DNA from: Octopus sinensis
Lineage: Eukaryota
DNA: 64,000 nucleotides
Assembly: GCF_006345805.1 (NCBI RefSeq)
Contig: NC_042999.1
Span: 161,882,001-161,946,000 of the forward strand
Direction of reading: 5' to 3'
Shown: one piece after another, positions 1-64,000 of the stretch
Layout: each line of letters starts with the position of its first letter
Position numbering within the stretch: position 1 is the stretch's first letter
Translations under genes and position numbers: made by a program
Notes under the pieces: generated by a model
Seen by the model: the letters and a program-made list of their open reading frames with translations, nothing else
Told to the model about the DNA's origin: nothing
The model's database searches: none

Positions 1-656
1 TAAAGTTGAAAGTTTACTTTCACATTCGCTTTTTGTTTCATTTATGGGACAGAACCCTTTTTTAGTGTATTTTATGTAGAAATTATAATAAATTTGACCA
101 AACACTGCAATATTAAAGAAAAGTCAATGCATGTTATATATATGAATGTTTATTACAAACAAATAAACACAATTTTGTGCGTGTGAACTTGTCTCTTGAC
201 AGAGCTACAGTACTGAGATCAAGCAAAGGCAAGATTGGGTGGCTAGCATCTAGAATATTATTAGATGCTCACAGATCTCAATGTCAGCAATGTGGTCCGT
301 GGTATGTAAAGCCTTGCATTTTGTAAAGGGTTAGTGGTGGGCAAGAACAATGATAATCTCAAAGTGAGTTTAGGTATTGACAAAACCAACTGAACATTCT
401 ATTCAAGAAGATTTTCAACTTGGGTACTAAAAACAAATTCCAGAAATCCTTAGCCTGTCAGAACTACACAGGAAAGAGTGGGGATCATTGCAAATCTGAG
501 AAGCTCTAACAGCATGGAAGTGCTGCCAGCCAAGCCTGTCTGAGATACGTGCAAAATAATGAAACCAGTCTGTATACATTCATTCAATGTCCAATCACAA
601 TTGACGAAGTAAAGTTATGTAGAACGGCTGTTGTTGCATATAGAACAAATCCAGAT

Positions 657-1540
657 CTTTCTCTCTCCCCTCTCTTTCTCCCTCTCTCTCTCTTTCCCTC
701 TCCTCTCTTCCTTCTCTTTCTACCCTCTCTCTCTCTCTCTCTTTCCTCTCCTCTTTTCCTTCTCTTTCTACCCTCTCTCTCTCTCTCTTTCCTCTCCTCT
801 CTTCCTTCTCTTTCTACCCCTCTCTCTCTCTCTCTTTCCTCTCCTCTCTTCCTTCTCTTTCTACCCTCTCTCTCTCTTTCCTCTCCTCTCTTCCTTCTCT
901 TTCTACCCTCTCTCTCTCCCTTCTCTTTCTACCCTCTCTCTCTCTTTCCTCTCCTCTCTTCCTTCTCTTTCTCCCTCTCTCCCTTCTCTTTCTACCCTCT
1001 CTCTCTCTCTCTCTTTCCTCTCCTCTCTTCCTTCTCTTTCTACCCTCTCTCTCTCTCTTTCCTCTCCTCTCTTCCTTCTCTTTCTACCCTCTCTCTCTCT
1101 TTCCTCTCTCTCTCTTCCTTCTCTTTCTCCCTCTCTCTCTCTCTCTCCTCTCTCTCTCCTTCTCTTTCTCCCTCTCTCTCTCTCTTTCCTCTCCTCTCTT
1201 CTCTCTTTCTACCCTCTCTTTCTCCCTCTCTCCCTTCTCTTTCTACCCTCTCTCTCTCCTTCTCTTTCTACTCTCTCTCTCTCTCTTCCTTCTCTTCTCT
1301 TTCTACCCTCTCTCTCTCTCTTTCCTCTCCTCTCTTTCCTCTCCTCTCTCTCTCTCTTCCTTCTCTTTCTACCCTCTCTCTCTCTCTTTCCTCTCGTCTC
1401 TTCCTTCTCTTTCTACCCTCTCTCTCTCTCTTTCCTCTCGTCTCTTCCTTCTCTTTCTACCCTCTCTCTCTCTCTTTCCTCTCCTCTCCCCCTTCTCTTT
1501 CTACCCTCCCCTCTCTCTCTCTTTCTTTCTCTCTCTTTCC
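657..1540. repeat. Polypyrimidine (CT)n-derived minisatellite, unit about 44-46 bp
   Basis: Almost pure C/T, with a recurring unit TTTCTACCCTCTCTCTC...TTTCCTCTCCTCTCTTCCTTCTC. It accounts for ORFs 549..1580 and 631..1554. Confidence 0.95.
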
Positions 1541-1604
1541 TACATGTATCTTAACTATAATTCTAGCAGTGAGCATTTGACAATCCCCATTCAAATACTG
1601 ACTT

Positions 1605-2320
1605 CGTAAATATGATGGTAGTGAGACATGGTCACTGAATGCAGAGAATGCGCAAAGGTTGGAGAGAAATGAAGCCATCAAGCACCTCTTGATGTATAAT
1701 GTTAATGGTACATGAGCCAAGAGATGAATTGGATGTAAAAAGAATCAGAAATAGTGTGCAAGAGAGATGACAGTGTTGTTATGGACATATAATATACTAG
1801 CAGTATCGCCCGGCGTTGCTCGGGTTTGTAAGGGAAATAACTATATAAGCATTTTTAGAGATGTAAAGTATAATAGCCATCTCAATATGGCTAACCACAA
1901 AGGGGGGGGTGTTACTGTAGCTTTTTACGTTCTGAGATTTAATAATAAATTTTTAGAGAGTTACTTCCCTTATATATGCCAAAAATGCATTAAAAATGGG
2001 AAAAATTATGTTAAATTTTTTTTTTTAAATCGTAGACTCATCATAGACGCGCGCTAATACCCAGAAGGGCTCGATATGAATCACGACTATAAGATACCCG
2101 GTTTTGGTTAAACTGCACCGCAAAATGTGGGAGTAGTTAGGGATCTAAATCGTAGGAGACAGACAGCACACAACCTCACTTTTATATATAAAGATATGGA
2201 TGGCTACAGCAAGATAAAGAAATACCAGAAAATCTAAGTTGGAAAGAAACTATGGAAGCAGAAAACCAAAGAAGACATGGGTAGAAGTGGAGAAAGCTGA
2301 CTTCAAGATGTTGGATCTCT
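1605..2320 (+). mobile_element. Decayed RTE LINE 3' fragment split by a Helitron
   Basis: Translates as DGSETWSLNAENAQRLERNEA, matching the RTE copies elsewhere in the window (HGSETWAVTAEDMRRLERNEA). It resumes after 2195 with a KPKKTWVEV-like tail. Confidence 0.7.
1797..2194 (-). mobile_element. Non-autonomous Helitron, copy 1 (cassette A)
   Basis: On the minus strand: 5'-TC start (TCTTTATATATAAAAG), 3' hairpin CCCGAGCAACGCCGGG, CTAG end, inserted between A and T with no TSD. Confidence 0.9.
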
Positions 2321-2877
2321 CAGAAGAATAACAGAGAAAGGCAAGAAATAGTGAAACACTACATGCAAGCATGGAACTGAAAGCATAAAAAGTTGATGAT
2401 GATGATGGTGATGAACAGAGATTACCAATTTTACTTTCTCACTAAATGTAGAAAGCCTTATGTGTGCGTGTGTGGGTGGGTGGGTGGGCGGGGTGCACGC
2501 ACACAAATATGCATGTGTGTGCACACACATGCATGTGTACATAAGACTTTTTTTTTATTGATCCTGCAGTATGACAGAATCTATAAACAAAAAAAAGTGA
2601 GAAAAGTTTCAAAGAGAGACAGGAAACACTTATCCATCTGCTATATTTTAAAGGAAAATTACGAATCCATAGCACTGTGGAAGACACTTAGTTCTTATAG
2701 CAACATGACTCCAACAATATTACAAAATAAATATTGAAAACAAGTTGGAGCGGGGATCCATCAACACATTTTTGGAGACCGACTCATTTCCAACGTTTTA
2801 TTGGTATTCACTACATATTAACATAACTATAAAAAGCTTACATATCTCCAGTATCATACACGCAATGCATAAACATA

Positions 2878-3286
2878 TCTTTATATATAAAAGTGAGGTT
2901 GTGTGCTGTCTGTCTCCTACGATTTAGATTCCTAACTACTCCCACATTTTGCGGTGCAGTTTAACCAAAGCGGGTATCTTATAGTCGTGATTCATATCGA
3001 GCCCTTCTGGGTATTAGCGCGCGTCTACGATGAGTCTACGATTTAAAAAATAATTTAACCATCATTTTTTTTCCATTTTAATGCATTTTTTTTTTTCTTC
3101 GCTATTATATAGGGAAGTAACTCTCTAAAAATGTCTACGATGAGTCAACGATTTTTAAAGAAATTTACCATCATTTTTTTTTCCATTTTAATGCATTTTT
3201 TTGCTATTTTTTGGCTATAACTCTCTAAAAATGCTTATATAGTTATTTCCCTTACAAACCCGAGCAATGCCGGGCGATACTGCTAG
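2878..3286 (+). mobile_element. Non-autonomous Helitron, copy 2 (cassette B)
   Basis: A|TCTTTATATATAAAAG ... CCCGAGCAATGCCGGG CGATACTG CTAG|T. Confidence 0.92.
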
Positions 3287-3373
3287 TTAGTAAAAAAAAA
3301 AAGTCCCATATCTTAAAATTAATAAATTTCAATGTAACAATTACTAAACAGATTTAGGTGAGTAAATGCTTAC

Positions 3374-3456
3374 CGGTCTTCATTTCTTGAAATGGATTGA
3401 CGCAGCTTTGTTATCTCTCGGTCAACCCTTCGTAGTTCTCCTTCAGTTTTCATAAG
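3374..3456 (-). CDS. Putative internal coding exon (83 bp, phase 0 to 2) of an unidentified coiled-coil protein: LMKTEGELRRVDREITKLRQSISRNED(R)
   Basis: Acceptor is a long T tract followed by ACCTCACACAG|, donor is CG|GTAAGC. The frame is open with heptad-like composition, and I see no similarity to the TE families in the window. Confidence 0.7.
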
Positions 3457-3613
3457 CTGTGTGAGGTAAAAAAAAAAAAAAAAAAAAGGTTTCAGGGAGT
3501 GAGTGATGGTAATGATTTCTTTTGTAGTAGAACTGTTTTTAAATGGAAAGTCACCATGATTGCATTTTGACCAGTATATTACTGATACACACACCACAAA
3601 TGTATAAAAGATT

Positions 3614-4003
3614 TTTTTTTTGAAGCACTCTGTCGGTTACAACGACGAGGGTTCCGGTTGATCCGAATCAACGGAACAGCCTGCTCGTGAAATTAACGTG
3701 TAAGTGGCTGAGCACTCCACAGACACGTGTACCCTTAACGTAGTTCTCGGGGATATTCAGCGTGACACAGAGAGTGACAAGGCCGGCCCCTTGAAATACA
3801 GTTACAACAGAAACAGGAAGTAAGAGTGAGAGAAAGTTGTGGTGAAAGAGTACAGCAGGGATCACCACCATCCCTGCCGGAGCCTCGTGGAGCTTTAGGT
3901 GTTTTTGCTCAATAAACACTCACAACGCCCGGTCTGGGAATCGAAACCGCGATCCTATGACCGCGAGTACGCTGCCCTAACCACTGGGCCATTCCGCCTC
4001 CAC
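3614..4003 (-). mobile_element. tRNA-derived SINE family B, full length
   Basis: tRNA-like head with A box TGGCCCAGTGG and B box GTTTCGATTCC, an A-tail, and a 12-bp TSD GTATAAAAGATT (3602-3613 and 4004-4015). Confidence 0.93.
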
Positions 4004-4974
4004 GTATAAAAGATTATTAAATAACACACAAGATAAATTGCTGAGCTCAAGAATGAATAAGGGTAGTATAAAATAATTCTTGATTTATTGAAACTATGTC
4101 TGTTTCTAGAGAGGATAGATTAGTTGCTTGCTACAAACTCCAAATGAGAAGGGTAGATAATCACAAGAATAAAGAATTTTCCAAAATAGACATGACATTG
4201 CTTACCCAGGCTATAAATGAATTCTACTCTTTTGTTGTATACATCTAAGAGTCTTGTTTTCTAAAGATAAAGTAGGATAACTGCTGTGCTGATGAGACTT
4301 CTTGAGGCAGAAATACATCAATAGCCCCTCTTGTTTTCAAGACAAGCAGACTGTGTTTTCCTTAATAGCATCAATTTAAGAGAATTCTTGATTCTTGAGG
4401 TTATCTCATCTAAAGTTGGTACCAAAGAAAGTTTCAATAAATCAAGAATTTATTTTATATGCCCTCATTCATCTTTGAGCTCAGTTTCATTTCATTTGTG
4501 TATATATACATTTCATTTGTGTATATATACACAGAGAGACATATTATACACACATATTCATGAGCATACAAATACACACACACACACACACACACCACAC
4601 ACACATACTTATATGTTGAAATTTTGCAGAGTCATTAGAACAGAGGATAGAATGCCTTGCAGTATTTAATCTGAATCTCAATATACTGAGTTCAAATTGC
4701 ACTGAGGTCAACTTTAACTTCCAGTCCTTCAAGGTTGATAAATAAGATATGAGTCCAGCATAATGATTAATTCTTCTCTTTCAGTAAGAAATCACCTGTA
4801 GTCGGATGTGAAGGTGGGGAGGGCATGCTAGGTTTAAAATGCCTGAGATACACTACATCTCATGACACAATGGCCTATGATTCCATTGAAGACCTAAAGT
4901 AATGCACACACACACACACACTCTCTCTCTCTCTCTCTCTCTCTCTTTTAGCAACAAATGAGAGAAGAAATATT

Positions 4975-5185
4975 GGTTTCAAATTTTAGCACAAGACCAG
5001 CTATTTCAGGGGATAGAATAAGTCGATTATATAAACTCCAGTGCTCAACTGGTACTTATATCAACCTCAAAAGGATGAAAGGCAAAGTTGACTTCAGTGG
5101 AATCTGAACTCAGAACGTAACTACAGATGAAATGGTGTTAAACATTTTGCCCAGCATGCTAACAATTCTACCAGCTTGCCACCCG
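4975..5185 (-). mobile_element. Old SINE related to family C
   Basis: Degenerate GGATGAAAGGCAAAGTTGAC...GAACTCAGAACG block shared with the family C copies. Confidence 0.65.
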
Positions 5186-5339
5186 AACAAGAGAAGAGAT
5201 ATTAAATTCAAAAGCAGAGTGCAATAGTTTATTTGGGGCTCATCTGGAGCTAGTCTGGAGTTTCTCTGATGTATAGTAACATGAACTGTTGTTCTCCTCA
5301 GTCTCTCTATGAAAACATACACACACACACACACACACA

Positions 5340-5394
<55 letters not shown>

Positions 5395-5764
5395 GTTTGT
5401 ATAGAAGGTTGAAAAGGAACACACAAGTTGATATGCATAAGGAAAATAAGACAAGGTAAAAAATGCTAAAATAATTTTATCATGAAGAACATTTTAGTGC
5501 CAGTTCTAGTCTTTGCGACTTTTTCAACTTGGTGTAAAGCATGAAGAACAATTAAATTGTGGAAAAATTAAATGAAATGTTTTTAAAAAATTATTTCCAT
5601 AGTTATTCAAATGCAAGGGACATTTTCCGTTTTTCTTCCTGTCTGTCTCTCTTTTTTCACTCTTGTGGGTTCTGGGTAGTTAGCAGCAGCTAGTTTGATA
5701 TGAATTCTTGTATTCTTGCCTTTGGTTGTTTAAGCAGCAGTAATAGTAGAGAAAGGAGGGAGGG

Positions 5765-6030
5765 GAGAAGAAGAAGAAGAAGAGAAGAAGAAGAGAAGAA
5801 GAAGAAGAAGAAGAAGAAGAAGAAGAAGAAGAAGAAGAAGAAGAAGAAGAAGAAGAAGCAGAAGAAGAAGAAGAAGAAGAAGAAGAAGAAGAGAGAAGAA
5901 GAAGAGAAGAAGAAGAAGAGAAGAAGAAGAAGAAGAAGAAGAAGAAGAAGAAGAGAAGAAGAAGAGAAGAAGAAGAGAAGAAGAAGAAGAAGAAGAAGAG
6001 CAGCAGCAACAACAACAATAACAACAATGC
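5765..6030. repeat. (GAA)n/(GAGAA) microsatellite followed by (CAG)/(CAA)
   Basis: Direct inspection. It explains ORFs 5680..6069 and 5700..6050. Confidence 0.95.
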
Positions 6031-6039
6031 GGGAGTTTG

Positions 6040-6665
6040 TGATGTCATAGGAGAGAAATGAGTCCGCATGGATGATGGCTCACTTGCATTTAATGAGGCT
6101 GCAAAGAGAGAGACTTGGAGATGCCACTATGAAAGGTTGCTAAATGAAGAGAATGAATGGGAGAAAGAGAGTCTGCTGAATGTCGACCCAACAGAGGGAC
6201 CAGCTATCCGAATTGAGAGTACCTTCATAGATAAAGCAATCAAGAGTATGAAGATAGGGAAAGCCCTGGCCCATCAGGAATCCCCGCAGAGATGCTTAAA
6301 ATATCTGGCAGTGTAGGCTATATTCTAGTTACCTGTATAATCAATAAGGTGATACACGAAGGAGTCATACCCAATGACTGGTGTAGCAGCACATAGTCAA
6401 CTGCTACAAAGGTAAATGTGATGCATTTGATTTGAATCAAAGGTGTCAAATTGTTGGATCAGGTGATGAAAGTCACAGAGAGAGTCAAAGCCCAACTAAT
6501 TAGGGAGAGGGTAAGTCTAAATGAGATGCAGTTTGGGTTTGTGCCAGGGAGAAGCACCACTGATGCTATATTTCTGGTAAGACAGCTGCAGGAGAAATAC
6601 CCAGTCAAAGATAAACCTCTGTATTTGGCTTTCATTGACATGGAGAAAGTCTTTGACAGAGTCTT
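6040..6665 (+). mobile_element. RTE LINE internal fragment (RT N-terminal part), disrupted
   Basis: ETWRCHYERLLNEENEW, QFGFVPGRSTTDAIFLVRQLQEKY and AFIDMEKVFDRV, with frameshifts. Confidence 0.9.
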
Positions 6666-6978
6666 ATATTTTTATATTTATGAATTTTTATGTGTTTATA
6701 AATTTTTATATATCTGTGAACTTTTATATATCTATAAATTTTCGTGTATATGTATTTATAAATTCTTAGAAATTTTTTATATCTCATATAGATGAATGCA
6801 TCTATGTATGTACTATGTATATCATGGAGAATTTCATTAATATGGACTGAATGAATATATACATCGACCTTTGAATTTGTTTTCTCTCCTCCTTAATTTT
6901 ATATATTAATTTTATGAGAGCACTATTCAGTTGAGCTGTATGAAGTGGATATCTATATCACTTATTTCTTCATTGTGT

Positions 6979-7039
<61 letters not shown>

Positions 7040-7041
<2 letters not shown>

Positions 7042-8757
7042 CATCATCATCGTTTAACGTCCGTTTTCCGTGCTAGCACGGGTTGGACGGTTCGACCGGG
7101 GTCTGGGAAGCCAGGGGCTGCACCAGGCTCCAGTCTGATCTGGCAGAGTTTCTACAGCTGGATGCCCTTCCTAACGCCAACCACTCCGCGAGTGTAGTGG
7201 GTGCTTTTTACGTGCCACCTGCACAGGTGCCAGGGGGGTCCGGCATCGGCCACGATTGGTTGGAGCTTTTAACGTGCCACCGGCACGGAAGCCAGCTGAG
7301 GCGGCGCTGGCAATGGCCACGTTCGGATGGTGCTTTTTATGTGCCACCGGCACAGAAGCCAGTCGGGGCGGCGCTGGCATCGGCCACGTTCGGATGGTGC
7401 TTTTTATGTGCCACCAGCACAGAAGCCAGTCGGGGTGGCGCTGGCATCGGCCACGTTCGGATGGTGCTTTTTATGTGCCACCGGCACAGAAGCCAGTCGG
7501 GGTGGCGCTGGTATTGGCCATGTTCGGATGATGCTTTTTATGTGCCACTGGCACAGGTATCACAACTACTATTTCCATCGATATTTATATTTATTTCGAT
7601 GTTCATGTTCATGTACTTGACTCAACAGGTCTCCTCAAGCACAGCGAGACGTTCCAGGATCCAGGGTCCTTTGAATGGGCAGGGGGCTATGCAGAACTGG
7701 TGCAGGAAGCAGCCCGGGTCTTTGCAGTCACAGCATATCTCCAGAGTTCTCGGTCCTTCGCCATAGCCTCAGTGAGGCCCAACGCTCTGAGGTCATGCTT
7801 GACTACCTCATCCCATGTCTTCCTGGTCTACCTCTCCCCCTGATACCTTCAACTGTTTGGGAGTGGCACTTCTTCACACATCTCTCCTCATCCATCCGCA
7901 GTACATGACCATACCATCGCAAGCGTCGCTCTTGCACACCACATCTGATGCTTCTTATGTCCAGCATTTCTCTCAGGGTGCTTACACTCTGTCGTGCGCT
8001 CACACTGACATTACACATCCAGCAGATCATGTTAGCTTCATTTCTTTCAAGTCTACGCATGTCCTCTGCAGTCACAGCCCATGTTTTACTACCATGAAGC
8101 ATGGCAGTTCACACACATGCATCATACAATCTACCTTTCACTCTGAGCAAGAGACCTTTGTCGCCAGTAGGGGTAGGAGCTTTCTGAACTTTGCCCAGGC
8201 TATTCGTATTCTAGTAGTGATACTCTCTGAGCATCCACCTCCACTACTAACTTGGTCACCCATGTAGCGGAAACTATCAACTACTTCTAGTTTCTCCCCC
8301 TGGAGTGTGATGGGATCTGTTTTCTGAGTGTCTGTGATGTCGATTGTCCCTGTGCATCTGCTGCACATGAAAGCTATCTTATCAGTTAATTCCCCTTTGA
8401 TGTTGCTGCACCTCTTATGCGTCCATAGCTTACATTGGGTGCATCTTATGGAGTTTCTACCTACACCTTTCCTACAGATCAAGCAGGGCCACCTACCTGA
8501 GGGTGTGTGTGCTGAGTTCGCCTTTCTGCTTACTATAACTTTGGTCTTTGCTACATTTACTCTAAGGCCCTTTGATTCTAACCCTTGCTTCCACACCTGA
8601 AATTTCTTTTCTAGTTCCGGTAGTGATTCTGCTATGAGAGCCAGGTCATCAGCATAGAGGAGCTCCCAGGGGCATCCTGTTTTGAATTCCTCTGTTATTG
8701 CCTGGAGGACTATGATGAATAAAAGGGGACTGAGGGCTGAGCCTTGGTGTACACCTA
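7040..8757 (-). mobile_element. 5'-truncated RTE LINE: RT C-terminus, 3' UTR with six tandem units, (GAT)n tail
   Basis: GVHQGSALSPL, WKQGLESKGLRVNVAKTK, RLRWYGHV; the stop is near 7687. It is flanked by (TA)n at both ends. Confidence 0.95.
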
Positions 8758-8774
8758 ATATATATATATATATA

Positions 8775-8990
8775 TCGCCATGTTGATTCGTTAGCTACTG
8801 CACGCATTTTTTTTCTCTCCTTCTTTCTGTGTTTTTCTCTCTCTGTGTATCTTTCTGTTGAAGAGCGTAGGCTCGAAACGTTAAAGACTTGTTTTATTTA
8901 TATTTCCTGAGCGCCATACTAATACAATTGTTCGTTTGTCTTCCACCTGCCTTCGTCTTTTGTTTATTTTCATAAAGCTTCCCGTTATAT
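8775..8990 (+). mobile_element. Short repeat between (TA)n tracts, probably a Penelope-like pLTR fragment
   Basis: CpG-richer than its surroundings, flanked by TA, and contains a minimal hammerhead-like motif typical of PLE termini. Confidence 0.5.
8850..8887 (+). ncRNA. Minimal type I hammerhead ribozyme-like motif with an A6U core change
   Basis: TCTTT-CTGTTGA-A-GAGC(GTAG)GCTC-GAAAC-GTT-AAAGA: stem I TCTTT/AAAGA, stem II GAGC/GCTC, palindromic stem III ACGT. Confidence 0.55.
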
Positions 8991-9052
8991 ATATATATAC
9001 ATATACAGCTAGGTGTATAGAATATGACCCAAACCTTGTAAATACTAATTAC

Positions 9053-9183
9053 CTGTATGTTTAAAGTACGATCTGACTTCTTACTCAACTCCTGAAGAGA
9101 TATTTCTTTACAGCTTTCAGTGTTTGTACTTTTCACCTTGTTCTTTGTCTTTCCAGCATTTTGGAAATGTTTTCCAACATGAT
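9053..9183 (-). CDS. Putative internal coding exon (131 bp, phase 1 to 0): HVGKHFQNAGKTKNKVKSTNTESCKEISLQELSKKSDRTLNIQ
   Basis: Acceptor TTTTCTCTTTGGCACAG|, donor CAG|GTAATT. Only one frame is open, and it splices in frame to exon 3374-3456. Confidence 0.62.
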
Positions 9184-9299
9184 CTGTGCCAAAGAGAAAA
9201 CAGAATAATAAGCAATCTTGAGAAGTACTTGAACATCATATTTATATTATACACACATATAAACATCATAAGTTTTCTATGCTGACATGAGTCTGCCAT

Positions 9300-9870
9300 G
9301 GAGAATATAGCCACTTACAAAGAACCTCTATGATCTTATCCATAACATCTACCATGTCGAGATTTGATTTTATTATTTCTTTCTGTGTCTTTTATGATTA
9401 TCATATGTTGCAAGTACCTTTTACTACCCATTCTTAGTATTCATTCTCCATGTGCACTGTGTGTCCATACCAGTGCAGTAGTTGTGTCTTTCTACATTGA
9501 TAGATGCCTTTAATCCTTAGCTACCTTCCAAGCTGTCTTATAATGATCCTTTCACATAAGTTAATGTTGCGTATCCAAATGATTATACTTGACCAATTTT
9601 TCTTTCTCAAGAAATCCTACACAAAAAAAAAAAACTATTTTTCATTACCACACAGCACCATATTTCTTACACATACTCCATACACATGTAAATTATATCA
9701 TATAAAATTTATTATCATCATCATCATTGAACATCCTCCTTCCATGCTGACATGGGTTGGATAGTTTAACAGGAGCTGGCCAGGCAGGAGCCTGTGCCAT
9801 GTTTCAGTGTCTGTTTTGGCATGGTTTTTATGGCTGGATGCTATTCCCAACACTAAACACTCTGCAGAGA
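9300..9870 (-). mobile_element. Heavily decayed RTE fragments (ORF end at 9300-9570, UTR at 9713-9870)
   Basis: LHWYGH-like remnant, and a CATCATCATT...CCATGCTGACATGGGTTGGATAG tail resembling the younger copies. Confidence 0.55.
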
Positions 9871-10585
9871 AAGGATGATGTTTCTTCTTGTTGCTATCTC
9901 TTCATGTGCAATAACAAGGAGTCAGTATAGTGCAGTGAGGCGAATTCTGCTGTTCCACTCCCTTACATTTTTCTATTAAAATCATGTTTGTAATATTTTT
10001 CTCAACTGTTTAGTCGATGATGGAATGGTATTGCCCACAACTCTTTACCATTTTCAAAGCTTCCAAACAAGTGAAAGCAGGGTCAAAGTTATTGTCAAAC
10101 CAGCCATAAATAATTGCAACATACTGAACTCAGAATACAAGGTGACAAATGTTGCAAAGTACCTTATCCAATGCTTTAACAATTCTACCAATCTTCTATC
10201 AATGAAAGGCACTTTATTTTATTAACCCTACAAAAAGATGAAAGACAAAGTTGACACCTCAATAACATTTGACACAAAGACAAGAGAGCTGAAATAAACA
10301 TTCCAAAACATTTTGTCCTATTCTTAATGAATCGACCAATTTTCTGTAGATTAAGACTTTCATTCTCAACCAGTTCTATGTTCCTGTTTGACTATGGTTG
10401 CTACCACAATACACTTAGACAGTTGAACACAACAAAAATCAACATGAAAAACAAAAGTGTCTCTAAATAGTCATCTTTTCCTATGGTAGCCATATCTATT
10501 TCATATCACTCTACTATTTCAAAAATGGAGTACATATTAAACAATGCACCCTGACTATAGCTATATAGCCACTATAACTGACAAA

Positions 10586-10969
10586 GTGGAGGCACAATGG
10601 CCCAGTGGTTAGGGCAGCGGACTCGCGGTCGTAGGATTGCGGTTTCGATTCCCAGACCGGGCATTGTGAGTGTTTATTGAGCGAAAACACCTGAAAGCTC
10701 CACGAGGCTCCGGCAGGGGATGGTGGTGATCCCTGCTGTACTCTTTCACCACAACTTTCTCTCACTCTTACTTCCTGTTTCTGTTGTACCTGTATTTCAA
10801 AGGGCTGGCCTTGTCACTCTCTGTGTCATGCTGAATATCCCCGAGAACTACGTTAAGGGTACACGTGTCTGGGGAGTGCTCAGCCACTTACACGTTAATT
10901 TCACAAGCAGGCTGTTCCGTTGATCGGATCAACCGGAACCCTCATCGTCATAACCGACGGAGTGCTTCC
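10586..10969 (+). mobile_element. tRNA-derived SINE family B, full length
   Basis: Same A and B boxes as the 3614 copy. TSD ATAACTGACAAAGTG at 10574-10588 and 10970-10984. Confidence 0.93.
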
Positions 10970-11662
10970 ATAACTGACAAAGTGACTGGATGCCTTTCAT
11001 CAAAGATTGCTTGATGAGGTCCAACATGAGGCTAATCAACACCAACACACATCAATCTGTACAACACTATAGTTATGACCCTACAGTGACCCTATGCTTT
11101 GTGGTATATTCTATCAACCAAGTGAACAAAGCTATAGAGAGCTAAGTGTCTGGTCCACAGATATAATACAGCACTGAGTACAGGAATCAAATGCTGGACC
11201 TTCTTCTCGTTCTTTTTATTCATTTACTGGCTTCAATCAAGGTATTGTGCCCAAACTGGAGCAGCACCTTCAAGGATTGATTATATTGACCCCAGTATTT
11301 ATTTCAGTCTGGTACTTATCGATTTCTATTTTCAAGTCACCTAGTCATAAAGAGACACAACGTAAACAACGAAACGTGTTTTAGACTGATGTAAACATAA
11401 CCAAAGAAACACACACCAAGCTCCTGCTCAGTTTATGCCAACCAAATTTCATTCACAAAGTATTGATTAATATGAAATTATGAAATAAGACATTTGCACA
11501 AAGATTGAAACTGGAACTACAGGGCTATGAAGCCAACATCTAAAACTGACAGCCATGTCCATAACTGAGGATCAGACAAAATAAAAAAATTATTTTCGAA
11601 GCCGGAGAACTCCCTAAAACGTCAGAAGTTAATTTTTTTTTTGCCAGAAGTTAATTCTTTTT

Positions 11663-12030
11663 TGGTGCTTTTTACGTGCCACTGGCATGAGAGCCAATCA
11701 GGGGGCACCAGCCCCAGCTATGATATAGGTTTTACTTGACTTGACAGGTCTTCTCAAGGATATCATATCACTCGATGCATTAGGGTTATTCTTAGCAGGG
11801 CTGGACATGTGTGGCTGCAATTTCACAGCATATCTCCAAAGGTCCTGGTCTCCTGTCATTGCCTCTGTGAGACCCAATGTTCGAAGGTCATGCTTCACCA
11901 CCTCATCCCATGTCTTCCTGGGTCAACCTCTCCCCCAGGTTCCTTCTACAGATAGAGAGTAGCACTTCCTCACACAGTTGTCTTTATTCATACATAACAC
12001 ATGGCCATACCATTGCTAGTTTCTTCACAC
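11663..12030 (-). mobile_element. RTE fragment (ORF end plus first UTR unit only)
   Basis: VKHDLRTLGLTEAMTGDQDLWRYAV, near-identical to the 14300-14600 segment. It stops right after the first GCACC. Confidence 0.88.
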
Positions 12031-12240
12031 TCTCTTTGTTTCTCTGTAGTTGTTCAAAGCCATCTGCAATTCTCTTCATCCTTATAAACAATGTTTTTCA
12101 AATCATTTTTTTATCAACAAAGTCAATCCTAAATTATGTCTCCTAACAGTTAGTAATTAATTTTATTCTAAAAAAAAACAGTTTTTTCCACAATCTTACC
12201 AATGACTATTTATAGTTTATTGTCGTAAATCTCATACATA

Positions 12241-12289
<49 letters not shown>

Positions 12290-12469
12290 GAGTCCCACTC
12301 CAAACGAATGAATTAGTCAAATATGTCGACGAATCTGAAATATCAAAATGTCATGCAACATGGATTCTCTCCTATCATGGGGTTGGACACTTGGTGAATG
12401 TTACTGGTGCAATTTGAGGCCTATATAAACTATGTGATACCAGTACTTACACATACACACACATTCAAA

Positions 12470-12472
12470 TAC

Positions 12473-12546
<74 letters not shown>

Positions 12547-12851
12547 CATATATATCAGAGATACCATATTACATAGCATTACTATATATATATATGTACA
12601 TATATATATATATGTATATATATATGTACATATGTATATGCATATACATATATGTACATATGTATATGCATATACATATATGTACATATGTATATGCATA
12701 TACATATATGTACATATGTATATGCATATACATATATGTACATATATATATATGTATATATATATATGTAATATATATATGTATATATATATATACATAT
12801 ATATATATATGTATATATATATATGTATATATATAAATGTATATATATCTG

Positions 12852-12887
<36 letters not shown>

Positions 12888-12978
12888 CAAATATATCTGT
12901 ATATATATATGTATATATGTATATATATATATATAATATATATATAATATATATATATATATAATATATATATATATA

Positions 12979-13015
<37 letters not shown>

Positions 13016-13379
13016 TAGAAAGAGATCATCAACGATCAAACTACAAGGGAAATTCTCTAGAGGAAGAATTCAGCGAACACCAGAACCAAAGTTGGCGGGC
13101 AGGACATATGAAAATTTAAATAAAAAACAGACTTAAATGCATACCTCGGTTTCGGTCTTTAACAAAAGAATTACTTACATAATTCAAATGTCCGTGACTT
13201 TTCCCTTGTAGTTTGATCGTTGATGATCTCTTTCTAGCATTCGGCCGGCTACCTAGCAGGCCAGCCCTGCCTATATAAACATATATTAGAATTTTCTCTG
13301 ACTTCTCAGATTTTTTGAATGCTGGACTACTGGTTTTAAATTGATATTAATATTAATTTATCTCCCTCATTACTTAAAT

Positions 13380-13458
<79 letters not shown>

Positions 13459-13461
13459 ATG

Positions 13462-13510
<49 letters not shown>

Positions 13511-13537
13511 GTATATATATGTGTGTGTATGTATGTG

Positions 13538-13572
<35 letters not shown>

Positions 13573-13611
13573 ATGTATGTGTGTATATATATATATATAT
13601 ATGTATGTACG

Positions 13612-13649
<38 letters not shown>

Positions 13650-13691
13650 ATGTATATATATATGTATGTATGTATATATATATATAATATA

Positions 13692-13743
<52 letters not shown>

Positions 13744-13775
13744 ATGCTATGTAATATGGTATCCCTGATATCATG
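12470..13775. repeat. Compound (TA)n tracts enclosing a 360-bp non-TA core with nested inverted repeats
   Basis: TA-rich at 12470-13012 (with repeated GTACATATGTATATGCATATACATAT units) and at 13378-13740. Inverted repeats are detailed in the findings. Confidence 0.9.
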
Positions 13776-13994
13776 TGATTGACTCTTGTTGAATGTTACC
13801 AGAGTGTGAGATAATGTCCATATACACTGTTCTGTGGGTGTACCCCCTATCACCACACACAGAGAAAATACATCCTGTATTTGAGAGCAACAGGATGTTA
13901 CTGAGGCATAATCAGCAGTAAGTGTATACAGACACAAATTTCATATGATAATCAGGTTACTGAATATATTTAGTATGTGTGTGTGTGTGGCTAT

Positions 13995-16245
13995 ATCATC
14001 ATCATCAATTAACGTCCATTTTCCATGCTGGCATGGGTTGGATAGTTTGACTGAGGTCTGGAGAGCCAGCCGCTGGGAAATTTTCTACAGGTTGATGCCC
14101 TTCCTAGTGCCAACCAGTCTGAGAGTGTAGTGGGTGCTTTTTACGTGGCCCCAGCACAGGAGCCAGTCTGGCGGGCCTGGCAACGATCATGTTGATATAG
14201 TGCTTTTTATGTGCCACCAGCACAGGAGCCAGTCAAGGGATACTGGCATCGGCCACATTTGGTTTGTGCTTTTTACATGCCACTGGCATGAGAGCCAATC
14301 AGGGGCCACCAGCCCCAGCTATGATATGGGTTTTACTTGACTTGACAAGTCTTCTCAAGGATATCATATCACCCAATGCATTAGGGTTATTCTTAGCAGG
14401 GCTGGACATGCGTGGCTGCAATTTCACAGCATATCTCCAAAGGTCCTGGTCTCCTGTCATTGCCTCTGTGAGGCCCAATGTTTGAAGCTCATGCTTCACC
14501 ACCTCATCCCAATTCTTCCTGGGTCTACCTCTCCCACAGGTTCCTTCTACAGATAGAGAGTAGCACTTCCTCACACAGTTGTCTTCATTCATACATAACA
14601 CATGGCCATACCAATGCAGTCGCCTCTCTTGCACACCGCATTTTATGCTTCTTATGCCCAACTTTTCTCTCAGGGCACTTACACTCTGTCGTGTATGCAC
14701 ACTGACATTACACTTCCAGCAGATCACACTAGCTTCATTTCTTTCAAGCCTACGCATGTCCTCAACATTCATAGCCCATGTTTCACTGCCGTGTTGCATA
14801 GCACCTCGCACACATGCATCATACAGTCTACCTTTCACCCTGAGCAAGAGGCCTTTAGTTGCCAACAGAAGTAGGAGCTCTCTGAACTTTGCCCAGGCTA
14901 TTCCTTACCCTAGTTGCTATTCTCTCAGAGCAACCACTCCCACTACAGTCTTGGTCGCCTAGGTAGCAGAAGCTATTAACTACTTCTAATTTCTCCTCCT
15001 GGCATGTGATGGAATCTTCAGTGTTTATTGCCCCAGTGCATCTTCCACACACAAAAGCTATTTTCCCGGTTAACCTTCCTTAATATTGCTGCACCTTTTA
15101 TGTGCCCGGGTACATCGTATGGAGTTTCTAGCCATGCCTTTTCTACAGATTGAGTAGAAGGAAGTTGTGATTTGACAGCCTTCTTACTAAGACTGGTTTT
15201 GGCTAGGTTAACCCTAAGGCCCTTTGATTCTAGACCTTACTTCCACACCCTAAACTTTGTCTCCAATTCTGGCAGTGACTTGGGTATTAGAGCAAGGTCA
15301 TCAGTATTGAGGGGCTCCCAAGGGCAGCCTGTCTTGTATTCCTCCGTTATTGCCTGGAGGACTATAATAAATAAGAGGGGGTTGAAGACTGATCCTTAGT
15401 GAATCCCTACTTCTTGGAATTCTTCACTATACTTGTTGCCAAACCTCACTTAACTGACAGCATCCCTAGCTCTTACCAGCCACTCGTCTATCCCCAGTTT
15501 CTGCATTGACTACCAAATAAGGGATCAAGGGACCCTGTCAAAGGCTTTCTCCAAGTCAGCTAAAGCCAAGTACAAAGGTTTGTCTTTGACTAGGTATTTC
15601 TCCTGCAGTTGCCTTACCAGAGATATAGCATCAGTGGTGCTTCTGCCTGGCACAAAACCAAACTGCATCTCATCAAGGCTAACTCTCTCCCTAATTAGTT
15701 GAGCTATGACCCTCTTTGTAACTCTCATCGCCTGATCCAATAATTTGATACCCCTGTAGTTATTTCTATCTAAAGCATCACCTTTACCTTTGTAGCAGCT
15801 GACTATGGTGCTGATGCACCAGTCATTGGGTATGACTCTTTCATGAACTACCTGATATACAATGCAGGTGACAAGATTATAACCCACACCGCCTAATATT
15901 TTAAGCATCTCTGCAGTGATTCTTGATGGGCCAGGTGCTTTCCATGTCTTCATATTCTTAACAGCTTTATCTACCTGTGTACTGTCGATTCAGATAGCTG
16001 GTCTCTTAATTGGGCCAATCTTTGGCAGACTCTCCTCTTCCCATTCATTCTCCAAATTCAGCAGTCTTTCATAATGGCTTCTCCAAGCCTTTTTCTTTGC
16101 AGAATCATTAAATGCAAGGGCACCATCATCCATGCTGACACATTTCTCTCCTATGACATCACGGTTTTCTCTCATACACTGTCCTGCAATCCAAAATACT
16201 TCAGTTCTCTAGTCCTCACATTGCTGAACATTGGCAAACTTCGTC
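13995..16245 (-). mobile_element. 5'-truncated RTE LINE (about 2.2 kb, many stops and frameshifts)
   Basis: KAPGPSRITAEMLK, NYRGIKLLDQ, LADLEKAFDRVP, HWYGHV, a 3' UTR with structured units, and an ATC tail. Confidence 0.93.
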
Positions 16246-16600
16246 GTTGTCGTCGTCATCATCATCAGATTTCTCAAGCCAACAGTTTTAAGAAATTTAG
16301 GTATTTTACACTCTATAAGCTTGTATAACTGCTTAGTTAAGATAGTTAACAGCTCTAACTTGCAATGTCTTAATGTTACATTTAAAACAAGCAAAAAAAA
16401 AGGCCTAACTACAGTTAAATGACCAAGAAAAGTAGCAGTATGGTGTATGATAGACCAGTGTGATCCTAGCAAGCAAAGAACATCAGATGCTAAGAGAAGG
16501 ATGATAATGATGACAACAACAAGATGATGGTGGTGGAGAAAGTGACAGTTCAAGAATATGACTTTAGAACACCCAATGACAGTCTCCAACAAAGATTTAA

Positions 16601-16820
16601 CCCTTTCGTTACCAACCCGGCTGAAACCGGCTCTGGCTCTTTGGTACAAATGTCTGGTTTTCAAAAGTTCTGAATTAAAATCTTACACCAAACCTGAGTC
16701 ATAATTTACGTCCCTAACTCTAGCTTAATGATAACGATGTTATTTTACTTAATTCTTTGTTATATTTAAAATAATTGGAAGAAACACTGAGATCTCAAAA
16801 TAAATTCAGTAACGAAAGGG
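16601..16820. mobile_element. piggyBac-type MITE
   Basis: TTAA|CCCTTTCGTTAC ... GTAACGAAAGGG|TTAA: a perfect 12-bp TIR with TTAA target duplication. Confidence 0.88.
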
Positions 16821-17147
16821 TTAATAATGATTACTGTTGTTGCTATTTAATCCTCAAAGCAGCCTTGACTGAACAGATCAATTATCAAAAGCATTCCAGC
16901 TGTGATTAATTCTCCCTTTTTTTTTTTTATTAGAGACCAGATTGGTCACTAACTCTTTCCATTTTTTAAAAACAGTAGGGTTAATTTGAGAGAGATTTAG
17001 CTGCTATTGCTTGTAGATCAAACATCTTTGTACAGGCATCTTTATTAACTCATTTAATAATAGTTTTTAAGATAAGCAAAAAGCATTAAATATTTTTGTG
17101 GAGATGTAATAGTCACACCAACCCCAATACTTGACTGATTGGTACTT

Positions 17148-17452
17148 GCACCATCATAATGTGGCCGATGCCAGCGCCGCCTTGGCTGGCTTCTGTGCCG
17201 GTGGCACATAAAAAGCACCATCCGAACATGGCTGATGCCAGACCCCCCTGGCACCTGTGCAGGTGGCACGTAAAAAGCACCCACTACACTCGCGGAGTGG
17301 TTGGCGTTAGGAAGGGCATACAGCTATAGAAACACTACCAGATCAGACTGGAGCCTGGTGCAGCCCCTGGCTTCCCAGACCCCGGTCGAACCGTCCAACC
17401 CGTGCTAGTGTGGAAAACGGACGTTAAACGACGATGATGATGATGATGATGA
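17148..17452 (+). mobile_element. RTE 3'-UTR-only copy
   Basis: Two GTGCCGGTGGCAC..AAAAAGCACC units, the GGAAGGGCAT motif and an ACGTTAAACG(GAT)n tail. Confidence 0.9.
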
Positions 17453-17559
17453 CAGTGAAATACTGAAGGCTAATCTCAAGACACTGAACCTACCTTCCGG
17501 CCTCTACTCATAATTACTATTGTGCATTTTACAAGGAAGGACTGACTATGAAAGAGTGA

Positions 17560-18620
17560 TGCTAGAGCAGTGAAATCTTGCTTAAATTAATTTCAACCCT
17601 TCTTATTAATAACTGCATTGTTTCTTTCCAGGTAAACTGACATCTCACTGATCAAAGAAGACTTCAAAAGTAACTAGTAGTGATTTCTCTTGAAAGTGGA
17701 CAAAATTTGGCATCGTGGTGTTATCAAGTACCTGCAAGAAAAGGGTTTAGCCCCACCAAAGGCATTCATACTGACATGATTACTACATTAGGGAATAACA
17801 CTCCAGCTTTATCAACAGTGCAAAAGTGGGAAGCTGGATTTAGGAGGGGAAGAGAAAGTCTTGAAGACGACCCAAGGTCTGGACGTCCTGCAACTGCCAC
17901 CACTGAAGAAAATATTGATCATGTTCACCACATGGTAATGGATGACAAGTGATTGACTATAAATCAAATAGCCAATGCTATTAACATATCCTGTGAGAGA
18001 ATTGAGAATATTCTGCACAAGGGACTTGACATGAAGGTTTCTACTCGGTGGGTGCAACATCTTCTGACACCTAATCAAATGTGCACCAGGTTGATCACAT
18101 CACAGGAAAATCTGATACTGTCTGAAGCAGATCCAGCTAGCTTCCTTGAATGTAACCCAGGATGAGTGTTGGTTTCATCACTTTGAGCAGAGACAATCCA
18201 TGCAGTGAAAATACCCCTCTTCACACTGCTCCAAAGGAGGCCAATGTCATTTCATCTGCAGGGAAGGTGGTGGCCTCAGTTTTTTCTTTATGAAAAAGGC
18301 TTTGTGTTTATTGACTTTCTTCAAAAGAGATGCCAACTTGCTGAGGCAATTACAAAAGGCTATCAAGACCAAATAACAAGGAAAACTGCTGAGAGGAACC
18401 TTGTTTCATCAGAACAATGTTCCAGCACACAAATCCTTGCTTTCAATGGCTGTTGTGTGTGACTGTGGCTTTGAACTGGTTGATTACCCTCTTTCTTCTC
18501 TTGATTTGGCTCCATCTGACTATCATTTGTTCTTCAACATGAAAAAACATTTGGCTGGGAACCAATATTGTAGAGTGATGATGTCATATCTGCTGTCAAT
18601 GACATCAATGAGAAAAGTGT
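17560..18620 (+). mobile_element. Decayed mariner transposase
   Basis: EDDPRSGRP, WVQHLL (WVPHxL motif), FHQNNVPAH, and SLDLAPSDY (YSPDLAPSDY motif), with multiple frameshifts. Confidence 0.9.
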
Positions 18621-18689
18621 GTGGGCTGCAAGGGAGTCACATTTAGTCACATTCCACAACAGTATCTTGGTTAGCCATTGAATGTTTCA

Positions 18690-19500
18690 GCCAACCCTCA
18701 TATTTACTCCAAACTACATTCCAATTTCTTTGCCAAATACTTTTACTGTTTGGACCAGATAGTCTAGATCTGCTTCATTTTTTTGTATACAACTTGAAGT
18801 CATCCATATAAAGTAGGTGACTTATTCTCATTTTGGATTTGGTAAACTCATAGGCAGGCCTGGATTTTTTTAGTATAGTCATATATATATAAAATAGTAC
18901 AATGATGAATATTAACAGGGAGAGTGAGTCCCCTTGAAAAATGCCCCTGCATATTTCATGTTACCTAGCAATTCATTTGCACATGTCAGTTTCACTTCCC
19001 ACACTCTCATTGCTTTCTCCAAAAAGTTGTTTATCTTATCATTGTCATAAGCCTTTCTGGAATCTGTCCATCCAACAGCTAAATTCTTCTTCCTTACTCT
19101 CACACCTCATTTAACATCCTACTATCTATATAGAGCAGATTGGCAGTTTCCCCTTCATTTCTTCTTACATCCTTTTTGTTCCTCTGGAAATAGATTCTCC
19201 TTCTCCAGAAAATTATATACTTCATCTGCTATGAGGCCAGTTGATAGTTTCCAGAGTGATGGTAAGCAAGTAACAGGTCTGTAATTGCTGACTTCCTCTC
19301 TCTTTTCTTTGCCCTACTGTATCAGCACTCTGCTTCTTTTTGTCATCCATCTTGGAGTTCCATTTTTTAAGCAGTCAATAAAAAAAATGGTTGTATATAA
19401 CTGTATATTTGGGAGATTCTTGAGCCAGAAACCCTGGACATCATCTGGTCCAGGGGCTTTCAAGACTGGTATTTTCTTAATCATCTCTTTCCCTTCCTTA
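18690..19500 (-). mobile_element. R4/Dong-like LINE RT fragment
   Basis: KAPGPDDVQGFWLK, an IFQGDSLSP-like block, and SHLLYMDDFKLY (RT active site). Confidence 0.82.
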
Positions 19501-19504
19501 TCCA

Positions 19505-20030
19505 TAATTGTTAATTTTGGCACAAGGCTTGAAATTTGGGGGAGGTTAGTCAATTACATCACCCCCTCGCTGGTACTTTATTTCACCAACCCTGCAAAGA
19601 TGAAAGGCAAAGTCGAGCTCAGAATGTAATGAGCCAGAACAAATATTACAAGGTATTTTTTCCCCACATTCTAACCATTTTGCCAGCTAGCAACCTAAAT
19701 AATAACTGTTTCTAATTCAAGCATAAGGCTTGAAAGTTTGAGGGAGGAGATTAGACAAGTTTATCAACCCCAGTACTTGACTGATAATTTATTTTATTGA
19801 CTCTAGAGGCATGAAAGGCAAAACTGACTTTGGTAGGATTTGAATACAGAATGTAAAGTACCAAAATAAAATTTTATGTTTTGAGTTCAAATCCAGTGTC
19901 TTTCATTCTTCCAGGGTGAATAAAATAAAGTACCAGTCAAAAGCTATGATCAATGGTATCTATTAACCCTCCACATCAAATTTTTCTCAGACTTTGTAAC
20001 TAATGTTAGAAACAATAACAACTGTATTAG
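19505..20030. mobile_element. Cluster of three old SINE C-related fragments
   Basis: Repeated GATGAAAGGCAAA / TAAAGTACCAG blocks in both orientations. Confidence 0.55.
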
Positions 20031-20805
20031 CACCATCAAAAATGACACAGACATGTATAAGATATAGAGAACCTTTGAAAAAGCTATTGACAAATCATCT
20101 TTGGTTGCCCAATATTGGTGAAAGATGTTCTTTCACTCAATAATAATAACAATCCCCTTATTGATAACGGCAGCAAAACTAGTTAGCTGAACACTGCCAG
20201 TCCATTTTCTATGGCTATAGAAAGTACTGTAAACAATAAAGACAAATGCTACATCACCATGACTACACAGCACAGTCACAAGGACAAAAAAAAAAACCCC
20301 CACCAGCAACAACAATCAGAGAAAGAAGAACAATGACAACGAAGCCACTGTGGCTACAGGAAAAGGCAGAAGAACAATGGAAATAATAAGAAAGAGAATA
20401 ACAATGCTAAAAGGAGCAATACAGTTTACAAGAGGGAGAACACCACCATCACTGACAGTAACAAGACAAGCAAATGATATTAATACAAATAATAATATGC
20501 CCTGGGTATGGCATGAAACCGCATCCTGTTGTAACATCTCAACAGAGGAAGAATAAGGTTACCCTTAACTACAACTATCTTCAGGTCAGCGTTGGGCATG
20601 GTGTAGTGTCTGTAAGCCCACCCCAAGACCTTGAAATACCAGGTTGGTTCCTGGTGGGGTTAAGTCTGTCTCATGGGGCAAGGGTGCCCCTTTAGCCTTA
20701 GCTGGCAACCTCTCTTGAGATGATGTCTCAATAAAAACACCAGTGGTGGTATCACCTCATTACCAGAATCTTTATGAGTGAAAATGTCAAATATAAATGT
20801 ATTAA

Positions 20806-20974
20806 GCAGGAGTGGCTGTGTGGTTAAGTAGCTTGCTAACCAACCACATGGTTCTGGGTTCAGTCCCACTGCGTGGCATCTTGGGCAAGTGTCTTCTGCT
20901 ATAGCTCCGGGCCGACCAATGCCTTGTGAGTGGATTTGGTAGACGGAAACTGAAAGAAGCCCGTCGTATATATG

Positions 20975-21005
<31 letters not shown>

Positions 21006-21237
21006 GTATGTGTGTGTATGTGTTTGTTTGTCTGTGTTTGTCCCCCTAGCATTGTTTGACAACTGATGCTGGTGTGTTTACGTCCCCATCACTTAGCGGT
21101 TCGGCAAAAGAGACCAATAGAATAAGTACTGGGCTTACAAAGAATAAGTCCTGGGGTCGATTTGCTCGACTAAAGGCGGTGCTCCAGCATGGCCACAGTC
21201 AAAGGACTGAAACAAGTAAAAGAGTAAAAGAGAGTAA
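20806..21237 (+). mobile_element. tRNA-derived SINE family A (CORE-like, central TA/TG microsatellite)
   Basis: A box TGGCTGTGTGG, B-box-like GGTTCAGTCCC, CTTGGGCAAGT motif, and a GTAAAAGA-repeat tail. Confidence 0.93.
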
Positions 21238-21354
21238 ACAACGGCATGAATGAGGTTGGAACTGATAAAAAGTGTATACAAAGGTTGGTCAGCAACCCAC
21301 CTTGTGATGGTGTGATGATAAGAATACTGATGACTGTACAAATATTACCTTTAA

Positions 21355-21573
21355 CCCTTTAGTGTTCAGATTATCCTATCAAACATAATGCCTATTGATT
21401 CCCATTGATTTGGATTAATCATGCATTATCTCATATCTTCAAGATCTTGATGGTGTAGTTACTTAATGTAGAATAACATTGTAGGGTGGGTGTGAGAGCC
21501 TGGATCTGGTCAGTTTGAACATAAAACAGATTAGTTATTTTGGCCGGATATGGCCGGTTTAAAAACTAAAGGG
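21355..21573. mobile_element. piggyBac-type MITE, second family
   Basis: TTAA|CCCTTTAG ... CTAAAGGG|TTAA, homologous to 48871-49084. Confidence 0.82.
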
Positions 21574-21744
21574 TTAAATGAGTGATGTCAAAATCAAATA
21601 GTAAAGACAACTGCACTAACAGATCCAGAACTGTCAACAGCGAAGGTGTCATGCACAGCAGGCAAAGAGTGTCTGACCAAATTCCAGCAGGTCGTTATCA
21701 GGCCATTGATGAGGACCAGAATCACAGCCAAAAGTTCAAAAGGC

Positions 21745-23960
21745 AAAAAATGAAATGAGAGGATGAAGTAAACAAGACTGTAATTGAATGTTGACTGAGA
21801 AGTGAGCCAAATAAAAGAGGTTTCAGGAAAGGAATGAAGAGAATATGGGATGAAAAAGGAGTTTCTGAAGCTCCAGCATGGCCGCAGTCAAATCACAGAA
21901 ACAAGTAAAAGAGTATCCACCCAGGGCAATTCACATGAATGACTGGATTACAGGATTAGAAGTTGAAGAAATTCAGAGAATAAAAAAAAAAGGAACCGGG
22001 AGAAAGTGAAACAGCAGTAGTAGGAAGTGGTATTGAAGGAGTAAATCAGTGTGTGCCTGAGATTACTGATGAAGTACAAAGTAAACATGATCTAGTTGAA
22101 CAAGTGACAGTAAATGCTTGCATAGACTTGAATGATGAAGAGGAGATTCTAGAAATATTGCAAGGTTGTGCTGAGAACAATGAAGTAGCACCAAATGTAA
22201 GACATATGGACAAAGGAAAAGTAAGGAGAGCCACAGGTAAAGTAAATGGGATTTTGAGCATGGTTTAAAACAGAAAACATGAGTGAAACAAACCAGCTGA
22301 TCATAGTTGCTGCTAATGTTGTAGCTGGCATGTTAGAACACAAGTGGAAAACTGAAGAAATGAAAAGAAAGAACGAAACCGGAGGAAAAGAATATGAATA
22401 AAGTTGGAAAGAACAAGAGCAATTGAATAGGATAATGAGAGGAGAGCTCAAGAATGAAGTAGTAATCAGAAATTTGAATGGAGAGTAGAGGCTGGAAGAG
22501 AGGGATCAGTAAACGGTATATGAGGCGGTGAGCTGGCAGAAACGTTAGCACGCTGGGTGAAATGCGTAACCGTACTTCGTCTGCTGCTACATTCTGAGTT
22601 CAAATTCCGCCGAGGTTGACTTTGCCTTTCATCCTTTCGGGGTCGATAAATTAAGTACCAGTTACGCACTGGGGTCGATGTAATCGACTTAATACCTATG
22701 TCTTTCCTTGTTTGTCCCCTCTGTGTTTAGCCCCTTGTGGGTAGTAAAGAAATAGGTATATGAAGAATTGTCACAGAGAGTGACAGTGTTAAAAGCCAAA
22801 CTGAAAAGAATTGATGCTAGAAAGAAAGGTTTTCAACAGAATAGACTGTATCAATCAAATAGAAGGCATCTTTTTGAGGAAATAGATGGGTAACAGCATC
22901 AGGAACTGATTCCTGATGCAGAAGAAAGTAAAGTGTTTTGGGAAGAACTTTGGAACAAGTCAGTGAGGTATAAAGTGAAGAGTGGCTAACACAGGTGAAG
23001 AGACAGCTTGAAACTGTGCCAAGACAAAAGGACATCAGAATTTATCTTGATTCAGTGAAACTGAAGTTTAAAAAAAATAGCAAATTGGGAAGGACCTGGC
23101 CCAGATGGAGTACAAGGTTGTTGGCTCAAGAATTTTACACAGTTGTATGAAAGGACAGTGGTATAAGTATTTGGGAATACTGGAAGCAGATGAAATAAAA
23201 CATGAAGAGATAAAAAAAAATTACAAGTAGGGTGTACACAAGGAGAGTGAGAAAAATATTACAGTCAAAGTTGAATTTTAAAAATGTTATTGAAGAAATA
23301 AATGCAAGAGCATTATCAGTAATCAGATATGGAATTGGAATTGTAGTTGGATCGAAAACAACATACAGAAACTTGATAGAAAAACTAGAAAGTTGTTGAT
23401 AATGTATGGAACCAACCATCCCAAAACTGATATCAACTAGTTGTATTTGAAGAGAGACCAGGGTTGAAGAGAGATCACTGCTGTACGTACAGATGGAAAG
23501 CAAAAGCCTACAAGAATATTTACAAAACAGCACAGAGAAATCACTAAATACAGCGAATAAGGAACAAGTGATCAAGTATGGAATAGGAGAAAAGGACAAG
23601 AACGAAATTCAAAGAGAGCTTGTAAAACAGATTGAAGAGAAACCTTTGCATGATCAGTTTTGTGAAGTTGCTTACTAACTGATCTATCCTGCTCATTTGA
23701 TTCCAAGAATGTAAAGAAAGAGGATGAAAAACAAAAACATAAAATACAGTCCCTTAAAATCTGAAATTACAAGAATTTGAAGTATGAAAACTGTAAAGGT
23801 TTTGGTTGTAATCATTAGTGCATTGTGAACTGTAAGTAAAGTTATAGACAAATGGTTGAAGGAGATTGGAATAGAGGGTCCTGCAGACCTGCTACAGAAA
23901 GCTTAAGGACAGCAAAGATTATCAGGAGGGTTTTAAGCACTTGAAAGATTACTAAAAGCT
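21745..23960 (+). mobile_element. Decayed R4/Dong-like (RLE) LINE with a large internal deletion
   Basis: N-terminal RGFRKGMKRIWDEKG, EGPGPDGVQGCWLK, YKYLGILEAD, and C-terminal MKTVKVLVVIISAL...LLQKA. Confidence 0.78.
22524..22754 (+). mobile_element. tRNA-derived SINE family C
   Basis: B box GTTCAAATTC and body CCTTTCATCCTTTCGGGGTCGATAAATTAAGTACC. TSD GGTATATGA at 22515-22523 and 22755-22763. Confidence 0.92.
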
Positions 23961-24612
23961 AGAGGATACTTAAGTTACAGGCAGTAACCAGCTACCCACA
24001 TAAATCCTACAAGGGATACAAATGAACAGGAGTGAAATCATGAATAATAATAGTAATTATTATTGAGTGAGAGAGCAATGCATGCCATGAAAGTGACGCT
24101 GGGGTACAAACATATGAAGCTCAAGATACCCATCATGACTACCTGTCTGATAAGGGTACACAAGGCACATGCACCACAACCATACGTATGCAACATGGTG
24201 ATCACATATCAAAATAAAGAGCACATGACCTTGCAGGTGGGGCCCAGATAGCATTTTCTTTATGTCAAGTAGCCCATTCCGTTCAAAAGATCTCTGAATA
24301 AGGTTTGTTTAAGGATGATGAACAAAATACTATGTTTCCAGAGGTGAATTATTCAAACCCCAAAGAATTCCTCTCATCACATGGCTATGATGCTCCGCAA
24401 CTACTCCTGCACATGATCAGAGATGCACATATTGTCAGCCACTAAGGGACATGCTCAACTGGTTAAGGTCAAGCAACTGACAAGCAAATCTGTGGTATTG
24501 AGCAGAATATATACAAAGACAAAGTACATGATAACACTTCCAATCAGTTAAGACCAGAAACCATGAGAGCCACTGCCTGGTGGCATCATGGCATAAACTA
24601 ATTATTATTATT

Positions 24613-25132
24613 TGGCATCCGTGCTAGCAGGGTGCAAAGAGCACCATACGAGTGTTATCGTTGACAGAGCGGCTAACCGACTTCCGTGCCAGTGGCACAT
24701 AAAAGGCACCATTCGAGTGTGATCGTTGCCAGCATCGCCTTAATGGCACTTGTGCCCCGTGCTAGTATGGTGCTAAGAGCACCATCTGAGCATGACAGTT
24801 CCCAGAGCAGCTAACCGGCTTCTGTGCCAGTGGCACGTAAAAGGCACCATTCAAGCGTGATCGTTACCAGCTTCGCCCTACTGGCACCTGTGCCGGTGGC
24901 ATGTGTAAAAAGATTCAAGCGAGGTCATTGCCAGTACCGCCTGACTGGTCCCCATGCCGGTGACACGTAAAAGCACCCACTACACTCTCAGAGTGGTTGG
25001 CATTAGGAAGGGCATCCAGCTGTAGAAACTCTGCCAGATCAAGATTGGAGCCTGGTGCAGCCATCTGGTTCGCCAGCCCTCAGTGATATGGTCCAACCCA
25101 TGCTAGCATGGAAAGCGGACGTTAAACGATGA
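24613..25132 (+). mobile_element. RTE 3'-UTR-only copy, divergent subfamily with about 6 structured units
   Basis: GTGCC-N3-GGCAC..AAAA(G)GCACC units alternating with CCGTGCTAG..GGTGC..GCACC units. Same 3' end as the other copies, inserted in (ATT)n. Confidence 0.88.
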
Positions 25133-26136
25133 TTATTATTATTATTATTATTATTAATGTCAGGTTGCTCTTGAGTGCAACTGGTAACATGTAGCCTAGT
25201 ACAATCTGTCATTTGGTTAAGTCATCAGTGACTAAACTGGCAACTCCATGAAGCTTGCTTGGTGACGAGGATGATCTTTGAACACCCTCATCATCACCAT
25301 CATCACCATCATCATCTAGCTTTCCATGCTGGTGTGGGTTAAATGGTTGACTGAAACTGGTAAGCTGTAGGGCTACAGCAGGTTCTAAACCCAATAAAGG
25401 TCTGAGGAACTCAGAAGAGTCAATGACTATCCAAAAACTTTATAAAATCTGTAGTTGCAGAGTATAAAATACTGAATTGGTGACCTGCACAGGATAGCTC
25501 ACTTCAATTGTAAGGTTTGAGGGTCCCTTAAAGTCATTTATGCCACCTTCTAGATATGGTGTCTCAAAGAAGAAAAACACCAATTATGGTGGAACCTGAA
25601 AATGACTAACCTCAATGAGTGAAATGAATCACAACATTTATTTACAGAAGACATGAAAGGTGCTGGAGCCTCTAGTGATGATGATGCCTCAATTAGCAGG
25701 TGTATTCTGGGTGAACAGCACGGGCTTGGTAATCATCATAACATTGCTAGAATGAAGTGGAGTGTTATTTTAGAAGCAAGCCTGTAAATGAAAATGGTGT
25801 GGAAATTAGGGGACGTAGACAAAGGATGTTATGAGTATGGCAGGAGACAGGGCTCTTTGAATCAACTGAACAGAGGATTTGCAATCAGGCAAGAGCAATA
25901 AGCAAAAACAGATGGCTATCTGAGATGAAGATGGAAATGATAAAGGAGAAAGATAAGCCAGGAGGGTGTGGAGGATTTAGAAGATCAGGATCTTGAAAAT
26001 TAAAATAGAGATGAGAGTATGAAAAATGGTGGAATCCAACAGGATGAGGCTGAACTGAATACTCAAGAAGATGCAGGAGGTGATATTAACATCAATGAAC
26101 TGAAGGACATATCAGAAAAAGATAGACAGATATATA

Positions 26137-26546
26137 GGCGCAGGAGTGGCTGTGTGGTAAGTAGCTTGCTAACCAACCACATGGTTCCGAGTTCGGTCCC
26201 ACTGCGTGGCACCTTGGGCAAGTGTCTTCTACTATAGCCTCGGGCCGACCAAAGCCTTGTGAGTGGATTTGGTAGACGGAAACTGAAAGAAGCCCGTCGT
26301 ATATATGTATATATATATATAAATGTGTGTTTGTGCGTCTGTGTTTGTCCCCCTAGCATTACTTGACAACCGATGCTGGTGTGTTTACGTCCCCGTTACT
26401 TAGCGGTTCGGCAAAAAGAGAATGATAGAATAAGTACTGGGCTTACAAAAGAATAAGTCCCAGGGTTGAGTTGCTCGATTAAAGGCGGTGCTCCAGCATG
26501 GCCGCAGCCAAATGACTGAAACAAGTAAAAGAGTAAAAGAGTAAAG
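26137..26546 (+). mobile_element. SINE family A, full length
   Basis: GGCGCAGGAGTGGCTGTGTGG start, with a complete body and tail. Confidence 0.95.
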
Positions 26547-26697
26547 ATGATTACTAATATATTGAAGATCTCTAAATCAGGAAGCAGTAATCCAAATTTC
26601 AAAAAGCGAATCAACATCAGCTCCAAGAAATAACTAACAATGTAAACCACATCGTAGACAAGGTGTCAACTAGAACTATCACAGAAACCAACAATCT

Positions 26698-27054
26698 GTG
26701 GCTGTGTGGTAAGTAGCTTGCTAACCAACCACATGGTTCCGGGTTCAGTCCCACTGCGTGGCATCTTGGGTAAGTGTCTTCTGCTATAGCCCCGGGCCGA
26801 CCAATGCCTTGTGAGTGGATTTGGTAGATGGAAACTGAAAGAAGCCTGTCGTATATATGTATATATATATAAGTGTGTGTGTATATGTTTGTGTCTGTGT
26901 TTATGTCCCTGACACTTAGCGGTTCGGCAAAAGAGACCGATAGAATAAGTACTGGGCTTACAACGAATAAGTCCCGGAGGCGATTGGGTTGACTAAAGGC
27001 GGTGCTCCAGCATGGCCACAGTCAAATGACTGAAACAAGTAAAAGAGTAAAAGA
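26698..27054 (+). mobile_element. SINE family A with an internal deletion of about 35 bp
   Basis: The deletion joins the two TGTGTTT..GTCCC repeats of the body (microhomology). Confidence 0.92.
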
Positions 27055-27288
27055 ATCTCATCAGTGCTGTACGTATCTACATTGCTAAAGAGTTGGGTCT
27101 GAAACAGATTGCACAAAAGCAGATCAAGGAACCATGGTGGGAAAGGAGAATATTAATATTCTGGAAAGGGAAAACAAAAGTGATTTAAGAAAAAGAGGAA
27201 AGATTGATTTGGTTTTGTTTTGTAGTTTTGCTCAATACTTTTAATCAAAGATAGCTGTATGTAGTTCAATGTATTCCAGATTAAGATA

Positions 27289-27725
27289 CATCATCATCAT
27301 CATCATTTAGTGTCCGCTTTCCATGCTAGCATGGGTTGGACGGTTCAACTGGGGTCTGTGAAGCCAGGAGGCTGCACCAGGCTCCAGTCTGATCTGGCAG
27401 AGTTTCTACGGCTGGATGCCCTTCCTAACGCCAACCACTCCGCGAGTGTAGTGGGTGCTTTTTACGTGTCATCCGCACAGGTGCCAGATGGAGCTGGCAA
27501 ACGGCCACGGACGGATGGTGCTTTTTACGTGCCACCGGCACAGGGGCCAGACGAGACTGGCAATGGGCACAAACAGATGGTGCTTTTACGTGCCACCGGC
27601 ACGGGGGCCAAGCGAGGCTGGCAACGGCCACGAACGGATGGTGCTTTTACATGCCACCGGCACGGGGGCTAGGCGAGGCTGGCAATGGACACAAACGGAT
27701 GGTGCTTTTACGTGCCACCGGCACG
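27289..27725 (-). mobile_element. RTE 3'-UTR-only copy (5 units)
   Basis: (ATC)n tail. The 5' end begins exactly at CGTGCCGGTGGCAC on the minus strand. Confidence 0.92.
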
Positions 27726-28003
27726 TAAAGACAAAAATGATAGATAACAGATAAAACTTGTGATAAGTGCATAACAAGGAATATAGCTTTCAGAGATGTT
27801 TTTCTCTTTAGGCTGCACCTTTAGTACTACATATGTAGACTTTACACCATCTCTAAACTCAAAGACTTCAAACAATCCAAGACCAGAAAACATTATTCAT
27901 GTCATGGTTCACAATTAACTTCCAACAGTTACATAGTTTTCAAAATAACCACAGAATTTCCATGGGTACAGCATGTACAATATAATAAAGAGTACATAAT
28001 AAA

Positions 28004-28221
28004 GGCGGCGAGCTGGAAGAATCGTTAGCACGCTGGACGAAATTCGTCTGTCGTTACGTTCCGAGTTCAAATTCCGCCAAGGTCGACTTTGCCTTTCATC
28101 CTTTCGGGGTCGATAAATTAAGTACCAGTTACGCACTGGGGTCGATGTAGTCGACTTAATCCCTTTGTCTGTCCTTGTTTGTCCCCTCTGTGTTTAGCCC
28201 CTTGTGGGTAGTAAAGAAATA
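28004..28221 (+). mobile_element. SINE family C
   Basis: 18-bp TSD AATATAATAAAGAGTACA at 27979-27996 and 28222-28239. Confidence 0.92.
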
Positions 28222-28949
28222 AATATAATAAAGAGTACAATTACCCACAAATGACTACAGGAGAGAGTACAACAGTGTGAAAAGTGGATAGCCAAGTACA
28301 GAACAAGATATGATAAACAAACCGCTGCTATTTCAGTCAAAATGCTGACAGCTAATCCTAGTAGACATTGTGACTTCTAAATGGGTGTGACTTCTAAATG
28401 GGTGGAAATTGGATGAGATGTGGGTAAGGATATCTTTATGAGTAGGAGGATTAAGGAGGAATGTACAATTATTTTTGCTTTGATTTTACCTGAAATCAGA
28501 CTCTTAAAATTCAACCCTTCCCAAAAAGAAAAACAGTTTGGCATCACTGCAATTACCATCTCCACAAATCTCTTCTATCCACCCTCCAACAGTTTATATG
28601 GTCAGTAAGGGGAAGTGGAAAAAACAGGCGTTGGCCAGATGAAAGTATTGTATTTTGTTGAAATTGTAGATGGAAACTGCTGCCACTAGAAATGGTTGGT
28701 AAAAGAGAAAGATCAGCAAACAATTTCTTCTTGACATGTCATTGTTTGGTTTCGCTATTTTTATCATTCATTCAGAAAGACAGAAAGACAGACAGGCAGA
28801 CAGAGGGGGAGAGTGAGTGAGTGTGTGAGTAAGAGAGAGAGAGAGTGTGTGTGTGTGTGTGTGTTGTTTGTGTTGAAGAGTCAGTAGATTGCTAGACAAC
28901 TTACTTAGTTCCTTTATGTTATGAGTTCAAATCTCACCTAGGTTTATTT

Positions 28950-28961
28950 ATGTATGTATTT

Positions 28962-28997
<36 letters not shown>

Positions 28998-29050
28998 GTG
29001 TATGCATGTATGTATGTATGTATGCATGCATGCATGTATGTAAGGTATAT

Positions 29051-29140
<90 letters not shown>
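28950..29140. repeat. Compound microsatellite (TG)n-(TATG)n-(TATC)n-(GA)n
   Basis: Direct inspection. Confidence 0.9.
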
Positions 29141-29143
<3 letters not shown>

Positions 29144-29644
29144 GCAACAGTAAATTACTGGTTATGTTATGCAACTGATCAACAACTTACTATCAGTTTC
29201 ACACAAAATATTGCCCTTGACAATATTGACAATTCTTCAGACAAACTGGCCAAGTCTTTTGGCTGGCATATCTGAAGAGTCATCAATAGTTGGCATGTAA
29301 CAGACAGTAACATTCTGACCAGTTATCTATCATAACCTGTATTATACAGCTTGATGATACACAAGAATATAACTGCTCTATTACTCATACTAAACATGCA
29401 TTTTTTCTGGGTTAGGGACAACTAGCCTGGTTATATATTTATATATACATGTATGTAAGTATAAAATGATGGTATATGTGTGTGTGTGTGTGTGAATGGA
29501 TGTGGTTTTTAGAAAAAGAAAACAGCAGTGTGGAAACAGTCTAACTATGATATGACCAAACTAACAAATGATGTCACATTACTACGAGTTTTTCTTTTTA
29601 AATGACTGATAAACTTATATTCATCTTATATATGTCTTCTGTCT

Positions 29645-30020
29645 TTTCTCTTTTACTTATTTCAGTCATTAGACTACAGCCATACTGGGCCCCCATCCAC
29701 CTTGAAGAAATTTAAGCCAAATGAATCGGTCCCAATGCTTTCTTTTTTAAGCCTGGTACTTATTCTATCAGTCCTTTTACCAAACTGCTAAGTTACAGAG
29801 ATGTAAGCACACCAACATTGGTTGTCAAGCAGTATTGCAGGACAAACACACACACACATGCAGACACACACACACACACAATCGGCTTCTTTCAGTTTCC
29901 ATCTACCAAATCCACTAACAAGGCTTGGTCAGTTTGAGGCTATATCAGAAGACACTTGCCCAAGGTGCTACACATATGGTTGGGAAGCAAGCTTCTTGTC
30001 ACACAGCCATATGCCTGTGC
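29645..30020 (-). mobile_element. Older SINE family A copy
   Basis: Degenerate TTTCAGTCATT...GACACTTGCCCAAGG blocks. Confidence 0.75.
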
Positions 30021-30402
30021 CAATGTGTAGATATATATATGTGTGTGTGTATGTATGTGTGACATACAGAGGCAATAACATATCTACAAAATACATGTAA
30101 TACAAACACTAGGATGGTTGTGCTGTAAAGTAGTTCGTTCTGCAATCTTGTGGACCTTAGTCTCACTGCATGTCACCTCACAGTCTCAGATCCCATTTAA
30201 AAGGTCATGGGCACTGTCTTCACTCTTCTCGCTAAACCATAAACAAGCATGCAAACATACAGAAATATCCACAGAAAACACACACACATATGCGTATACA
30301 ATTTTTTCTGAATTTTCAGATTTTTCTATATGGTTTTAAATTGATGTTAATTAAATTAATATCTAATTTATCAGCCACATTATTTAAATTATATATATAT
30401 AT

Positions 30403-31906
30403 CATCATCATCATCATCATCATTTAACGTCCGCTTTCCATGCTAGCATGGGTTGGACGGTTCAACTGGGGTCTGGGGAGCCCGAAAGCTGCACCAGTCC
30501 AGTCAGATCTGGCAGTGTTTCTACAGCTGGATGCCCTTCCTAACGCCAACCACTCCGAGAGTGTAGTGGGTGATTTTATGTGCCACCGACACAGGTGCCA
30601 GACGAGGCTGGCAGACGGCCACGCTCGGATGGTGTTTTTATGTGCCACCGACACAGGTGCCAGATGAGGCTGGCAAACGGCCACGATCGGATGGTGCTTG
30701 TTACGTGCCCACAGCACGGAGGCCAGTCGATGCGGTACTGGCTACGGCCACGTTCGGATGGTTTTCTTATGTGCCACGTGCCACCGGCACTGGTACCACA
30801 AAGATACAAATTCCATTGATGTTCATCTATTTTGATTTGTTTTGATTTTCACTTGCCTCAACAGGTCTTCACAAGTGTCACAAAAGGAAGGTATGCACAG
30901 GTGGACTGACTACGTCCCAGGTAGGGGCCATGGGTTATGGCCTGACTAGTCTTGCCGGGTCTTCGGATGGTGTTTTTATGTGCCACCGACACAGGTGCTA
31001 GATGAGCCTGGCGAACGGCCACGATCGGATGGTGTTTGTCATGTGCCCACCGCACTGACTACGGCACTGATGGATTTCTTGTGTGCCACAGGCACTGGTA
31101 CCACAAGATACAAATTCCATTGATGTTCATCTATTTTGTCTATTTTGATTTTGATTTGATTTTCACTTGCCTCAACCGTGTCTTCACAGTGTCACAGAAA
31201 GGAAGGTATGCACAGGTGACTGACTAGTCTTGCCGGGTCTTCGGAAGGGTTTTTATATGGCAACCGACACAGGTGCCAGATGAGGCTGGTGAACGCCATG
31301 ATCGGATGGTGTTTGTTACGTGCCCACAGCACGGAGGCCGGTCGATGCGGAACTGGCTACGGCCATGTTCGGATGGTTCTCTTGTGTGCCACCGGCACTG
31401 GTACCACAAAGTGTGTGCCACCGGCACTGGTACCACAAGATACAGATTCCATTGATGTTCATCTATTTTGATTTGTTTTGATTTGATTTTCACTTGCCTC
31501 AACAGGTCTTCACAAGTGTCACAAGAAGGAAGTTATGCACAGGTGGACTGACTACGTCCCAGGTAGGGGCCATGGGTTATGGCCTGACTAGTCTTGCCGG
31601 GTCTTCGATGGTGTTTTTATGTGCCACCGACACAGGTGCTAGATGAGGCTGGCGAACGGCCACGATCGGATGGTTTTTGTCATGTGCCCACAGCACGGAG
31701 GCCATTCGATGCGGTACTGGCTACGGCCACTTTCGGATGGTTTTCCTCTTGTGTGCCACCGGCACTGGTACCACAAAGATACAAATTCCCATTGATGTTC
31801 ATCTATTTTGATTTGTTTTGATTTGATTTTGATTTTGATTTTCATTTGCCTCAACAGGCCTTCACAAGTATCACAAGGAAGGTATGCACAGGTGGACTGA
31901 CTACGT
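30403..31906 (-). mobile_element. Head-to-tail multimer (4 units of 270-365 bp) of the RTE 3' UTR with one terminal tail
   Basis: The junction GACTAGTCTTGCCGGGTCTTCG(G)A recurs near 30945, 31222 and 31586. There is a single (ATC)n tail at 30403. Confidence 0.9.
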
Positions 31907-31907
31907 C

Positions 31908-32290
31908 ACTCTTTTACTCTCTTACTTGTTTCAGTCATTTGAATGTGGCCATGCTGGAGCACTGCCTTTAATCAAGCAAATCAACCCCAGGAGTTAATCT
32001 TCCTAAGCCTAGTACTTATTCTATCGGTCTCTTTTGCCGAACCGCTAAGTTACGGGGATGTAAACACAACAGTGTTGGTTATCAAGCAATGCTGGGGAGA
32101 CAAACACAGACACACAAACACACACATATATACATACATATATATATACGACGGGCTTCTTTCAGTTTCCGTCTCCCAAATCCACCCACAAGGCTTTGGT
32201 CGGCCCAAGGATACACTTACCCAAGGTGCCACACAGTGGGACTGAACCCGGAGCCATGTGGTTGGTAAGCAAGCTACTTACCACACAGCC
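31908..32290 (-). mobile_element. SINE family A, slightly 5'-truncated
   Basis: Family A body. The tail abuts the RTE UTR multimer in the same orientation. Confidence 0.92.
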
Positions 32291-32420
32291 AATTATGAAT
32301 TAGCGGTTATGCAACCATCTAAGAGATAAATGTATCCATATTACCTCACTATGTATAGGCCTCGCTATAAGGTTAACAGTAGTTGGTAATTTAAATGGTA
32401 AAACCATGGTTTAATATATT

Positions 32421-34540
32421 CAGATAAGAAAAAGAAATGGAGCAACAATTAACAATTAGAAGTTGATCATTGATATTAAATGGTCACAGTTTAATTGTAG
32501 TTCAAGAACATTTACAACTGTTTCAGTTTGTTATTTCAAAGTAAATTTGCACTTATCTCATTCTATTTAACAAACATCGTCAGAATGATTTAGAGTTTAT
32601 TAGAGGAATATAGATAGGAGAAAAAGGAAAATGAAAAAAAAAAAGGAAAAAGTTCATTAAATCTTTAGGTTTACATTTTTGTGCCCTTTTATGTTCCTTG
32701 TATATGTACGTTCCTTCAATTAGATGAATGGAGTAATAAGTGGGGAAGTGACTAGTTGACAGGCGGTGTTAGTCGAAGGAGTTATACCTGGTAGTAATAT
32801 CTGGTGTTAATTGTAATAAACAGTGCTGCTTGTGACTGCTAGGTAAGTCCCTATGATTACAAATAGTGCCCTTGTTAAAAACTATGGATGCTTTTAAAAA
32901 GTTAGTGTGATATAATGTATAAATTTTTATGTTACATAAAAGGTATAATAAAAATATAAATAAATAACATGTTATGTGTGCTGCAGGTTATCTCCTCATT
33001 AATATAATTAAAACCAATACAGTTGGCTAGGATAGGCTAAATTGCTCGTTTTAATCGTGTTTATGTTATCAGCCGCCCTAGCAATTGGTATGTTAGTCAG
33101 CGATCTAACTTTAAAGTGAATATGATATAGAGAATTATATGGCCAGGTGTACAATGTAGATTTATGATAGATAATTCAGTTAATCGGGGTAATTTAATTT
33201 AATTTAATTGAGATGTGATGTTAAATCATGCTCTGTAGTAAGTGGGAGGGTTAGGGGAGGTAATCAGATGTTAGGCAGAGCAGCTAGTAAACTGTCATGT
33301 AGGTATTAGCGGTATTTAGAGAATAAGAATTTATCTTTATGTAAACATGTTGTATTTTTCTCGTTTTGTTTATTATGTAATTCTGATTTGGCCATTAAAA
33401 TGTAGAGTTTCTCATTTATGCATAAATTACAGTGCTTATTTTTAAGGTTATATGAAGATGTTTTGACTAGGATACACTGTTCTAATCTATAACTAAAATG
33501 ATTATTTTTAAGTTCCCAGATGTAACTACTTAATCTGGTAGAGTTAGTCTTACTTCTATTTATGAAACTTGAGTGATGGGAATTATATCTAAGTTTCATT
33601 TAATTTTTAGTTGCTCCTATATAAGTTTTCTTGTAATTATTTGAGAATACATCACATTGGTAGATTACATTTTTAGTTTTACATTTATTCAAGAATTCAC
33701 AAGTATTTTTTATCTCTGCAACCACATAGATTAGTAAGATTATCTGTGCCAATGATAAGGTGATTATCCGAATTTTTAGAACGTGAGTTATTTGGGGGAT
33801 CACTTTTATTGTGTTTTTTATCTTTATTCTTCCTAGTTTCATAGAAGATGTCTAGCTTTTTATTGTTGATCATCATCATCATCATCATCATCATCGTTTA
33901 ACATCTGCTTTCCATACTAGCATGGGTTGGACGGTTCGACTGGGGTCTGGGAAGCCAGGAGGCTGCACCAGGCCCAGTCTGATCTGGCAGTGTTTCTACA
34001 GCTGGATGCCCTTCCTAACGCCAACCACTCAGTGAGTGTAGTGGGTGCTTTTTACGTGCCAGGGGAGGCTGGCAATGGCCACGATCGGATTGGTGCTTTT
34101 TATGTGCCACTGTCACGGAGGCCAGTCGGGGCGGCACTGGCAATGGCCACGTTCAGATGGTTCTTTAACGTGCCACTTGCACTGGTATCGCAACTACAAT
34201 TTCCATTGATTTTTGAGCGATTTCGATTTCGATTTCACTTGCCTCAACAGGTCGCAAGCAGAGTTTTGTGTCCCAAGAAGGAAAGGTAAGACTTAACAAA
34301 CTTTTTTCTTTTTTTCCTTTTTCTTTTCATTTTCCTTTTTCTACTTTCTATATTCCTCCGATAAACTCTAAATCATTCTGATGATGTTTGTTAAATTGAA
34401 TGAGATAAATGCAAATTTACTTAGAAATAATAAACTGAAACAGCTGTAAATGTTCTTGAAGTACAAATAAACTGTGACCTTTTAATACCAACGATCAACT
34501 TCTAATTGTTAATTGCTGCTCCATTTCTTTTTCGTATCTG
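32421..34540 (-). mobile_element. 5'-truncated Penelope-like element: GIY-YIG endonuclease remnant with an inverted terminal repeat
   Basis: KNVIYQCDV...TYIGAT, NSTRLSSYIWELK and CNLCINEKLYI (33306-33760). 32421-32666 is the reverse complement of 34289-34540. Confidence 0.85.
33869..34285 (-). mobile_element. RTE 3'-UTR-only copy nested in the Penelope-like element
   Basis: (ATC)n tail, GGATGCCCTTCC motif and structured units. Confidence 0.9.
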
Positions 34541-35858
34541 TATACACACATACACACACACACATCAGATATATGTGTGCTTGTGTGAGTGTGAGAAAAG
34601 CAATAGAAATATGTTGATCATAAGGGAGTAAAGCAAGTGAATGAGTGAAAAAAATTTTTTTTTCTCAAACCATTATATTTATACAATTAAATCTAAATTT
34701 ATTAAATATTTCATATTTTGTTCTGTATCTATAAACAATATTTCTGCATTATTGTACTTCATTGGAATAGACTAACAGAAAGACAGTAGATAATGTTTTT
34801 TTTTATAAATAGCATATTCAGATTATTGTCTCCATTCTAAATTATGTTAAGAAAGATAGATTAAGGAAGAAAGGGAAAAGACAAGCAGGAAAAAAAATAT
34901 TGGAAATAATTCAATTCATGTTCAAGGGCAAAGCAATCTGTTCAAGTTCAAATTCAGGTGGTGTGGAAAGTATTCTGTTTTCAGGTTTTTTCTTGATATC
35001 AGACACAGAATGTGTCTTATATATAGGTAAAAAGGATAAAAATTATATATGCACATTTGTTTCTCTCTCATGAAATGCTATCAAGCATTGGAAAAACAAG
35101 TTCAAAAGCCAGGGGGCTTCTGGCTGACAAGAGACATGTCAAAACACCAGTCTCCTAGAATTCTTTGCACTGATGAGCCAAGAGTGCTATGAACGCACTG
35201 TCATAAAAGAGAAAAGTTGTTTTCCTGTGACATATACAATAGTGACTAGCATATTTGTATTTAAATCTGCCAGAACATATCAAAACTAAATCTGCATATC
35301 ATTTCAGATCTCACTTTACACAATGCAAATAATGATTGTATGTATGTATGTATATATGTATGGCGGAGTGTTATATAAGAATTTATGAAATAAAAAAGGA
35401 GCACTTGATATACATATAAGTGGAGTGTATGTTTTGATACAGTCCTCGAGTAATCTAGAACATCATATCTCATAGTTTCATATCTGAAAATACACTCCCG
35501 CCCCCACATAACATTCATACACATATACACACACACTAAAACACATATGCCTACATAAACAGACACAGACATGTATATGTAAGCAAGTAAACATAGATAC
35601 AGACACACTAGTACACACACTAGCACACAGAGGAACAGACAGCTATTCACAAATGCACACAAAGTAATGCACACAGACATGTGTAAGCCATACCAATGCA
35701 GCAGCAGTGTGCATACGGAATCTGACACTTAATGATGACATCACTGTAACTAAGCAACAGAGAGAATTGATCAGTGTCTGTGACTGAGAGAGGGAGGGAA
35801 GGAGGGAAGCAATATCCACTTGGATACAGCATTCCAGCAGTGAGATGGTTGTTGTTTT

Positions 35859-35916
<58 letters not shown>

Positions 35917-36149
35917 TTATTGCAATATTTTGTTACAATAGTTATTGTTGTGACTGTTGTTTAACACCAGGTGAATCCTAACTGTAGATTTATGACCAAG
36001 GTCCAGACTTCAGCTGTGACCATACCCCACCCTTAGATATTACATATATAGGACTACATTATCCAACGTGATCCAAACTCATTTTCAAGACTGAGGAACA
36101 TTTGGCTGCCTTTTCTAGTAGGTTGAGCATGCATGTAGATACTCTTACA

Positions 36150-36667
36150 GTGCCTCTTGATATGGTTAGGGTTGTTGAATGGTCAGATCAATAAAGTACC
36201 AGTCCTGAGTTCAAAGACCACTGAAGTTGATTTGCTTTCATTTTTCCATAGTTAATAAACTAATATGGTGATCAACTTTTGCAAAACGTGTTGCATTATT
36301 TATCCAGGTTCTCTGTATTCTGTGTTCAAATCCCACTACTGTTAATGTTACATTTCATCCTTCCAGGGTCAATAAAATAAAATATCAGTAAAGAATTGGA
36401 TGTTAATGTAATTAACTAAATCATCTCCCCAAACATTTGGCCTTCGATCTATGTTGTATAAAGGACAGTGAATTGGTAGAATCATTATAGAGTCAGAAAA
36501 AATGACTTGTGGTATTTCTTCCAAAATCTTTATATTCTGACTTCACAGTCATCTTCAGCTTTTATTTTCTGTACTAGCCATGTACAGAAGTCAATGTTAT
36601 TAGCTAATCCCTCCCTTCAAAATTGTTATTATTAATCGTTATTATTACTATTATTATTATAATTATA

Positions 36668-36706
<39 letters not shown>

Positions 36707-36905
36707 ACACTGGACAAAATGCTTAGCGGCATTTCTTCTGACAATTTACATTCTAAGTTTAAACTCCACAGAGGTCAACTTTGCCTTTCATTCTTTCGAG
36801 GTTGATAAAATAAGTACCAGTCCAGTACTGGGATCAATGTAACCACCTAAACCCCTTCCCCTAAAATTGGTGGCCTTTTGCCAAAATTTGAAACAATTAT
36901 TATTA
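36150..36905 (+). mobile_element. Cluster of old SINE C-related copies
   Basis: Several degenerate GTTCAAA...TTGCCTTTCAT...ATAAAATAAGTACCAG blocks. Confidence 0.6.
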
Positions 36906-37010
36906 ACATGTCATTCTTGAGTTTTGGTATGAATGTACATATTCAAGATATCTCTGCAGATGATTTAAATTTACCACTTCAGAACATTTCAGAAAAATTA
37001 GATAGGCCCA

Positions 37011-37277
37011 TGGCACATAAAAAGCACCATCCGAATGTGGCCGATGCCAGTGGCACGTTAAAAGCACCAACCGATCGTGGCTGATGCCAGACACCCCTGG
37101 CACCTGTGCAGGTGGCACGTAAAAAGCACCCACTACACTCACAGAGTGGTTGGCGTTAGAAAGGGCATCCAGCTGTAGAAACACTGCCAGATCAGACTGG
37201 AGCCTGGTGCAGCCTTCTGGCTTCCCAGACCCCGGTCCTACCGTCCAACTCGTGCTAGCGCGGAAAACGGACGTTAA

Positions 37278-37308
<31 letters not shown>
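37011..37308 (+). mobile_element. RTE 3'-UTR-only copy
   Basis: Structured units, AGAAAGGGCATCC, and a GGACGTTAAAT(GAT)n tail. Confidence 0.9.
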
Positions 37309-37309
<1 letters not shown>

Positions 37310-37697
37310 ACACAAGTAAAGAAATGGATTAGCAGTGGGAAGTGCTAATCACAAAGGTAATAACAAAGTAAAGAATACCAAGAATTAAAAAAAATATTGT
37401 GAAAATTACTAAAATGCAGATTTTAGAACAAAAACAGGTGAATTCAAAAAAAGGAAAAAAGATAAGAATTAAGCAGATGCAAACAAATGCAAATAGTAAA
37501 GACTTAGAAAAATTCAAACAAAAAGATAAGAAGAGACAACTTTACAAACAATTACACTTGTAAATACATTGTCAATAGCCAAAATTTTGACAATGGAAGC
37601 AATATCAATGGCAAATTCACAAATGTTGCCAGCCAAAGAGAAACATTAAATATCAGCTCATTCCAATCTCCAAACAAAGAGAATGAGAGAGACGTAT

Positions 37698-38093
37698 CTC
37701 TCTTTACTCTCTTTTACTTGTTTCAGTCATTTGACTGCGGCCATACTGGAGCACCGCCTTTAATCGAGCAAATCGACCCCGGGACTTATTCTTTGTAAGC
37801 CCAGTACTTATTCTATCGGTCTCTTTTGCCGAACTGCTAAGTTACGAGGACTTAAACACACCAGCATTGGTTGTCAAGCAATGCTAGGGGGACAAACATA
37901 TACACACACATTTATATATACATATATATACATATATACGACAGGCTTCTTTCAGTTTCCGTCTACCAAATCCACTCACAAGGCATTGGTCGGCCCGGGG
38001 CTATAGCAGAAGACACTTGCCCAAGATGCCACACAGTGGGACTGAACCCAGAACCATGTGGTTGGTTAGCAAGCTACTTACCACACAGCCACT
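37698..38093 (-). mobile_element. SINE family A
   Basis: Near-complete reverse-complement copy. Confidence 0.93.
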
Positions 38094-38904
38094 ATGTCAC
38101 AACTATTTTATACCCTTGCTTGACAATTTTACTGAAGAGGCAAGGAGGAAAGTAACAAATGCCTACTGAAAAATTGAAGAGGTTTTAATATGTTCTCAAA
38201 TTAGTAGACAGAGGTAACTACCATCAATGTGTTGAGTAGTAGGGTTTCCATCAACTGGGGCTGAATGTATGAGAATTTGTGCTTAGTCATTAACCCTTTT
38301 GTTACTATATTTCTGACCAAAATACACCCCTCATGAGTTTCAATTAAATTCTAAAATAATCATGAATTTAGGCTTGTTTCATTAAATAACTGTAACTTTT
38401 TTACTTATCAACATATTAAAGTGATATTTGGAACATAATTAAAGAAAGGGTTCTTAATCAATTCTATTGCATAACTTTTGTCTCAAAGTGACTTTATTTA
38501 CAGGTAAATCCAGGTAAATTGAGAAAAAGGTAAAAATATTAAATTTTTTGTTTAAACATCACCATAGAGAATGAGGTAAGATAACAATCCCAATTGGATA
38601 CTTCACACTTGCCCACAAGCTAGTATTGCAATATATGGGATAAAGGAATACAAGGTTCACAGACAGGGACATTGACGGTGATGCTGACTCTAGGCTTATC
38701 ATCACCTTTGCAGTATTATATCAGCTAGTGGGAGCATAAAGGTGAAATGAAATACTATATAGTTGGTTGGTTGGTGTCTACACTGACAAGCAAGTCATGG
38801 TGAACCCCAAAGACCAAAATCTACTCTACAGCTGTACTCCATTATATACAGAAAGAAAGCAAGAAACCCAGTTGTCACATATGTGGGAGCAAAAGCGTAT
38901 TGAA

Positions 38905-38909
38905 GTATT

Positions 38910-38966
<57 letters not shown>

Positions 38967-38990
38967 AGAGAGAGAGAGAGAAGAGAGAGA

Positions 38991-39030
<40 letters not shown>

Positions 39031-39045
39031 AGAGAGAGAGGGAGA

Positions 39046-39077
<32 letters not shown>

Positions 39078-39368
39078 AGAGAGAGAAGAGAGAGAGAAAG
39101 AGAGAGAGAGGGAGAGAGGAGAAAGAGTGAGAGAGAGTGAAGAGAGAGAGAGGAGAGAGAGAGGAGGGAGAGAGAGAGGAGAAAGAGTGAGAGAGAGAGA
39201 AGAGAGAGAGAGAAGAGAGGAGAGAGAGAGGAGGGAGAAGAGAGAGAGAAGAGAGAGAGAGAGAAGAGAGAGAAGGAGAGAGAAAGAGAGAGGAGAAAGA
39301 GTGAGAGAGGAGAAAGAGTGAGAGAGAGAGAGAGGAGAGAGAAGAGAAGAGAGAGAAGAGAGAGAGAG

Positions 39369-39402
<34 letters not shown>

Positions 39403-39612
39403 AAAGAGAGAGAGAGAGATGAGAGAGAGAGAAAAGAGAGAGAGAGAGAAAAGAGAGAGAGAGAGAAAAGAGAGAGAGAGAGAAAAGAGAGAGAGAGAGA
39501 AGAGAGAGAGAGGAGAGAGAGAGAGGAGAGAGAGAGAGGAGAGAGAAAGAGGAGAAAGAGTGAGAGAGAGAGGAGAGATAGAGGGGAGAGGGGGAGAGAG
39601 AGAGAGAGAGAA
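38905..39612. repeat. Polypurine (GA)n-derived tract, about 700 bp
   Basis: Direct inspection. It explains ORFs 38767..39321 and 38826..39638. Confidence 0.95.
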
Positions 39613-40242
39613 CTGAACAACAGCAAAATCAACAACAACTGTGGCAGCAGAACTCAGAAACTGCTGCTCTTAAAGCATCATCAGTCACAGCTCTGAAAAT
39701 AACAGAAACAGAAAAATACCTTGCCTTGTGCTCAAGGTCAGGAATTAATGACTAAGCAACTGAACTCCACCAGCTTACAACAATGGGGAATAAGGAAGAC
39801 TGAAGAGATGTCTACAAGGCAAGAAGAGCCTACACTCACGATGTCACTCAACTTTACAGTGGCCCGAAAGGGAAATACTGATCTTCTCAATTAAACCTGG
39901 ATAGAAAGTGTGAGGGTAACCATTCCTAATAACCCTAAAACAACAGACCTTTAGCAAATACCATACTGATGGTCCATGAATATTGGAAGTATTTGACTGG
40001 GAAGATATAAGGTCCCTTACAATTCAGAGAAAGCCAAAATTGACCATGGGTACTTCTGGATTGTAGTACAATGCCAGGTCCTAGTAATAGGAATGGCATG
40101 CAATTAGAATCATACTGTGCTCTGACCAAAGTTAGATGGCAGCTTCTCACCCTTGTATACATAGGTTGCTCTTATTTGTTTCATGTTCTTATTTACATTT
40201 CATTTATGTTCATGATCATACACACACACACACATGTGTGTG

Positions 40243-40274
<32 letters not shown>

Positions 40275-40377
40275 AGCATATTCATTTACTTATTTTGTGT
40301 AGGCAAAAAATGACTGTGTAAATGTATTCCATATATTTTTGTCCCAAATTTAATTTTTGTATATAACTTTGTATATT

Positions 40378-41885
40378 CATCATCATCATCATCAATTAAC
40401 ATCCGTTTTCCATGCTGGCATGGGCTGAACAGTTTGACTGATGTCTGGAGGGCCAGTGGCTACACCAGGCTTCAGTCTGGTCTCGCAGAGTTTCTACAGC
40501 TGGATGCCATTCCTAAAGCAAACCACTCTGAGAGTGCAGTGGGTGCTTTTTACATGCCACCGGCACAGGTGCCAGTCAAGCAGGCCTGGCAATGATCATG
40601 TTCAGTTGGTGCTTTTTAAGTGTCACCAGCAACGGAGCTAGTAAAGCAGGCCTGGCAACGAACATGTTGAGATGGTACTTTTTAAGTGCCACCAGCACAG
40701 GAGCCAGTCAGGGGGGTACTGGCATCGGCCATGTTCAGTTGGTGTTTTTTACATGCCACCAGCACAGTAGCCAGTCAGGCAGAACTGGCTTCAACCACAT
40801 TCGGATGGTGCCTTTGACATGCCATCGGCATAGGAGCCAGCCAGAGGGCACCAGCCCCAGCTACAATATGGGTTTTATTTGACTCAACAGGTCTTCTCAA
40901 GCATATCATATTGCCCAACACATCACGAGTATTTTTAACAGGGCAGGACATGATTAGCTGCCATCTCACTTTAGTTGCCGGGTCTTCTCAATCACAGTGT
41001 ATCTCCAAAGGTCCCGGTCTCCAGTCATTGCGTCTGTGAGGCCCAGTGTTCGAAGGTCATGCTTCACCACCTTACCTCATGTCTTCCTGGGTCTACCTCT
41101 TCTACAGCTTCCTTCTACAGTTAGGGAGTGGCATTTCCTCACACAGCTGTCTTCATTCATACATAACACATGACCATACCAGCGCAGTCGTCTCTCTTGC
41201 ACACCACATTGGATGCTTCTTATTTCCAACTTTTCTCTCAGGGTGCTTACACTCTGTCGTGTATGCACACTGACATTACACATCCAGCAGATCATACTAG
41301 CTTCATTTCTTTCATGCCTATGCATGTCGTCAGCAGGCACAAACCCATGTTTCACTGCAGTTCGCACACATGCATCATACAATCTACCTTTCACTCTGAG
41401 CAAGAGGCCCTTTGTTGTCAGTAGGAGTAGAAGCCTACTGATTTTTGCCTAGGCTATTCTTATTCTAGTTGTAACACTCTCTGAGCAGCCACTCCCACTA
41501 CAGACTGGTCACCTAGGTAGCAGAAGCTATCAACTACTTCTAGTTTCTCACCCTGGCATGTGATGGAATCTGTTTTCTAAGAATCTGTGGTGTTTATTGC
41601 CCCTGTGCATCTGCCGCACATGAAAGTTATCTTCCTGGTTAATCTTCCTTTGATATTGCTGCACCTTTTATATGTCCATATCTTACACTGGGTACATCTT
41701 ATGGAGTTTTTTCCTACACCTTTTCTACAGATCGAGCAGGACCATCTACCTGAAGGGGTGTGTGATGTGTTCGCCTTCTGACCTACTAGGACTTTGGTTT
41801 TTGCAACATTGACTCTAAGGCCCTTCGATCCTAAGCCTTGCTTCCACACCTGAAATTTCTTCTCTCGTTCTGGTAGTGATTCTGC
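40378..41885 (-). mobile_element. 5'-truncated RTE LINE
   Basis: WKQGLGSKGLRVNVAKTK, GRWSCSICRKGVG, RLRWYGHV, a UTR with 5 units, and an ATC tail. Confidence 0.93.
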
Positions 41886-41974
41886 TTCTTTTTTTAACAC
41901 CTTAGTAAAACAATTTTTATATGTATAACTGGGATGTTGTTGTTACACACATTCAATGTTTTGTCTTGTGCTGA

Positions 41975-42017
41975 ACAGTTGCCAAGTGATGGTGGGGGTA
42001 CAAACACACACACACAA

Positions 42018-42056
<39 letters not shown>

Positions 42057-42220
42057 TATGACAGGCTTCTTTCAGTTTCCATCTACCAAACCCACTCACA
42101 AGGTTTTGGTCAGCCTGAGGCTAAAGTAGAAGACACTTGCCTAAGGTACCATGCAATGGGACTGAACCCAGAACCATGTGGTTGGGAAGCAAGCTTCATA
42201 CCAGACAGCTACACCTGCAG
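41975..42220 (-). mobile_element. SINE family A 5' half (older)
   Basis: Head and CORE-like part only. Confidence 0.8.
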
Positions 42221-42344
42221 CTGTATACTTTTTTTTATATCTTTTTATTATACATAAACACCCATTTTTATGTCTGTCTTTGTATTGCCCCCCCCTCATC
42301 TGTTACCCTGGAAGCAAATGAAAGAAATTATTATTATTATAATG

Positions 42345-42870
42345 TCCAAGATGTGCACAGGCTGATGAGATGGTCCTGCAATGCACTCATCCAGTGCCCA
42401 AGCATTGCTGACCTGTGGGTTTATGTCGAACACCTGCTGTTGCATGTGGGATAGATCCAGCTGTCAACTGAATCCATCGTGAAGATCACCTCACCGCCTT
42501 CCTTTAACCAGGAAAGAAAGGCTAGTTTTATATGCCTGGTGGCCATGGTGAGAGAGGTTGTATGGTGGACGTGATTGAAGGGGCTGAAGACAAACACTTT
42601 TCTCTTTGGCCAATCCCCGATCAACTTCTTCAAGTTTCATTTGAAAATGAAAATAAGAGTAGAGAGGAAAGTGTTGTCTTCTAACCAGTTTGCTGAAAGG
42701 TGGATGGAAGTGGCGAGAATGGTGAACGGGTCTGCACTGGCAATATGCCTGTAGTTGGAAAAAGGAAAGAAAAAAGGTACCTGCTCCAAAAATCAGATTG
42801 CCCGTGATTTTTTAAAAATGGTTTCTCTACGAGCAGCCCTCGAACCTCTCCTTCCTATTGAGGATCATAC
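42345..42870 (+). mobile_element. Tx1/L1-like LINE 3' end (C-terminal CCHC region plus 3' UTR)
   Basis: CPRCAQADE..HALIQCPSIADLW, followed by REVVWW and FAERW motifs and a stop. Confidence 0.7.
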
Positions 42871-42876
42871 ATTAAT

Positions 42877-43084
42877 CTTTTATTCTTTTACTTGTTTCAG
42901 TCATTTGACTGCGACCATGCTGGAGCACCGCCTTTTAGTCGAGCAAATCGACCCCGGGACTTATTCTTTGTAAGCCCAGTACTTATTCTCTTGGTCTCTT
43001 TTGCCGAACCACTAAGTGATGGGGACGTAAACACACCAGCATCGGTTGTCAAGCAATGCTAGGGGGACAAACACAGACACACAA

Positions 43085-43164
<80 letters not shown>

Positions 43165-43298
43165 TACGACAGGTTTCTTTCAGTTTCCGTCTACCAAATC
43201 CACTCACAAGGCATTGGTCGGCCCGGGGCTATAGCAGAAGACACTTGCCCAAGATGCCACGCAGTGGGACTGAACCCGGAACCATGTGGTTGGTTAGC
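42877..43298 (-). mobile_element. SINE family A (head truncated)
   Basis: Family A body and tail. Confidence 0.92.
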
Positions 43299-43590
43299 TT
43301 TATTAGTCTTTTTTCCATGCAAAACCCACACAAAACACACTCACACACATTCTTTGTTCTGTTCTATGTTGTCCATAATGTTTTTCTTTAATGTAAAACC
43401 TTGTGGTTAATAAAGAAATCATTGTTGTTGTTGTTATTATTATTATTATATTATTATTATTATCATTATTATCAGTAGTAGTAGTAGTAGTAGTAGTTCT
43501 TTGTAGCAGTTGCTAGTTATTTGCATCACTATGAATGACACACAGTAAAGTAGTAAAGTACATAAGACCATTACAAATTTACTGCTGTTT

Positions 43591-43621
<31 letters not shown>

Positions 43622-43732
43622 CCTCCCTCCCTCCTCTTCCTTTCGATCTCTATACACACAAAGAGAAAGAAAACTATACCTACATATGTATATATGTCTG
43701 TGTACTCGACTCTCTTTTATATGTAATAAATA

Positions 43733-43894
43733 GGCATAAGCATGGCTGTGTAGTAAGTAGCTTGCTTCCCAACCACATGGTTCTGGGTTCAGTCCCACTG
43801 TGTGGCACATTGGGCAAGTGCCTTCTACTATAGCCTCAGGCCAACCAAAGCCTTGTGAGTGGATTAAGTAGAAGGAAACTAAAAGAAGCCCATC

Positions 43895-43937
<43 letters not shown>

Positions 43938-44112
43938 TTCCCCCACCATAGCTTAAGAACTGATGTTAATGTGTTTATGTCCCCAAAACTTAGTAGTTTG
44001 GCAAAAGTGACTAATAGAACAAATTACAAAGAATAAGTCCTGGGGTCAATTTGTTTGACTAAAGGTGGTGCCCCAGCATGGCCACAGTCAAATGACTGAA
44101 ACAAGTAGAAGA
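43733..44112 (+). mobile_element. SINE family A, older subfamily
   Basis: GGCATAAGCATGGCTGTG head with a diverged body. Confidence 0.88.
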
Positions 44113-44765
44113 ACAAAAGGGAAAAAGAATGACTCTATGTTATAAGCAGTATTACATATCAGAACTTAAAACGTTTCCTGCAATCTCAGTTTTTAATGTT
44201 TTCTATACATATAAAATACATACATCACGATTTACACTTTTCACAAGATTGTATTAAAAACTTTTATGCTTTTCTATGACAAATTATAAAAAACTTCTGT
44301 GTGCAGAGAGAAGGCGAGAGCTAGTCTATGTAAATATATATTTATGTATTCTTCAATATACAGCACGGATTTTTGTCAGTGAACAGGTCGCAGATTTTAG
44401 CGACGAAAATATTTTGACAAATTAAACTTAAATGTTGAAGTGAATCGAACGGCTTTTGTGTGTTTCTTAAATGGCTTACAAACACCTTCCACGCTGCAAT
44501 TGTTGTTCAATATACATAATTTTATTATTATTTTTTTTGCAAACAACTTGCAGATGTAAACACTACCAGTTGAAAGCTCTACATAGCAGATGTTAGTAAA
44601 CTTATGGGGTCATCAGGAGAGAATGCACACTGTTTCAGGGACTTCTTCTTGATGGCATTACTGTGCAGTAGCCTCCCCATCACTGAAATCAACAGGTTAC
44701 TAGGTTTCACTCAATATTCATCTAGTCATTACTCATTACCTCTTTTTAACAAAATCCAGTATGTG

Positions 44766-44797
<32 letters not shown>

Positions 44798-44798
<1 letters not shown>

Positions 44799-45056
44799 GG
44801 TTAGGGCAGTGGACTTGCGGTCAGAGGATTACAGTTTCGATTCCCAGACCGGGCGTTGTGTGTGTTTATTGAGCAAAAACACTTAAAAGCTCCACAAGGT
44901 TCCAGCAGTGGGTGGTGGTGACCCCTGTTGTACTCTTTCGCCACAACTTTCTCTCACTCTCTCTTCCTGTTTCTTGAGTAATGCCACGAGGGACTGGCGT
45001 CCTGTCCAGATGCGGAGAACACATACGCCACAGAAACCGGGAAACTGGGCCCATGA
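44798..45056 (+). mobile_element. SINE with a family B head and 5' body but a different 3' half
   Basis: Matches family B up to CTTCCTGTTTCT (about 44974), then continues GACTGGCGTCCTGTCCAG...CAGAAACCGGGAAAC. Confidence 0.8.
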
Positions 45057-45299
45057 CAAACAGAAATATATATATATATATAACATATATTAATGTTTGT
45101 TTCATGTTATAATAAAAACAATTTTACATTAAACTTTTGGATTACTCAATATATTTCATAGAATACAAATTTATTATTCTTTAACAAGAATAGTATTGAC
45201 AATAACTGCAAAGTTTTGGCCAGCTAACCCATCATTAGGTTGTGTGTGTGTGTATGTATGTGCATGCATTTGTATGTGTGTGTGTGTCTCTCTCTCTCT

Positions 45300-45709
45300 C
45301 TCTTTTACTCTTTTACTTGTTTCAGTCATTTGACTGCGGCCATGCTGGAGCACTGTCTTTAGTCGAGCAAATCAACCCCGGGACTTATTCTTTGTAAGCC
45401 CAGTACTTATTCTATCGGTCTTTTTTGCCAAACTGCTAAGTGATGGGGACGTAAACACACCAGCATCGGTTGTCAAGCAATGCTAGGGGGACAAACACAG
45501 GCACACAAACATATACACACACATACACACAAAGATATATATACATATATACAACAGGCTTCTTTTCAGTTTCCGTCTACCAAAATCCACTCACAAGGCT
45601 TTGGTCGGCCCGAGGCTATAGTAGAAGACACTTGCCCAAGATGCCACGCAGTGGGACTGAATCATGTGGTTGGTAAGCAAGCTACTTACCACACAGCCAC
45701 TCCTGCGCC
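45300..45709 (-). mobile_element. SINE family A, full length
   Basis: Ends in CTCCTGCGCC on the plus strand. Confidence 0.93.
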
Positions 45710-45971
45710 TACTCCTGTCTATATATATATATATATATGTAAATGTCGAACAATGAAAATGAGTGCTCAAAACCACATTGGTGGATAAAATTTCTTTATT
45801 TGTGTATTGAAAATTCGTGTTATGAAAATTATTTTAATATCTAAACAATTTTTCAAGCCAATTATTGGTTACACAAACATATGCGCAAGCATGGCTGTGT
45901 GCTTAAGAAGTTCACTTCCTAACCATGTGGTTTTGGGGTCAGTCCCACAGCAGGGCACTTTGTGTCTTCTA

Positions 45972-46685
45972 TGGGATGGTGTACAAAAAAGTAACCTGGA
46001 TTCCACAGTATAGTATAAATACTGAAATATACTTACACACATGGAAAAGAACCCAACCCTGAACAAAGATGGTGCACTGGTCAACTGTCTGCTATGTTAC
46101 CACATCCTCACCACATAGAGTGAGCATCTCTCGCCTTTTCTATAAGATGACGTACTTAGTAGCAGACAAAGTGGAGATTGTGAAAGCATATGTGAGAATG
46201 GGCTCTGTTAAGCAAACGTATGAAATTTTTGAAGTCAGGTTTCCAGGTAAAGGTTTACCGGTAAAGAGAATGGTTAAGAAGTGGCACACTATGGGGTCTG
46301 TGTACAACACCCCAAAACAGTGAGAGACACTACAGTTTAAGTGCCAGAAGTTATTCAGAACATTTGCCAAAGGATTACTCAAAATCCCAAAAAGTCAACA
46401 TGTAAATTGGTGCAGCAACCTCACATAAGCAGGAGGTCATGCCAATGAGTGTTAAAAAGTCTAAAGTTGAAGCCATATCATTTCACATGTGTAAAGCAAT
46501 TAAAAATAGATGACAAGAGCAAATGAGTAAATTACTGCACAAGGCTTCTGAATAACAGTTAAAAGTGATCAAAATAACACAATGACACTTGCAAACGAAA
46601 GGGTGGCATTTTTCATGTGTGTAAATTTATTTCAGTATTTACACTATGCTATGGAACCCAGGCAACATTTTTGTGTGCCACCCTG
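45972..46685 (+). mobile_element. Internally deleted Tc1/mariner-superfamily element (N-terminal HTH region only)
   Basis: TA...TA flanks and TIRs of about 86 bp starting CAGGGTGGC. Translates as DKVEIVKAYVRMGSVKQTYEIFEVRFPGK and PKKSTCKLVQQPHISRRSCQ-VLKSLKLKPY. Confidence 0.8.
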
Positions 46686-47399
46686 TAGAAGACAGACGGT
46701 GCCCTGCAGTGGGACTGAACCCAAAACCACATGGATAGGAGGTGAGCTTCTTAACCACACAGCCATGTCTGCACATATGTTTGTCTATAAAGAAACACAC
46801 ACACACATGAGGTTAAAATCACTCAGATCAGCATATTATTCATGCTTTTAAAATAAATATTATCCCTTAGAACTTTTGCCACTGATATGAGCAAGGTAAA
46901 AAATTGGTAATCTTCTTGAGATAACTGTGAAGACTTGCCTGTTTTTAAGGGAGATCATAACAGCAATTAAGTGGAGAAAATTAACTGAAACTCAACACAT
47001 GAAATTGCTACAGCTTCATACACTACAGCTGGACAAGAAAGAGACTAGGGTCATCTATTGCATGTAGCAGAATCAGCAAGAGGAATTTCAAAGGATTCTT
47101 AGATTCAACCAGAACCTCTGTCAGTTTGATAAAACAATTAGGGAAAATCCCTGAATTGGTTACATGTAAAGGATGAAGAGTGACTGGGATCTAAAACATC
47201 CAACTTTGGTGCAAAACAGCTACATCAGTAACCAACCTTCAGTGAGTAAAAAATTTGCTATAGACTGTCAAAATCACATATTAAAGAAAAGTCAGACTAG
47301 ATCACTAAATTCTGTTCCTGAGAAGACCATAAACAATATAGACTATAACAGATGGGATAATAATAAAGCTAAGGGGAACATGCTATCATTTCACAAACA

Positions 47400-47564
47400 G
47401 GCGCAGGAGTGGCTGTGTGGTAAGTAGCTTGCTAACCAACCACATGGTTCCGGGTTCAGTCCCACTGCGTGGCATCTTGGGCAAGTGTCTTCTGCTATAG
47501 CCTCGGGCCGACTGAAGCCTTGTGAGTGGATTTGGTAGATGGAAACTGAAAGAAGCCCGTCGTA

Positions 47565-47611
<47 letters not shown>

Positions 47612-47833
47612 TTGTGTGTCTGCGTTTGTCCCCCTAGCATTGCTTGACAACCGATGCTGGTGTGTTTACGTCCCCGTCACTTAGCGGTTCGGCAAAAGAG
47701 ACCGATAGAATAAGTACTGGGCTTCCAAAGAATAAGTCCCGGGGTTGATTTGCTCGACTAAAGGTGGTGCTCCAGCATGGCCGCAGTCAAATGACTGAAA
47801 CAAGTGAAAGAGAGAGAAAAGAGAGAAAGAGAG
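47400..47833 (+). mobile_element. SINE family A, full length
   Basis: Near-consensus copy. Confidence 0.95.
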
Positions 47834-48870
47834 GCTGCAACTGATTATGAACAAACAGTAGTAACGAGTGAAGAATTTCAAACAACTGAAAGTGCAGTTA
47901 ACTATAAAATTCAGACAAAACTTGACTATTTAACCTGATAAATAATTGCATGAGAGAACAATTACCACAGGTATTGAAAAAAAAATATATAATTGATTTG
48001 GTGTTTTCTGTGATGGACCAAGAAGCTAAGAAACAATTAGCAGAGACTGAAAATCTGACACGGAATGTTCTGCCCTGTCTTCTTATTACTATTTTTACAA
48101 CAGATGGGATTAACAGTGGTCAATCATTATAGAAAAATCAACCAACATTGATTACCACTATCCAGACAAATATCAAAAGACTCAGGAAAAAATACTAGAA
48201 AATTAGACACTATTATTAAGTGCAAAGTGAATAATAAATTCACAAAGCACCAGCTGTGGCTTGATCATAGATTACCTCTGGTCTATGGGAACTGTCAATG
48301 AGAGACACCAACAAATAAGCTAATTGTGTTTAAATATGCACTGTAAGCAGTAAGTGAAAAACATTGCAATAAAAAAATTACTAGAATGCAAATCCATCAG
48401 TTTTATGTTTGAACTAACCTCACAAATAGCATATCACACAGTATGAAAGGCCATACCATCAAGATCATAAAAGTCCCGCCTCAAGATGATCTACAATCAT
48501 TTTGGAGAGGGATCTGGAATCTAAACAAACAACATAACCATGATGCAATGTGGTTAGATAAGCTTTAGAATGAGTATTGTGAAAATGCTTCTCCCAAAAC
48601 TTATATCAACCGTGAAACTCTCTAGCCCTCATTAACCTGTCCATAAGAACAGTGACTGCTGAAATTGATGCACTGAACTGGTTGGCAGTTTTACATACAA
48701 TACTAGCAGCTAAAAACCTGAAGATGCATGTGGTCAAAAACTACAGGACTATAACATGCTTGAATGCATTCCTCCAGATCACTGTGAAACACAATATGAC
48801 AATTGATAAGCAAGCAGGAGGAAAGAAAGGAGTCTGGGGTTATGCCAAACGGCCCCTCATCATTCCTTAA

Positions 48871-49084
48871 CCTCTTAGCATTCAGATTATTCCATCATAT
48901 GTAATCCTTATTCATTCACATTATTTTGGATTTATCCTGCCTTATCTTGTAACTTTAAGATTTCGATGATGTGATTGTTAGGTTTTAGTATAACAATGTA
49001 GGGTAGGTGTGAGAAGTCAGATCCGGTCAGTTTGAAACATAAAACAAATTTGGGCTGGATATGGCCACTTTAAATACTAAATGG
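48871..49084. mobile_element. piggyBac-type MITE (older)
   Basis: TTAA flanks and degenerate CCTCTTAG/CTAAATGG TIRs, homologous to 21355-21573. Confidence 0.72.
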
Positions 49085-50039
49085 TTAAAGAAGCAAAACA
49101 GCACCAGCTAAACCTTCTGACTGTATGATTAGACTATATTCCTCACTCATTGATAGCAAAGCATAGTGACTTAAGGTCACTTTGCTAAGGTCTCAACTGA
49201 TATAATTAATGCCATTAAGTGACTGACAACAGCATAGTCCATAGAACTGTCATTAAAAATTGAAGTTACTGCTATAGTTATGAACAGAATTAGACTAGCA
49301 ACAGAAATATTTCAGGGTGACAGTTTATCTAGCAGTCAACCCCTGTTATCAGCCCTGTCAAGGAAATACAAAAGATGCATGACAAGATCTGCATAACAAG
49401 CAACTTGTGTATAATTTATGCATTACATTCAAGCATGTTATAGTCCTGTAGTTTTTGACCACATGCATCTTCAGGTTTTTAGCTGCTAGTATTGTATGTG
49501 TAACTGCCAACCAGTTCAGCAAATCAGTTTCAGTAGTCACTGTTCTTATGGATAGGTTAATGAGGGCTAGAGAGGTTCACTGTTGATATAAGAAGAAAAA
49601 TAAAATTGATGTCACTCTTTTTTTATTGATGAGCTTAAGCAGTACTCTAATAATTTTCATGACACCAAGAGACAGAACTGGTTACAACCTTGCAGGACAT
49701 AGGAATGAAGTTTGATCAGAACAAGTGTTTATATTTAGCAGTCAAATGAAGAAATATTGTAACACCAAGCAAGGAATGTAAATAAAGGTCTTGTCTATCT
49801 TCCCTGTCACTAATGATGAATATTACAAATACCTCAGTCGGTGCTAGAATGATAAAGGAATACTACAGCAGACTTCAAAAGGTATGGAAGTCAGGTCAGA
49901 GCTGTCTACATATCTCACAATACTTTTACAGTGCCAGAGCTGGTACCAACATGTGGGGTACTAAATTGGGCACTCAAAGAAATCGTAAACATGAGAATCA
50001 AGACTAGGAAGATATTAACCGCTGCCAACTGTTACATCA

Positions 50040-50270
50040 TATTTCTTTACTACCCACAAGGGGCTAAACACAGAGGGGACAAACAAGGACAGACAAGTGG
50101 ATTAAGTCGATTACATCGACCCCCGTGTTTCACAGGTACTTAATTTATCGACCCCGACAGGATGAAAGGCAAAGTCGACCTCGGCAGAATTTGAACTCAG
50201 AATGTAGTGGCAGGCGAAATACCACTAAGCATTTCGCCTGGCGTGCTAACGTTTCTGCCAGCTCACCGCC
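50040..50270 (-). mobile_element. SINE family C
   Basis: 13-bp TSD AACTGTTACATCA at 50027-50039 and 50272-50284. Confidence 0.93.
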
Positions 50271-50980
50271 TAACTGTTACATCAACAAAGTCACTGACAG
50301 GTTCTATATCAAATGGTGTGATGTAAATAGAGACAACCTTTGAATGTCATGTTGTATCTCTTAGACACCATCTACTGGACAGTAAAGAGTACATAACTAC
50401 ATTACATGTATGCTCAAAAGTGAAGGACATAACATCATAAAACTAGTCAAAGAACTCCTGGACAGGTACTCTAACTGGACCAAGAGCAGTTGAGCTAACC
50501 TACTTAAAGAGACTTGAAAAACAGAATGTCATGCATGAGTACATAACCTGCAAGCTAGAGAATACCAACAACATTTATAGGAATGGTTGCCTCTACTGGA
50601 CTTGTGATAAATACATCTTACCTAGAAGGCTACACCTTCACCATCCAAGAACAAAAGGCAGCTACTAAATTCTTAATCAACATAGATAGCCATGTTATGA
50701 CAGAAAGCTTCCATTTTGCCATACCAGTACTGAAGATAGTACCCATATCATCAGCAGTTGTCTAAAAATCTCCACAAGATACTACTTTCCCATGAGATAC
50801 ATCATCACTAAAACTGTTTACTATGCTATACACAAAAAAAGTTTGCCTTGATGGGCATACCAAAAGCACACCAGAACCAAAATTTAACCACACCTCTAAA
50901 AACAATGAATAGGGGCAAAACATTCCAATAAAAGCAGCAACTTAGTGTAAGCAGAACAAGCTAGAGATTATTATATAGTA

Positions 50981-51495
50981 CTAGCAGTATCGCCCGGCGT
51001 TGCTCGGGTTTGTAAGGGAAATAACTATATAAGCATTTTTAGAGAGTTACTTCCCTTATAGATGCCAATTCGAGCTTTCTTAGCCATTTCTGTTTTGGTG
51101 TCTTCAAGCCATGAAGTCGTTGTTCTAAAAGAACGCTGGTCTCCTTGACAACGCTTTACGACGTTGATTTCCTTACACTCCCTTCCCCACAGCTTCACGA
51201 GGGAGGGAAGAAGGGGGAGAAGCAAACAGGTGCAGGTGTTTGAGCGTGGACGCCAACTCCGCCGCCATCGACACACGAAAAATTATGCATTAAAATGAAA
51301 TAAAGAATTATGTTAAATTATTTTTAAAATCGTAGACTCATCGTAGATGCGCGCTAATACTCAGACGGGCTCGATATGAATCACGACTATAAGATACCCG
51401 AATTTGGTTAAACTGCACCGCAAAATGTGGGAGTAGTTAGGAATCTAAATCGAAGGGGACAGACACTCACACAACTACAGTTTTATATATATAGA
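50981..51495 (-). mobile_element. Non-autonomous Helitron, copy 3 (cassette C)
   Basis: TC and CTAG termini, hairpin, and an A|T target. It has about 230 bp of extra internal sequence. Confidence 0.9.
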
Positions 51496-51791
51496 TAGAG
51501 TAAAAATCATGCCCTGTTATAGAGATCAGCTGGCAGATGTAAATGCCTCATCAAAAACCAGAGAAAAGGAGAACATCTATGGAGGATTAATGAGAAACCT
51601 ATAGCACTTATATATATATTCAGGTTATAGATTTTCATTTGTACCTATTACCACAGCTGCACTGGGTTACATAATCACTGATCTGCATAAGAACCTAGAA
51701 ATGTTAAGGTTCTCCAAAAAAGAACATGGCAGACAGATTTCACATTCTTCACATATAATCAATTAGGGGTACAGGGAAAATTTATAAACCA

Positions 51792-52191
51792 CTAGCAGTA
51801 TCGCCCGGCGTTGCTCGGGTTTGTAAGGGAAATAACTATATAAGTATTTTTAGAGAGTTATAGCCAAAAAATAGCAAAAAAAATGCATTAAAAATGGAAA
51901 AAAAAATTATGGTAAATTTTTTTTTAAATCATTGACTCATCGTAGACATTTTTAGAGAGTTACTTCCCTTATATAATAGCGAAAAAATGCATTAAAATGG
52001 AAAAAAATTATGGTAAATTATTTTTTAAATCGTAGACTCATCGTAGACGCGCGCTAATACCCAGAAGGGCTCGATATTAATCCCGACTATAAGATACCCG
52101 GTTTTGGTTACATTGCACCGCAAAATGTGGGAGTAGTTAGGAATCTAAATCGTAGGAGACAGACACACAACTTCACTTTTATATATAAAGA
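51792..52191 (-). mobile_element. Non-autonomous Helitron, copy 4 (cassette B)
   Basis: TC and CTAG termini, hairpin, and an A|T target. Confidence 0.92.
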
Positions 52192-52587
52192 TTTCAACAC
52201 TTCCCCATTTGAGGTTCCTAAGTGAACACACAATCACCAACCCATACACATATGGATTATACACATACATATATACATACAAACAGTAACAAAGTACACA
52301 CTCTTGAGTATTAATGTCACACACACACACACACACATCAAACAATAACAATTAAGCTAACCCCAAACTCTTTACTGGGCTTGTATTTATCTACGCCTTT
52401 TTGTTTTTTCTTTGTGACTCAAACAAGGGTCTTGCCATGTTGTCAGTGACCAGTTTAAATTCTACCTTAATGAAATCACAGACATGCACACAAATAAATG
52501 CACACACCTATACTTATACAATGAAAAGCTAATCCAGTTTTGCATCCGTCATTATACCAAAACTAATAACAAAAAAAAAACCACATA

Positions 52588-53034
52588 GGCGCAGGAGTGG
52601 CTGTGTGGTAAGTAGCTTGCTAACCAACCACATGGTTCCGGGTTCAATCCCACTGCGTGGCATTTTGGGCAAGTGTCTTCTGCTATAGCCCCGGGCCAAC
52701 CAATGCCTTGTGAGTGGATTTGGTAGATGGAAACTGAAAGAAGCCTGTCGTATATATGTATATATATATATATGTATATATATATATGTGTGTGTGTGTG
52801 TATGTGTTTGTGTGTCTTTGTTTGTCCCCCTAGCATTGCTTGACAACCGATGCTGGTGTGTTTACTTCCCCGTCGCTTAGCAGTTCAGCAAAAGAGACCG
52901 ATAGAATAAGTACTGGGCTTACAAAGAATAAGTCCCAGGGTCGATTTGCCCGACTAAAAAGGCGGTGCTCCAGCATGGCCACAGTCAAATGACTGAAACA
53001 AATAAAAAGAGTAAAAAAGAGTAAAAAAAAGAGT
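52588..53034 (+). mobile_element. SINE family A, full length
   Basis: Near-consensus copy. Confidence 0.95.
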
Positions 53035-53367
53035 TAGTGGATACTGGTGACAGTAGTAATGAAGGTGGTGGTGGTGGTGGTGGTAATACAATGTATAGTG
53101 TTAGTGCTGTCAACTGTAGTGGTTGTGGTGTGGCTGATGGTAAATGGTATTGATGGTGGTAGATGTAGGGCTGGTTATGGTGAAGCTTAAAAAAAAATTC
53201 CAATAAGTGATAAAACCCAGAACAATATCTGATTGTAGTGAGTCACCCAGAAAGCAAAGATTACGCATGGAAGTAGTGAAGAAGAAACTATAGCAATATG
53301 GTGTTGAGGAGCTTAGTTGTATTGTGTATGCTGTATTCTAGTGATGACTAATGACAATCTTTATATA

Positions 53368-53582
53368 TTCTTTTACTCTTTTACTCTTTTACTTGTTTCA
53401 GTCATTTGACTGCGGCCATGCTGGAGCACCGCCTTTAATCGAGCAACTCGACCCCGGGACTTATTCTTTTGTAAGCCCAGTACTTATTCTATCGGTCTCT
53501 CTTGCCGAACCGCTAAGTAACAGGGACATAAACACACCAGCATCGGTTGTCAAGCAATGCTAGGGGACAAACAGACACACAA

Positions 53583-53627
<45 letters not shown>

Positions 53628-53798
53628 CATATATACGACGGGCTTCTTTCAGTTTCCGTCTACGAAATCCACTCACAAGGCTTTGGTCGGCCCGAGGTTA
53701 TAGTAGAAGACACTTGCCCAAGGTGCCATGCAGTGGGACTGAACCCGGAACCATGTGGTTGGTAGACAAGCTACTTACCACACAGCCACTCCTGCACC
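53368..53798 (-). mobile_element. SINE family A, full length
   Basis: Near-consensus reverse-complement copy. Confidence 0.95.
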
Positions 53799-54299
53799 TA
53801 TGAAATCACAGACATACACACAAATAAATGCATGTGTGTGTTTATGTGTATGTGTGTATGTATGTATGTATAAACACACACACACTATTATTAGCAACAC
53901 TAAGTTGACCATCATCTCTAAAAATAACTGTCCCATCCACAATATTTTCATGCAGCAGAAAATATTTAAATGCCAGGGTTCCATATAGCAGAAACTTGTT
54001 AATTAAACTTCAAAGTTCAATACAGTTGCAGACTGTCATCGATAATAATGTAATTATGGTAGCAGAAGTGTATTTTTGTTATTAGTTTTGATATGATGGT
54101 GGATAAAAAACTGGGTTAGCTTCCCATTATGTGTGTTTTTGTGTGTATGTGTGTGTGTGTCCAAATTTTGAATAAAGAAAACAAGTGATCAAATGTTATA
54201 TTTAATTGAAATTTAATCATCTATGTACTTTCCCTGATTATCTATGACTTCCTTCCATCTATTTACAAGATTTTTAATCCCATCAATGTAAAACTCTTG

Positions 54300-54960
54300 G
54301 TTTCAAAGTGAAAAACTCTGAAATGTCAGTTTCGGCCTTCTCCTGGCTTATGAAAGTTATGTCCCCAAATGATTCTGTAAACTACGAAACAAATGGTAGC
54401 CTAAAGGAGCGAGGTCGGGAGAATAAGGTGGATGAGGAATTTTTTCCCAACCAAGCTCTTCAATCTTCTGTGATGTGATCTTTGCAGTGTGGGGTTGCAC
54501 ATTGTCCTGATGAAACATCACTCCTTTTTTTATTCACTAAAGCAGGTCTTTTTTCTTTAATGATTGGTTCAAACGCTCTAATTGCTGACAGTAGACTTGA
54601 GCATTGATTGTTGCATTAGGTGGTAGCAATTCAAAGTGAATTACTCCTTTGCAATCCCACAAGATAGAAAGAAGAACCTTTTTCCCATGAAGTTCCCTTC
54701 TCGGTTGTGGTTGAGCTTCTTCCCTTTTACCAAGCTACTGTTTACAACATTCAACATTTCGATAGAAGATCCATTTTTCATCACAAGTCTATCCAAAAAA
54801 GGTGAAATGAGTCCACGAGAATAGCAAGAAGAGCAGATGTCAACTCAGGATTTGCAGTTGCTTTTGGACAATTCGTGAGGCACCCATTTTCCAAGTTTAG
54901 GAACCTTTCCAAGTTGTTGAAGATGACGATGAACAGTTGTATGGTTTAAACTAAGCTTTA
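54300..54960 (-). mobile_element. Mariner transposase C-terminal fragment
   Basis: KKVLLSILWDCKGVIHFELL, FHQDNVQPH, and EKIPHPPYSPDLAP. Confidence 0.9.
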
Positions 54961-55494
54961 TCATCAATTCTTCAACTGATAATGCAGGATTTTCTTCAAG
55001 TAATGCCTCAAGGAGCTTATCATCAAACTCAACTGGACATAAGAAGCATCAGATGTGGTCATGTGTTGTGTATAGATGAGGAGAGCTGTGTGAAGAAGCA
55101 TCACTCTCTAACAGTGGAAGGAACCCATGGAAGAGGGAATTTTTTTAAATATTATATACATCATCCGATTTTTAAAAACCATTATAATATGAACTCATAA
55201 TTGCACTATTTGTTTGTAATGTCCTGTATTGTCCTTTTCTATGCAAGATATTAATTATCATAATAAAGAATCACCTCTCAGGTTCATCTGATTGACAAGA
55301 GTCAACAAAAAGTCACACCCTTTTACCATAAGAGAGAATTTTTCTCCACGGTAAATACAGTGTATTTGCCTTTAGCAGTTGAAATTATTTTTTCTTGTGT
55401 TTTGGTGATGGTTGTGGGGTTGGCAAAGGGTTTTAACATTGGGGTGATGAGGGGGATTTTTACCTGTGTGTCTGTAGTGTGTTTTGATAAAAAG

Positions 55495-55570
55495 TCATGG
55501 ATTAGTAGTGATAAGTGAGCAGCTGCATCGACATGGTAGAACATCCATGCCTTGACCTCTTCCTTCAGAC
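55495..55570 (-). mobile_element. Probable Tc1/mariner-like catalytic-domain relic
   Basis: AWMFYHVDAAAHLSLLIHDFL resembles the WFQxDGAPAHxSxxVRDFL motif. Confidence 0.4.
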
Positions 55571-55929
55571 TTCCTCTCTCAAAATACCACAGGACATTCA
55601 CCTAAAACTCATTACTGACCATCTGACCACAAGCAACAAAATCATGATGGACAATGCTCCAAAAGATAATCTTTACATTTGAGTGACTCTAATGTTTTTT
55701 CTATTAGTCATGATGATGATGATGATGATGATGAAGCCCATTGTGATGACAGTATTTTTGTTTTGACATCAAAGCCATACACTCACATTTCATTGTCTGA
55801 CACTTTGCAGAAAGTTTACCTCAGTTTTCAAAGGAACAAATAACTTTTGACTGACTGAGACTCAGTTCTCTTTTCGTTCAACAATCAACAGATGCAATAC
55901 AAATGTTGTGGCAATATGAAGCAGCATTG

Positions 55930-56230
55930 ATTTAAAAACCGTACGGCATGAACTGCAAATGTGACAAATGCACAAGAATAGTCAGCAACAGGAGCATCCA
56001 TAAAATAAATTCTTTCAAATGTTTAGAAGACTCCATAGTAATCAATTACTTCTCTAACTTAGGAGACCTAATTAGTAGCGGAGGGTGGTACCCTTGATGC
56101 AGAGTATCCCTAGTAAGAATAGAGTAGATGAAAAACACTTAGGGAGCTATCAACAAAGGGATTCTTTTAGTAAGTAAACAGCAGATTATAAGATGCTTAT
56201 GTATGAAACACAAAGTTGCATGGTAATGAA
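55930..56230 (+). mobile_element. Old RTE fragment
   Basis: KCDKCT and YFSNLGDLISSGG, aligning with the CSRCTG and YMGDQVSSGG motifs of the younger copies. Confidence 0.6.
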
Positions 56231-56330
56231 ACATGATCACTGGCTACAGAAGATGTGCAAATGCTGGAAAATATGTGGTGCTCCAGCATGACTGCAGTCA
56301 AATGACTGAAACAAGTAAAAAAATTAAAGA

Positions 56331-56380
<50 letters not shown>

Positions 56381-56453
56381 ATAGATATGAAAAACTGCTA
56401 TATATAAAAACATGTCACAAAAATATTCTACCTTTAAGATAGCATGTTAGTGC

Positions 56454-56489
<36 letters not shown>

Positions 56490-57841
56490 GTGTGTGTGTA
56501 ATCATGTGAGAGAAAGTGTGAGTGTGTGTGTATGCATGTATGTATGTATGTATGTATGTATTCTTATTTGGTGACTATTTTATAGAAATAACACACTCTA
56601 CATCTTGAAGTCTTGAGTACTTTATTCTCTTTATATGTAAGCTATGTTGACACAAACACACACACTTGAAAGAAATAAAGAATGAATGAATGCTTGTATA
56701 TAGTGTACATGTGTATTTATACCAGTATGTGTGTGCTTTTTATATATAGCTGATATGTGAATGTGTGTATATGTTCCACAATTTATTTACCAATAGATAA
56801 AAAGATCTAGCATATCATTTACTCTAGTTATATCTATGCATGTTTGAATGAGTGTATAGAATTTCCTAACTATGCATTTGTGTTAGTATCACTCTGGATA
56901 ATTGCATGTCTAGTCTCTAGCTTTGTATATATGTAAGCATGCATGAGTGTCATTGTATAAAGGTAAAAATGATTTCTGTTATTATACATAAAAAGGATTA
57001 ATCCTAGTACTTAGTAGAAATGATTATAATACACTTATTTTTAATTTTTAATATATCTTTATTGAAATATATGTATGCATGGGTCAATCTCTTCCAATTG
57101 TGTCAACATTAGATGCATGTGTGTGTGTGTGTGCATATTTCAACACATAATTTCACATCAGGAATCATGCAAAACAAATTCATAAACATGTGTGTGTGTG
57201 TGTGTGCATAGATATATAAGGTTCTGGTAGGGTATAAGGATAGGGTATTTCCAATGAGGCACTCCACCCAAGTGTCGGGCTAACAACACAATTAGATTCC
57301 GTATAAATTCCGAAATTCTTCAGGTGTAGAAAATTTGGTTTCACAACAGTAAAATCATTGTGTGGATTTAGTGAAGAGTAAAATATAAGCCAAATAAGAC
57401 AAAGAAAGACTTTAACACATCTTTGACAAATAAAGTGTGACAGGCCACGATCGTGGCCATCAGGCACAGGTCAACAGGCCACAATCATGGCCCAAATAGA
57501 TGCATTTAATTTATGGGTGTTTGTTGGGGTCTAATGTCACTTAAATGCTCCGATATCTCCCAGAATGCAAGAGGGCTCATAGTTCAACTAATGACTTTTC
57601 AGATGATGTAAAACTTGCCACCTTTATATACTAAGAAGATATTTTAACCATTTTTTGTTTTTTCTGTGTGCATCGTAGTCTCATTTTCATAAAATGTGCT
57701 CAGCAGTCCATGCTATGTAAGTGCAAACCCCAGTGATTTATGGCTTAATGATCAGTTACAATTGTTTCTGTACCAATTCTGCTTGCAATGCCATTTTACA
57801 CACAAGTTTCGAGTGAAAATTTATGCAATATTTACCACAAA

Positions 57842-58232
57842 TCTATATATATAAAAGTGAGGTTGTGTGCTGTCTGTCTCCTACGATTTAGATTCCTAAC
57901 TACTCCCACATTTTGCGGTGCAGTTTAACCAAAACTGAGTATCTTATAGTCGTCATTGATATCGAGCCCTTCTGGGTATTAGCGCATGTCTACAATGAGT
58001 CTACGATTTGAAAAAAAATTTACCATCATTATTTCCCATTTTTAATGCATTTTTGGCATATATAAGGGAAGTAACTCTATGTATTATTAAATTTCAGAAC
58101 GTAAAAAGCTACAGTAACCCCTCCCCCTTTGTGGTTAGCCATATTGAGATGGCTATTATACTTTACATCTCTAAAAATGCTTATATAGTTATTTCCCTTA
58201 CAAACCCGAGCAACGCCGGGCGATACTGCTAG
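57842..58232 (+). mobile_element. Non-autonomous Helitron, copy 5 (cassette A)
   Basis: A|TCTATATATATAAAAG ... CCCGAGCAACGCCGGG CGATACTG CTAG|T. Confidence 0.92.
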
Positions 58233-58750
58233 TATTACATACAATTTCACTTAGAACTTGTGTATAAAATGGTGCTGTAAGCAGAGTTGGTACAGAAAGA
58301 GTTTTAACTGATTATTAAATCTGTGTTTAAGTATTTCTTCGTCTTCTTATTTGGAATATATGTATGTATGTATAGATGTATGGATGGATGGATGCATGCA
58401 TGTATGTATATTTACAAACATACACACATACACAATAATAAAACATTAGAAGTGATTAACTATGCAATTTTTACAGTTATACACATATCTAAGTATGATT
58501 GGTGATGTTTTTATCATTGGCTGGCATGCAGCCTCATTTTCCATTGAAGTCAGCAATTGAAGTTGTTTTCCATCAAGATCAGTGTACTATTTCTTGCAGA
58601 AGATTTGTTTGGAGCCCAAACAACTAAGGGAAGCCACAATGAAGACAACCATGGCAGCTGAGACAAGTTCAAGGTGGTTGCAGTTGATAATATAGCACAG
58701 ATGGAGACCTAAATGCAAAGGCTAATTCAATCTTCAGATGAAATACACAA

Positions 58751-59169
58751 GGCGCAGGAGTGGCTGTGTGGTAAGTAGCTTGCTAACCAACCACATGGTT
58801 CCAGGTTCAGTCCCACTGCGTGGCATCTTGGGCAAGTGTCTTCTGCTATAGCCCCAGGCCGACCAATGCCTTGTGAGTGGATTTGGTAGACGGAAACTGA
58901 AAAAAGCCTGTCGTATATATGTATATATATATATGTATATGTGTGTGTGTGTATGTGTTTGTGTGTCTGTGTTTGTCCCCCTAGCATTGCTTGACAACCG
59001 ATGCTGGTGCATTTACGTCCCCGTCACTTAGCGGTTCGGCAAAAGAGACCGATAGAATAAGTACTGGGCTTACAAAGAATAAGTCCCGGGGTCGATTTGC
59101 TCGACTAAAGGCAGTGCTCCAGCATGGCCGCAGTCAAATGACTGAAACAAGTAAAAGAGTAAAGAGTAA
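58751..59169 (+). mobile_element. SINE family A, full length
   Basis: Near-consensus copy. Confidence 0.95.
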
Positions 59170-59297
59170 GGCAAGAAGCAGAACACTGCTGAAGAAACAG
59201 AACGATTTTCAACAATGCAATCGCTTTAGTCCCTATCAAGAGAAAAAAATTTCAGTTTATAAGAGGAAAATCAATTTCACATAGCATTCTGTATTAG

Positions 59298-59538
59298 GAG
59301 AGTTACTTCCCTTATATAATAGCCAAAAAATGCATTAAAAATGGGAAAAAATTATGGTAAATTTTTTTTTAAATCGTAGACTCATCGTAGACACGTGCTA
59401 ATACCCAGAAGGGCTCGATATGAATCCCGACTATAAGACACCCGGTTTTGGTTACACTGCACCGCAAAATGTGGGAGTAGTTAGGAATCTAAATCGTAGG
59501 AGACAGACAGCACACAACTTCACTTTTATATATAAAGA
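59298..59538 (-). mobile_element. Non-autonomous Helitron, copy 6, 3'-truncated
   Basis: The 5' TC end is intact at 59538. The hairpin and CTAG end are missing. Confidence 0.85.
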
Positions 59539-61399
59539 TATGGCTGACTTTTTGCCAATCTTCAACAACCTTCAAATCTAGGGCAAAATGAGGACTCGTC
59601 CTGCAATCATTGAGGAGCAACTTTTCGCACTTTAAATCACATTTCAACCGAATGTCTTAGGGCACTGGGAGAAAATCAATACAAGTGGAGGCCTGGCAAG
59701 GACCTTCCAGAAATTGTCAAGTAGAAGCCAAGTGACCTACAGTGATGTCAACAAGCAACAGGTATCACTACTTGAAGATATCTAATTTCTGAAGGAAGAT
59801 GGCAAGGCTTCAAAGGCAACAACAACTGGATGTGGAGTGAGGGGTATTTTTCTATTTTGCATCAAGCTTTTGGCTGAGACGTGCAAGTGCATCTGAAGGA
59901 AAGGCTTATCTCTTCAGAAGAGGTGGCAATAACATTGTTTCTTTGTAAAAGTACAAAATCTATCATGGTGGCCAATCTCACAGTGCCTTGGGATGACAGA
60001 CTTGACATACATTCTCCAAGAAAGTTAAATGCAGAACTGGATTGATAAAGCTTTTTTCAAAGAATGACATACATTCTCTATTAGTCAACTTTTTTAAATT
60101 AAGGGATTAGGTACACTACTAAGTTGTGCAAATTGTCAATATGATACAGTGAAAGTCAGAAGTGGTAAATTGATTGAGGAAGGTATAGATATACTGTCAG
60201 TAGATTTAATGATGCAGAAGCTGTTGTCATAGTGGTAAAAAAAGAGATGATACAACTCAGCAGTGAGCCAGTGACTGGATATTGCTGTCCTAGCAATTGT
60301 CGTAGCACCAAGAAGAAAATATCAAGATATCAACGAAGTCTAGTATTGTGTAGAAGGTAGCAGGAGAAAATATAAAAATTACATAAAATATAAATTAAGA
60401 AAATATAAATTACAGAAAATTACGGTAGATTTGGATGGGGTTAGCAGTAAGTTAGACCAAGTCTAGGTCAGTTGGGTGTTAGTTAGACCAAGTCTAGGTT
60501 ATCTGGGTGTTAGGACCAAGTCTAAGTTAGCTGTGTGAGGAGTCAGAGCAATAAGGATTTGGGATAAAGTTGTTAGGTCAAATTTTATGAAGTTCGGCAT
60601 TGTCTAACAGACAAGATGAAACATGAACAGGAATGCATTGGAATATACTATAGTGTTTACTTGTTCATTTGACACAACAATAAAAGTAGATTATTGATCA
60701 TGATTATGATGATGGTGATGATGATTATGATGTAATTAAATCAACTAAGTTTATCATAAAAAGCAGTGCATCATTTCAGACATAGTTGTTGCTCCATCTG
60801 ATGAAAACTCCTAGGTCTTTCATCTCCTTATGCCTCCCTAGACACACTGCTCAGATGTTAGTTGTTATAACCACAAAGATTTTGATAATATTCCAATATT
60901 GGTTAAACCATTAAATTGCAGACACACTCTAGTTAGTGTGTGACACAGTGCCGTTAACAATAGAGACAACTGTAGAGAAACGGCAAATTCTGCTGCAGTT
61001 TGGAAGGAAGTACATGTACTGGCAGTTTGGTTCTTTACAGAGCCGACATAGGACTACACAACAGCAGCAACTAGCTGTTAAGATCTTGCATTCTGCAGCA
61101 TTAACTTTCAGAGCTGTGGGTAACACCTAGTTAACCTCATAAGCTCATTATGGTTAATGAAAGTGTACAGTCCTACTGAGCCTCACTTTTTCACTCACAT
61201 TCACCAGTCAAATCATTTGAATTGTATACTTCTATCACACAACAATTTTAATGGAATACCATCTACTTCCAGCATGTGATGGTCAGTATACATAGTCCAT
61301 TCCTCTTCACACTCCTTAAGGTAACATTTGGATAGCATACTTGGTTACCAAAATCCCAAACTCAAATATTTAATCAATAAGGGAATTGCCAAAACTGTA

Positions 61400-63385
61400 G
61401 CTATGGTTCCTTCTCAGACCAGTTTATGAAGAAAAAAAAAAAGGAAAATAATCAGCTACATGAATCTCTAAGCAACAGAAACCTCTTACAGAAGATGTGT
61501 AGTTTTACAGATTTCTTCAGAATTTAGTAGTGTATTGAAATTCTTTCATAATGAGTGTTGCTTTTGGCTTTATCAACATACGTTAGCCAGGGTAAACATA
61601 GCACAACTGTCAAAGCGCAGTTCCCATTGGCTGACATAGCTAAGGCAGTGTCAACAAAGACACTAAAAAATGATGAAATAATGCTGCTGCCCACATACTT
61701 GGGCCACAGAACAGCTAAAATCACAATAGAAGCAATGCCTGCTGGATATGAAGTTTTGTGGGTGGTGGCAGCAGTAATATACGACATGGAGGAGAAAGTA
61801 ACCATCTTGCAAATGAAAAAGAAAGATGCGATAAATTGGAAAGGCCAAGCACTCGAATTAGTGGTACAAGCCGCTAATGAAACTTTAGAAAATTTGCCTG
61901 ATAGGGTGTTTGTAGAGGAAGGGCTCTCCATGCGATATGGACTTCACTACTGTAACATATAAACAAAAGAAAGCACATGTCCCGGAATCCCTTCCCCAAA
62001 CAAAAAATCATCGAAGCATGCAGACACACATAACCAAACTCACCAACCCAGTCCCATGGTTAAACAATTTGCCAAACCCCTCTCCAAAACACATGGAAAA
62101 AAGAAAAAAATATTAGCAATCAGAGGTAAAAAAACGAGGCATTAAACAGAATCATTAGATCACACCACAAAGCAAGAGTTTACAAAGAATGAGAAAACAA
62201 TAAAACTGATGTTCGATTTTCAAAGATGAAGGAAACTTTATATACAGAGCTTAAAGCATGCTACTCAGATGACATTAGAGATGTGAGTGTGGAAGTGGCT
62301 GAAAGCAAATTAATTGTAAGCCCGGCAGCCACACCAAGAGAAAGTCCTACAACAACACCATCGAAAAGCCCAGTGACCACACCAAATAAAGAGAAAGATG
62401 GGGAGGCAGGCAGAATTGCGCAGTCCCTCCCCAAACTGAAACTATAAGTTATCCCTTTCTTTTATTTTTCTCAATGATGATTAAGTTAGGGTGCATAAAT
62501 GTGCATGGACTGGGGTTGAAATGGAAACAGGCTTGTTTCCTGGATGACCTCAGGACACGAGATATAAATGTAGCCATTGCAATTGAGTCCAAGTTGAGTG
62601 GACCACAAGTGTTCTCACCTCTTCTGAATGGCTATGAGAAATTTGTTTCTCCTAATCAACGAGAAGGAGGGAGCGTGGTGGTCTTTTTCAGGAAGAACTT
62701 AGACATGCAGCTAAGTACCGTCTTTCTGGACCCAGAAGGTAGGCTGGTCGTCCTGGAAGTGACTCACAAAAGTAAACAGTCCTTCAGGTTGGTAGCTGTC
62801 TATGCTCCTAACGAGCATGGGCAGTCTGTTTTTTTCGAGACTTGGAGCACTTTTTAGTGACATCAAAAATGGTAGTTCTGTTAGGAGACTTTAACACTAT
62901 CCTTGATGCGTGGGTGGATAGTGTTGGCTCGATTGATAGGAGGGGAAATCCTGGCCTCAAAGGTCTACTAGAGAGCTATAATCAAGTAGACAATTACAGA
63001 CTGGATGAGCTGAGTGTTCCACAGTGGATGTGGAGTATTTGTTAGAGATAGAGATAAGGATACTTTTAGCTGTCCACAATTTTGTATTGTGTCTTACACA
63101 GATCACAAATTAATGACATGTGAGGTACATATAGATATCATAGACAGGGTCCCGGGTACTGGAAGATGAACAAGTCTATTTTGACTTGTGAAGCCTTCTG
63201 TACTCGGACTAAGATGTTAGTACAGAGGGCACTATGTGGTACCATCATTAACAATAGATGGTGGCACACCCTCAGGAGAGCCATTCATTTAGAGTCTATT
63301 AGAATTAGTAATCAGCTAAGTTTAGATAGATCTAGAATAGAAGGGGAATTAGTTAAGAATTTAGATGAGGCTATCAACTCATTTG
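61400..63385 (+). mobile_element. Tx1/L1-clade LINE 5' portion: ORF1 remnant plus APE endonuclease of ORF2, frameshifted and 3'-truncated
   Basis: 62474 onward: LGCINVHGL, IAIESK, VAVYAPN, LLGDFN, GPGYWKMN. ORF1-like open stretches lie at 61555-61962 and 62226-62447. Confidence 0.85.
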
Positions 63386-64000
63386 ATTGCATGTCATTTC
63401 ATGTGGCTGAAGTCTTGAATCCATTCACTGACCATGAATCCATTTATGTATATGCATATAAATGTGCTGGTGAGTGTATGTGTGTGGCTGTTTGTATGAG
63501 TGTCCATGTATAGCGATGTGTATATTGAAGAGTGTGTGTTTGTGGATATAAGTGGAGTGGTATTGTCTTGTGCTTCCTGTCATCCATCTTAATTAACCTG
63601 AAGATGTTCATAAGGAGGATTCTTTAAATAAACCTTAATAGTCTATAAGTTTTCATCAGCTACAAATAGAAATTTAAAACGATTAGTTAATTAGCTCAAC
63701 AAAGACTGCATAGACTACAACTATTCGTTAAGCCACTAACTCAACATAGATGCAGATGATTATGGTAATGGTAATAACAACAACAACAGCAGCAGTGGCG
63801 GTGGCGGCGGCACCACCACCACCACCACTACCAAGCAACAACCCATCAGTGGCTGCGAAATTCAGGACTAAAAGCAGAGTCTGATGGTTTCATATTGGCA
63901 GCACAAGGTCAAAGCTTGCTTACCAGAAACTACCAGGCTAATGGAAGTTGTTAACAGGAATACTTTCAGAAAGCATTTACGAGCACTTTGACAACCAGAA

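What the first reader, a model, noticed from the sequence alone, without database searches (positions are those of the whole stretch)
7198..7556. Tandem array of compact H-type pseudoknot units in the RTE 3' UTR
Six units start near 7200, 7262, 7329, 7396, 7463 and 7530, mostly at a 67-nt period. In element sense each contains YGTGC C GGTG GCACR TAAAAAG CACC. This folds as S1 = CGTGC/GCACG (5 bp), L1 = C, S2 = GGTG/CACC (4 bp), no L2, and a 7-nt A-rich L3. That geometry matches small luteoviral-type frameshift pseudoknots (established). The motif recurs in about 10 independent copies in the window (11664, 14130-14260, 17190-17285, 24695-24985, 27460-27725, 30575-31770, 34050-34180, 37011-37130, 40545-40830), across subfamilies whose linkers differ. 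Inference: the UTR is a polymer of folded RNA modules that could serve as RT/ORF2-binding sites, exonuclease roadblocks (xrRNA-like) or RT pause sites. I know of no description of it, but I cannot search. Caveat: the apparent C1-G15 to T1-A15 covariation could be CpG decay.
Basis: partly seen in the sequence, partly recalled or inferred. Interest (0 to 1): 0.8.

Follow-up and report, generated by a model that had tools for sequence, protein, structure and literature searches.

The report
Hairpin-unit minisatellite in octopus LINE tail
The six repeats are real and form a variable-length tandem array in the 3' untranslated region of a very abundant octopus retrotransposon; each unit carries a conserved 26-base core with a good stem-loop, but the proposed pseudoknot has no comparative support and remains only a possibility.

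Summary
Window 7200-7556 is a 67-nt tandem array (5.4 copies) on the minus strand. It lies between the decayed end of a reverse-transcriptase ORF and a 159-nt tail that ends in (GAT)n. The same array-plus-tail occurs at about 10 loci in the window and in every Octopus vulgaris locus I fetched: 90 units in 28 arrays, 1-11 units each, mostly in 5'-truncated LINE copies.

The 26-nt core is conserved as a block. Variability at non-CpG sites is 0.07 in the core against 0.28 in the linkers.

Stem S1 (5-6 bp) is kept in every unit type. It shows some compensatory changes and a bias toward wobble pairs.

Stem S2 (GGUG/CACC), which would make the pseudoknot, shows no covariation and no wobble bias. It is lost or weakened in unit types that active subfamilies carried. 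A 4-bp match of this kind arises by chance in about 15% of shuffles.

There is no Rfam match. The array lies downstream of the stop codon, so frameshifting is excluded.

Best reading: a LINE 3' UTR minisatellite of hairpin modules. The pseudoknot is possible (about 0.2) but unproven.

In passing, I found that the tail's terminal two-stem hairpin is conserved from octopus to a cnidarian. That hairpin is the more likely RT-recognition element.

The parts
7200..7556 (-). Tandem array of six 62-67-nt units (the finding)
   Evidence: TRF gives period 67, 5.4 copies and 88% matches. The sequence was read in element sense.
7200..7225 (-). Core of unit 1, next to the tail: TGTGCAGGTGGCACGTAAAAAGCACC. 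L1 is A and S2 is intact.
7262..7287 (-). Core of unit 2: CGTGCCGGTGGCACGTTAAAAGCTCC. S2 has a U-U mismatch.
7329..7354 (-). Core of unit 3, an exact consensus match
7396..7421 (-). Core of unit 4, with L1 = U
7463..7488 (-). Core of unit 5, an exact consensus match
7530..7555 (-). Core of unit 6, the first unit of the array: TGTGCCAGTGGCACATAAAAAGCATC. S2 has one mismatch and one wobble pair.
7425..7445 (-). Second hairpin of each unit (H0): GCCAG-loop-CTGGC. It also occurs at 7358-7378, 7291-7311 and 7229-7244. The stems are nearly invariant and the loop is 6-11 nt and variable.
7041..7199 (-). 159-nt tail shared by all copies (CACTACACTCGCGG...GTTAAACGATGATGATGA)
   Evidence: nhmmer finds 39 tails in the window plus the fetched loci.
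7052..7090 (-). Terminal two-stem hairpin module: CCGTCCAAC-CCGTG-CTAG-CACGG-AAAAC-GGACG-TTAAAC. It is the likely RT-recognition element.
   Evidence: It is conserved in Hydractinia and in metagenomic relatives, with C-G/U-G/U-A and G-C/G-U/A-U series at two pairs.
7040..7051 (-). (GAT)4 terminal trinucleotide repeat at the 3' end of the element
7557..7802 (-). Spacer between the ORF end and the array, including the decayed microsatellite and ATCGATGGAAATAGTAGTTGTGATACC
   Evidence: The same layout appears in the intact relative L001.
7803..8760 (-). Decayed, 5'-truncated reverse-transcriptase C-terminal region. ORF fragments are at 7803-8102 and 8138-8596, and the latter carries a PHD finger.
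   Evidence: Pfam PHD hit at 1.1e-05. Homologues P0001-P0003 and 3772 further relatives were found.
14133..14290 (-). Array of another copy, with the RT ORF upstream at 14299-15953
17186..17281 (+). Two-unit array of another copy
24612..24977 (+). Array of a subfamily C copy. It includes the nested-hairpin unit type and a unit without CACC at 24881-24926.
27454..27725 (-). Array of another copy (61-nt units, dimeric higher-order repeat)
30568..31766 (-). Subfamily B copy, with its ORF-end + spacer + units block repeated at a period of about 641 bp
34044..34117 (-). Two-unit array of another copy
37003..37130 (+). Short array of another copy
40542..40848 (-). Five-unit array of another copy
11664..11689 (-). 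Single unit of a copy that lacks the remaining units and the tail

Best explanation
This is a variable-number minisatellite in the 3' UTR of a very abundant, mostly 5'-truncated RTE-like LINE of Octopus.

Shown: each 61-67-nt unit holds two GC-rich inverted repeats. The first is GCCAG/CTGGC around a loop of variable length and sequence. The second is S1, YGUGC(C)/(G)GCACR, followed by UAAAAAG and CACC. The array lies between the ORF stop plus a spacer and a 159-nt tail. The tail ends in a deeply conserved two-stem hairpin and (GAT)n. Unit number differs between insertions (1-11). Some arrays are higher-order dimers of near-identical units, so the arrays grow and shrink by slippage or unequal exchange.

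Inferred: the 26-nt core is under purifying selection in the active lineages. What is maintained is the S1 stem-loop together with sequence-specific single-stranded or protein-contacted segments (the GGUG loop, the A-tract and CACC). It serves as an accessory cis-element of the element's RNA, for example as extra docking sites for the element's own protein or for 3'-end protection.

The real initiation signal for target-primed reverse transcription is the terminal hairpin plus (GAT)n. S1 has the same stem sequence as the inner terminal hairpin (CGUGC/GCACG), and one subfamily carries an almost exact copy of that hairpin inside its array. The units therefore probably descend from duplications of the terminal region. 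The pseudoknot contact GGUG/CACC is not required by any of the data.
For: Anatomy. In the intact relative L001 the stop codon is at 787-789, the array starts at about 960 and the tail at 1251.

Abundance and copy-number variation: 39 tails, and 90 units in 28 arrays of 1-11 units. Higher-order repeats have periods of 122, 133 and 138, and there is an 11-unit dimeric array in L003.

Constraint on the core: non-CpG variability is 0.067 in the core and 0.047 in the H0 stems, against 0.282 elsewhere in the unit.

S1: it is present in all unit types and 91.7% of cells are paired. Double changes occur at three pairs (25 cells against 3.3 in shuffles, 0/500). The wobble-to-mismatch count is 50:17 by unit and 33:16 by array (p = 0.02). 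RNAalifold returns only S1.

Terminal module: it is conserved in Hydractinia and in five metagenomic contigs. There 98.6% of cells are paired, with a C-G/U-G/U-A series and a G-C/G-U/A-U series. In two of those relatives (Hydractinia and L012) the ORF demonstrably runs into the module and there is no array; the other contigs also lack an array.

Copy of the terminal hairpin inside an array: CCGTGCTAGCA at window 24619.

Literature: stringent LINEs need their 3' tail, and terminal repeats pair with the target (PMC6007223). Octopus RTE-2_OV has a repeat-filled 3' UTR of about 600 nt (PMC9115989).
Against: No function was tested.

The S1 signal rests largely on the CpG-prone pair 1-15. Without that pair the wobble bias is not significant (17:11 per array).

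The folding z-score of the array is modest and the same on both strands (-2.08 and -2.02). The palindromes are therefore not shown to be RNA-specific.

The similarity between the core and the terminal hairpin is not significant by shuffling (66/500).

The strong conservation of GGUG, the A-tract and CACC, together with variable positions 6 and 22, is also what a pseudoknot would produce.

The units come from about 150 kb of sequence, not from a genome-wide set. Most are dead copies, so lineage-level changes are few.
Confidence: 0.55

Rival explanations
1. Each core folds as a compact H-type pseudoknot: S1 of 5 bp, L1 of 1 nt, S2 GGUG/CACC of 4 bp, no L2, and a 7-nt A-rich L3 lying in the S1 minor groove. 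The UTR is then a polymer of such modules, acting as protein-binding or stabilising elements.
For: The complementarity exists, and S2 is complete in 56 of 90 units.

The S2 positions are the most conserved in the unit (non-CpG variability 0.036). The A-tract is conserved and L3 length is fixed at 6-7 nt. The loop is always 5 nt, with no indels.

The most variable core positions outside the CpG-affected pair 1-15 are 6 and 22, both unpaired in this model. Position 6 is A, C, G or U in unit 1 of different subfamilies, which argues against a required C6-G10 pair.

In one subfamily the same two strands form a nested hairpin, GGUGC-loop-GCACC. Its homologue in another insertion reads GGAGC-loop-GCUCC, a compensatory U-A to A-U change.

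The energetics are permissive. The 5-bp S1 gives -5.4 to -6.4 kcal/mol and S2 alone gives -4.6 kcal/mol.
Against: S2 has no covariation: 88.1% paired against 87.5% in shuffles (68/500), and one double-change cell (235/500). There are 35 unpaired cells against 8 wobble cells.

The wobble-to-mismatch count is 11:15. The CpG 6-7 decay products TG (S2 kept) and CA (S2 broken) occur 13:9 per array, which is not significant.

Three unit types shared by independent insertions weaken or lose S2 while keeping S1. They are the subfamily C unit without CACC (4 insertions), the subfamily B unit with loop UGUGG/UGAGG/UGUUG (3 insertions) and the subfamily B first unit ending AACC.

A 4-bp complement to the loop occurs by chance in 15% of shuffles with Watson-Crick pairs only, and in 41-63% with G-U allowed.

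The plain 6-bp/triloop hairpin (-8.0 to -9.0 kcal/mol) competes for G10. From my own knowledge of pseudoknot penalty terms, it is roughly isoenergetic with the pseudoknot. A 1-nt L1 across a 4-bp S2 may also be sterically tight; this too is from my own knowledge and was not computed.
Confidence: 0.2
2. The array is functionless satellite DNA that hitch-hikes in the UTR. The apparent conservation of the core reflects recent common ancestry, homogenisation of units, the CpG-rich and therefore fast-decaying linkers, and ascertainment of units through the core.
For: Arrays vary freely in length, and some expanded locally as near-identical dimers. Units were detected with a profile dominated by the core. 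Relatives in other phyla have no array at all and end directly in the terminal module. Individual unit types can lose parts of the core. The folding z-score is the same on both strands.
Against: The fourfold difference in variability holds at non-CpG sites only (0.067 against 0.282). It also holds between subfamilies whose linkers, H0 loops and unit lengths (61-67 nt) have diverged. Homogenisation would act on whole units, not on the core alone. Every copy examined keeps at least one unit next to the tail, and that unit has an intact core at the subfamily level. The S1 wobble bias is specific to the sense strand.
Confidence: 0.2
3. The units act as exonuclease-resistant (xrRNA-like) roadblocks, as ribosomal frameshift stimulators or as self-cleaving ribozymes.
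Against: The array begins about 170-250 nt downstream of the stop codon, and no ORF continues through it in element sense. No Rfam family matches the array, either at gathering thresholds or at E<=5. That search covers frameshift elements, xrRNAs and ribozymes. A 26-nt H-type fold has no element that could encircle a 5' end as known xrRNAs do (my own knowledge).
Confidence: 0.03

Closest known systems
Tandem or simple repeats in the 3' UTRs of RTE-clade LINEs, including octopus RTE-2_OV (PMC9115989; Tay et al. 2010, cited there)
   Same: The position matches: between the stop codon and the 3' terminus of a single-ORF, heavily 5'-truncated LINE that ends in a trinucleotide repeat. The 3' UTR is about 600 nt and mostly repeat. 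A short microsatellite follows the ORF end.
   Different: Here the main repeat is a 61-67-nt minisatellite with two conserved hairpins per unit, not a microsatellite. The RTE clade itself was not tested by phylogeny.
3'-tail stem-loops of 'stringent' LINEs recognised by their own RT (eel UnaL2 / zebrafish ZfL2; Kajikawa and Okada 2002, Hayashi et al. 2014, cited in PMC6007223)
   Same: A conserved stem-loop lies immediately upstream of short terminal repeats, as in the terminal module at 7052-7090. Its stems are maintained through compensatory and wobble changes across distant hosts.
   Different: That description fits the terminal module, not the array. The array units only share the S1 stem sequence with it. 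No binding or retrotransposition data exist for this family.
Luteovirid-type -1 frameshift pseudoknots (BWYV, ScYLV, PEMV-1)
   Same: On paper the stem and loop lengths are similar: S1 of 5 bp, short L1, short S2 and an A-rich final loop of about 7 nt.
   Different: There is no slippery site and no overlapping ORF, and the units lie in a UTR. L1 is 1 nt rather than 2. There is no covariation for S2 and no Rfam match. This is a resemblance in geometry only, not membership.
R2 retrotransposon 3' UTR RNA bound by R2 protein (for example PMC11601368)
   Same: It is a structured 3' UTR of a non-LTR element that recruits the element's protein for target-primed reverse transcription. Pseudoknots have been described in R2 RNAs.
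   Different: It belongs to a different clade with a different endonuclease type, has a single-copy structured UTR rather than a repeated module, and shows no sequence similarity.

Membership tests
H-type pseudoknot (structural class) | Two helices in the order S1(5')-S2(5')-S1(3')-S2(3'), with loops long enough to span the grooves | tested here: inconclusive
   The complementarity exists in sequence, and S2 is complete in 56 of 90 units. Whether 1 nt can span a 4-bp S2 was not computed. The competing 6-bp hairpin has a similar energy.
H-type pseudoknot (structural class) | Comparative (covariation) support for both helices | tested here: not met
   S1 has partial support. S2 has none: 1 double-change cell (235/500 shuffles) and 88.1% paired against 87.5% in shuffles.
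H-type pseudoknot (structural class) | Tertiary fold shown by probing, melting or a solved structure | not testable with these tools
   This needs SHAPE/DMS, UV melting, NMR or crystallography.
Luteovirid-type frameshift stimulator | Located 5-9 nt downstream of a slippery heptamer, at the overlap of two ORFs | tested here: not met
   The array lies 170-250 nt after the stop codon in a UTR, and no ORF runs through it in element sense.
Exoribonuclease-resistant RNA (xrRNA) | Match to known xrRNA folds or families | tested here: not met
   There is no Rfam hit in 7198-7556, either at gathering thresholds or at E<=5.
Exoribonuclease-resistant RNA (xrRNA) | Stalls Xrn1 in vitro | not testable with these tools
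   This requires a biochemical assay.
LINE 3' UTR tandem repeat (minisatellite) | Head-to-tail units between the ORF stop and the 3' tail, with copy number varying between insertions | tested here: met
   There are 1-11 units in 28 arrays, and higher-order repeats are present.
[quoted passage not shown] | The RT groups with RTE in a phylogeny, within a single APE-RT ORF | not tested
   Only RT C-terminal fragments are present (RVT_1 and PHD hits). No endonuclease part lies in the window and no reference set was available. The octopus literature calls a similar element RTE-2_OV.
[quoted passage not shown] | 3' end in short tandem (often trinucleotide) repeats, no poly(A), and heavy 5' truncation | tested here: met
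   The elements end in (GAT)n. Most copies are 0.3-0.6 kb 3' fragments.
Stringent-type LINE 3' recognition stem-loop | A conserved stem-loop just upstream of the terminal repeats, with stems kept through compensatory change | tested here: met
   This is met for the terminal module at 7052-7090, not for the array. Of 70 cells, 98.6% are paired, and two pairs show double changes across octopus, Hydractinia and metagenomic relatives. With only 7 sequences the shuffle control is weak (55/500).
Stringent-type LINE 3' recognition stem-loop | Required for RT binding or retrotransposition | not testable with these tools
   This needs EMSA or a retrotransposition assay.

The most novel reading that the evidence does not exclude
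The conserved 26-nt core really folds as a minimal H-type pseudoknot with an A-minor triplex, and an active octopus LINE (possibly the brain-expressed RTE-2_OV family) carries 2-11 such modules in its 3' UTR. The modules would act as repeated docking or stabilising elements. They would have evolved by interleaving two formerly adjacent hairpins, a copy of the terminal hairpin and a GGUGC/GCACC hairpin. Subfamily C still shows that adjacent arrangement.
Probability: 0.2. Interest if true: 0.6.

Novelty: new member of a known kind. Interest (0 to 1): 0.35.

Why it matters
This element family is extremely abundant in octopus. The window holds about 10 copies in 64 kb, and every Octopus vulgaris locus I fetched had several. 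A conserved cis-element in its 3' UTR would therefore be present in hundreds of thousands of copies and in many host transcripts. Octopus RTE-type LINEs have been reported as transcribed in the brain.

Knowing which part of the 3' end is the functional RNA signal matters for three reasons. It bears on how the family amplifies. It helps with annotation, because the arrays are currently translated into 'hypothetical proteins'. It is also needed for any attempt to build a retrotransposition assay.

The practical result here is negative for the pseudoknot and positive for two simpler features. One is a constrained stem-loop core in the array. The other is a terminal two-stem hairpin conserved from cnidarians to cephalopods, which is the better candidate for the RT-recognition element.

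Tried and rejected
- Known RNA families: Rfam over the whole window at gathering thresholds, and over 6950-7850 at E<=5, gave nothing in the array. The only hits were weak microRNA-like matches to the adjacent TA microsatellite.
- Collection scans for more copies: the tail pattern in JGI metagenome contigs gave 0 hits. The core pattern in viral contigs gave 0 hits. The core pattern in prokaryotic genomes gave 3 chance matches, at or below the number expected by chance on my own rough estimate. More octopus copies were instead obtained by searching the protein database with the spurious ORF that reads through the array.
- Homology of the core to the terminal hairpin by local alignment against shuffles: not significant (66/500). 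It is kept only as a lead, supported by the exact 11-mer CCGTGCTAGCA inside the subfamily C array.
- H0 hairpin covariation: none, because the stems are nearly invariant.
- Target-site duplications, sought to define 5' ends and test whether truncation points cluster at a unit phase (the RT-pausing idea): no credible duplication of >=9 nt was found in 27 copies. The test could not be done. My impression by eye that several truncated copies begin at the 5' edge of S1 is not reliable.
- Literature search for the exact sequences of the core, tail and terminal module: no paper holds them.
- L007-L009 (Logan contigs) turned out to be an old, decayed copy. They give no lineage-level information.
- L011, a 64%-identical RT relative, has a different 3' UTR and a (TCA)n end, so it does not help.
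- I considered a histone stem-loop, an ENE-type triple helix, a poly(A) signal and a Pol III terminator on the antisense strand. All were rejected on sequence inspection.
Full report
**1. What is in the sequence**

Tandem Repeats Finder reports an array at 7200-7556 with period 67, 5.4 copies and 88% matches. The window has 20 matches at <=3 mismatches where none is expected, and 36 at <=7 mismatches where shuffles give none.

Only two of the six local units fit the consensus exactly, and S2 is fully complementary in four of the six.

**2. Context**

The layout in element sense (minus strand) is as follows.

| Feature | Window coordinates |
|---|---|
| Decayed, 5'-truncated RT C-terminal region; ORF fragments 7803-8102 and 8138-8596, the latter with a PHD finger | about 8760-7803 |
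| Spacer | 7802-7557 |
| Array | 7556-7200 |
| 159-nt tail | 7199-7041 |
| (GAT)4 at the end of the tail | 7051-7040 |

An intact relative on an ENA contig (L001) shows the same order. Its stop codon is at 787-789. After it come about 100 nt, a short (AATCGA)n-like microsatellite, four to five units, the tail and (GAT)n. That gives a 3' UTR of about 610 nt.

[quoted passage not shown] I could not test the RTE clade assignment.

**3. More copies**

No eukaryotic DNA collection was available. I therefore searched the protein database with the spurious 227-aa ORF that reads through the array on the plus strand. This found Octopus vulgaris 'hypothetical proteins', and I fetched 20 kb around four of them plus some short contigs.

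The tail occurs 39 times in the window plus these loci. A unit profile finds 90 units in 28 arrays of 1-11 units. Many copies extend upstream into the spacer and the ORF end, while others stop inside the array. They are ordinary 5'-truncated LINE copies, not SINEs.

At least five subfamilies can be told apart by their linkers, H0 loops, unit lengths (61-67 nt) and unit-specific core variants. Several arrays are higher-order dimers. One (L003 9949-10614) is five near-identical dimers plus an end unit, so arrays expand locally.

**4. Conservation**

Variability at non-CpG positions across 70 full-length units is shown below.

| Region | Non-CpG variability |
|---|---|
| 26-nt core | 0.067 |
| H0 stems (GCCAG/CTGGC) | 0.047 |
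| Rest of the unit | 0.282 |
| S2 (within the core) | 0.036 |
| S1 (within the core) | 0.060 |
| L3 (within the core) | 0.103 |

The variable core positions are 1 and 15 (both in CpGs), 6 (L1) and 22.

The core is thus constrained as a block, loops included. That criterion is weak, however, because a triplex-forming L3 would also be conserved. Most copies are also dead on arrival, so their private mutations say nothing about RNA function.

**5. Pair analysis**

On 84 units (alignment A2), S1 is 91.7% paired. Three of its pairs have changes on both sides:
- pair 1-15: UA 21, UG 21, CG 19
- pair 2-14: GC 54, GU 11, AU 2
- pair 5-11: CG 57, UG 9, UA 2

There are 25 double-change cells against 3.3 in shuffles (0/500).

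A strand-specific test gives some extra support for S1. Transitions that make a G-U wobble in the sense RNA outnumber those that make an A-C mismatch. The count is 50:17 by unit and 33:16 by array (p = 0.02). Without pair 1-15 it falls to 17:11, which is not significant.

S2 is different. It is 88.1% paired against 87.5% in shuffles (68/500). It has one double-change cell (235/500), 35 unpaired cells against 8 wobble cells, and a wobble-to-mismatch count of 11:15.

The CpG at positions 6-7 offers an internal control. Its two decay products are TG, which changes only L1, and CA, which breaks S2 pair 7-26. They occur 13:9 per array, which is not significant. RNAalifold on whole units returns only the 6-bp S1 hairpin.

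**6. Lineage-level variants**

These matter more than private mutations, because they were carried by active elements.
- Subfamily C unit 2 reads TGTGCCGGTGGCATGTGTAAAAAGATTCAAGCG and has no CACC or any G-U-tolerant complement. It occurs in four independent insertions (window 24914, L006 10149, L006 11282, and L005 7123 in a related form).
- Subfamily B unit 3 has the loop UGUGG, UGAGG or UGUUG instead of CGGUG, in three independent insertions. That leaves 2 of 4 S2 pairs, or 3 bp in a shifted register.
- The first unit of subfamily B ends AACC, leaving 3 bp.

S1 is kept in all of these. Against this, the tail-proximal unit keeps GGUG and CACC in every subfamily.

**7. Chance and energy**

A 4-bp Watson-Crick complement to the 5-nt loop within the next ~16 nt arises in 15% of shuffles, and in 41-63% if G-U is allowed. 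The existence of S2 in one ancestral unit is therefore unremarkable.

ViennaRNA gives the following energies.

| Fold | Energy (kcal/mol) |
|---|---|
| 6-bp S1 hairpin with triloop | -8.0 to -9.0 |
| 5-bp S1 hairpin | -5.4 to -6.4 |
| S2-only hairpin | -4.6 |

With usual pseudoknot penalties (my own knowledge, not computed here), the pseudoknot and the plain hairpin are about isoenergetic. The whole array folds with z = -2.08 in sense and -2.02 in antisense. That is modest and not strand-specific.

**8. What speaks for the pseudoknot**

Three things keep the pseudoknot alive.
- The conservation pattern of section 4 fits it.
- Position 6 takes all four bases in unit 1 of different subfamilies, so C6-G10 is not required.
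- A nested variant exists in subfamily C. There an almost exact copy of the terminal hairpin (CCGTGCTAGCA-GG) is followed by a simple hairpin, GGUGC-AAAGA-GCACC (window 24619-24645 and 24757-24783). The homologous unit in an independent insertion reads GGAGC-GCUGACA-GCUCC, a compensatory U-A to A-U change.

That nested variant is one case, in a different architecture. I therefore put the pseudoknot at about 0.2.

**9. Known families**

Nothing in Rfam matches the array. Frameshifting is excluded by position. An xrRNA role has no support. No paper in the library contains the core, tail or terminal sequences.

**10. The terminal module**

This lies outside the finding but bears on mechanism. A profile of the RT C-terminus finds 3772 relatives.

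In Hydractinia symbiolongicarpus (L013) and in the metagenomic contig L012, the ORF runs straight into CCGTCCAAC-CCATG-CTAG-CATGG-AAAAC-GGACG-TTAA. It stops at that TAA and is followed by (GAT)n, with no array. Contigs L016-L020 carry the same module and (GAT)n end and also lack an array, but the one I translated (L016) has a decayed frame.

The octopus tail ends in the same module (7052-7090). Across seven sequences, 98.6% of cells pair in a two-stem hairpin. The last outer pair runs C-G / U-G / U-A, and an inner pair runs G-C / G-U / A-U. With so few sequences the shuffle control is weak (55/500).

This module plus (GAT)n is the likely recognition and priming signal, as in stringent LINEs (PMC6007223). 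The octopus tail also keeps a relic of the ancestral C-terminal coding sequence (AGATCAGACTGGAG against AGATCAGATTGGAAG). The octopus 3' UTR therefore looks like an insertion or duplication between the working ORF end and an old 3' end.

S1 has the same stem sequence as the inner terminal hairpin. The overall similarity is not significant by shuffling (66/500).

**11. Verdict**

The array is a LINE 3' UTR minisatellite of hairpin modules with a selectively constrained core. S1 is a plausible RNA stem-loop. The pseudoknot is unproven and is not needed to explain the data.

The finding is ordinary in kind: repeat-filled 3' UTRs of RTE-type LINEs are known, and this one has been mentioned in print. 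It has a moderately interesting conserved core and a more interesting, deeply conserved terminal hairpin.

Noticed in passing
window 7052-7090 (-); L013:2093-2150; L012:3586-3650; L016, L017, L018, L019, L020: The last ~40 nt before (GAT)n form a two-stem hairpin, CGUCY-AAC-YCRUG-CUAG-CAYGG-AAAAY-RGACG-UUAA. It is conserved from octopus to the cnidarian Hydractinia and several metagenomic eukaryote contigs, with compensatory and wobble series at two pairs. In Hydractinia and L012 the RT ORF ends inside it (...RPTHASMENGR*).
   Followed up: partly
window 7100-7150 (-) compared with L013:2050-2075: The octopus tail keeps a relic of the ancestral C-terminal coding sequence (AGATCAGACTGGAG against AGATCAGATTGGAAG, 'RSDWK'), although the working ORF ends about 600 nt upstream. 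The 3' UTR therefore seems to have arisen by duplication or insertion between the ORF end and an older 3' end.
   Followed up: partly
window 24619-24645 and 24757-24783 (+); L005 about 7240-7275 (-): One subfamily has a unit type with a near-exact copy of the terminal hairpin (CCGTGCTAGCA) followed by a simple hairpin GGUGC-AAAGA-GCACC. The homologue in another insertion reads GGAGC-GCUGACA-GCUCC, a compensatory change.
   Followed up: partly
window 30568-31770 (-): A block of ORF end + spacer + three units is repeated at a period of about 641 bp. The junction is ...CACCATCCGAA|GACCCGGCAAGACTAG. It is either a template switch during reverse transcription or a later tandem duplication.
   Followed up: no
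window 7083-7766 (+); proteins P0004, P0005, P0007, P0012 (Octopus vulgaris), P0008, P0011 (O. bimaculoides): Long spurious ORFs run through the arrays on the antisense strand. They are deposited as 'hypothetical predicted protein' or as parts of gene models in octopus annotations.
   Followed up: partly
window 8138-8596 (-); one search hit list: A PHD-type zinc finger sits inside the RT C-terminal region. This RT family has thousands of relatives in marine metagenomes, Hydractinia and Branchiostoma. Its non-LTR clade was not determined.
   Followed up: no
window 6451-6795 (+): An RT fragment of the same or a related LINE lies on the opposite strand, about 250 bp beyond the 3' end of the element studied. 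A TA microsatellite (6979-7041) lies between them.
   Followed up: no
window 11664-11900 (-): This copy has the ORF end, spacer and one unit but no further units and no tail. It ends ...GCACCAAAAAAGAATTAAC, so it is either 3'-truncated or deleted.
   Followed up: no
window 656-1536, 12469-13740, 38910-39611: Very long dinucleotide microsatellites are present: (TC)n of about 880 bp, (AT)n of about 1.2 kb in two blocks, and (GA)n of about 700 bp.
   Followed up: no
L011:986-1269: A 64%-identical RT relative has an unrelated 3' UTR that ends in (TCA)n. It contains a single core-like stretch, TGTGTCGGTGTGTCACGACACATTAAAATAACC.
   Followed up: no
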